In this document: positions 1 to 45,865 of the stretch, piece by piece
Numbering within the stretch: position 1 is the stretch's first letter
How the letters are laid out: each line of letters starts with the position of its first letter
DNA from: Escherichia phage mEp460_ev081
Strand: one strand, 5' to 3'
Length of the DNA stretch: 45,865 nt
Sequence record: LR597641
The notes under the pieces: generated by a model
What the model was told of the DNA's origin: nothing
Databases searched by the model: none
What the model saw: the letters and a program-made list of their open reading frames with translations, nothing else
Translations under genes and position numbers: made by a program

Positions 1-25
1 ATGTTTAAAACATTCTGGAGCGGGT

Positions 26-520
26 ATGGATCGAGAGTTAAAAAATCTGACGCTGAATATCAGTCAATTGGCGGCACTGTCAGGTGTACATCGCCAGACT
101 GCTGCGGCAAGGCTGCAAAATCTACCCGTTGCAGGGGGGCATGAAAGCAACCTCAAGCTTTATCGGGTGGTTGATATTGTGTCGGCATTTCTGGCATTAC
201 CACCGCCGGTTGCAGAAGGCGAAATGGACGCACATGAGCGCAAAGCCTGGTATCAGTCTGAACGTGAGCGTCTTAAGTTCGAACAGGAAACGGCACAACT
301 CATTCCGGCCAGTGATGTCAGACGGGAGTTTGCCATCTGGGCAAAAGCGGTCGTGCAGGTGCTGGAGACATTACCGGATATTCTTGAACGTGACTGCGGT
401 CTGCAGCCTGCCGCTGTGAGCCGTGTTCAGTCCATTATTGATGATCTGCGCGATCAGGTAGCCCTGCGGGTGACTGAAGCAGGTGCGGATGATGAGGAGG
501 AATTACAGCAGGAGGAGTAA
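26..520 (+). CDS. Terminase small subunit (Nu1/NohQ-like DNA-packaging protein)
   Basis: 164-aa ORF directly upstream of and overlapping (TAATG) the GpA-type large terminase; N-terminal HTH-like segment; lies just downstream of the cos-like site when the window is circularised. Sequence similarity to lambda Nu1 is weak, so the call rests mainly on position. Confidence 0.7.
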   Translation: MDRELKNLTLNISQLAALSGVHRQTAAARLQNLPVAGGHESNLKLYRVVDIVSAFLALPPPVAEGEMDAHERKAWYQSERERLKFEQETAQLIPASDVRREFAIWAKAVVQVLETLPDILERDCGLQPAAVSRVQSIIDDLRDQVALRVTEAGADDEEELQQEE

Positions 521-2622
521 TGCTGAATCAGGAAACCGCAAAGGCAGCACGAACCGATTCAGGTTATATCCTTCGCGCACCGAGACGAATGCGGGTTGCT
601 GATGCCGTTGCTCAGTATATGCGGGTGCCCATGGGGGCAGGGAACTCAGTCCCATGGGATCCGCTGGTGGCACCGTATGTTATTGAGCCTATGAACTGCC
701 TGGCCTCGCGTGAATACGACGCAGTGATATTTGTTGGCCCGGCACGAACCGGCAAGACTATCGGCCTGATTGACGGCTGGGTGATTTACAACGTGATTTG
801 CGATCCTGCTGATATGCTGATCATTCAGATGACGGAGGAAAAAGCCCGCGAACACTCCAAAAAACGACTCGCCAGAACGTTTCGCGTCAGCCCGGAAGTG
901 GTCAGTCGCCTGAGTCCGAACAAAAATGACAACAACGTTTATGACAGAACATTCCTTGCTGGCAACTACCTGAAAATCGGCTGGCCGTCAGTCAATATCA
1001 TGTCTTCATCAGATTATAAATGCGTGGCGCTGACGGATTATGACCGTTTTCCGGAAGATATTGATGGTGAGGGGGATGCCTTCTCTCTTGCCTCAAAACG
1101 TACCACCACATTTATGTCCAGTGGTATGACGCTGGTGGAGAGTTCCCCCGGCAGGGATGTGAAGGATGTGAAATGGCGACGGACTTCACCGCATGAGGCT
1201 CCACCAACCACGGGGATCCTGTCGCTCTATAACCGTGGCGATCGCCGTCGCTGGTACTGGCCCTGTCCACACTGTGGTGAGTATTTTCAGCCCTGCGGCG
1301 ATGTGGTTGCTGGTTTCCGTGATATTGCCGATCCTGTGCTGGCAAGTGAGGCGGCTTATATTCAGTGTCCTTCCTGTTCAGGACGGATTTTGCCTGAACA
1401 AAAACGCGAGCTGAACGGACGTGGGGTCTGGTTACGGGATGGTGAATCCATCAATGCAGATGGCAGTCGTTATGGTGATCCCCGGCGTTCACGTATTGCG
1501 TCATTCTGGATGGAGGGTCCGGCAGCTGCTTATCAGACACTCTCGCAACTCGTTTACAAACTGCTTACTGCAGAACAGGAATACGAGACAACCGGAAGTG
1601 AAGAGACACTCAAGACGGTTATCAATACCGACTGGGGATTACCTTATCTTCCCCGCGCCAGCATGGAGCAACGAAAAAGTGAATTGCTTGAGCAGCGGGC
1701 AGAGCCAGTTCCTTCCCGCAGTGTGCCGGATGGCGTTAATTTCCTTGTGGCGACAGTGGATGTGCAGGCGGGACGTCATCGCCGTTTTGTGGTTCAGGTA
1801 ACGGGCTATGGCAGCCGTGGCGAACGCTGGATTATTGATCGTTACAACATCACGCAGTCATTGCGCGGTGACAGCGACGGGGAGAGCCAGCGAATTGATC
1901 CGGCCAGCTATCCGGAAGACTGGGATGTCCTGCTGACGGATGTTTTTCATAAAAGCTGGCCGCTGGCCTCCGACCCTTCTCAACAAATGCGACTGATGGC
2001 AATGGCGGTGGACTCCGGCGGTGAAGACGGGGTCACTGATAATGCCTATAAATTCTGGCGTCGTTGCCGTCGTGATGGCCTTGGTAAACGTATTTACCTG
2101 TTTAAGGGCGACAGCATCCGGCGAGCAAAACTGATCACCCGTACATTCCCTGATAACACCGGACGAACGGGCCGACGGGCGCAGGCCGCAGGTGATGTGC
2201 CGCTCTGGCTTCTTCAGACGGATGCCCTGAAAGACCGGGTGAATAACGCGTTATGGCGTGACTCGCTAGGTCCCGGCTATGTGCATTTCCCTGACTGGCT
2301 GGGGAGCTGGTTTTACGACGAACTGACGTATGAAGAGCGGAGCAGTGACGGGAAATGGAGTAAGCCGGGTCGCGGTGCCAACGAAGCTTTTGACCTGATG
2401 GTGTATGCCGAGGCTCTGGTCATTCTGCATGGATACGAAAAGATCCGCTGGCCGGATGCACCGGAGTGGGCGAGCCGGGAAACCTGGCTGGAGTGTGTCC
2501 CGGACAGTACCGAACCGTCACCCTCACCGGAACCGGTACCCACGCCTGTTAAAAAACAAAAACGGAAGAAAACAGTAACTGACGATGTTAACCCCTGGCT
2601 GACTTCCGGAGGATGGTTATGA
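520..2622 (+). CDS. Terminase large subunit (lambda GpA family)
   Basis: 700-aa ORF with a Walker-A-like GPARTGKT motif and Cys-rich zinc-ribbon-like segment (CPHCGEYF...CPSCSG), typical of GpA-type terminases; position after the small subunit. Confidence 0.9.
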   Translation: MLNQETAKAARTDSGYILRAPRRMRVADAVAQYMRVPMGAGNSVPWDPLVAPYVIEPMNCLASREYDAVIFVGPARTGKTIGLIDGWVIYNVICDPADMLIIQMTEEKAREHSKKRLARTFRVSPEVVSRLSPNKNDNNVYDRTFLAGNYLKIGWPSVNIMSSSDYKCVALTDYDRFPEDIDGEGDAFSLASKRTTTFMSSGMTLVESSPGRDVKDVKWRRTSPHEAPPTTGILSLYNRGDRRRWYWPCPHCGEYFQPCGDVVAGFRDIADPVLASEAAYIQCPSCSGRILPEQKRELNGRGVWLRDGESINADGSRYGDPRRSRIASFWMEGPAAAYQTLSQLVYKLLTAEQEYETTGSEETLKTVINTDWGLPYLPRASMEQRKSELLEQRAEPVPSRSVPDGVNFLVATVDVQAGRHRRFVVQVTGYGSRGERWIIDRYNITQSLRGDSDGESQRIDPASYPEDWDVLLTDVFHKSWPLASDPSQQMRLMAMAVDSGGEDGVTDNAYKFWRRCRRDGLGKRIYLFKGDSIRRAKLITRTFPDNTGRTGRRAQAAGDVPLWLLQTDALKDRVNNALWRDSLGPGYVHFPDWLGSWFYDELTYEERSSDGKWSKPGRGANEAFDLMVYAEALVILHGYEKIRWPDAPEWASRETWLECVPDSTEPSPSPEPVPTPVKKQKRKKTVTDDVNPWLTSGGWL

Positions 2623-2831
2623 ATCAGAATGATATTGAAGCCATGATTCAGCGTTATACGGAAGCTGAAATGGCGGTGCTGGACGGAAAATCCGTCACTT
2701 TTAATGGTCAGCAGATGACCATGGAAAACTTATCTGAGATCCGGCAGGGGCGGCAGGAGTGGGAGCGCCGCCTTGCGGCTCTGATTACACGACGACGGGG
2801 GCATCCCGGGTACCGGCTGGCGAGGTTCTGA
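2613..2831 (+). CDS. Head-tail joining protein (gpW-like)
   Basis: 72-aa ORF between terminase and portal; C-terminal RRRGHPGYR resembles the C-terminus of lambda gpW as I recall it; start may be the ATG at 2619. Confidence 0.7.
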   Translation: MVMNQNDIEAMIQRYTEAEMAVLDGKSVTFNGQQMTMENLSEIRQGRQEWERRLAALITRRRGHPGYRLARF

Positions 2832-4339
2832 TGGCAATTCTTGATGATGTGATTGGCGTTTTTTCACCAGGATGGAAAGCGGCAAGGCTGCGTTCCCGTG
2901 CGGTGATCCAGGCTTATGAGGCCGTAAAAACGACGCGGACACACAAAGCCCGACGGGAGAACCGAACTGCCGACCAGTTAAGCCAGTACGGGGCCGTGTC
3001 GTTACGTGAGCAGGCTCGTTACCTTGATAACAACCACGATCTGGTCATTGGTGTATTTGACAAGCTGGAAGAACGGGTGGTGGGGAAAAACGGGATTATT
3101 GTCGAGCCACATCCGGTATTACGCAATGGGGCCATTGCCCGTGATCTGGCAGCGGAGATACGTACCCGATGGAGTGAATGGTCTGTCAGTCCGGAGGTCA
3201 CCGGGCAGTTTACCCGTCCGATGCTGGAACGTCTGATGCTGCGTACCTGGCTGCGCGATGGTGAGGTGTTTGCCCAGATGGTTTCCGGGCGCATAAACAG
3301 CCTGACGCCTTCTGCCGGTGTTCATTTCTGGCTGGAGGCGCTCGAGCCGGACTTTATTCCCATGACCAGTGATGAGAGCAACAGGCTGAATCAGGGCGTG
3401 TTTGTTGATGACTGGGGGCGTCCCGAAAAATATCTGGTGTATAAAAGCCGTCCCGTATCCGGGCGGCAGATGGAAACCAAAGAAGTGGATGCAGAGCGAA
3501 TGCTGCATCTTAAATTTGTTCGCCGTCTGCACCAGATGCGCGGGACGTCTTTGTTGTCCGGTGTGCTGATCCGCCTCAGTGCTCTGAAAGAGTATGAAGA
3601 TTCTGAGCTGACTGCAGCAAGGATCGCCGCTGCTCTGGGGATGTACATCCGGAAAGGCGACGGACAGAGCTATGAAACGGATGGTAATGACAGCAAGGAG
3701 AATGAACGCGAGCTTACCATTCAGCCAGGCATTATTTACGACGATCTGAAACCCGGCGAAGAAATCGGAATGGTGAAGTCGGATCGCCCCAATCCTAACC
3801 TTGAAACTTTTCGTAATGGTCAGTTGCGTGCCGTGGCTGCGGGCAGTCGTCTGAGTTTTTCCAGTACAGCGCGCAACTATAACGGCACTTACAGCGCCCA
3901 GCGTCAGGAGCTGGTTGAATCTACTGATGGCTACCTGATCCTGCAGGACTGGTTTATTGGTGCCGTCACCCGCCCGATGTACCGTGCCTGGCTGAAACAG
4001 GCTGTGGTATCCGGTGTTATCAGGCTACCCCGCGATCTGGACCGATCTTCACTGTATACCGCGGTGTATTCCGGACCGGTGATGCCGTGGATTGACCCTG
4101 TTAAGGAGGCTGAGGCCTGGAAAATTCAGATTCGTGGTGGAGCGGCGACAGAATCAGACTGGGTACGTGCAGGTGGTCGTAATCCAGATGATGTCAAACG
4201 TCGGCGCAAGGCCGAAATTGATGAAAACCGCAAGCTGGATCTGGTATTTGATACCGATCCGGCCAGTGATAAAGGAGGCAGCAGTGCCGCAACGAAACGA
4301 CAGGAGCCGCAGCACACCGACGACCAGTCCGAAGAATAA
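2831..4339 (+). CDS. Portal protein (lambda gpB family)
   Basis: About 500-aa ORF; chosen start MAILDDVIGVF at an in-frame ATG immediately after the gpW stop; canonical position between W and the protease/capsid gene. Confidence 0.9.
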   Translation: MAILDDVIGVFSPGWKAARLRSRAVIQAYEAVKTTRTHKARRENRTADQLSQYGAVSLREQARYLDNNHDLVIGVFDKLEERVVGKNGIIVEPHPVLRNGAIARDLAAEIRTRWSEWSVSPEVTGQFTRPMLERLMLRTWLRDGEVFAQMVSGRINSLTPSAGVHFWLEALEPDFIPMTSDESNRLNQGVFVDDWGRPEKYLVYKSRPVSGRQMETKEVDAERMLHLKFVRRLHQMRGTSLLSGVLIRLSALKEYEDSELTAARIAAALGMYIRKGDGQSYETDGNDSKENERELTIQPGIIYDDLKPGEEIGMVKSDRPNPNLETFRNGQLRAVAAGSRLSFSSTARNYNGTYSAQRQELVESTDGYLILQDWFIGAVTRPMYRAWLKQAVVSGVIRLPRDLDRSSLYTAVYSGPVMPWIDPVKEAEAWKIQIRGGAATESDWVRAGGRNPDDVKRRRKAEIDENRKLDLVFDTDPASDKGGSSAATKRQEPQHTDDQSEE

Positions 4340-4352
4340 TTCTTGGTTCAGG

Positions 4353-6311
4353 ATGCAGGCAGGTCACCAGAGTGACGCGGATATTTATATTTATGACGAG
4401 ATTGGTTTCTGGGGTGTTACGGCGAAGCAGTTTATCAGTGATCTGAATGCACTGGGCGATATCACCCACATTAATCTCCATATTAATTCACCGGGTGGCG
4501 ATGTCTTTGAAGGCATCGCCATTTTTAATGCACTGAAAACACATGGTGCGTCCATTACCGTTTATGTCGACGGTGTGGCGGCGTCAATGGCGTCGGTCAT
4601 TGCGATGGTGGGAAACCCGGTCATTATGCCGGAAAACTCCTTCATGATGATTCATAAACCATTTGGCTTTACGGGCGGTGATGCGGAGGACATGCGCACC
4701 TATGCCGACCTGCTCGATAAAGTTGAGGCGGTTCTGTTACCCGCTTATGCACAGAAAACCGGGAAAACCACCGATGAAATTGCTGCCATGCTGGCGGATG
4801 AGACCTGGATGTCCGGTGCCGAATGTCTGGCACAGGGATTTGCTGATCAGGTGACACCAGCCGTTAAGGCAATGGCATGTATTCAGTCAAAACGTACAGA
4901 GGAATTTAAAAAGATGCCGGAATCCATTCGAAATATGATTACTCCGCCACGCAACAGTGCTCCACGCGTACAGGATGATGGACCTGCAGCCTCCCGGACG
5001 CCAGTGCAGGCAGCAGCACCCGTGGTGGATGAAAACAGCATCCGTGCGCAGGTCCTGGCAGAGCAAAAAGCGCGTGTAAACGGTATTAATGATCTGTTTG
5101 CCATGTTTGGCGGGCGTTATCAGTCGTTGCAGGCTCAGTGTCTTGCCGATCCTGAATGTTCGCTGGAGCAGGCCCGCGAAAAGCTGTTGAACGAGATGGG
5201 GCGCGAGTCCACGCCATCCAATAAAAATACCCCGGCTCATATTTATGCCGGTAACGGTAATTTTGTGGGGGACGGGATCCGCCAGGCGCTGATGGCGCGC
5301 GCCGGGTTTGAAAAAACTGAACGTGATAATGTCTACAACGGGATGACCCTGCGTGAATATGCCCGTATGTCACTGACTGAACGTGGTATTGGTGTTTCCA
5401 GTTATAACCCGATGCAGATGGTCGGTGCGGCGTTCACACACAGTACGTCTGACTTCGGTAATATTCTGCTGGATGTTGCGAACAAAGCCATTCTGCAGGG
5501 CTGGGAAGATGCCCCTGAAACCTATGAACAGTGGACGCGGAAAGGTCAGTTGTCTGATTTTAAAATTGCCCATCGTGTGGGTATGGGGGGCTTCAGTGCT
5601 CTGCGTCAGGTGCGTGAAGGGGCAGAATATAAATACGTCACCACCGGAGATAAACAGGCCACTATTGCACTGGCGACCTATGGCGAGCTGTTCAGTATCA
5701 CCCGTCAGGCCATTATCAATGATGATCTGAATATGCTGACCGATGTCCCGATGAAGCTGGGCCGTGCGGCGAAATCCACTATTGCCGATCTGGTTTATGC
5801 CATTCTGACGTCTAACCCGAAAATCTCCACAGATAATGTAAGTCTGTTCGATAAAGCGAAACATGCAAACGTACTGGAGAGCGCGGCAATGGACGTGGCA
5901 TCGCTGGATAAAGCCCGCCAGTTGATGCGCGTTCAGAAAGAGGGTGAGCGTCATCTGAATATTCGTCCTGCGTTCGTACTGGTACCGACGGCGATGGAGT
6001 CTGTTGCTAACCAGGTCATTCGCTCCTCAAGTGTCAAGGGGGCTGACATTAACGCCGGTATTATTAACCCGGTGAAAGATTTTGCGACCGTTATTGCAGA
6101 GCCTCGTCTTGATGATAACAGCCAGACCACCTTCTACCTGGCTGCGTCCAAAGGCTCCGATACGATTGAAGTGGCTTATCTCAACGGTGTGGATACGCCA
6201 TATATTGATCAGATGGAGGGCTTCAGTGTGGATGGCGTGACAACGAAAGTGCGTATTGACGCTGGTGTTGCGCCAGTTGATCACCGCGGCCTGGTGAAAT
6301 GTACGGCGTAA
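4353..6311 (+). CDS. Prohead protease (ClpP/S49-like) fused to HK97-fold major capsid protein
   Basis: Single uninterrupted reading frame; the N-terminal part has a ClpP/S49-like segment (INSPGGDVFEGIAIFNALK...ASMASVIAMVG), and the C-terminal approx. 350 aa look like a major capsid protein. Start set at the first ATG after the portal stop. Confidence 0.8.
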   Translation: MQAGHQSDADIYIYDEIGFWGVTAKQFISDLNALGDITHINLHINSPGGDVFEGIAIFNALKTHGASITVYVDGVAASMASVIAMVGNPVIMPENSFMMIHKPFGFTGGDAEDMRTYADLLDKVEAVLLPAYAQKTGKTTDEIAAMLADETWMSGAECLAQGFADQVTPAVKAMACIQSKRTEEFKKMPESIRNMITPPRNSAPRVQDDGPAASRTPVQAAAPVVDENSIRAQVLAEQKARVNGINDLFAMFGGRYQSLQAQCLADPECSLEQAREKLLNEMGRESTPSNKNTPAHIYAGNGNFVGDGIRQALMARAGFEKTERDNVYNGMTLREYARMSLTERGIGVSSYNPMQMVGAAFTHSTSDFGNILLDVANKAILQGWEDAPETYEQWTRKGQLSDFKIAHRVGMGGFSALRQVREGAEYKYVTTGDKQATIALATYGELFSITRQAIINDDLNMLTDVPMKLGRAAKSTIADLVYAILTSNPKISTDNVSLFDKAKHANVLESAAMDVASLDKARQLMRVQKEGERHLNIRPAFVLVPTAMESVANQVIRSSSVKGADINAGIINPVKDFATVIAEPRLDDNSQTTFYLAASKGSDTIEVAYLNGVDTPYIDQMEGFSVDGVTTKVRIDAGVAPVDHRGLVKCTA

Positions 6312-6333
6312 ACGTCGCAGACAACAACTCTGA

Positions 6334-6355
6334 TGGCCCGTAAGGGCTTTTTTTG
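6334..6355 (+). terminator. Rho-independent terminator after the capsid gene
   Basis: GC stem (ggcccgtaagggc) followed by a T-run immediately after the capsid stop codon. Confidence 0.5.
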
Positions 6356-6397
6356 TACCTGAAATCAGCCCCTGAACGGGGCTGTGCGGAGACAGTT

Positions 6398-6721
6398 ATG
6401 GCAAAGAATTTTGTAGAAGAAGGAAAAACGGTGGCGATTGTTGCCAGTGCAGCCATCAGCAGCGGAGATCTGGTGCAGGTGGGTGATGTTTTTGCGGTGG
6501 CGCTGACCGATATTCCACAGGGAGAAACAGGCGACGGCATAACCGAAGGTGTGTTTATGCTGCCTAAGCTGAAAACGGATGACATGAAAACGGGTAAGAA
6601 GGTTTATCTGAAGTCAGGAAAAGTTCAGCTGACTAACAGCGGCTCTGATCCGCTGGTCGGGGTTGTATGGGCAGATGCCGGAACCAGTGCAGAAGAAGTG
6701 CCGGTAAAACTCAATGTCTGA
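6398..6721 (+). CDS. Small head-associated protein (possible decoration/DUF2190-like)
   Basis: 107-aa ORF directly downstream of the capsid gene; function inferred from position only. Confidence 0.45.
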   Translation: MAKNFVEEGKTVAIVASAAISSGDLVQVGDVFAVALTDIPQGETGDGITEGVFMLPKLKTDDMKTGKKVYLKSGKVQLTNSGSDPLVGVVWADAGTSAEEVPVKLNV

Positions 6722-6989
6722 TCCCTTTTCCCGGCTGGCAGCGCGTATGGATGCGATCACGGTCAGAAAGATGGGAAAGACAGCCTCGATTAATGATGTC
6801 GATATGACTGTGATCCCGGGAGAAACACTGGCAGAGCTGAATGCTCTGTCCGGACCTGCGGTCTCTCTGGTGGTGTTTTCTTCGGGATACCGCCCACGGC
6901 GCGGGGATCGCGTTGTTTATGACGGACAACAATGGACGGTCACACGGCATGAACGTTTTAACGGTAAGCCAATGATCTTTATTGAGTAA
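6714..6989 (+). CDS. Head-tail joining / head completion protein (gpFII-like)
   Basis: 91-aa ORF in the FII position; C-terminal RRGDRVVYDGQQWTV resembles the gpFII RRGDTL...W motif as recalled. Confidence 0.55.
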   Translation: MSDPFSRLAARMDAITVRKMGKTASINDVDMTVIPGETLAELNALSGPAVSLVVFSSGYRPRRGDRVVYDGQQWTVTRHERFNGKPMIFIE

Positions 6990-7000
6990 AGAGGTGTGGG

Positions 7001-7579
7001 ATGAAGGGGCTTGAGAATGCCATCCGCAATCTGAACAGCCTTGATACCCGTATGGTGCCGCAGGCCAGCGCATGGGCGATAAACCGTGTGGCACAGAAAG
7101 CGGTCTCGGTTGCCACCCGGCAGGTTGCCGGGAATACCGTTGCGGGAGATAACCAGGTGAAAGGGATCCCCCTGAAACTGGTACGTCAGCGTGTCCGGGT
7201 GTTTAAAGCCAGTCCGTCAGGAAAAATGACGGCCAGGATCCGCGTTAACCGGGGCAATCTGCCCGCCATTAAGCTAGGGACAGCCCGGGTCAGACTGGCC
7301 CGGCGTGGTGGAAAACTGCAGTACCGTGGCAGTGTGCTGAAGGTGGGTAAATATCTTTTCCGGGATGCGTTTATTCAGCAACTGGCGAATGGTCGCTGGC
7401 ATGTGATGCGACGTATTGATGGCAAAAATCGTTACCCCATTGATGTGGTGAAAATCCCGCTGTCCGGACCGCTGACACAGGCATTTGAAGATGCCCGCGA
7501 CCACATCATTGCTGCGGAAATGCCGAAACAGCTGGGGTATGCACTGAAACAACAACTGAGGTTATGGCTGACCCGATGA
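7001..7579 (+). CDS. Minor tail protein Z
   Basis: 192 aa, same length as lambda gpZ, with clear similarity (e.g. FIQQLANGRWHVMRRIDGKNRYPIDVVKIP). Confidence 0.85.
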   Translation: MKGLENAIRNLNSLDTRMVPQASAWAINRVAQKAVSVATRQVAGNTVAGDNQVKGIPLKLVRQRVRVFKASPSGKMTARIRVNRGNLPAIKLGTARVRLARRGGKLQYRGSVLKVGKYLFRDAFIQQLANGRWHVMRRIDGKNRYPIDVVKIPLSGPLTQAFEDARDHIIAAEMPKQLGYALKQQLRLWLTR

Positions 7580-7977
7580 ACCGACATACACAAATCCGCC
7601 AGGCCGTACTGGCACGCCTTCGGGAACAGTGTGGAGACAGCGCCACGTTTTTTGACGGGCTTCCGGCATTTATTGATGCGCAGGAACTGCCTGCCGTGGC
7701 GGTGTGGCTGAGTGATGCTCAGTACACCGGAAAAATGACGGATGAAGATGACTGGCAGGCTGTTCTGCATATTGCCGTCTTCATCCGGGCACAGGCACCG
7801 GATTCAGAGCTGGATATGTGGATGGAGAGCACCATTTTCCCTGCCCTGAATGATATACCGGCACTTTCCGGACTCATCGACACCCTGATCCCACTCGGTT
7901 TTAACTATCAACGTGATAATGAGATGGCCACCTGGGCGATGGCGGAAATCACGTACCAGATCACGTACACGAATTAA
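7564..7977 (+). CDS. Tail terminator protein U
   Basis: 137 aa; similarity to lambda gpU (ATFFDG...AVAVWL...YTG...LHI.VF...PDSELDMWMES); overlaps the Z stop. Confidence 0.85.
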   Translation: MADPMNRHTQIRQAVLARLREQCGDSATFFDGLPAFIDAQELPAVAVWLSDAQYTGKMTDEDDWQAVLHIAVFIRAQAPDSELDMWMESTIFPALNDIPALSGLIDTLIPLGFNYQRDNEMATWAMAEITYQITYTN

Positions 7978-7987
7978 GGAGGTGGTA

Positions 7988-8731
7988 ATGACCACACCAA
8001 ATCCACTGGCAAAGACGAAAGGTGCGGGGACGACGTTCTGGATGTATACCGGCAACGGCGATGCGTTTGCGAACCCTTTGTCGGACACTGACTGGCTGCG
8101 TCTTGCGATGGTGAAGGATCTGCAACCTGGCGAAATGACCGCTGATGCAGAAGATGACACTTATCTCGATGATGAAGATGCAGACTGGAAAACGACAACC
8201 CAGGGGCAGAAATCCGTTGGTGATACTTCGGCGACGCTGGCCTGGCGTCCGGGTGACAGCGGGCAGAAAAAACTGGTTCAGTTGTTCGACTCCGGTGAAG
8301 TCTGCGCGTTTCGTATCAAATATCCCAACGGCACTGTTGATGTTTTCCGTGGCTGGCTGAGCTCACTGGGTAAAACCATTGCCTCAAAAGACGTGATGAC
8401 CCGCACTGTGAAAATCAGCGGTGTGGGGCGTCCGTATCTGGCAGAGGAAGGCACTGAAACCGTGAGCGTTACCGGGCTGACAGTATCACCGGCGTCTGCC
8501 AGTGTAAAAGTGGGAGCAACCACCACGCTGACCTTTACAGTAAAACCTGACGGAGCCAGTGACAAAGCGATCAGTGTGCATTCGTCAGATCCACAGACTG
8601 CCACGGTTACCCTGAACGGACTTGTGGCCACGGTAAAAGGCGTGAAGCAGGGCAGTGTCAGCATTGTGGGCATGACCGCTGACGGGAATTTTGTGGCTGT
8701 GACTGCGGTGACTGTCAGCGCAGCAGGTTAA
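7988..8731 (+). CDS. Major tail protein V with C-terminal Ig-like domain
   Basis: Strong similarity to lambda gpV (KGAGTTFWMY...NPLSD.DW...DLQPGE...YLDDEDADW); start ATG preceded by aaggagg RBS. Confidence 0.9.
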   Translation: MTTPNPLAKTKGAGTTFWMYTGNGDAFANPLSDTDWLRLAMVKDLQPGEMTADAEDDTYLDDEDADWKTTTQGQKSVGDTSATLAWRPGDSGQKKLVQLFDSGEVCAFRIKYPNGTVDVFRGWLSSLGKTIASKDVMTRTVKISGVGRPYLAEEGTETVSVTGLTVSPASASVKVGATTTLTFTVKPDGASDKAISVHSSDPQTATVTLNGLVATVKGVKQGSVSIVGMTADGNFVAVTAVTVSAAG

Positions 8732-8751
8732 CAGGACGATACTCATCATTT

Positions 8752-8776
8752 GCCCCGGTTATGCGGGGCTTTTTTG
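8752..8776 (+). terminator. Attenuating terminator between V and G
   Basis: gccccggttatgcggggc hairpin followed by a T-run just upstream of the G start. Confidence 0.45.
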
Positions 8777-8788
8777 CAGGTGGAGAAC

Positions 8789-9178
8789 ATGATGTTTCTG
8801 AAACAGGACACGTTTAATTATGAAAAACAGTCCGTGGTGCTCAGTGAGCTGTCCGGGCTGCAGAGAATTGAATATCTGACGTTTGTTCAGCAGCGAACGG
8901 CAAAGTTTGATGCCGGGGAGGGAGAACTGCCGGAGGCTGAACGACAGATTGCTTTTCTGCGGATGGGGATGGATATCAATGCCTGGCTGGTTTCCCGCTC
9001 ACTGTGGAATGCGGATCAGTCTAAGGATGTAGAGACGCTTTGCGCATCCGTTATTACAACATGGTCGTATGATGCCCTAGGTGCGGGGGCGGAGATGGTT
9101 CTGTCGCTGAGCGGTATGGGGGCCATTGATAATGCCGTGGATGATGAGCATGAGGCGCTGACGCCGGAAAAGTCCTGA
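8789..9178 (+). CDS. Tail assembly chaperone G
   Basis: Similarity to lambda gpG (MFLK...VLSELSGLQRIE); position upstream of the tape measure gene. Confidence 0.85.
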   Translation: MMFLKQDTFNYEKQSVVLSELSGLQRIEYLTFVQQRTAKFDAGEGELPEAERQIAFLRMGMDINAWLVSRSLWNADQSKDVETLCASVITTWSYDALGAGAEMVLSLSGMGAIDNAVDDEHEALTPEKS

Positions 9179-9186
9179 CGCGGGAA

Positions 9187-9516
9187 ATGCAGTTTGTCAT
9201 GCGGCTTGCCCGGGAGTTCCGGCGGGCAGACTGGCGGCGGATGCTGTCGGAAATGTCGGCCACTGAGCTTGGTGAGTGGGGCGATTATTTCCGGATGCAG
9301 AGCTTCAGTGATGTGTGGATGGATGCGCAGTTTGCCTCGCTGAAGGCATTGATCGTGAGAATGGTGTCCGGCAGCAGTGATGCTGCGGTGGCTGATTTCA
9401 GCCTTTTACCGGAAGAGAACGGGATACCGGAGCGAACGGACGAAGAACTGATGCATCTTGGGGAAGGTATTTCCGGAGGTGTGCGTTATGGACCAGATAG
9501 CCAACCTGGTCATTGA
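9187..9516 (+). CDS. Tail assembly protein T segment (expressed as G-T fusion by -1 frameshift)
   Basis: -1 frame relative to G is open from about 9154 and overlaps the 3' end of G; a GGAAAAG heptamer at 9166-9172 is the candidate slip site. Coordinates are the first-ATG ORF; the true T segment begins at the slip site. Confidence 0.65.
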   Translation: MQFVMRLAREFRRADWRRMLSEMSATELGEWGDYFRMQSFSDVWMDAQFASLKALIVRMVSGSSDAAVADFSLLPEENGIPERTDEELMHLGEGISGGVRYGPDSQPGH

Positions 9517-12500
9517 TTTGGGGATTGATGCGGCAGAGTTTAAAAATGAAATTCCCCGTATCAAAAACCTTCTGAATGGTGCAGCCAGCGATGCAGAACG
9601 GTCTTCTGCCCGTATGCAGCGTTTTATGGAGCGTCAGACTCAGGCCGCCCGGCAGACAACGCAGGCAGCTTCTTCGGCTGCAACAGCCGCATCCGTCCAT
9701 GCGCAGACGGTGGAGAAGAACGCACAGGCTCATGAACGCATGGCCCGCGAGGTGGAGAAAACCCGCCAGCGCATGGAGGCACTGAGCCAGAAAATGCGCG
9801 AGGAACAGGCGCAGGCCATGGCTCTGGCGGAGGCTCAGGATAAAGCGGCTGCTGCGTTTTATCGTCAGATTGACAGTGTGAAACAGGCCAGTGCGGGGCT
9901 GCAGGAATTACAGCGTATTCAGCAGCAGATCCGACAGGCCAGAAACAGTGGCGGGATTGGTCAGCAGGATTATCTGGCGCTGATTTCTGAGGTTACTGCG
10001 AAAACCCGTGTTCTTACACAGGCTGAGGAAGAGGCTACCCGACAGAAAGTGGCGTTTATCCGTCAGCTTAAAGAGCAGGCAACCCGCCTGAATCTTTCAT
10101 CTTCTGAGTTGCTTCGTGCTAAGGCAGCCCAGCTGGGGGTAAGCAGTGCTGCAGAAGTGTATATCCGCAAAATGGAGCAGGCAGGAAAAGCCACGCATTC
10201 GCTGGGTCTGAAAAGTGCAGCAGCCCGCCAGGAGATAGGCGTTCTGATAGGTGAACTGGCCCGCGGCAATTTAGGGGCGCTGAGGGGATCCGGGATAACG
10301 CTGGCTAACCGTGCCGGATGGATAGACACACTGATGTCACCGAAAGGCATGATGCTTGGCGGGGTTATTGGCGGTATTGCCGCGGCCGTCTATGGTCTGG
10401 GTAAAGCCTGGTATGACGGTCAGAAGGAGGGGGAAGAATTTAACCGCCAGTTGTCGCTGACGGGGCATTATGCCGGAGTCACTGCCGGGCAGCTGTGGAC
10501 GCTCAGTCGTGCTATTTCCGGGAATGGTATCACGCAACATGCTGCAGCCGGTGCGCTGGCTCAGGTGGTGGGGAGTGGTGCATTTCGTGGAAACGATATC
10601 GGTATGGTGGCGAGAGCTGCCGCACAGATGGAGCGATCGGTTGGCCAGTCGGTCAGCGATACCATAAATCAGTTTAAGCGGCTGAAGGATGATCCTGTAA
10701 ATGCCGCGAAGGCTCTGGACAATGAGCTGCATTTTCTTACTGCCACTCAGCTTGAGCAGATACGCGTCCTTGGGGAGCAGGGGCGGTCCAGTGATGCTGC
10801 ACGGATAGCCATGTCTGCACTGGCAGAGGAAACCGGTCGGCGTACTGCGGATATTGATAATAACCTCAATGCGCTTGGCAGTACGCTGAAGTATCTGTCT
10901 GATTTGTGGAGTCGTTTCTGGGATGCGGCCATGAATATTGGTCGTGAAGACTCGCTGGATGAACAGATTGCCGCTTTACAGGAGAAAGTGTCGCGGGCGA
11001 AAAGACTCCCCTGGACGGCATCATCTTCTCAGGTTGAATACGATCAGCAGCGTCTTAACGATCTTCAGGAGAAAAAACGCCAGAAGGATTTGCAGGATGC
11101 AAAAGAGCAGGCAGAGCGGAATTATCAGGAGCAACAGAAACGCCGTAATGCTGAAAATGCTGCACTGAACCGGATGAATGAAACGGAAGCAGCACGACAT
11201 CAGCGTGAAATTGCGCGTATTAATGCCATGCAGTACGCCGATCAGGCTGTCAGGGATGCGGCGATACAACGTGAAAATGAACGTTACGAGAAAGCCCTGG
11301 CATCCGGTAAGAAAAAAACACGCGAAACCCGTAATGATGAGGCCACCCGGTTATTGCTGCAGTACAGTCAGCAACAGGCACAGGTGGAAGGACAGATTGC
11401 TGCTGCCAGACAGTCAGCAGGCATTGCCACGGAAAGGATGACAGAAGCGCATAAACAGCTTCTGGCTCTGCAGCAGCGCATCAGCGACCTGGACGGGAAA
11501 AAACTGACGGCAGATGAAAAGAGTGTGCTGGCCCGTAAAGATGAACTGATTCAGGCACTGACGCTGCTGGATGTAAAACAGCAGGAGCTTCAGAAACAGA
11601 CGGCACTCAACGAGCTGAAGAAAAAAACAATTCAGCTGACCAGTCAACTGGCTGAAGAAGAGCGCGCTCAGCGTCAGCAACATGACCTGGATATCGCCAC
11701 GGTGGGTATGGGTGATCAGCAGCGACAGCGATATCAGGTACAACTGAGTCTTCGCCAGAAATACCAGCAACAGCTGGAGCAGTTGAGGCGGGATAGTGAG
11801 CAGAAAGGGACATATAACACGGATGACTACAGAAAGGCCGAGCAGGCGCTGACGGAGAGCCTGAACCGACAACTGAATGAGAATCGCCGTTACTGGCAAC
11901 AGCTTGAAGTTGTGCAGGGTAACTGGAAAAACGGAGTCCTGCGTGCATTTCAGGATTTTACCGTGGATGCAGATAATACGGCAGAAACAGCAGAACAGGT
12001 GTTCTCGTCAGCCTTCAGCAACATGGGAAATGGCCTGGCAACTTTTGTCACTACCGGCAAACTCAATTTCAAATCCTTCACCTCTTCTGTGCTGTCAGAT
12101 ATGGCGAAAATCCTGGCGCAGGCAACCATGATGAAATCGATAAAAGGGATTGGCAGTGTACTGGGATTTGATCTCAGCAGCCTTTCCCTGAATGCCAATG
12201 GGGGGATTTATCAGTCTGCTGATTTGAGTCGTTACAGTGGCACGGTGGTTAACCGTCCGACGTTTTTTGCTTTTGCAAAAGGCGCGGGTGTGATGGGGGA
12301 AGCGGGACCTGAAGCCATTCTGCCATTGCGTCGTGGTGCTGACGGTAAGCTGGGGGTTGTGGCGGATATTGGGGGTTCAGGTATGGCGATGTTTTCCCCG
12401 CAGTACAACATCGAGATCAATAACGATGGCACGAACGGGCAGATAGGTCCGGCTGCCCTGAAGGTGGTTTATGACCTTGGGAAAAAAGCGGCAGCGGACT

Positions 12501-12553
12501 TTATGCAACAGCAGGCCCGTGATGGTGGTCGGTTAAGTGGAGCATATCGGTAA
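9488..12553 (+). CDS. Tail tape measure protein H
   Basis: About 1020-aa coiled-coil-rich ORF (Ala/Gln/Glu/Arg-rich) in the H position with a Gly-rich C-terminal region. Confidence 0.9.
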   Translation: MDQIANLVIDLGIDAAEFKNEIPRIKNLLNGAASDAERSSARMQRFMERQTQAARQTTQAASSAATAASVHAQTVEKNAQAHERMAREVEKTRQRMEALSQKMREEQAQAMALAEAQDKAAAAFYRQIDSVKQASAGLQELQRIQQQIRQARNSGGIGQQDYLALISEVTAKTRVLTQAEEEATRQKVAFIRQLKEQATRLNLSSSELLRAKAAQLGVSSAAEVYIRKMEQAGKATHSLGLKSAAARQEIGVLIGELARGNLGALRGSGITLANRAGWIDTLMSPKGMMLGGVIGGIAAAVYGLGKAWYDGQKEGEEFNRQLSLTGHYAGVTAGQLWTLSRAISGNGITQHAAAGALAQVVGSGAFRGNDIGMVARAAAQMERSVGQSVSDTINQFKRLKDDPVNAAKALDNELHFLTATQLEQIRVLGEQGRSSDAARIAMSALAEETGRRTADIDNNLNALGSTLKYLSDLWSRFWDAAMNIGREDSLDEQIAALQEKVSRAKRLPWTASSSQVEYDQQRLNDLQEKKRQKDLQDAKEQAERNYQEQQKRRNAENAALNRMNETEAARHQREIARINAMQYADQAVRDAAIQRENERYEKALASGKKKTRETRNDEATRLLLQYSQQQAQVEGQIAAARQSAGIATERMTEAHKQLLALQQRISDLDGKKLTADEKSVLARKDELIQALTLLDVKQQELQKQTALNELKKKTIQLTSQLAEEERAQRQQHDLDIATVGMGDQQRQRYQVQLSLRQKYQQQLEQLRRDSEQKGTYNTDDYRKAEQALTESLNRQLNENRRYWQQLEVVQGNWKNGVLRAFQDFTVDADNTAETAEQVFSSAFSNMGNGLATFVTTGKLNFKSFTSSVLSDMAKILAQATMMKSIKGIGSVLGFDLSSLSLNANGGIYQSADLSRYSGTVVNRPTFFAFAKGAGVMGEAGPEAILPLRRGADGKLGVVADIGGSGMAMFSPQYNIEINNDGTNGQIGPAALKVVYDLGKKAAADFMQQQARDGGRLSGAYR

Positions 12554-12882
12554 TGGAGACGTTTCACTGGAAAGTGCGCCCGGATATGAATGTGGTATCA
12601 GAGCCGAAAGTGGTGACAGTGAAGCTGGGCGATGGTTATGAACAGCGTCGTGCGGCGGGACTGAATAACCAGTTGTCGATTTACAGCGTGACGATACGTG
12701 TTCGTAAATGTGAACACCCATCTTTAAAAGCCTTTCTGGAACGGCACGGTGGCGTCCGCGCATTTCAGTGGACGCCACCTTATGACTGGAAGCCGATCAG
12801 GGTGGTTTGTCGTAAATGGTCGGCAAGCGTGGGGGCGTTGTGGGTAACCATAACGGCAGATTTTGAACAGGTCGTGGCATAG
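12553..12882 (+). CDS. Minor tail protein M
   Basis: 109 aa with high similarity to lambda gpM (METFHWKVRPDM...GDGYEQR...FLERHGG...FQWTPPYDW). Confidence 0.9.
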   Translation: METFHWKVRPDMNVVSEPKVVTVKLGDGYEQRRAAGLNNQLSIYSVTIRVRKCEHPSLKAFLERHGGVRAFQWTPPYDWKPIRVVCRKWSASVGALWVTITADFEQVVA

Positions 12883-12891
12883 GAGTCTCTG

Positions 12892-13590
12892 ATGCAGGAT
12901 ATTCCACAGGAAACACATCATGAGACGACACGCCTCACTCAGTCAGCCCAGGTGGTGCTCTGGGAAATCGATCTGACAGTGGTCGGTGGAGAACGTTATT
13001 TTTTCTGTAATGAGCAGAACGATAAAGGTGAGCCGGTCACCTGGCAGAGGCGACAGTATCAGGCGTATCCCATTCAGGGGACGGGATTTGAACTGAACGG
13101 CAAAGGCAGTGCTGCCCGTCCGACACTGACGGTTTCTAACCTGCACGGCATGGTCACCGGGATGGCGGAAGACCTGCAGAGTCTGGTCGGAGGAACGGTG
13201 GTCCGGCGTAAGGTTTACGCCCGTTTTCTGGATGCGGTGAACTTCGTCAACGGAAACAGTGACGCCGATCCGGAGCAGGAGGTGATCAGCCGCTGGCGCA
13301 TCGAGCAGTGCAGCGAACTGAGCGCGGTGAGTGCCTCTTTTGTACTGTCCACGCCGACGGAAACGGACGGCGCTGTTTTTCCGGGGCGCATCATGCTGGC
13401 TAATACCTGCACCTGGACCTATCGCGGTGATGAGTGCGGTTATCACGGTCCGGCGGTCGCGGATGAATATGACCAGCCGACCTCCGATATCACGAAGGAT
13501 AAATGCAGCAAATGCCTGAGCGGCTGTAAGTTTCGCAATAACGTCGGCAACTTTGGCGGCTTCCTTTCCATTAACAAACTTTCGCAGTGA
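12892..13590 (+). CDS. Minor tail protein L
   Basis: 232 aa, near-identical in long stretches to lambda gpL as recalled (VVLWEIDLT..GGERYFFCNEQN...CSKCLSGCKFRNNVGNFGGF). Confidence 0.9.
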   Translation: MQDIPQETHHETTRLTQSAQVVLWEIDLTVVGGERYFFCNEQNDKGEPVTWQRRQYQAYPIQGTGFELNGKGSAARPTLTVSNLHGMVTGMAEDLQSLVGGTVVRRKVYARFLDAVNFVNGNSDADPEQEVISRWRIEQCSELSAVSASFVLSTPTETDGAVFPGRIMLANTCTWTYRGDECGYHGPAVADEYDQPTSDITKDKCSKCLSGCKFRNNVGNFGGFLSINKLSQ

Positions 13591-14339
13591 ATCCCATGAC
13601 AGAGACAGAATCAGCGATTCTGGCGCACGCCCGGCGATGTGCGCCAGCGGAGTCGTGCGGCTTCGTGGTGAGAACACCGGAGGGGGAAAGATATTTTCCC
13701 TGCGTGAATATCTCCGGTGAGCCGGAGGAGTATTTCCGGATGTCGCCGGAGGACTGGCTGCGGGCAGAGATGCAGGGTGAGATTGTGGCGCTGGTCCACA
13801 GTCACCCCGGTGGTCTGCCCTGGCTGAGTGAGACCGACCGGCGGCTGCAGGTGCAGAGTGATTTGCCGTGGTGGCTGGTTTGCCGGGGGGCGATTCACAA
13901 GTTCCGCTGTGTGCCACATCTTTCCGGGCGGCGCTTTGAGCACGGGGTGACGGACTGTTACACGCTGTTCCGGGATGCTTACCATCTGGCGGGGATTGAG
14001 ATGCCGGATTTTCATCGCGAGGATGACTGGTGGCGTAACGGTCAGAATCTCTATCTGGATAATCTGGAGGCTACAGGGCTGTATCAGGTGCCGTTGTCAG
14101 CGGCGCAGCCGGGCGATGTGCTGCTGTGCTGTTTTGGTTCATCGGTGCCGAATCATGCCGCCATTTACTGTGGTGACGGCGAGCTGCTGCACCATATTCC
14201 TGAACAACTGAGCAAACGAGAGAGGTACACCGACAAATGGCAGCGACGCACACACTCCCTCTGGCGTCACCGGGCATGGCACGCATCTGCCTTTACGGGG
14301 ATTTACAACGATTTGGCCGCCGCATCGACCTTCGAGTGA
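13587..14339 (+). CDS. Tail assembly protein K (JAB/MPN plus NlpC/P60-like)
   Basis: 250-aa ORF with HSHP motif (JAB-like) and a Cys/His segment; lambda K position. Confidence 0.85.
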   Translation: MNPMTETESAILAHARRCAPAESCGFVVRTPEGERYFPCVNISGEPEEYFRMSPEDWLRAEMQGEIVALVHSHPGGLPWLSETDRRLQVQSDLPWWLVCRGAIHKFRCVPHLSGRRFEHGVTDCYTLFRDAYHLAGIEMPDFHREDDWWRNGQNLYLDNLEATGLYQVPLSAAQPGDVLLCCFGSSVPNHAAIYCGDGELLHHIPEQLSKRERYTDKWQRRTHSLWRHRAWHASAFTGIYNDLAAASTFE

Positions 14340-14884
14340 AAACGGGGTCCGAAGCCATCCGGGCGCTGGCCATGCAGATCCCGGCGTTTCGTCAGAAACT
14401 GAGCGACGGCTGGTACCAGGTACGCATTGCCGGGCGTGATGCAGGTGAAACCGAATTGTCTGCCCGTCTTAATGAGCCGCTGGCAAATGGTGCCGTGATC
14501 CACATCGTGCCGCGTCTGGCGGGAGCTAAAAGTGGCGGTGTGTTTCAGGTGGTGCTGGGGGCGGCGCTGATTGCGGTGGCATGGTGGAACCCTGTGGGCT
14601 GGCTGGGTGCCGCGGCTGTATCGGGCATGTATGCGGCAGGGGCCAGTATGATCCTGGGCGGAGTGGCGCAGATGCTGGCACCGAAAGCCAGGACGCCCAC
14701 GGCAGCAAGTACAGATAACGGCAAACAGAACACCTATTTCTCCTCACTGGATAACATGGTTGCCCAGGGCAATGTTCTGCCCGTTCTGTACGGTGAAATG
14801 CGCGTGGGGTCGCGGGTGGTCTCTCAGGAGATCAGCACGGCAGACGAAGGGGATGGTGGTCAGGTTGTGGTGATTGGTCGCTGA
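14237..14884 (+). CDS. Tail assembly protein I
   Basis: 215 aa, highly similar to lambda gpI (MAATHTLPLASPGMARICLYGDLQRFGRRIDL...). Confidence 0.9.
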   Translation: MAATHTLPLASPGMARICLYGDLQRFGRRIDLRVKTGSEAIRALAMQIPAFRQKLSDGWYQVRIAGRDAGETELSARLNEPLANGAVIHIVPRLAGAKSGGVFQVVLGAALIAVAWWNPVGWLGAAAVSGMYAAGASMILGGVAQMLAPKARTPTAASTDNGKQNTYFSSLDNMVAQGNVLPVLYGEMRVGSRVVSQEISTADEGDGGQVVVIGR

Positions 14885-14944
14885 TGAAAAACGTTTTATG
14901 TGAAACCGCCTCCGGGCGGTTTTGTCGTTTATGGAGCGTGAGGA

Positions 14945-17900
14945 ATGGGTAAAGGCAGCAGTAAGGGGCATACTCCGCGCGAAGCGAAGGACAACCTGAA
15001 GTCCACGCAGTTGCTGAGTGTGATCGATGCCATCAGCGAAGGGCCGGTTGAAGGTCCGGTGGATGGATTAAAAAGCGTGCTGCTGAACAGTACGCCAGTG
15101 CTGGACACTGAGGGGAATACCAACATCTCCGGCGTCACGGTGGTGTTCCGGGCCGGTGAGCAGGAGCAGACACCGCCGGAGGGATTTGAATCCTCCGGCT
15201 CCGAGGCGGTGCTGGGTACGGAAGTGAAATACGACACGCCGATCACCCGGACCATCACGTCGGCAAACATTGACCGACTGCGTTTTACCTTCGGCGTGCA
15301 GGCACTGGTGGAAACCACCTCAAAGGGGGACAGGAATCCGTCGGAAGTCCGCCTGCTGGTTCAGATACAACGTAACGGTGGCTGGGTGACGGAAAAAGAC
15401 ATCACCATTAAAGGCAAAACCACCTCACAGTATCTGGCCTCGGTGGTGGTGGGTAACCTGCCGCCGCGCCCGTTCAATATCCGGATGCGCAGGATGACGC
15501 CGGACAGCACCACAGACCAGCTGCAGAACAAAACGCTCTGGTCGTCATACACCGAAATCATCGATGTGAAACAGTGCTACCCGAACACGGCACTGGTCGG
15601 CGTACAGGTGGATTCGGAGCAGTTCGGCAGCCAGCAGGTGAGCCGTAATTATCATCTTCGCGGGCGCATTCTGCAGGTGCCGTCGAACTATAACCCGCAG
15701 ACGCGACAATACAGCGGTATCTGGGACGGAACGTTACAACCGGCATACAGCAACAACATGGCCTGGTGTCTGTGGGATATGCTGACCCATCCGCGCTACG
15801 GCATGGGGAAACGTCTTGGTGCGGCGGATGTGGATAAATGGGCGCTGTATGTCATCGGCCAGAATTGCGACCAGTCGGTGCCGGATGGCTTTGGTGGCAC
15901 GGAACCGCGTATCACCTGTAATGCGTACCTGACCACGCAGCGCAAGGCGTGGGATGTGCTCAGTGATTTCTGCTCGGCGATGCGCTGTATGCCGGTATGG
16001 AACGGGCAGACGCTGACGTTCGTGCAGGACCGGCCATCGGATAAGGTGTGGACCTATAACCGCAGTAATGTGGTGATGCCGGATGATGGCGCGCCGTTCC
16101 GCTACAGCTTCAGCGCCCTGAAGGACCGTCATAATGCCGTTGAGGTGAACTGGATTGACCCGAATAACGGCTGGGAGACGGCGACAGAGCTTGTGGAGGA
16201 TACGCAGGCCATTGTCCGTTATGGTCGTAACGTCACGAAGATGGATGCCTTTGGCTGTACCAGCCGGGGGCAGGCACACCGCGCCGGGCTGTGGCTGATT
16301 AAAACGGAGCTGCTGGAGACGCAGACCGTGGACTTCAGCGTGGGCGCAGAAGGGCTTCGCCATGTACCGGGCGATGTCATTGAAATCTGTGATGATGACT
16401 ATGCGGGGATCAGCACCGGCGGGCGTGTGCTGGCGGTGAACAGCCAGACCCGGACGCTGACGCTCGACCGTGAAATCACGCTGCCATCCTCCGGTACCAC
16501 GCTGATAAGCCTGGTTGACGGAAGTGGCAATCCGGTCAGCGTGGAGGTTCAGTCCGTCACCGACGGCGTGAAGGTGAAAGTGAGCCGTGTTCCTGACGGC
16601 GTTGCCGGATACAGCGTGTGGGGGCTGAAGCTGCCGACGCTGCGCCAGCGCCTGTTCCGCTGTGTGAGTATCCGTGAGAACGACGACGGCACGTATGCCA
16701 TCACTGCCGTGCAGCATGTGCCGGAAAAAGAGGCCATCGTGGATAACGGAGCGCACTTTGACGGCGACCAGAGCGGCACGGTGAATGGTGTCACGCCGCC
16801 AGCGGTGCAGCACCTGACCGCAGAAGTCACCGCAGACAGTGGGGAGTATCAGGTGCTGGCGCGCTGGGACACGCCGAAGGTAGTGAAGGGTGTGAGCTTT
16901 ATGCTTCGCCTGACCGTGGCCGCCGATGACGGCAGTGAGCGGCTGGTCAGCACGGCCCGGACGACGGAAACCACTTACCGCTTCAGGCAGCTGGCGCTGG
17001 GGCGTTACACGCTGACGGTCCGGGCGGTAAATGCCCGGGGACAGCAGGGCGATCCGGCGTCGGTATCGTTCCGGATTGCCGCCCCGGCAGCGCCGTCGCG
17101 GATTGAGCTGACGCCGGGCTATTTTCAGATAACTGCCACGCCGCATCTTGCGGTTTATGATCCGACGGTACAGTTTGAGTTCTGGTTCTCGGAAACGCGG
17201 ATTACCGATATCAGGCAGGTTGAAACCACAGCCCGCTACCTTGGCACGGGGCTGTACTGGATAGCCGCCAGTATCAATATCAAACCGGGCCATGATTATT
17301 ACTTTTATATCCGCAGTGTGAACACCGTTGGCAAATCGGCATTCGTGGAGGCCGTCGGTCGGGCGAGCGATGATGCGGAAGGTTACCTGGATTTTTTCAA
17401 AGGCAAGATAACCGAATCCCATCTCGGTAAAGAGCTGCTGGAAAAAGTTGATCTGACGGAGGATAACGCCAGCAGACTGGATGAGTTTTCGAAAGAGTGG
17501 AAGGACGCTAACGATAAATGGAATGCCATGTGGGGCGTCAAAATTGAGCAGACCAAAGACGGCAAACATTATGTCGCGGGTATTGGCCTCAGCATGGAGG
17601 ACACGGAGGAAGGCAAGCTGAGCCAGTTTCTGGTTGCCGCTAACCGTATCGCGTTTATTGACCCGGCAAACGGGAATGAAACGCCGATGTTTGTGGCGCA
17701 GGGCAACCAGATATTCATGAACGACGTGTTCCTGAAGCGCCTGACAGCCCCCACCATTACCAGCGGTGGCAGTCCTCCGGTATTTTCCCTGACATCAGAC
17801 GGAAAGCTGACCGCTAAAAATGCGGATATCAGTGGTAGTGTGAATGCGAACTCAGGAACGCTCAACAATGTCACGATTAACCAGAACTGTACGATTAAGG

Positions 17901-18358
17901 GCATGCTGGAGGCGACCCAGGTCAGAGGGGATTTCGTTAAAGCTGTATCAAAAGCCTTCCCGAAAAAAGTCGGTACGTGGGGTAACACGGAAACACCAAA
18001 CGGTACGGTTACAGTCACCATCAGCGATGATCATAACTTTGACCGCCAGATTATTATTCCGCCCATTATTTTTAACGGTATAGCGTATGACGATCCGGGG
18101 AGCGGAAATAACCCAGGAGGCACGCGATACACGGGTTATGGTTTTGAAGTTCGCAAAAACGGCGTATTAATCGCATCCAGAGAAACTAAAGGGGCCATTC
18201 CCGGTAGTTACAGTGCAGTTATTGATATGCCTAGTGGTGGTGGTAGCGTCACTCTGGAGTTTAAGATTTTCCAGAAAGGCAATCAGGGGGCAGGCAATAT
18301 CACCGACTGTACGGTGATTGTGACCAAAAAAGCCGCTTCCGGCATCAGTATTCGTTGA
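14945..18358 (+). CDS. Tail tip / host specificity protein J
   Basis: 1137 aa; N-terminus [34 protein letters not shown] matches lambda gpJ; the C-terminal receptor-binding region diverges from what I recall of lambda J. Confidence 0.95.
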
Positions 18359-18378
18359 AATTGTTATAACCCATATAA

Positions 18379-18406
18379 GGGCACCAGAAATGGTGCCTTT
18401 TTTATT
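18379..18406 (+). terminator. Rho-independent terminator after J
   Basis: ggcaccagaaatggtgcc hairpin followed by ttttttatt. Confidence 0.5.
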
Positions 18407-18427
18407 GCAGAAAAGCGAGAGGTAATT

Positions 18428-19027
18428 ATGCGTAAACTTTATGCCGCCATTTTTTCCGCAGCCATTTGTCTGGCCGTATCCGGTGCGCCTGCATGGGCAT
18501 CTGAACATCAGTCCACGCTGAGCGCGGGGTATCTTCATGCCTCGACGAACGTTCCCGGCAGCGATGATCTTAACGGGATTAACGTGAAATACCGTTATGA
18601 GTTTACGGACACACTGGGGATGGTGACGTCGTTCAGCTATGCAGGAGACAAGAATCGCCAGCTGACCCGTTACAGCGATACCCGCTGGTATGAAGATTCC
18701 GTGCGTAACCGCTGGTTCAGCGTGATGGCGGGGCCGTCTGTACGCGTGAATGAATGGTTCAGCGCGTATGCGATGGCGGGTGTGGCTTACAGCCGTGTGT
18801 CGACTTTCTCCGGGGATTATCTCCGCGTAACTGACAATAAGGGGAAAACGCACGATGTGCTAACCGGAAGTGATGACGGTCGCCACAGCAACACGTCTCT
18901 GGCGTGGGGGGCTGGCGTGCAGTTTAACCCGACCGAGTCCGTGGCCATTGATGTCGCTTATGAAGGTTCCGGCAGTGGCGACTGGCGCACTGACGGTTTC
19001 ATCGTGGGTGTCGGTTATAAATTCTGA
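18428..19027 (+). CDS. lom: Outer membrane protein Lom (Ail/Lom/PagC family)
   Basis: 199 aa with signal peptide and a beta-barrel-like alternating pattern ending GYKF; lambda lom position after J. Confidence 0.85.
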   Translation: MRKLYAAIFSAAICLAVSGAPAWASEHQSTLSAGYLHASTNVPGSDDLNGINVKYRYEFTDTLGMVTSFSYAGDKNRQLTRYSDTRWYEDSVRNRWFSVMAGPSVRVNEWFSAYAMAGVAYSRVSTFSGDYLRVTDNKGKTHDVLTGSDDGRHSNTSLAWGAGVQFNPTESVAIDVAYEGSGSGDWRTDGFIVGVGYKF

Positions 19028-19053
19028 TTAGCCAGGTAACACAGTGTTATGAC

Positions 19054-19081
19054 AGCCCGCCGGTTCAGGCGGGCTTTTTTG
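19054..19081 (+). terminator. Rho-independent terminator after lom
   Basis: agcccgccggttcaggcgggc hairpin followed by a T-run. Confidence 0.5.
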
Positions 19082-19085
19082 TGGG

Positions 19086-22000
19086 GTGAATATGGCAGTA
19101 AAGATTTCAGGTGTACTGAAAGACGGCACAGGAAAACCGGTACAGAACTGCACAATCCAGCTGAAAGCAAAACGTAACAGTACCACGGTGGTGGTGAACA
19201 CGCTGGCCTCAGAAAATCCGGATGAAGCCGGGCGTTACAGCATGGACGTTGAGTACGGGCAGTACAGCGTTATTCTGTTGGTGGAGGGATTCCCGCCGTC
19301 ACATGCCGGGACCATCACCGTGTATGAAGATTCCCGACCCGGTACGCTGAATGATTTTCTCGGTGCCATGACGGAGGATGATGCCCGTCCGGAGGCACTG
19401 CGCCGTTTTGAACTGATGGTGGAAGAGGTGGCGCGTAACGCGTCCGTGGTGGCACAGAACACGGCAGTCGCGAAGAAGTCAGCCGGCGATGCCGGCACAT
19501 CTGCCCGTGAGGCGGCAACCCATGCGACTGATGCTACAGGCTCAGCACGCGCAGCCAGCACGTCAGCCGGACAGGCCGCTTCGTCGGCTCAGTCAGCGTC
19601 TTCCAGCGCAGGAACGGCATCAACAAAGGCCACTGAAGCATCAAAAAGTGCTGCCGCTGCAGAGTCCTCAAAAAGCGCGGCAGCTACCAGTGCCAGTGCC
19701 GCGAAAACGTCAGAAACGAATGCGGCAGCGTCACAACAATCAGCAGCCACTTCTGCATCCACCGCGACCACGAAAGCGTCAGAAGCTGCCACCTCAGCCC
19801 GGGATGCGGCGGCTTCAAAAGAGGCGGCAAAATCATCAGAAACGAACGCATCCTCGAGCGCCAGTAGCGCAGCTTCCTCGGCAACAGCGGCAGGAAATTC
19901 CGCGAAGGCGGCAAAAACGTCCGAGACGAACGCCAGGTCTTCTGAGACGGCAGCGGGACAGAGCGCCTCAGCTGCGGCAGGCTCAAAAACAGCGGCTGCG
20001 TCGTCTGCCAGTGCCGCGTCAACAAGTGCCGGGCAGGCCTCAGCCAGTGCCATCGCCGCCGGAAAATCGGCAGAAAGCGCCGCATCATCCGCTTCAACAG
20101 CCACAACGAAGGCTGGCGAAGCCACTGAACAGGCCAGCGCAGCAGCGAGGTCAGCTTCCGCAGCGAAGACATCCGAAACGAACGCGAAAGCGTCGGAAAC
20201 CAGCGCAGAATCCTCAAAAACGGCTGCCGCATCGTCCGCCAGTTCGGCGGCGTCATCGGCCTCATCGGCGTCTGCTTCAAAAGATGAGGCGACCAGACAA
20301 GCGTCAGCAGCGAAGGGCAGCGCCACGACGGCATCCACGAAGGCAACAGAGGCTGCTGGCAGTGCGACGGCGGCAGCACAGAGCAAGAGTACGGCAGAAT
20401 CCGCAGCAACGCGCGCCGAGACAGCAGCAAAACGGGCAGAGGATATTGCATCCGCTGTGGCGCTTGAGGATGCGAGCACGACGAAAAAGGGGATAGTACA
20501 GCTCAGTAGTGCGACTAACAGCACTTCCGAGTCACTGGCGGCAACACCAAAAGCCGTTAAGGCCGCGTATGACCTGGCTAACGGGAAATACACCGCACAG
20601 GATGCAACGACAGCACAGAAAGGGATAATCCAGCTAAGCAGCGCGACCAACAGCACGTCTGAAACGCTTGCCGCGACACCAAAGGCAGTAAAAACAGCCT
20701 ATGACAATGCTGAGAAACGTCTGCAGAAAGATCAGAACGGTGCGGATATCCCTGGCAAAGACACCTTTACGAAAAATATTGGTGCCTGCCGTGCCTTTGG
20801 TGGGTCAGTAAGCACAATAACAGGAAACTGGACGACTGCACAGTTTATCGAGTGGCTGGATTCTCAGGGAGCATTTAACCATCCCTACTGGATGTGCAAG
20901 GGTTCCTGGTCTTATGGCAATAATAAAATCATTACTGATACTGACTGCGGTAATATTCATCTCGCCGGAGCTGTCATTGAAGTAATGGGGATAAAATCAG
21001 CGATGACGATCCGCATTACCACACCGACCACCTCCACTGGTGGTGGAACAACTAACGCCCAGTTTACCTATATTAATCACGGAACAGATTATTCACCTGG
21101 CTGGCGAAGGGACTATAACTCCAGAAATAAGCCAACGGCATCAGAGATCGGGGCGTTACCGTCAGGTGGAACAGCAGTATCATCAGTTAATCTGTCTTCA
21201 AAAGGTCGGGTAACCGCGCTGACAGACAATACGCAGGGGGCAACAGGTCTTGAGTTATACGAGGTGTATAACAACGGATATCCAACAGCGTATGGAAATA
21301 TCATTCACCTGAAAGGGATGACAGCCGTTGGCGAAGGTGAGTTACTCATCGGCTGGAGTGGTACAAGCGGTGCTCATGCTCCGGCATTTATTCGTTCACG
21401 ACGGGATACGACCGACGCAAACTGGTCGCCGTGGGCGCAGCTTTACACCTCGGCTCATCCTCCTGCAGAGTTTTATCCAGTCGGTGCACCAATCCCGTGG
21501 CCATCAGATACCGTTCCGTCTGGCTATGCCCTGATGCAGGGGCAGATTTTTGACAAATCTGCATACCCGAAACTTGCAGCGGCTTATCCGTCAGGCGTGA
21601 TCCCTGATATGCGTGGCTGGACGATTAAGGGCAAACCTACCAGTGGTCGGGCCGTATTGTCTCAGGAACAGGACGGCATTAAATCGCATACCCACAGCGC
21701 CAGCGCATCCAGTACGGATTTGGGGACGAAAACCACATCGTCGTTTGATTACGGCACTAAATCCACGAATAACACTGGTGCGCATACCCATAGTTTAAGT
21801 GGCAGCACGAATGCAGCTGGTAATCACAGCCATAGAGATGGCCGTCGATTTAACCCCAGTGTTTTTAAAGATACTTATCAATATGGTTATACAAGCTCAG
21901 GTCAAAATACCTGGGGTGTACAAGGCTCAGTAGGTATGTCTACGGGGTGGTTAGCTAATACCAGTACAGATGGTAATCATAGCCACTCACTGTCCGGCAC

Positions 22001-22163
22001 AGCAGCATCTGCAGGTGCACACGCGCATACTGTCGGTATTGGTGCTCATACGCACTCCGTTGCGATTGGTTCACATGGACACACCATCACCGTTAACGCT
22101 GCTGGTAACGCGGAAAACACCGTCAAAAACATCGCATTTAACTATATTGTGAGGCTTGCATAA
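19086..22163 (+). CDS. stf: Side tail fiber protein Stf
   Basis: N-terminus [26 protein letters not shown] matches lambda Stf (likely true start at the ATG at 19092); long Ala/Ser/Thr-rich repeat region; C-terminal His-rich GxHxH repeats and ending [11 protein letters not shown] as in lambda-type fibres. Confidence 0.9.
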
Positions 22164-22738
22164 TGGCATTCAGAATGAGTGAACAACCACGGACCATAAA
22201 AATTTATAATCTGCTGGCCGGAACTAATGAATTTATTGGTGAAGGTGATGCATATATTCCGCCTCATACAGGTCTGCCAGCAAACAGTACCGATATTGCA
22301 CCGCCAGATATTCCGGCTGGCTTCGTGGCTGTTTTCAACAGTGATGAGTCATCGTGGCATCTCGTTGAAGATCATCGGGGTAAAACGGTTTATGACGTGG
22401 CTTCCGGCGACGCGTTATTTATTTCTGAACTCGGTCCGTTACCGGAAAATGTTACCTGGTTATCGCCGGAAGGGGAGTTTCAGAAGTGGAACGGCACAGC
22501 CTGGGTGAAGGATACGGAAGCAGAAAAACTGTTCCGGATCCGGGAGGCGGAAGAAACAAAAAACAACCTGATGCAGGTAGCCAGTGAGCATATTGCGCCG
22601 CTTCAGGATGCTGCAGATCTGGAAATTGCAACGGAGGAAGAAATCTCGTTGCTGGAAGCATGGAAAAAGTATCGGGTATTGCTGAACCGTGTTGATACGT
22701 CAACTGCACAGGATATTGAATGGCCAGCACTGCCGTAG
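22163..22738 (+). CDS. tfa: Tail fiber assembly protein Tfa
   Basis: 191 aa; start overlaps the stf stop; conserved Tfa-like C-terminus ([29 protein letters not shown]). Confidence 0.9.
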
Positions 22739-22835
22739 GGTAAAACATATAAATTCTATAATTAGATGTATCTTTCCATTTACGGCAAGGAAGGGGGCTT
22801 GGAAGACGTAAAGCATCTCACACCGAGATTATTTT

Positions 22836-23426
22836 TTATATGTCAGGTGTCTGAAGTTTTGCTTTGGCTCTTAAAATGGTTTGCCGCGAGGTTTTGAATT
22901 CCCGGGCAATGGCACTTATACTTACACCTGACTTAATTCGTTCGAATACCACCTGTTTCTGTTCTTCATTTAACACAGGTGGTCGACCAAAACGTTTCCC
23001 TGCGCCGCGGGCTCTTACTATCCCGGAATGAGTGCGTTCAAGTAAAAGGTCTCGTTCAAATTCAGCGACTGCTGAAATTACTTGCATCATCATTTTTCCT
23101 GTTGGACTGGTCAGGTCAATGCCACCCAATGCTAAGCAATGCACTCTGATACCTGTTTCGGTCAGTTGTTCCACTGTTTTCCTGATATCCATTGCATTAC
23201 AACCAAGGCGATCCAGTTTTGTCACAATCAATTGATCACCACATTTCAGGCGAGCAAGCAACCGGTTAAAACCTGGACGCTCACTGGTTGCTGCTGAGCC
23301 GCTAATGTGTTCTTCGATTATTTGCTGAGGTTTGATTTTAAAACCTGCACTTTCGATTTCCCGGCGTTGATTTTCGGTGGTCTGATCCAGCGTTGATATC
23401 CGACAGTAAGCAAAAATTCGAGACAT
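22836..23426 (-). CDS. Serine recombinase / DNA invertase (Pin/Gin/Hin family)
   Basis: 196 aa with N-terminal catalytic motif (YCRISTLDQ with presumptive catalytic Ser), resolvase/invertase core and C-terminal HTH; located directly downstream of tfa as pin genes are in e14/Rac/Qin. Confidence 0.85.
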
Positions 23427-23742
23427 AGTGAGACTCTATACGAAATTGGTGTTCATATCATAATGCATCTCAGAAAATAATTATGATTATTTTTGTGCAT
23501 ATTTGTATGTACACGTTCGAAAATAAACGAATGCGTATGCAACCCCGTAATTTTGGTGAGACCCAAAATCGATTTTGTGAAAAAAGGCTTTAACTCGGTT
23601 TGTTTTTCGAGTTCCGGGCGGACTCAAGGAAGAAGAATAGTGTTGCGTGTTATTTTAACCAGATTTCAAGTTGTTTGGTCGTGGAAAAGTGGAGCAAAAT
23701 GTTGTTAAAGTGGAAAAATGATAAAAAAGTAAGTTTATTATA

Positions 23743-23976
23743 TTACATTTTACCATTTAAATTTTGGTTGTCTTTAAGAACTGATATCGCTGTTTGTAAT
23801 AATTCTTTGTTATCCAGCCATGATTTTTTCTTTATGTTTCCTTCAATGTAATCAAGCAATGTTCTGGTATTGATAGGTCTTCCCTGTTTTGCTACTTCCA
23901 CTACAGCATCCCCTAGGATAATTCTTACTTCAGGAAGCTGCGCAGGGAACCACTTTAGGGTGTCTTTTGATTTCAT
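23743..23976 (-). CDS. Small protein, YdfK/YnaE-like (tentative)
   Basis: 77-aa ORF next to the pin-like gene in an AT-rich region, the position occupied by ydfK in Qin; similarity is from memory and unverified. Confidence 0.4.
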   Translation of the reverse strand: MKSKDTLKWFPAQLPEVRIILGDAVVEVAKQGRPINTRTLLDYIEGNIKKKSWLDNKELLQTAISVLKDNQNLNGKM

Positions 23977-24808
23977 GAAGATATTCCTTAAAATATTATT
24001 GATTTTCATTGCGATATTGTATGTCTGATTCAGGATATGTTGACTTATACATCGGTTTTGTCTGGGTTATTGGATATGCCAATCCCTAATTTTATTAGGG
24101 CATGACTAAAAATGCTGAATATGATAAGGAGAGATGTGATTATCAGTATGCTGTTCATATAGCCTCGAATTAGTAATGTGTTATATATGATATAGTTGAC
24201 AATTTTTATCTTGGGTGTTCTTAAAGTTCGTAGATAAACATTGTCGTTTCAGGTATACAGGAATGCTAACAGGTGGCAGCAAAAATCAGGCGGTTTATGG
24301 CGCAAGCTGAAGCGGCAACTGTAAACTATCTTATGCAGAGACTCTACACGGATTGGGTTTAAAAGTATACATAGATAACAGTTTTTATCTGAAAAAGAAA
24401 AATATCAAGGTGATATAGCCTATATGCCTTTGATGCGGAGGAATGAATGTGATGGGAGTGATGTATCTGAATAGTTGAAAAACCGCAGACACGCCTTATG
24501 CAAGAACGTGCTGCGGTTGGCTGGTAAATTTTTCGATAGTGTGAGTATTGAATGATTTCCAGCCGTTCTTGATTTTACGCATAAATCCATGAAAAAACTA
24601 CTTATCTGTTGGGGAGTTTTTTTTGGGGCATATATGGGACAGAAATAGGCCCCAGATAGACACTGAGATCGAACTTAGGATGCTTTTTAAAAAATGCAAC
24701 TATCTGAAAAAACCTAGAAAACGCCAAGGAAACCACAGGATGGGAAAAAACACCTGTGAATTATGGATTTCAAGAGTCATACGTGTCAACTATTTGATAA
24801 ATATTAAA

Positions 24809-26089
24809 TTAATTTTTCATTGCTTCGTTATGGGGCATGGTTGGGGCAAACTCGCTTAACTGTGTATTTAACAAAGCTACCTGTGCATTATTGTTTTCAG
24901 ACATCCATTTTCCGTATACCTGAAATACCATTTGCGCATCTGCATGGCCCATCTGGTTTGCTATAAATGCCGGGTTAGCACCAGCTGTCAGCGACCAGCA
25001 GGCATAAGTATGTCTCGACTGATATGATTTTCGATGGCGGAGTCCGGCACGTTTTATCGCTGCGTCCCACATCTGCCTTATTGAGTCAACGGTAAAATGG
25101 TCACCATAATTTTTTACTCTCGCTGACACTTCAGGTTGAAAAACAAAGGTGCATTTATGTTTTTCTGTTCTGCCATACTCTCTGAGGTAAACATCAATGA
25201 TATGCTCTTTGCTCAGTCTCGTTAATGTCATCTGACTCCGGAGAGCGTCGATTGCTGGCTTAATAAGATGAATGACCCGATTGGTTCCCGCCTGTGTTTT
25301 TGGTACCGTGAAACGGTCTTTTGCTAAATTTCTCCTGATCATCATTGTTCCATTTTTCAGATCTATGTCCTCCCATCCAAGTGCACACAGCTCACCAGGG
25401 CGAACGCCAGTATAAACAGAAACACACCATAAATTTTTGGCTTGCTGATTTCTGCACGCATCGATAAGACGGATGAATTCCTCCCGCGAAAGAGGATCCG
25501 GAATGGTTCTTGATTCCTTTAATGGCGAGATCCCCTTAAACGGGTTATCTGCCAGGTAACCGTTATCAACACCAAACTGGAACACGGCGTTAAGATTTGT
25601 CATGTAATTATTTACAGTTACAGCCGATCTCCCTGGTTGTGTAACAATATAGTTACTTTTGGGGATCTGGTATCCAGTCAGTAGCTCTTTACGAACCTCC
25701 AGTAATTTTTCTTTATTAATCGATGAGGCAAGATTTTTTTCACCGATTATGCTCAGGATATTTTTGATGACGGCACGGTATGTGTTGAGTGATGTTTTTG
25801 CGACTTCAGTTTCTTTCAGTGCCAGAAATTTTTCAGCCAGTTCTTTTATGGTTAAATCTTGTCGGGCCTCACCAAATTTTTCCAGATTGCGTGAGGAGGG
25901 AAACTGTTTTGCATAGTCGAAAACACCAGTTTTTATTGCGTAACAAACAGAGGCGCGTAGCTCACCTGCAACGCGCCTGTTTTTTGCTGTGTCAGGAACC
26001 CCCAGGTTTTCCCTGACTCTTACGCCTTTATAAACAAACCAGATACGTAATTTCCCTCCATGGTTTTCCACGCCTGTCGGATATTTCAT
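24809..26089 (-). CDS. int: Tyrosine integrase
   Basis: C-terminal catalytic signature (RHTYACWSL...GH...VYGKW containing the R, HxxR and Y elements); adjacent excisionase; start set at MKYPTGVENHGGK (the ORF extends 5 codons further upstream). Confidence 0.9.
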   Translation of the reverse strand: MKYPTGVENHGGKLRIWFVYKGVRVRENLGVPDTAKNRRVAGELRASVCYAIKTGVFDYAKQFPSSRNLEKFGEARQDLTIKELAEKFLALKETEVAKTSLNTYRAVIKNILSIIGEKNLASSINKEKLLEVRKELLTGYQIPKSNYIVTQPGRSAVTVNNYMTNLNAVFQFGVDNGYLADNPFKGISPLKESRTIPDPLSREEFIRLIDACRNQQAKNLWCVSVYTGVRPGELCALGWEDIDLKNGTMMIRRNLAKDRFTVPKTQAGTNRVIHLIKPAIDALRSQMTLTRLSKEHIIDVYLREYGRTEKHKCTFVFQPEVSARVKNYGDHFTVDSIRQMWDAAIKRAGLRHRKSYQSRHTYACWSLTAGANPAFIANQMGHADAQMVFQVYGKWMSENNNAQVALLNTQLSEFAPTMPHNEAMKN

Positions 26090-26123
26090 TTCAACTTCTC
26101 TCATTAGTTAGTGTGGCTTTTAG

Positions 26124-26375
26124 TCAAGTAAGATGACGTCTTGGTCTTGCTGATGCCTGGCGCTCAATCCAGCGATCAATTTCTTCCAGGTTGTAAAAGC
26201 ATGGACTGTTATCCCATGGCATACCGTCATGAGCGACATGCTTATATTCCCTTCCTTCCATAAACGATTTTTCCCGGGCCTTTTTTAACGTACCTTTTTT
26301 TATTCCTTTCAGCGCAATTAACTGCTCTTCGGATACCCATTTGCCGGGAGAGACAATCATGATTACTTCGCTCAT
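26124..26375 (-). CDS. xis: Excisionase (putative)
   Basis: 83-aa basic ORF immediately upstream of and co-oriented with int. Confidence 0.6.
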   Translation of the reverse strand: MSEVIMIVSPGKWVSEEQLIALKGIKKGTLKKAREKSFMEGREYKHVAHDGMPWDNSPCFYNLEEIDRWIERQASARPRRHLT

Positions 26376-26447
26376 CGATTTCTTTATCTCTTACATCAGA
26401 CGAGCGCCGGTTGCAGAATACCAGTCACAACCGGCGACAGTTGAACA

Positions 26448-28919
26448 TTAAGAATCAGCCTGACTCGGGATCAGTTTTTGCCAGATAGCTGAAACGTATT
26501 TTGCCTGGTAACGGGCGTCATCAAGTGCATTATGGCGCTCACCTTCGAATGGAATAGCCGTTCTGGCATCGAAGTCTATGGCTTTCCCCAGCTCAACGAT
26601 TGTGCGTACATCGCGATCGTTGTAGTAACGCCACGGGCAGGGGATCCCCTGCCGTTCGTATGAACGGCGCAAAATCGTGTTGTCGAAGTTGGCTCCATTT
26701 CCCCAGACATGAACAAAAAATTCACCGGAGTTTTCGTCGATAAATTCCCGCAATTGTAACAGTGCATCATCTAACGGGATTTCATCGGTCATAATGGCAG
26801 ATTGCGCTTCGCGTGATTGTTTAAGCCACCATTTAATGGTGTCCCGATCAATGACTCCGCCAGCAGTTTCCAGATCGATAGTCTTACTAAATTCCGGTCC
26901 CATATCTCCGGTTTGCGGATCGAAAAATATTGCACCTATTGAGATAATCGGGGCATCGGGATTTTTTCCCATGGTTTCAAGGTCGATCATCAGATGAATC
27001 CCCGCTCTGCTGGTGGATGTGAGATTATGATGACCGTTCGCCTTAATTAAGGGATCTGACGCCTCGCCAGTTTCACTATCGCTGGCATGATGCTGATTGC
27101 TGCCAGTGTTCTCCTTGTGCTGATGCGCAGAGCCTTCCATTTCCTCCAGATCATTTTTCTGAACTTCAGGCTGATTCTCTCCATCGAATATTTCCTGGTA
27201 TGTTGCGTCACCCATCACCGCACCACAATCAGGGCAGTTGCCGCCACCGCTCTGACCGCAGGCGGTGCAGATCTTTTCCGGTTCCTGTTGCACTACTGGT
27301 TCAGGTTGTTTCGTTTCTGGCTCGTTTTGTTGCGTATTTGGGCTGTTTTGTTCCGCTTTCTGGTCGTTCTGTTCCGTTTCTTGCTGGTTCTGGTTCACAG
27401 AATCGCGGGTCTGGATCCCCTTAATCCATTTCGGATCATTCGGGTCGCTAATCCCTTCAACAAATTCACCACGTGATACTGCAAGCAGTTCATCGGCGTC
27501 AGGCTGGCTGATATTGGCTGCCTGCATAATTTTGTTTACTTCGTCAGCGGTAACTTTTACTGACCCTGGTTGTGCGGTCGTGTCAGATGCACCAGTATTT
27601 TGTTGTGAACCTGAGTATGTACCGTTTTTGCGGGCGAAATATTCTTCTTTCGTGATTTCAGTAGCCCCAGCAGACAGCGCCTTATCCAGACCAGAAAGTT
27701 TATTTGCGCGACCGTATTTTTCGCCATCCTTGTCGGTGAAGAGGAAGTAGAACGGCCCCTCACGTTCTACAGATGGTTCGACTTCCACTTTGCATTCGGT
27801 TTTTTCGTTGTCTGGAATTGCCGTTTCCACTGCATCAGTTTCTGGTACTGGCGACGAGAGAGTATCAGTTGCGCTCTGATTTGTTCCTTCATCTTCAAAC
27901 ACGCCCTTTGTAGTCAGGTATTCAGTAATGTATTTGTTCAGTGCCACAGGGTCTTTGTGAATGTCGATCGGACGTTCACGGACAAGGCCAAAAATAGTCT
28001 GGCGGTCGTAGCGAAGGGCATCAGGCTGTTTGCGCATTGATGCCGAGATACGCTTCCAGTCTTCGCGGTCGTTGTCGATAACTTCATTTTTTGCCCAGCG
28101 ATGGATGCTGCCGTCAATGTTTCCGGCATCCACATCACCAGGCCAGAGAGCGTAGGCCAGTTCGTCATCCAGTGTTTTCCATGTCTGCTTGTATTCGCGA
28201 TGAATGGCAGCAATGACCGGGTTGATTTTTCCTGTTGAATTTTCAGTGTGCTGTTGATTGGCTCTGGCGCGGGCGAGATCAACAACAGACGTGTATTTTC
28301 CGGCTTCCTTGCGTTCACCTTCGCGACGTTTTTTCCAGATGCGCATCTCTGCCTGAATTTCGGGCCATTTGGCACCAGGCTTACATTTATGCTTAACCCA
28401 CCCGATGGCATGCAGCTTAAGCTCCGGATACATAGCGTTAACTTCTGGCATTTTCATCAACGCTTCAACGATATGGCCGTCGAATGTTGCCATGTCTTCC
28501 TGCAACAATTCCTGTGCGCTAATCACCATATCAACAGTGATGTTTTCACATGTGTCGAACTTAACCATGACAGCGTTCTGTACTTCAGGGGCTAGGTTGT
28601 CAAAAGTGACGTTCATCGGATCGGATTCAGTCTCGACCGGGACAAAGGAAGCAGACGCCTCATCCCAGCGGTTTTCCTGCATATATTCAGCATCCCAGGA
28701 ATCGAGGGCAGGGCGGGGTATACCGGGTTTATCCTCGCAAACAAGAAATTTATAAGCGCAGTCCTGAGCAGCCGGATAATGTTCCAGGAATTGCCAGTGA
28801 AATTTTGCGCGGGCGCGACGTTCATCACCGGCTTCAATGGCAGTGGCTACAGCGACGGCACCTTCTTCCTTTATTGCCTGTTCGTCCGGAATGGCGGCGC
28901 AAATAAAGACTTTACTCAT
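26448..28919 (-). CDS. Large exonuclease-family protein with C-terminal DEDDh (DnaQ-like) 3'-5' exonuclease domain
   Basis: 823 aa; C-terminal IDLETMG...WGNGANFD...HNALDDARY matches the Exo I/II/III motifs of DnaQ-like exonucleases; central CTACG...CPDCG zinc-ribbon-like motif and a Q/N/E-rich low-complexity linker. Confidence 0.75.
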   Translation of the reverse strand: MSKVFICAAIPDEQAIKEEGAVAVATAIEAGDERRARAKFHWQFLEHYPAAQDCAYKFLVCEDKPGIPRPALDSWDAEYMQENRWDEASASFVPVETESDPMNVTFDNLAPEVQNAVMVKFDTCENITVDMVISAQELLQEDMATFDGHIVEALMKMPEVNAMYPELKLHAIGWVKHKCKPGAKWPEIQAEMRIWKKRREGERKEAGKYTSVVDLARARANQQHTENSTGKINPVIAAIHREYKQTWKTLDDELAYALWPGDVDAGNIDGSIHRWAKNEVIDNDREDWKRISASMRKQPDALRYDRQTIFGLVRERPIDIHKDPVALNKYITEYLTTKGVFEDEGTNQSATDTLSSPVPETDAVETAIPDNEKTECKVEVEPSVEREGPFYFLFTDKDGEKYGRANKLSGLDKALSAGATEITKEEYFARKNGTYSGSQQNTGASDTTAQPGSVKVTADEVNKIMQAANISQPDADELLAVSRGEFVEGISDPNDPKWIKGIQTRDSVNQNQQETEQNDQKAEQNSPNTQQNEPETKQPEPVVQQEPEKICTACGQSGGGNCPDCGAVMGDATYQEIFDGENQPEVQKNDLEEMEGSAHQHKENTGSNQHHASDSETGEASDPLIKANGHHNLTSTSRAGIHLMIDLETMGKNPDAPIISIGAIFFDPQTGDMGPEFSKTIDLETAGGVIDRDTIKWWLKQSREAQSAIMTDEIPLDDALLQLREFIDENSGEFFVHVWGNGANFDNTILRRSYERQGIPCPWRYYNDRDVRTIVELGKAIDFDARTAIPFEGERHNALDDARYQAKYVSAIWQKLIPSQADS

Positions 28920-29011
28920 TTTGTTTTACCTCATTACAGATTTAAGGGTGAACAAATCCCTGCCATTGCTGGCATATAAGAATGAAATCGGATGTTTATT
29001 ACGGAACTGTT

Positions 29012-29203
29012 TTAAAGACCTGCCGGGATTTCGTTATTATCCTGGTGAATAACTTTATCGACCGGGTAACAGTTACCGGGAATTTTCTGTTCGGTTGCTG
29101 CAGTCACACACTCCTGCATTGTCCTGTGAACACTGACTGCAATATCAACTGGCTCTCCGGAAACAAGAAAAACTGTCAGAACAAGTGCAAATGCTGTATT
29201 CAT
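29012..29203 (-). CDS. ydfD: YdfD-like small membrane protein
   Basis: 63 aa from MNTAFALVLTVFLVSGEPVD..., matching E. coli Qin YdfD as recalled; start overlaps the dicB stop. Confidence 0.7.
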   Translation of the reverse strand: MNTAFALVLTVFLVSGEPVDIAVSVHRTMQECVTAATEQKIPGNCYPVDKVIHQDNNEIPAGL

Positions 29204-29388
29204 TGCCAGCATCCTTTTTGTATCGGACGTAAACGGGCCAACATTGAAAGAATGCATATTTTATTTAATAGCTTCCGTTCGTGTTTTCTCTTGTTAATGG
29301 CATCTTCAGTAAATACAGGGTTACTGATAGTGACACCAATTTCAAAACAACCTTCAGACGTATTAACGTTTGGTAATAACGTTTCCAT
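29200..29388 (-). CDS. dicB: Cell division inhibitor DicB
   Basis: 62 aa from METLLPNVNTSEGCFEIGVTISNPVFTEDAINKRK..., matching Qin DicB as recalled; immediately downstream of DicF. Confidence 0.8.
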   Translation of the reverse strand: METLLPNVNTSEGCFEIGVTISNPVFTEDAINKRKHERKLLNKICILSMLARLRPIQKGCWQ

Positions 29389-29557
29389 TATCGCGTCCTC
29401 AACAATGAATTTTGTGATGCGGTGCCTGGTGCCTCCAGGTGACGTTAACCAGTTAACAATTAACGCCGGATACAGAGAATCCACCCATAACACTGTTTTT
29501 GGTTTTAACTGTTCCGCGTGCGCTCAGCCGCATTCACCGCATCACAAAATTCACTTT

Positions 29558-29615
29558 AAAAAGGGCGGCAGAGCAGTCACGGAGTAAAACTGATACCGCC
29601 AAACGTCACCAGAAA
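29558..29615 (-). ncRNA. dicF: DicF small regulatory RNA
   Basis: Reverse complement reads TTTCTGGTGACGTTTGGCGGTATCAGTTTTACTCCGTGACTGCTCTGCCGCCCTTTTT, matching E. coli DicF (ftsZ-targeting sRNA) with its intrinsic terminator; located between the ydfBC-like gene and dicB as in Qin. Confidence 0.8.
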
Positions 29616-29890
29616 ATTGATAACAGAGGGCGTTGCAGCGGGGTTGTCACTTAAGCGTATGGTCAACCTGACAACTCGGTGTCCTCAACGGGGAAGGAAT
29701 AACCCCGCCATACTTACCGCCGCGCCATTTCGCGGGTTGCCACAACCGGAAGCGCACGGTCGAATTAAATTTAACGACACCGTACAGTGAGACGAACTTC
29801 GCCGTGCGCTTTCGTGTTGTATGCCTGCTTTTAACCACGTCAGGCGAGGTGGTATCCTTCTTATCCCGAATAACCAAGAAGGAAATCTAT

Positions 29891-30091
29891 ATGACTAAAG
29901 AAGAATTTGTCTCTTATATTTTTGATAAAACGGTTGAAATGTATGCCGCTACTTACGGGTCCTGTAATCCTCTGAATAAACCAGAGGGGAAAGATGATTT
30001 CGACAAAATTTACCGCTTCTTGGAGGACCGCTATATCAAAAGGTTAGAGGACGCAGGGATCAAATCCCCAGTGAAGTCACCATTGTCCTGA
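29891..30091 (+). CDS. Hypothetical small protein, antisense to the dicB-operon transcript
   Basis: 66-aa ORF (MTKEEFVSYIFDKTVEMYAATYG...) with a good RBS (aaggaaat, about 7 nt upstream) and protein-like composition; convergent with the minus-strand operon. Confidence 0.35.
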   Translation: MTKEEFVSYIFDKTVEMYAATYGSCNPLNKPEGKDDFDKIYRFLEDRYIKRLEDAGIKSPVKSPLS

Positions 30092-30425
30092 GAACTTGCA
30101 GGACGTCATGATCGTAACTTCCATCCAAACCGCGACGGCAAATTGCTTCTCGTATTACCGGAAGCAGTTCGCTGGAAATCTCGGTGCATATTTCACCTGA
30201 TAATACGCCTGGCTCAAGTGAGAATATTGGTGAACTTACGGTCTTGGTCTCGACAGTTTCAGAGTCAGTGCCAACATTATAAAGCTCAACGAAAGCGGTC
30301 TTGATTTTCCGGGCCAGATCTTTTGCTGGCTCGCTTGCAATATCTTTCCCGATTTCTCGCAGCACAGAATGCAATGTATGAGCTGCTGTTTTCTGTACAT
30401 CAGACGGTAAATCTTTAAATTCCAT
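30060..30425 (-). CDS. Hypothetical protein in YdfB/YdfC position of the dicB operon
   Basis: 121-aa ORF from MEFKDLPSDVQKTAAH... between the ydfA-like gene and DicF; homology to YdfB/YdfC is inferred from position and memory only. Confidence 0.45.
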   Translation of the reverse strand: MEFKDLPSDVQKTAAHTLHSVLREIGKDIASEPAKDLARKIKTAFVELYNVGTDSETVETKTVSSPIFSLEPGVLSGEICTEISSELLPVIREAICRRGLDGSYDHDVLQVLRTMVTSLGI

Positions 30426-30436
30426 CGTCAGCCTCA

Positions 30437-30589
30437 TCAGTCAGTGTTTCTGGCTAACCAGCAACGCGCGCCAGATTCGGTTTTAAACGTTTTGCTTTTG
30501 GTATATGTCATCGCGGTGAACGTACCGTCCTGGTTGGGGAACACGCCACATACCAGAGATTCGCTGTTGCCAAGATCGATAGTATCCAT
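30437..30589 (-). CDS. YdfA-like small protein
   Basis: 50-aa ORF from MDTIDLGNSESLVCGVFPNQDGTF...; first gene downstream of the repressor gene, preceded by an operator-like palindrome. Confidence 0.45.
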   Translation of the reverse strand: MDTIDLGNSESLVCGVFPNQDGTFTAMTYTKSKTFKTESGARCWLARNTD

Positions 30590-30702
30590 GCTGACCTCAT
30601 TTCCCCTTAACGCCGGGGTAGCGGAACTGTTTGCTGAGAACACCGTGCGGTGTCTTGATGGAAGTAATTTAGTTTTCTCATTATTTTTCGTCAAGGTTTT
30701 TT

Positions 30703-30718
30703 GATGAGAAAACTCAAG
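30703..30718. promoter_or_regulatory. Operator-like palindrome (TGAGAAAACTCAA) upstream of the dicB-type operon
   Basis: Second copy of the motif found in the repressor/cro intergenic region; an inverted partner (agttttctca) lies about 25 bp upstream. Confidence 0.45.
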
Positions 30719-30781
30719 TATTGGCGCAAGATAAAGCCAATACATTGAAATGTAAGGCTTTAAAATTTTGTGAAGGGATGA

Positions 30782-31189
30782 TTATTGATGCTTGTTGCGT
30801 TTGCGAGCCTCTAATAGCTCGGTGAACAGGCGATTAAAATTCTCAACGCGGGCGCGGAGTTCGCTGAGTTGTGCTTGTTGCTCTGATTTAGGAAGTGCGC
30901 GATACAAACGCAGCATCTCTAACTCATCTTCCGATAAGTCTAAGGCACTATCGAGTGAAACAGGGGGAGCTGGTGTTTTGTCCTCGTCGCCAAACAGTAT
31001 CCAGGTTGGTGAACATTGCAATACCTCGGCGAGGCGATGCAAATTTTGCCCGCGCGGGGCTGTATGGTCACTTTCCCATAATGAAATTGATGAGCCAGAT
31101 ACGCCAGCAGCTTTGCTTAAACCGTTTTGACTTAAGCCTACCTGCTTACGTCTTTCTCTAATGCGTTGACCTAAAGTTTTCTCGTTCAT
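30782..31189 (-). CDS. Immunity repressor, DicA-like (XRE-family HTH)
   Basis: 136 aa; HTH segment (LGQRIRERRKQVGLSQNGLSKAAGVSGSSISLWE) and C-terminal similarity to E. coli DicA (VLQCSPTWILFGDEDK...NFN.LF.ELL.ARKR); divergent from a Cro/DicC-like gene; no S24 peptidase domain. Confidence 0.85.
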   Translation of the reverse strand: MNEKTLGQRIRERRKQVGLSQNGLSKAAGVSGSSISLWESDHTAPRGQNLHRLAEVLQCSPTWILFGDEDKTPAPPVSLDSALDLSEDELEMLRLYRALPKSEQQAQLSELRARVENFNRLFTELLEARKRNKHQ

Positions 31190-31236
31190 ATTTAGATATC
31201 TTAATAACCCTTGACTTGAGATTCCTTGAGTGATTA

Positions 31237-31255
31237 GCATTGAGAAAACTCAATA
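31237..31255. promoter_or_regulatory. Operator-like palindrome in the repressor/cro divergent promoter region
   Basis: TTGAGAAAACTCAA perfect palindrome between the divergent DicA-like and DicC-like genes. Confidence 0.5.
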
Positions 31256-31266
31256 TTGGAGGTGCG

Positions 31267-31494
31267 ATGTTTAAATCAGACGTAATTAATTTTTACGGTA
31301 CGAAAGCCAAAGTAGCGAAAGCTGCTGGCGTTGACCCATCTGCTGTTTCTCAATGGCAAGAGCTGGTTCCTGAAGGTCGCGCGATGCGTCTACAGGAGGC
31401 ATCTGGCGGCGAGCTTCTGTATGATCCCAAGGTTTATGACGAATATCGTAAGACGAAGCGGGCGGGGCGGTTGAACAATGAAAATCACTCCTGA
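31267..31494 (+). CDS. Cro/DicC-like regulator
   Basis: 75-aa ORF divergent from the repressor; my alignment to DicC/YdaS-family proteins is from memory and unverified. Confidence 0.65.
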   Translation: MFKSDVINFYGTKAKVAKAAGVDPSAVSQWQELVPEGRAMRLQEASGGELLYDPKVYDEYRKTKRAGRLNNENHS

Positions 31495-31999
31495 ACAGGC
31501 TCGTGAGGCTCTGGATGCCTGGATATGTCGACCAGGAATGACACAGGAGCAGGCGACGATATTAATCACTGAAGCATTCTGGGCTTTGAAAGAGCGCCCG
31601 AACATCGATGTTCAGCGTGTCACAGATGAAGGTGGCGCGGTTGATCAGCGAGCGCTTGGCGTTAATCGAGTGAAGATATTCGAACGCTGGAAGGCTATCG
31701 ACACTAGGGATAAGCGTGAAAAGTTCACGGCGCTAGTGCCTGCAATTATGGAGGCTATCCGGATTAATGATTTCAGGTTGTATCGTGAAATTAGTGACGG
31801 AAAAAGCATCACGTACATGATCGCCGGGTTAAACAAAGAATATGGCGATGTGGTGGAGTCCGGACTGCTTTTTGCTGATCCTGCCGTAGTGGATCGTGAA
31901 ACTGACGAACTTATAGAAAAAGCAATTGCTTTCAAACTTGCGTATCGACAGCAATACCAACAAAAAGCTGGATGGAATTATGAGCCTTCTTTTTGCTGA
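31478..31999 (+). CDS. Hypothetical early protein (possibly YdaT/CII-like regulatory)
   Basis: 173-aa ORF between the cro-like and replication genes; functional call is by position only. Confidence 0.4.
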   Translation: MKITPEQAREALDAWICRPGMTQEQATILITEAFWALKERPNIDVQRVTDEGGAVDQRALGVNRVKIFERWKAIDTRDKREKFTALVPAIMEAIRINDFRLYREISDGKSITYMIAGLNKEYGDVVESGLLFADPAVVDRETDELIEKAIAFKLAYRQQYQQKAGWNYEPSFC

Positions 32000-32945
32000 A
32001 CGCCCACTGGTTATAAACACACAGCTTGCGATGAAGATTGGCTTAAATGAAGCCATTGTGTTGCAGCAGTTGCATTACTGGTTGAGAGATACCAATTCCG
32101 GCATGGAATGTGATGGTGTTCGCTGGATTTACAACACAACGGAACAATGGCTGGAACAGTTCCCATTCTGGTCAGAGTCAACGTTAAAGCGCGCGTTTGC
32201 AAGTCTGAAAACGCTGGGGCTTTTGCGTTGTGAAAAGCTCAATAAATCAAAGCGCGATATGACCAATTTCTACACGATCAACTACGGGAGCGAGCTTTTA
32301 GATGGTGGCAAATTGAGCGAATCCATCGGTTTAAAATGCGCCGCTCCATCAGGTCAAAATGACACGATGGAAGAGGTCAAAATGAAACGCTCCATTGGTT
32401 CAAAACGACCCAATGTCATCGGGTCAAAATGGCCTGATGATCTTACAGAGAATACAACAGAGATTACTACAGAGAATAAAAACACTTTTCGTCCGGAAGC
32501 TTCGCAACCGGACCCGCAGACCGCTGAACAGGATTTTTTAACCCGGAACCCCGACGCGGTTGTGTTTAGTGCGAAAAAACGCCAGTGGGGTAGCAGGGAG
32601 GATTTGGCGTGTGCGCAGTGGATTTGGGGGCGGATCGTGAACCTTTACGAACAGGCTGCCAGCGACGATGGAGAGATCATGCGACCAAAAGAGCCTAACT
32701 GGACAGCCTGGGCCAATGACGTGCGCACAATGCGGATGCTGGATGGCAGAAGCCACAGACAAATTTGCGAAATGTTTGGTCGGGTACAGCGAGATCAATT
32801 CTGGGTAAAAAACATCATGAGCCCGTCAAAACTCCGCGAAAAATGGGACGAACTGGTCATCCGCCTGGGACGTTCACCTGTACAGCGTTGTATGAATCAT
32901 ATTTCTGAACCGGATACAGAAATTCCGCCTGGTTTCAGAGGATAA
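31980..32945 (+). CDS. Replication initiation protein (lambda O-like, contains origin iterons)
   Basis: 321-aa ORF with N-terminal replisome-organizer-like region; the coding sequence contains about five direct iterons followed by an AT-rich stretch, as in ori-lambda inside gene O. Confidence 0.75.
   Translation: MSLLFAERPLVINTQLAMKIGLNEAIVLQQLHYWLRDTNSGMECDGVRWIYNTTEQWLEQFPFWSESTLKRAFASLKTLGLLRCEKLNKSKRDMTNFYTINYGSELLDGGKLSESIGLKCAAPSGQNDTMEEVKMKRSIGSKRPNVIGSKWPDDLTENTTEITTENKNTFRPEASQPDPQTAEQDFLTRNPDAVVFSAKKRQWGSREDLACAQWIWGRIVNLYEQAASDDGEIMRPKEPNWTAWANDVRTMRMLDGRSHRQICEMFGRVQRDQFWVKNIMSPSKLREKWDELVIRLGRSPVQRCMNHISEPDTEIPPGFRG
32321..32490 (+). repeat. Putative replication origin: iteron array plus AT-rich region
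   Basis: Repeated TCCATYGGKTCAAAATG-like units (tccatcggtttaaaatg, tccatcaggtcaaaatg, gaggtcaaaatg, tccattggttcaaaacg, catcgggtcaaaatg) followed by AT-rich acagagaatacaacagagattactacagagaataaaaaca. Confidence 0.6.
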
Positions 32946-32985
32946 GTTTTGATTTCAGGTCATGAGGTAATTTTAAGGGGGACTT

Positions 32986-33387
32986 GTGGCAAAAGTTTTT
33001 ACACAAGAAGAGCGGGAAAAAATTAAAGGGCAGGTGGTGGAACTCGTGCGCCAGAGCGGTCGTGAGACGTTACGGCAACTGGAAGCTAAAACAGGTGCGA
33101 CTAGATATCTGATGAGCGTTCTTGCCAGAGAGCTGGTAGCCAGTGGCGATGTATACAACTCCGGCTACGGGTTATTCCCGTCTGAACAGGCGCGTAAGGA
33201 CTGGCAAAACGCCCGCAAAAAACTATCGAGGGCAAAGGTGAAGAAAACAGCTGTGGTTGATCCGGACCTTATCTGGTCGTTACCTGATGGAGAAATACGT
33301 CGCTACGACAGTCGCCTAAACATAATCTGTCGCGAGTGCCGGATGAGTGAAGTTATGCAGCGCATACTGGCATTTTATCAGGGATAA
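32986..33387 (+). CDS. Hypothetical protein
   Basis: 133-aa ORF (GTG start) after the replication gene; no recognisable motifs. Confidence 0.45.
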   Translation: MAKVFTQEEREKIKGQVVELVRQSGRETLRQLEAKTGATRYLMSVLARELVASGDVYNSGYGLFPSEQARKDWQNARKKLSRAKVKKTAVVDPDLIWSLPDGEIRRYDSRLNIICRECRMSEVMQRILAFYQG

Positions 33388-33821
33388 TGTTAGGTATTTT
33401 AGACGTTACTAGATTAAAAAGCATTAGTTCAGGAGTGAATTGACATTCTCATTTTTCATGGCACAGGGTAGATCTGGCGTGGTTGTCCGCTTTGTGCCAA
33501 GAGCGGACGTTGGTATGCAAGAGCCCTCCAAAAGTTGATGGTTGGTTTGCAGGGGGGCTTAAAGAAACTGCACTTATCAAGTTGAAGTTCTGTATTCAGC
33601 GAAATCGTAGCACTCTGACGATAAGTAACTCCGGTACTCCGCTCTTCGATGAAGAACCAGAGTAATCCCCCCGAAAAACCAGCGCATCAAAATTGGATCT
33701 TCAGCGGTAGCTTATCGGCTATCGGAAGTACAGGTGTGGATTCGTGGTGAATTGCTTTGATAATAAACGATTAATACGGAAAAACGCATTAATCATTTAT
33801 TAGCTTTTAGTAAACCACAAT

Positions 33822-35171
33822 TTATTCCGTTTTACATATCATAGTAGTCGATTGGAGAATATAGTTTCTGGGAATGTACTCTTCAAAGTGTTCGTCCTTT
33901 TTAAATACATGAACTACATTTGGGAATAATTGATAGTCAACAGGGTGTATAGCGTTTGGATTATGGTACATGTACATGGCTGTACACCATGGTTCTTGAT
34001 AGTTAGGGTCACTTACATCGGCTGAAAATGGATGTGGGGCTGCATCCTGATCAGTTTTAACACCACTGACGTACACTTTGAATCCACTCGCCTCTACACC
34101 TGCAAGAATTCCCATCCGGTTAAACTTAGGTATGGTTGCTTGAGTAGTGAGTAAAACGGCAGAAACATAATTATTTTGTTCTGAGCCAAAAAAGTTCGAC
34201 TTGATACTTCTATTTTCATCTGTATGTCTTTCAATAGAAATGCCTGACTCAATATCAATCCCGTACAAATAGCTATGCAAGGCTTCGCTTGAGAAGGCCA
34301 TGGACATTCTTTTTGAATAATCCTGCATTGCTATGACAAATGGTTTGTTCTTTGTATGGTTGAGTTCCCAGTAATGAACTTTCTCTGGCTCAGGGCAATG
34401 CCGGACTTTTTTTAATAAACTTCTTGCAAACTTAAAAGGCATGACATTTAGAACATGTTTTCTTAATTCATCCATCTGTTCATCGTTAATGACTTTTCTT
34501 TCAAGAGGGGCTTCTGCTTCAGCAATGCTTACAGCCTCTACAGCAATTTCCACTCCAAATTTAGATAGCAGAAAATCTGGTTGATTGTATTCTCTATTCA
34601 TTTCAAAGTCGAGTTCATAAAATACAGCGTTCAAATATAATTCAAATAACCTTGAATTAAATGCATCACTTTGAAAATCCCTTATAAATATTCCATCAGG
34701 ATCTTTGAACCAGTATGCAAGTTCCTCAAGAACAATATATGCAGGGAAATGAAGAGGGTCTTCGAGGAGCATTTTTATATAAACATTCCTTTTTTTCTCT
34801 GGGACTTTACTCAAGAATAATGAAAAAGGTTTGGATGATTCATCGCCTTGCATGAATGTACCATTTTGGTGCTGCGCCAGCATCTTTGGTATGTCATCGT
34901 TCAAATTATTAAGCAAGACATCCATTGAATCAAATGAAGCCAAGACGTTTATTGCTCTGAATTTTTTATCTAAATCCCGACCTAAGACTATTGCGTTAAA
35001 ATCTTTATCAATATTGCATATGATTATTGTGGATAACAATGTTATCCCATTCCCCTCATATTTAAACCAGCGTATCTCCTCAGAAAATGTCTTAAGGTAA
35101 GGTGAGCGACCGTAAAAATAAATATCAAATTGTTCTTTGCTGATCTCACTGAAGTGTAATCCTGCGTTCAT
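33822..35171 (-). CDS. Hypothetical protein, AT-rich orphan gene (candidate accessory/defence cargo)
   Basis: 449-aa uninterrupted ORF on the strand opposite its neighbours, in a markedly AT-rich segment; no P-loop, HEXXH, RT or other motif I can recognise. Confidence 0.7.
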   Translation of the reverse strand: MNAGLHFSEISKEQFDIYFYGRSPYLKTFSEEIRWFKYEGNGITLLSTIIICNIDKDFNAIVLGRDLDKKFRAINVLASFDSMDVLLNNLNDDIPKMLAQHQNGTFMQGDESSKPFSLFLSKVPEKKRNVYIKMLLEDPLHFPAYIVLEELAYWFKDPDGIFIRDFQSDAFNSRLFELYLNAVFYELDFEMNREYNQPDFLLSKFGVEIAVEAVSIAEAEAPLERKVINDEQMDELRKHVLNVMPFKFARSLLKKVRHCPEPEKVHYWELNHTKNKPFVIAMQDYSKRMSMAFSSEALHSYLYGIDIESGISIERHTDENRSIKSNFFGSEQNNYVSAVLLTTQATIPKFNRMGILAGVEASGFKVYVSGVKTDQDAAPHPFSADVSDPNYQEPWCTAMYMYHNPNAIHPVDYQLFPNVVHVFKKDEHFEEYIPRNYILQSTTMICKTE

Positions 35172-35293
35172 ACCAATTCCTTTTCAATGAATAATTGGCC
35201 TTTAGGAGTGATTCCCTTTGTCTTTAATTCAGTTCTAACTAGTTCTTTAATCCAATAGCCTAAGCTCATCATGCAGTTGGATCATAAGACAAC

Positions 35294-35322
35294 GCCCTAT
35301 AGTGCTCGTGATACTATAGGGC
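35294..35322. promoter_or_regulatory. Perfect 10-bp inverted repeat (GCCCTATAGT-9 bp-ACTATAGGGC), operator candidate
   Basis: Seen directly in the intergenic region upstream of the 449-aa gene's start codon. Confidence 0.4.
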
Positions 35323-35613
35323 ATCTGACCACACTGTTAACTGGAGTAACGACTATGGCAGGAATACAGCATAACCAAACTCACCCCAAACTTACATAGC
35401 GCTTTCTGGCCGTGAGCATAACAAGGTCCACTCCTCGCTCAAAGCGGACTAGAAGGTTAGCTTGTGTCGGACTTTGCGTATTAAATGACTAGTGGTTGAG
35501 CCCCATTTCCACAGAAAAAATCAGAGAAACTATACCCAATAGTTGTATTGAATCACTGACGAGACAGCCTCATATTCATCAGGACTGGTGTACGTCCAAT
35601 ACAGGAGGTTGTG

Positions 35614-35703
35614 GTGCTGGTTCTCAAATGTGCGCTGGCTATTACGGCTGTAATGGCGATTTATTGTCTTGCTATTGTTCTTATGGATCGCCTTTCTGAC
35701 TGA
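35614..35703 (+). CDS. Small hydrophobic peptide (29 aa; type I toxin-like or small membrane protein), tentative
   Basis: GGAGG (35604-35608) followed 5 nt later by GTG; encodes MLVLKCALAITAVMAIYCLAIVLMDRLSD, one predicted TM helix with a charged tail; the overlapping frame-0 Cys/Gly-rich ORF looks like an alternative-frame artefact. Confidence 0.35.
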   Translation: MLVLKCALAITAVMAIYCLAIVLMDRLSD

Positions 35704-35914
35704 TTTCACATTGGCGAGGTAACGGTAGTTAAGTAGAATGGCTGCGGGTGCTTGAGGCTATCTGCCTCGGGCATGAACACCAACGGCAGATAGAGAAAAG
35801 CCCCAGTTAACATTACGCGTCCTGCAAGACGCTTAACATTAATCTGAGGCCAATTTCATGCTAGACACATGTAGGTTAGCCTCTTACGTGCCGAAAGGCA
35901 AGGAGAAGCAGGCT

Positions 35915-36070
35915 ATGAAGCAGCAAAAGGCGATGTTAATCGCCCTGATCGTCATCTGTTTAACCGTCATAGTGACGGCACTGGTAACGAGGAAAGACCT
36001 CTGCGAGGTACGAATCCGAACCGGGCAGACGGAGGTCGCTGTCTTCACAGCTTACGAACCTGAGGAGTAA
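35915..36070 (+). CDS. hok: Hok/Gef-family type I toxin (HokD/RelF-like)
   Basis: 51 aa MKQQKAMLIALIVICLTVIVTALVTRKDLCEVRIRTGQTEVAVFTAYEPEE; the in-frame upstream extension from 35858 sits in the mok position; 3' fold-back region and terminator follow. Confidence 0.9.
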   Translation: MKQQKAMLIALIVICLTVIVTALVTRKDLCEVRIRTGQTEVAVFTAYEPEE

Positions 36071-36138
36071 GAGACCCGGCGAGGGAGAAATCCCTCGCCA
36101 CCTCTGATGTGGCAGGCATCCTCAACGCACCCGCACTT

Positions 36139-36168
36139 AACCCGCTTCGGCGGGTTTTTGTTTTTATT
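36139..36168 (+). terminator. hok mRNA terminator
   Basis: cccgcttcggcggg hairpin followed by tttttgtttttatttt. Confidence 0.6.
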
Positions 36169-36286
36169 TTCAACGCGTTTGAAGTTCTGGACGGTGCCGG
36201 AATAGAATCAAAAATACTTAAGTAGCGCGCAGGGATAAGAGGGATGGTCCCTTAAAGGGGAGAGCTAATTATCCGGAAGGATTCTG

Positions 36287-36538
36287 ATGATGAACATCGA
36301 AGAACTGCGTAAAATTTTTTGTGAAGATGGCCTCTATGCGGTGTGCGTTGAAAATGGAAATCTTGTTAGTCATTACCGCATTATGTGTTTGCGAAAGAAT
36401 GGGGCTGCGTTAATTAATTTTGTGGATGGTCGAGTGACAGACGGATTTATCTTGCGCGAAGGTGAGTTTGTCACTTCATTACAGGCACTGAAAGAGATCG
36501 GAATAAAAGCAGGCTTTTCAGCTTTTGCAGAAGAATAA
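36287..36538 (+). CDS. Hypothetical protein
   Basis: 83-aa ORF (MMNIEELRKIFCEDG...) with RBS; nin-region position. Confidence 0.5.
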   Translation: MMNIEELRKIFCEDGLYAVCVENGNLVSHYRIMCLRKNGAALINFVDGRVTDGFILREGEFVTSLQALKEIGIKAGFSAFAEE

Positions 36539-36604
36539 ACTCATCTACAATCTTGCGCGGGGCTGAACTCCCGCTGAGTAACACCGTGCCACCGGAGAAA
36601 ACCG

Positions 36605-36883
36605 ATGGCACGCAACGTAAAATATTACAATTCTGATAATTCGCCCGTTCTTGCCTGCACGCACGAGCGGTATTCTCACGCATTCAAGTCTGAATGGTTC
36701 CAACACCCTCCATGCACTGAAGAGCAGGCTGAATGGATAATTCAGTGTTACCGCAGGCGCGGATACGAGGTTAAGAAAGCCCTTAGTCTCGACTACCGTC
36801 ACTGGATAATCTCAGTCAGATTGCCTTACTCCGAACGCCCACCACGTGCGTCCCGCACTTTCCAGCAACGGATCTGGAGGTAA
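36605..36883 (+). CDS. Hypothetical nin-region protein
   Basis: 92-aa ORF whose stop abuts the start of the DUF968 gene. Confidence 0.5.
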   Translation: MARNVKYYNSDNSPVLACTHERYSHAFKSEWFQHPPCTEEQAEWIIQCYRRRGYEVKKALSLDYRHWIISVRLPYSERPPRASRTFQQRIWR

Positions 36884-36884
36884 C

Positions 36885-37934
36885 GTGCGGGTATTACTTA
36901 GACCTGTTCTGGTGCCTGAGCTTGGGCTGGTGGTCCTTAAGCCGGGCCGTGAATCCATACAGATATTTCATAATCCTCGAGTGCTGGTGGAACCGGAACC
37001 AAAAAGCATGCGTAATCTGCCATCCGGAGTCGTTCCTGCCGTTGGCCAGCCGCTGGCGGAAGACAAAACATTGCTGCCGTTTTTTAGTAACGAACGGGTG
37101 ATTCGTGCTGCTGGCGGCGTTGGCGCATTGTCTGACTGGCTATTACGTCATGTTACATCCTGCCAGTGGCCTAATGGAGATTACCATCACACTGAAACAG
37201 TCATTCACCGTTATGGTACCGGCGCAATGGTGTTGTGTTGGCACTGCGACAACCAACTGCGTGACCAGACATCGGAATCACTGGAGCTGCTTGCTCAACA
37301 AAATCTGACAGCATGGGTGATTGACGTCATCCGTCACGCAATAAGCGGTACGCAGGAGCGGGAATTATCTTTGGCTGAATTATCCTGGTGGGCGGTCTGC
37401 AATCAGGTGGTGGATGCACTACCTGAGGCTGTATCGCGTCGTTCGCTGGGATTACCAGCGGAAAAAATCTGCTCGGTGTACCGCGAAAGCGACATCGTAC
37501 CGGGAGAGCAGACCGCCACCAGCATACTGAAACAGCGCACAAAAAATCTTGCGCCGCTGCCTCACGCCCACCAGCAACAGAACCCACCACAGGAAAAGAC
37601 GGTGGTCAGCATTGCCGTTGATCCTGAGTCTCCGGAATCTTTCATGAAACGACCTAAACGTCGCCGCTGGGTTAACGAGAAATACAAACGCTGGGTGAAG
37701 ACACAGCCGTGTGCGTGTTGTGGTAAGCCAGCCGACGATCCCCATCACCTGATTGGTCATGGTCAGGGCGGAATGGGGACAAAATCTCACGATATTTTCA
37801 CGCTACCGCTGTGTCGGGAGCATCACAACGAGCTTCATGCGGATCCTCTGGCGTTCGAAGAAAAGCATGGTTCTCAGGTTGATTTAATTTTTCGTTTTCT
37901 TGATCACGCCTTTGCAACTGGCGTGCTTGGGTAA
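36885..37934 (+). CDS. DUF968-family protein with HNH-like Cys/His motif (YdfU-like)
   Basis: GTG start preceded by GGAGG; C-terminal CACCGKPADDPHHLIGHGQGG...LCREHHNELH HNH-like signature; position upstream of rusA/Q as ydfU in Qin. Confidence 0.7.
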   Translation: MRVLLRPVLVPELGLVVLKPGRESIQIFHNPRVLVEPEPKSMRNLPSGVVPAVGQPLAEDKTLLPFFSNERVIRAAGGVGALSDWLLRHVTSCQWPNGDYHHTETVIHRYGTGAMVLCWHCDNQLRDQTSESLELLAQQNLTAWVIDVIRHAISGTQERELSLAELSWWAVCNQVVDALPEAVSRRSLGLPAEKICSVYRESDIVPGEQTATSILKQRTKNLAPLPHAHQQQNPPQEKTVVSIAVDPESPESFMKRPKRRRWVNEKYKRWVKTQPCACCGKPADDPHHLIGHGQGGMGTKSHDIFTLPLCREHHNELHADPLAFEEKHGSQVDLIFRFLDHAFATGVLG

Positions 37935-37946
37935 AAGAGGTGACTG

Positions 37947-38303
37947 ATGCTCATAGATTTGGTTTTACCTTACCCGCCGACGGTGAACACTTACTGGCGA
38001 CGCCGTGGCAGCACATATTTTATCTCGGAGGAGGGAAAGCGTTATCGCCGGGCTGTGGCGCTTATTGTTCGCCAGCAGCGGCTGAAATTAAGCCTGTCCG
38101 GAAGGCTGGCGATAAAGGTGATTGCAGAGCCACCGGATAAGCGTCGTCGCGACCTGGACAATATCCTGAAAGCACCGCTGGATGCGCTGACGCATGCGGG
38201 AGTGTTAATGGACGATGAGCAGTTTGATGAAATCAATATCGTTCGTGGTCAGCCAGTATCTGGCGGACGTCTGGGGGTGAAGATTTACCCCATAATGCAT
38301 TAA
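37947..38303 (+). CDS. rusA: Holliday junction resolvase RusA
   Basis: 118 aa with RusA-family motifs (PPTVNTYWRRRG...PDKRRRDLDNILKAPLDALTHAGV..DDEQ); canonical nin-region location upstream of Q. Confidence 0.9.
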   Translation: MLIDLVLPYPPTVNTYWRRRGSTYFISEEGKRYRRAVALIVRQQRLKLSLSGRLAIKVIAEPPDKRRRDLDNILKAPLDALTHAGVLMDDEQFDEINIVRGQPVSGGRLGVKIYPIMH

Positions 38304-38317
38304 GAGCAGGTCAAAAA

Positions 38318-39139
38318 ATGAAACTGGAAGATTTACCGAAATACTACTCCCCAAAATCCCCTGGCCTGACCGATGCATCGGCCTCAACGTCAAAAGATGC
38401 GCTGAGTATCACTGATGTGATGGCCGCGCAGGGCATGACACAGAATCGGGCTGAGATGGGTTTTTCTGCGTTCCTGGGGAAAATGGGCATCAGTATGAAT
38501 GACAGGGCGCGGGCAACAGAATTACTGGCAGATTATGCACTCAGTCGGTGCGATCGTGTGGCGGCGTTGAGAAAACTTCCGGCAGAAATAAAACCGGTAG
38601 TGATGCGCATTATGGCTTCGTACGCTTTTGAGGATTATGCCCGCAGCGCAGCGAGTAAAAAGCAGTGCCCTTGTTGCTATGGGGAAAAATTTATTGAAAG
38701 CATAGTTTTTACAAACAAGGTCCAGTATCCGGATGGTAAGCCGCCGGTATGGGCAAAGTGTACGAAAGGTGTGTATCCGTCTTACTGGGAAGAATGGAAA
38801 AAAGTCAGGGAGGTGGTAAAAGTTGCCTGTCCGGAGTGTGGCGGAAAGGGTGAGGTTTCCACCGCCTGTAAGGATTGCCGTGGGCGTGGTGTCGCCATTC
38901 ATCGTGAAGAGTCGGTAAAACGTGGTATGCCTGTTGTCAGAGACTGCCAGCGTTGTGGTGGTCGTGGCTATGAAAGACTACCATCAACGGAGGCATTTAA
39001 TGCTATATGCGAGGTGACAAACCAGATAACACGCGCGTCATGGGAAAAAACAGTTAAGAAATTCTATGATGCGCTGGTGACCCGGTTTGATATTGAAGAA
39101 GCATGGGCTGAGCGGCAGTTAAAAAAGGTAACTAGGTAA
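38318..39139 (+). CDS. Late-gene antiterminator Q (QuuQ-like, zinc-binding)
   Basis: 273 aa with multiple CxxC pairs (CPCCYGEK, CPECGGKG, CKDCRGRG, CQRCGGRG); followed by a promoter and short terminated leader, then late genes. Confidence 0.75.
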   Translation: MKLEDLPKYYSPKSPGLTDASASTSKDALSITDVMAAQGMTQNRAEMGFSAFLGKMGISMNDRARATELLADYALSRCDRVAALRKLPAEIKPVVMRIMASYAFEDYARSAASKKQCPCCYGEKFIESIVFTNKVQYPDGKPPVWAKCTKGVYPSYWEEWKKVREVVKVACPECGGKGEVSTACKDCRGRGVAIHREESVKRGMPVVRDCQRCGGRGYERLPSTEAFNAICEVTNQITRASWEKTVKKFYDALVTRFDIEEAWAERQLKKVTR

Positions 39140-39144
39140 CAAGG

Positions 39145-39172
39145 TTGATTTTTCCGGAATCTGTGGTAAATT
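39145..39172 (+). promoter_or_regulatory. Putative late promoter pR'
   Basis: TTGATT, 16-nt spacer, TG-extended TAAATT -10 immediately downstream of Q. Confidence 0.5.
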
Positions 39173-39220
39173 CGTCATAATGATGGGCTTTTTATGCCTG
39201 ACGTTAGAAGAGTTTCTACA

Positions 39221-39246
39221 ACCCGCCGCCGAGCGGGTTTTTTATT
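39221..39246 (+). terminator. Putative tR' terminator of the short pR' leader
   Basis: cccgccgccgagcggg hairpin followed by ttttttatt about 50 nt downstream of the promoter. Confidence 0.55.
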
Positions 39247-39282
39247 GCGGAATTAATTACGGACCGTTATTATTCTGCTCCC

Positions 39283-39358
39283 GGCCCTTTAGCTCAGTGG
39301 TGAGAGCGAGCGACTCATAATCGCCAGGTCGCTGGTTCAAATCCAGCAAGGGCCACCA
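39283..39358 (+). tRNA. tRNA with CAU anticodon (Met, or Ile2 if lysidine-modified; ileZ-like)
   Basis: 76-nt cloverleaf: acceptor GGCCCTT/AAGGGCC, D-arm AGCTCAGTGG, anticodon loop CTCATAA, T-arm GGTTCAAATCC, 3' CCA. Confidence 0.85.
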
Positions 39359-39458
39359 TCACAAACCGCCATTAGCTTATCAGGAAGAGCAGACGACACG
39401 ATAACAGGGTTGTTGGTGCGGGGGCGGGTCCCCGATGGCGGTCCATTATCGGTATTCA

Positions 39459-39535
39459 GCGTTGTTAGCTCAGCCGGACAGAGCAATTGCCTTCTAAGCA
39501 ATCGGTCACTGGTTCGAATCCAGTACAGCGCGCCA
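39459..39535 (+). tRNA. tRNA-Arg (UCU anticodon; argN/argO-like)
   Basis: 77-nt cloverleaf: acceptor GCGTTGT/ACAGCGC, anticodon loop CTTCTAA, T-arm GGTTCGAATCC, 3' CCA. Confidence 0.85.
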
Positions 39536-39645
39536 TATTCATTCTTCCAGATTCCTTCCGGCAGAGCCTTATACTGGAATATACCTGGCTCAGGATATTG
39601 TTGAAAACATAATATGTTTGTCAAAAATAAAAGTTCTGTTAAGTA

Positions 39646-39999
39646 TTGATTGAGTGTTTGTTATACGGTCTAATGGTTTTTTCAGCATTAAATATTTATC
39701 ATTCATATGGTGTGGGTAGAGTGAATATTGATGAGGCGTCGGGGTGTTTCATCCTTAGGCAGCGTATTGATATAGTCAATGCAGCACGAGCAAAGGCCTT
39801 CAGCCGTTTGACAGTTTTGTTCTGTGCTCCTGATCGTCTTTCGGGAAGAGACGTTATTATTCTGAATAGTGATGCTATACAGAGGGTTTGCGATGAGTTC
39901 ATGGTTGCTAATTCAGAATTATTTGCTCTTGTTCAGGAGTACAACAGAATAGCCAGGACCTGTGGTATGGATGAACTTCGGATTACTCATCTGGGGTAG
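39646..39999 (+). CDS. Hypothetical protein (uncertain start)
   Basis: 117-aa ORF (non-ATG first codon) after the tRNAs in the cargo position before lysis genes; no motifs recognised. Confidence 0.35.
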   Translation: MIECLLYGLMVFSALNIYHSYGVGRVNIDEASGCFILRQRIDIVNAARAKAFSRLTVLFCAPDRLSGRDVIILNSDAIQRVCDEFMVANSELFALVQEYNRIARTCGMDELRITHLG

Positions 40000-40473
40000 A
40001 TACATATCTGGATTATCACCTGTTACGGTAAAAAGTGATTGCTTACTGTTTTTGTGAATGGCATTGCAGCAGCCGGATAATGTCAGTGCTGGCTGACGGT
40101 GTGCTGGTGGCGGGTGTGGTGGTTGTTGCTTTCCCGTTGCTGAAAAAGAAAACGCCAGACTGTTAGCCGGGTATCAGTTAGCGGGAGAAATTTTTAAATA
40201 CTTCACAATTCAGGCGGTTGACTGTTCTCTGGTTTGCGGGGAGTTTGTTAAAAGAAACTGGCATGGTGAATCCCCCTGTGCGGAGGGGCAATCAGCGAGT
40301 AGGTATATGGGATAATCGCGGATTCAGGTGCTGGTACTGAATTCACCGGGAGGCACCCGGCACCATGCACTTCAATAGATTCTCTCCACATTATGGATAT
40401 TCTTTCAGAATATCCCACGCAGACTTTGTGTAAATGTTAACAAATGTGCGTTTTATTTGATCTGATTCGCTGT

Positions 40474-40503
40474 TTGAGCGTCCAAAACAACGGTATATAT
40501 AAT
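40474..40503 (+). promoter_or_regulatory. Putative promoter of the lipoprotein moron
   Basis: TTGAGC, about 18-nt spacer, TATAAT, about 30 nt upstream of the lipoprotein start. Confidence 0.45.
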
Positions 40504-40532
40504 CCTTTACTATATGACATATGTGAGGAAAA

Positions 40533-40961
40533 ATGGGTTTTCGTAGCGCATCAATTCTTACGTTGATTATTAGTGGGATTATTATCGGGTGCACTGATGC
40601 TGTATCGACAAATTATCATGACCGTACATCATATTACTCCGATAAAGCAATAGAGACACAGTATGTGAGTTCATCTGAACGTACTTCTGATGTTAGTGAG
40701 GATATCCGTCTGTATGCCCATCAAATCAAGAGCGCCATCGAAAAACAGTTCGGGGATGCGAGTAAGTATTCAGGAAAAGAGTGTACACTGAGAATGCATA
40801 TGGCCCCGAATGGCCTTCTACTGGAGGTTAAAAGAGAAAGTGGAGACCTCGATTTATGTCGTGAAGCGATGAATGCGATAAAGAATGCTGATATACCTGC
40901 CCCCCCTTCGCCGGAAGTATATAAAGTATTTCAAAATGGGGTGCTGGATTTTAAACCCTGA
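40533..40961 (+). CDS. Lipoprotein with TolA C-terminal (domain III)-like domain
   Basis: 142 aa; signal peptide with lipobox IIGC; C-terminal approx. 80 aa (YAHQIKSAIEKQFGDASKYSGKECTLRMHMAPNGLLLEVKRESGDLDLCREAMNAIKNADIPAPPSPEVYKVFQNGVLDFKP) closely resemble the C-terminus of E. coli TolA as I recall it. Confidence 0.75.
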   Translation: MGFRSASILTLIISGIIIGCTDAVSTNYHDRTSYYSDKAIETQYVSSSERTSDVSEDIRLYAHQIKSAIEKQFGDASKYSGKECTLRMHMAPNGLLLEVKRESGDLDLCREAMNAIKNADIPAPPSPEVYKVFQNGVLDFKP

Positions 40962-41111
40962 TATTTATTGTTTTGTAATAAACGGTTTCGGCTTAGGTTT
41001 GTTCTGACACAACTACGGCACTGAGCTAAATTTAGCGGATAGTCAGCTCTGAGCCAGTGGCGGACGTAACAACTACTATTGCTGAGATTTTAATGGATTG
41101 AGGAGCAAGAA

Positions 41112-41507
41112 GTGGGATTAAAGAAAATCGTTATGTTGACTTTTTGGGTCGGTTTTGTTGCGGGATGCACACCTTTACACCCTTCAGATTGCCACAAAAC
41201 TACTGCTACAGGTAGTTGCAGTTCAGGACGCTGGGATGATCAGGATGAATGGGGGGCGCAAGCGCGGGGAATCAGAGCTGCAATTAATGCCAAACTTGAT
41301 GAGCCGCATAACTGGAAAGGGAAAAAATGCAGGTTGCATATGGAATTCTCTCAGGATGGCACGGCGTTAAAAATATCTACCAGTAACGGTGATAAAGCCT
41401 ATTGCGAAGCGATAAAGTCCGCAGCTCATAAAGCCAAATTTCCGGCCTTCAACAATCCGGAAGTCTACAGAGATTTTCAGAAATCTGGCTTTGACATGCG
41501 AGGTTAG
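41112..41507 (+). CDS. Lipoprotein with TolA C-terminal-like domain (paralog of 40533-40961)
   Basis: 131 aa; lipobox VAGC; C-terminal KGKKCRLHMEFSQDGTALKISTSNGDKAYCEAIKSAAHKAKFPAFNNPEVYRDFQKSGFD shares the same pattern as the upstream paralog and TolA domain III. Confidence 0.75.
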   Translation: MGLKKIVMLTFWVGFVAGCTPLHPSDCHKTTATGSCSSGRWDDQDEWGAQARGIRAAINAKLDEPHNWKGKKCRLHMEFSQDGTALKISTSNGDKAYCEAIKSAAHKAKFPAFNNPEVYRDFQKSGFDMRG

Positions 41508-41630
41508 CTCTTCAATTACTATATCTCATTCATAGCAAACTGACAGATTTGATGATGTTCTATATACGAAACCTGTGATGTCAAGTCTGAGCTAATACAA
41601 ATAAACATAATATCAGAGAAATACATTTTA

Positions 41631-41656
41631 TTAGCTCGCTACGGCGAGCTTTTTAT
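41631..41656 (+). terminator. Rho-independent terminator after the lipoprotein pair
   Basis: agctcgctacggcgagct hairpin followed by ttttat. Confidence 0.5.
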
Positions 41657-41758
41657 ATTGCATCGTCTCCAGCATATATATCAATTAAGGCTCTGATTGA
41701 TGTGTCTGGAAGCCTACACATAATAACTATGCCATCCGTTCCGTGCGGAGGTGAGGCT

Positions 41759-41974
41759 ATGAAATCCATGGACAAAATTTCAACAGGCATTGCCTACGGC
41801 ACCTCCGCAGGCAGTGCTGGCTACTGGTTTTTACAGCTGCTCGATAAAGTCACGCCCTCACAGTGGGCAGCAATAGGTGTGCTGGGTAGCCTGGTATTTG
41901 GCCTGCTGACGTACCTGACAAATCTTTATTTCAAGATTAAAGAAGACAGGCGTAAGGCTGCGAGAGGAGAGTAA
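41759..41974 (+). CDS. Holin, phage 21 S21 pinholin type
   Basis: 71 aa [26 protein letters not shown]...[13 protein letters not shown]...[17 protein letters not shown]; dual-start MKSM motif; two TM segments. Confidence 0.9.
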
Positions 41975-41978
41975 TCCA

Positions 41979-42286
41979 ATGACTCAATACTATGAACTGG
42001 TTGTGAAAGGAGTCCGTAATTTTGAGAATAAAGTTACGGTAACTGTAGCCTTACAGGACAAAGAACGCTTTGACGGTGAAATTTTTGGCCTGGATGTCGC
42101 CATGGACCGTGTTGAAGGAGCTGCGCTGGAGTTTTATGAGGCAGCAGCCAGAATGAGCGTCCGGCAAGTCTTCCTGGAAGTAGCAGAAAAATTGTCAGAA
42201 AAAGTTGAGTCTTATCTGCAGCATCAGTACTCCTTTAAGATTGAAAATCCTGCCAATAAGCACGAGCGTCCTCATCATAAATATCT

Positions 42287-42290
<4 letters not shown>
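41979..42290 (+). CDS. YdfR-like protein (DUF1327), inserted between holin and endolysin
   Basis: 103-aa ORF in the same position as ydfR in Qin (between essQ and rrrQ). Confidence 0.65.
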
Positions 42291-43314
<1,024 letters not shown>

Positions 43315-43677
43315 ATTAATATTAAATCGGATTATTTTTAGCGCTGAATGTGAAATTTAAATAAAAAGGACTCTTCCATGAGTCAAAATCCTTGAAATCT
43401 TAAGGGTAAGATAAAAGGTCATTAGACAGAATGACACGTTTTATTAATAAATAAAGCTATTGTTTCATTCGTGTGTTTTTCTTTACAAAAGTAATCCTTG
43501 CTATGGTTGGTTAATCATGCGTTAATGGTGTTCTGGTTTGTTACAAAATTATCTGAAGCAGTCATTGTTATAATTTTATTATTTGTACCTCTTGAGATTT
43601 CCTTGTTGGTTTTTCTCTCTGATATTTTTTTTCGGACCATTCTGCCCAAGGGCTAACTTCTTCAAAAGGTAATAATG

Positions 43678-43890
43678 ATGTCTAACAAAATGACTGGTTT
43701 AGTGAAATGGTTTAACCCTGAAAAAGGTTTTGGTTTCATCACGCCGAAAGATGGTAGCAAAGATGTGTTTGTGCATTTCTCAGCTATTCAGAGCAACGAT
43801 TTCAAAACGTTAACTGAGAATCAGGAAGTCGAATTTGGTATTGAGAACGGACCTAAAGGCCCTGCAGCTGTTCATGTAGTGGCACTTTGA
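43678..43890 (+). CDS. Cold-shock protein (CspA family; CspI/CspB-like)
   Basis: 70 aa with RNP motifs (KGFGFI, VFVHF); long AT-rich 5' UTR typical of csp genes. Confidence 0.9.
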
Positions 43891-44093
43891 GGTAGAAAAT
43901 ATTACAAACCATATTCACTTTAGATGCCCGTGTTGCCATGGTTCTCAGTATAGAACATCATCTTTTGATGTTTCTGACAGAAATCCTTTCGGGGCAAAAT
44001 GTATCTTTTGTAAATCAATGATGATTACATTTGATAATATTTCACAATACTTAAATGTTAGCCATCTGTCGTTAGATTTAAGAAAGTGAAAAT

Positions 44094-44118
44094 GAAGGCT
44101 CCTTCGGGAGCTTTTTTG
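44094..44118 (+). terminator. Rho-independent terminator after csp
   Basis: gaaggctccttcgggagc hairpin followed by ttttttg. Confidence 0.55.
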
Positions 44119-44161
44119 CTTAGTGTCTAGTCGATGGATACTCACATATTACGGTAACATT

Positions 44162-44392
44162 ATGAAAAAAATAATAGTTTTTTTTAACTCTGAACCAGCA
44201 ATGGTAGTGCCAGTGATGACCGGAGTTAACACCATCATGCGTGAATATCCAAATGGCGAAACAACACACCTCACTGTAATGGCTGCAGGGTTTCCATCTC
44301 TGACCGGAGATCATAAAGTCATTTATGTAGCAGCGGATCGACATGTAACTTCAGAAGAAATTCTGGAAGCAGCAATGAGACTCTTGAATTGA
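44162..44392 (+). CDS. Hypothetical protein (YnfN-like position)
   Basis: 76-aa ORF from MKKIIVFFN... between the csp and gns-like genes, as in the Qin cspI-ynfN-gnsB cluster. Confidence 0.45.
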   Translation: MKKIIVFFNSEPAMVVPVMTGVNTIMREYPNGETTHLTVMAAGFPSLTGDHKVIYVAADRHVTSEEILEAAMRLLN

Positions 44393-44564
44393 TTTGATTC
44401 TAATGCATTGATAATAAATGATAATCATCTTTATCTGTTTGTGTGAAATTTAGACCGTCGTATGTTGATTATTGCGATGTTTCATCTTATCTTTTATACG
44501 TTTGCTCCATATAATTGACACTACTGTGTACCAGGACAGTCATAACAGACTAAAAGAGGAAATG

Positions 44565-44738
44565 ATGAACATTGAAGAGTTAAAAACAAAAACAGAAGCA
44601 GATATTTCTGAATATATAACAAAAAAAATCATTGAGCTTAAGAAAAAGACCGGGAAAGAAGTTACCAGTATCCAGTTTACTGCACGGGAAAAAATGACTG
44701 GTCTTGAAAGCTATGATATCAAGATTGATTTAATCTAG
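44565..44738 (+). CDS. GnsA/GnsB-family protein
   Basis: 57 aa MNIEELKTKTEADISEYITKKIIELKKKTGKEVTSIQFTAREKMTGLESYDIKIDLI, resembling GnsB as recalled; RBS agagga. Confidence 0.7.
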   Translation: MNIEELKTKTEADISEYITKKIIELKKKTGKEVTSIQFTAREKMTGLESYDIKIDLI

Positions 44739-45033
44739 CATGTTTATAGTATTAGCATCAATTTCTCATCAGATGCTATTCAACAATACAAATTACCCAT
44801 AAACCTCGTTTTTACGGGGTTTTGTTATATTTAAACATTACTGAATAGATATAAATCTCGATTGTCGATGGTATTGGTTGTGTGACAATACCTAGTCTTT
44901 CCGGTATGCCTGAAGAGAATACAAACGACAGATTATGTAAGGGAAACGCGCTGAAACTTTCACTCTTTCATGCTGAGTGATTTGACGTTATATTTTTAGC
45001 CGCAAGTGAAGAGCAAACGAATGGAGCGACAAA

Positions 45034-45240
45034 ATGCATAAAGATCAATACACTGATGCCCCCTCCCAGGAGCAGGTTCGTGTAAAAACTATGCTTAATA
45101 GCACCATTTCGATGGGTTACCCGGATGTTGTAATTGCATGTATAGAACATCAAGTATCTCTGGAAGCATTCAGGGCAATTGAGGCCGCGTTAGTAAAGCA
45201 CGATAAGAATACGAAGGATTATTCCCTGGTGGTTGACTGA
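45034..45240 (+). CDS. Hypothetical protein
   Basis: 68-aa ORF with RBS (ggagcgacaaaATG) between the gns-like gene and cos. Confidence 0.45.
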
Positions 45241-45603
45241 TCACCATAACTGCTAACCATTCTGACCATTTCACAAGTGACAGAGTCAATATCGTATTCT
45301 GTCACTGTAAGGCTAATACAGTACTGCAATTCAACTACAGCAATGCCTCGTATTTAGGTGAATTTACAATATCGTCCAGTTCGGATGCCGGCTGCATTTC
45401 TGAAGATAAGGCATTTCGGTTCGCGTATTTTCCCCTCATGCTCGTCAGTCCTGCGCGTAGTAAGAAACAGGACACTCACACTAATTTGTGTGGGCATGCT
45501 GTGATGTCCTTCTGAATTATCCCCATGCCATTATGTAACGCTCTGTTTCAGATGCTCGTCACGGTTGTCAGGCTGTCGGGTCCTCCCAGTGGGGGTCCCT
45601 GCC

Positions 45604-45623
45604 ACGGGGCGGGAGCGTCGCGG
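45604..45623. other. Putative cohesive-end site (cosN-like)
   Basis: ACGGGGCGGGAGCGTCGCGG followed by aaaaaggctagtttttgaaatttcatccg parallels the lambda cos region as recalled (ACGGGGCGGCGACCTCGCGG gttttcgctatttatgaaaattttccgg); the small terminase gene lies about 270 bp downstream across the window junction. Confidence 0.5.
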
Positions 45624-45628
45624 AAAAA

Positions 45629-45824
45629 GGCTAGTTTTTGAAATTTCATCCGTCATCACCACTACTGTAATAGATTGATATTACAGTATTTTTATTTTTG
45701 TGGTGTCGATTTTGATTGTTTTTTGTGGCTAGTTTTTGAAATTTCATCCGTCATCACCACTACTGTAATAGATTGATATTACAGTATTTTTATTTTTGTG
45801 GTGTCGATTTTGATTGTTTTTTGT
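45629..45824. repeat. Perfect tandem direct repeat (2 x 98 bp) in the cosB position, each unit containing a 10-bp-arm palindrome
   Basis: Unit ggctagtttttgaaatttcatccgtcatcaccactactgtaatagattgatattacagtatttttatttttgtggtgtcgattttgattgttttttgt occurs twice in tandem; each contains TACTGTAATA-gattga-TATTACAGTA. Confidence 0.85.
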
Positions 45825-45865
45825 TCATCACTAACACCGTTTGCCTAAAGTCGTTCGCAAGATGC

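Follow-up and report, generated by a model that had tools for sequence, protein, structure and literature searches.

The sequence record LR597641 of Escherichia phage mEp460_ev081 holds a perfect 98-bp tandem repeat beside a lambda-like cos nicking site. Our analysis of the whole stretch of 45,865 nt, called the window below, suggests that the extra copy is probably an untrimmed assembly overlap which became internal, and not phage DNA. Should this be so, the record needs correction to a true genome length of 45,767 bp. Moreover, the two-copy record could mislead the definition of cos and cosB in a common E. coli prophage group.

The cos region and the surrounding prophage

By its sequence, the region is a lambda-like cos site of a lambdoid prophage, of a kind that is already known. 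The initial annotation had placed a lambda-like cosN with its flanks about 270 bp upstream of the small terminase gene, with a cohesive end that differs from lambda at about four positions, and our comparison agrees with it. The 12-mer GGGCGGGAGCGT and the lambda sequence GGGCGGCGACCT are equal at 8 of 12 positions, and the mismatches fall at positions 7, 8, 9 and 11. The flanks ACG/ and /CGCGG (a slash marks a nick) are the same as in lambda, and the CG pairs flanking the nicks are kept. An alignment anchored on the nick gave ACG/GGGCGG....T/CGCGG as common to lambda and the window, and the stretch GCTA.TT.TGAAA.TTT, at about +24..+45, is also common to both (signed positions are counted from the top-strand nick). 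Counted through the circular junction, the ATG of terS (window position 26) comes 272 nt after the 12-mer, which places it at +285; with one unit it would stand at +187. Previous work has shown that the natural variation of lambda-like cohesive ends falls in bp 7-12, that the CG pairs beside the nicks are conserved among them, and that the lambda change C11G is phenotypically silent (PMC4669245).

By analogy with lambda, we infer a top-strand nick at 45606/45607 and a bottom-strand nick at 45618/45619, at which the gpA-type TerL would generate 12-nt 5' ends with the sequence GGGCGGGAGCGT. The GenBank records of cdtI and Tritos open exactly at GGGCGGGAGCGT, and the last base of the Tritos record is the equivalent of window 45606. 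A search of the open literature for experimental end mapping of the 12-mer, mEp460, Tritos or cdtI found none. The same analogy would make the heptamer GGGTCCT the termination signal cosQ. Feiss has described cosQ as a highly conserved 7-bp site with no variation (Feiss 2015, PMC4669245). The heptamer was without variation in 47 distinct cos regions of type A, the type to which the window belongs (see below).

Thus, the reading as a cos site is supported jointly by the lambda-like cosN with its flanks, the position of the heptamer, the IHF consensus, the terS gene with a gpA-type terL, and the starts of the two records. This cos type is widespread and is already in GenBank, where it heads the cdtI and Tritos records; among 5,426 complete E. 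coli genomes, about 2,000 show a match to a part of the cos region. Apart from the repeat, nothing about the site is unusual. Neither an Rfam family nor a sigma-70-like promoter nor a terminator was detected in the region of cos and the repeat. The record of mEp460_4F5 (LR595868.1) starts 5 nt before the cohesive end and reads GGGCGGGAGCG-CGG; compared with all other relatives, 3 nt (TCG) are missing at the right edge of its 12-mer. This gap is probably an end-of-assembly error.

Table 1. Features of the window discussed in the text, with positions counted from its first base.
Feature	Position	Strand	Remarks
terS, small terminase, 164 aa, DUF1441 / phrog_141	26..520	+	Pfam PF07278, E = 3.6e-41
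terL, gpA-type large terminase	520..2622	+	GpA_ATPase, E = 1.7e-71; GpA_nuclease, E = 6.2e-85
attP core	near 24757-24771		window closed circularly across attP
823-aa exonuclease ORF	26448-28919	-	
cosQ-like heptamer GGGTCCT	45578..45584	+	-29..-23 from top-strand nick; lambda -30..-24
cosN cohesive-end sequence GGGCGGGAGCGT	45607..45618	+	single occurrence in the window
98-bp unit, copy 1, native cosB-proximal segment	45629..45726	+	+23..+120; single in relatives
98-bp unit, copy 2, extra, probably untrimmed overlap	45727..45824	+	100% identical to copy 1
Candidate TerS contact TCATCACCAC, R3-like position +47..+56	45653..45662, again 45751-45760	+	position only
Perfect palindrome TACTGTAATA-N6-TATTACAGTA around IHF core	45663..45688 and 45761-45786		10-nt arms
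IHF consensus TATCAATCTATTA (WATCAANNNNTTR), predicted, I1 equivalent, copy 1	45668..45680	-	perfect match
IHF consensus, predicted, copy 2	45766..45778	-	same sequence as copy 1
Candidate inverted partner GTGGTGTCGA, R2-like position +94..+103	45700..45709, again 45798-45807	-	
Candidate R1-like site TCATCACTAA, just beyond the duplication	45825..45834	+	by eye and triple search

The sequence identifies the window as the excised, circularly closed form of a Qin-site (rspB/ydfJ) prophage. The window is lambdoid, and its relatives are mEp460, Ayreon, HannyBb, Tritos and cdtI. The prophages in the complete genomes of E. coli KE48 and 20Ec-P-124 are colinear with window 24757-45726, followed by 45727-45865 and 1-24771, and show 11-13 differences from it over 45.8 kb (99.96-99.98% identity). 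The differences between the window and these nearest prophages are a few point changes and single-base indels. The prophage carries dicB, DicF, hokD/sok, rem, ydfU, cspI, gnsB and pinQ, and is thus related to Qin, the cryptic prophage of K-12, but intact. The TerS protein also matches the profile phrog_141, "terminase small subunit" (E = 2e-73).

Some other elements were observed in the same prophage. Rfam matches at the gathering score were DicF (29563-29614, minus strand), the sok antitoxin (35746-35920, plus strand), STnc100 (40232-40422, plus strand), IS009 (22506-22704, plus strand) and a cspA-type thermoregulator (43520-43936, plus strand). Two phage-borne tRNA genes lie 3' of the Q antiterminator gene, at 39283-39358 and 39459-39535. 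One has the anticodon CAT and is assigned to Met by ARAGORN and, for the equivalent gene, to Ile by PGAP; the other is Arg-TCT. An imperfect tandem repeat of 21 nt in four copies (27306-27389, 74% matches) is located within the exonuclease ORF.

A scan of IMG/VR with a 29-mer of cosN plus flank returned 120 loci. In these loci, three modules (types A, B and C), each with its own TerS, were found behind an identical cosQ-cosN segment. The window and mEp460 are of type A, cdtI, Tritos and HannyBb are of type B, and type C is the third. Modules are exchanged at boundaries about +34..+41 past the nick and, within terL, some 100 nt from its start; in the window the module covers 45640-45865 and 1-619. 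Up to +41, HannyBb shows 99% identity with the window, and from there until about 100 nt into terL it has the other module. The co-variation of module and TerS type is the best evidence for placing the packaging-specificity determinants (cosB) in the duplicated segment and the sequence directly behind it.

The 98-bp repeat and the sites within it

Tandem Repeats Finder reported one array, 45629-45824, with a period of 98, 2.0 copies, 100% matches and no indels. The pair is the only direct repeat of at least 30 nt in the whole 45.9-kb window, and a perfect repeat of 98 bp cannot be a chance match. The initial annotation had described two perfect tandem units of this length, each with a palindrome of 10-bp arms, and we found both as described. 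Its statement that they follow cosN immediately is right in that the repeat adjoins cosN and slightly loose in that 10 nt, CGCGGAAAAA, separate the 12-mer from the start of the repeat. The region reads ...CCACG GGGCGGGAGCGT CGCGGAAAAA and then the copies; the junction of copy 1 with copy 2 reads ...GATTGTTTTTTGT/GGCTAGTTTTTG... (here the slash marks the junction).

The bases flanking the array are unlike the ends of the unit: A precedes 45629 and T stands at 45726, while T stands at 45825 and G at 45727. The array therefore has exactly two copies, with zero microhomology at the junction. It stops 41 nt short of the window end, so that the repeat is internal, and lies wholly within non-coding DNA; its period, 98, is not divisible by 3.

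Each copy contains a short palindrome, TGAAATTTCA (45639-45648 and 45737-45746), as well as the longer one given in Table 1. As a DNA hairpin, the longer palindrome has a folding energy of -6 kcal/mol (z = -4.65). Its arms are largely kept in sequence among relatives, and the variants are without compensation. The unit as a whole folds better than shuffles, which is explained by the palindrome together with the inverted pair CACCAC/GTGGTG. The A+T-rich hairpin, with a 10-bp stem that includes two G-C pairs, is followed by TTTTTATTTTT (45663-45699 and 45761-45797); this arrangement, just 5' of terS, resembles a weak intrinsic terminator and was left unflagged by a consensus scan. In an SOS box, CTG and CAG are spaced by 10. 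A LexA box was considered here and rejected: the half-sites TACTGTA/TACAGTA are similar, yet the CTG...CAG spacing is 16, not 10.

The IHF consensus of copy 1 occupies +62..+74 from the nick, and by analogy with lambda IHF would bend the DNA there. Among 47 distinct relatives, the IHF site varies at N positions only, with TAA and TTGATA fixed. Types B and C have an IHF match at the equivalent place, that of type C with one mismatch. This predicted IHF site is the only well supported site in the unit.

In lambda-like packaging, the small terminase TerS would bind the cosB segment between cosN and terS. We compared the best direct-inverted-direct triple of 10-mers with shuffled sequences, using lambda as the positive control. 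The test recovered R3, R2 and R1 of lambda (28/30, p < 0.005). In the window, of type A, the best triple scored 22/30 (p = 0.64 against shuffles), and no such triple above shuffles was found in types B and C. The sites chosen by eye (TCATCACCAC, inverted TCGACACCAC and TCATCACTAA) were rejected as unsupported on this result, and the lambda control passed. A repeat search likewise reported no R3/R2/R1-type repeats. The match between TCATCACCAC and the inverted site at 45700-45709 (8 of 10 positions) is not above chance, and the candidate GTGGTGTCGA pairs with CACCAC in the unit fold. Thus, of the duplicated terminase and IHF sites that had been proposed for this repeat, the IHF part holds, with one consensus per copy, and the part on terminase sites of the lambda R type does not. 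To speak of duplicated terminase binding sites is plausible in a positional sense only.

Copy number in relatives and origin of the extra copy

The copy number was then examined in other sequences. The junction query was asymmetric, with 87 nt of copy 1 and 26 nt of copy 2. Of the complete E. coli genomes, 192 carry the unit at an identity of at least 95%; all their alignments stop at the end of copy 1, and the junction was crossed in none. It was also found in none of 50,697 phage records, of which the six that matched likewise stop at the end of copy 1. Exact junction strings were absent from IMG/VR, the JGI metagenomes and the GTDB representative genomes.

The lengths around the unit agree with these searches. 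With 45500-45865 as the query, a span of 268 bp (366 minus 98) was found in every genome among the matches listed. Of the type A loci, 59 have the terS start at +187 and one has it at +186; the other three of these 62 loci have a truncated terS ORF with an unreadable start. No exact repeat of at least 25 nt occurs in the 120 cos regions of any type, and the core of the unit was present once in 76 of 76 fetched loci and twice in none. The segment +23..+120 is single-copy in the near-identical KE48 and 20Ec-P-124 prophages and in mEp460. Exact-protein look-ups, with proteins that occur in thousands of assemblies, gave the single-copy spacing at every place returned. The junction is spanned by two 33-aa ORFs, neither of which has a database entry; this is weak evidence, since ORFs of this sort are seldom called.

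These observations favour an assembly artefact. The native site would have a single +23..+120 segment. The ends of a circular contig were probably joined without trimming of their terminal overlap, and re-opening at the conventional mEp460/Ayreon start, 25 nt before terS, would have turned this overlap into an internal tandem repeat. The first base of the window is the first base of the mEp460 and Ayreon records, and the Ayreon genome was deliberately "opened" by its authors to start with the small terminase gene (PMC5764929). The shared start and this convention show that the window was circularised and rotated after assembly.

In favour of the overlap, every independent relative is one-copy, including the prophages with 99.96-99.98% identity, and hundreds of relatives show no natural length polymorphism of the region. 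The lack of microhomology in a sequence that was circularised and re-opened points in the same direction, as does the form of the repeat, which has identical copies, exactly two of them, and is the only long repeat in the window. The record of mEp460_4F5 is likewise irregular at cos. However, perfect identity and uniqueness are predicted by both a young private duplication and an untrimmed overlap.

An artefact of terminal sequences had already been suggested for this repeat. That idea is favoured by the one-copy relatives, but not in the form of a filled-in cohesive end: such a fill-in would double the 12-mer (12 nt), yet the repeat begins at +23. Terminal overlaps of circular contigs are likewise exact, two-copy, about as long as a k-mer or a read, and unique to one assembly. 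They are normally terminal, whereas the repeat is internal here, and 98 is not among the values of k that are standard in SPAdes. Overlaps from SPAdes usually measure 55, 77, 99 or 127, and a length of 98 would be k-1 at k = 99 only where the assembler spells k-mer nodes. Thus, the length of the repeat gives little support to an artefact. In addition, a random contig break has a chance of less than 1% of falling within about 200 bp of cos. Since cos and the overlap are within about 120 bp of each other, the artefact route needs contig ends that are tied to virion ends, which is plausible for virion DNA.

It is rather unlikely, in our estimate, that this phage physically has the 98-bp duplication, as a natural variant in which two IHF-site modules stand in tandem between cosN and terS. 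If it did, the variant would offer a ready-made test of how the copy number and spacing of cosB affect terminase assembly at a cos with a DUF1441 TerS and without R repeats of the lambda type. A real duplication would probably be tolerated, since copy 1 keeps the native spacing of cosN to cosB and copy 2 the native relation to terS.

One such reading is a recent, private and nearly neutral tandem duplication of +23..+120 in the phage or its parent lysogen, which we consider possible but unlikely. It could have arisen by illegitimate recombination or template switching, giving the order cosN, IHF module, IHF module, terS. Neutrality would follow from the native spacing of copy 1 to cosN and from a late transcript that reads through to terS. 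The non-coding location tolerates an insertion of 98 bp, and copy 1 preserves the distance from cosN to cosB, which is important in lambda (PMC4669245). Small private changes do occur in this lineage, as between the window and its nearest prophages, and perfect identity of the copies is expected if the duplication is young. However, the junction was met in none of the 192 genomes, the 120 cos regions, the 50,697 phage records or the three contig collections, and no length polymorphism of the region was seen in nature. A junction with zero microhomology is also unusual for slippage. An unequal exchange in which the R3-like site crosses over with the R1-like site was rejected as a route. It would reverse an event that Feiss proposed for the origin of N15, but its period would be 74 bp, not 98, and the junction is without homology.

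It is very improbable that the duplication is both real and selected, with a second IHF/TerS-binding module that improves the assembly of terminase or the start of packaging, as when IHF is low or the host is new: the IHF consensus is complete in each copy, which also has the inverted pair CACCAC/GTGGTG, and the segment co-varies with TerS across the three cos types and so would hold specificity determinants, but there are no significant R-site repeats to double, such an advantage should recur in hundreds of related prophages and never does, and all points against a neutral duplication apply equally. An untrimmed overlap is therefore the origin that we prefer for the extra copy.

Comparison with known systems

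The cos of lambda also has a 12-nt G+C-rich cohesive end, a GGGTCCT heptamer one base off in position, an IHF site between cosN and terS, and a gpA-type TerL. The terS start at +187 with one copy compares with +191 for lambda Nu1. The small terminase of lambda is Nu1, whereas that of the window belongs to DUF1441 and not to Pfam Phage_Nu1, and BLASTP of the window TerS against lambda Nu1 showed no similarity. Weak profile matches were reciprocal (window TerS to phrog_57, E = 1e-9; Nu1 to phrog_141, E = 6e-8), which would make the window TerS at most a distant relative of Nu1. Lambda has the R3/R2/R1 triple with R2 inverted, whereas the window is without a detectable triple under the same test.

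Among the closer phages, cdtI (AB285204), Tritos (OV696610), HannyBb, mEp460 (JQ182728), Ayreon and mEp460_4F5 have an identical cosQ-cosN segment, and unlike the window each has one +23..+120 copy. The cosB type and terS of mEp460, Ayreon and mEp460_4F5 are common with the window, whereas in cdtI, Tritos and HannyBb the sequence from +34 on is that of the type B module, with another cosB and terS.

The cohesive end of Gifsy-1 differs from that of lambda at positions 8, 9 and 11, and that of N15 at 9 and 12 (PMC4669245). In both, the variation is likewise confined to the right half of the 12-mer, and relative to Gifsy-1, known here from the published description, the window has one added change at position 7. 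As no type has lambda-style R repeats, the recognition of DNA by TerS is a tractable question for the DUF1441 terminases. The three cosB/terS modules recall the different packaging specificities of lambda and phage 21.
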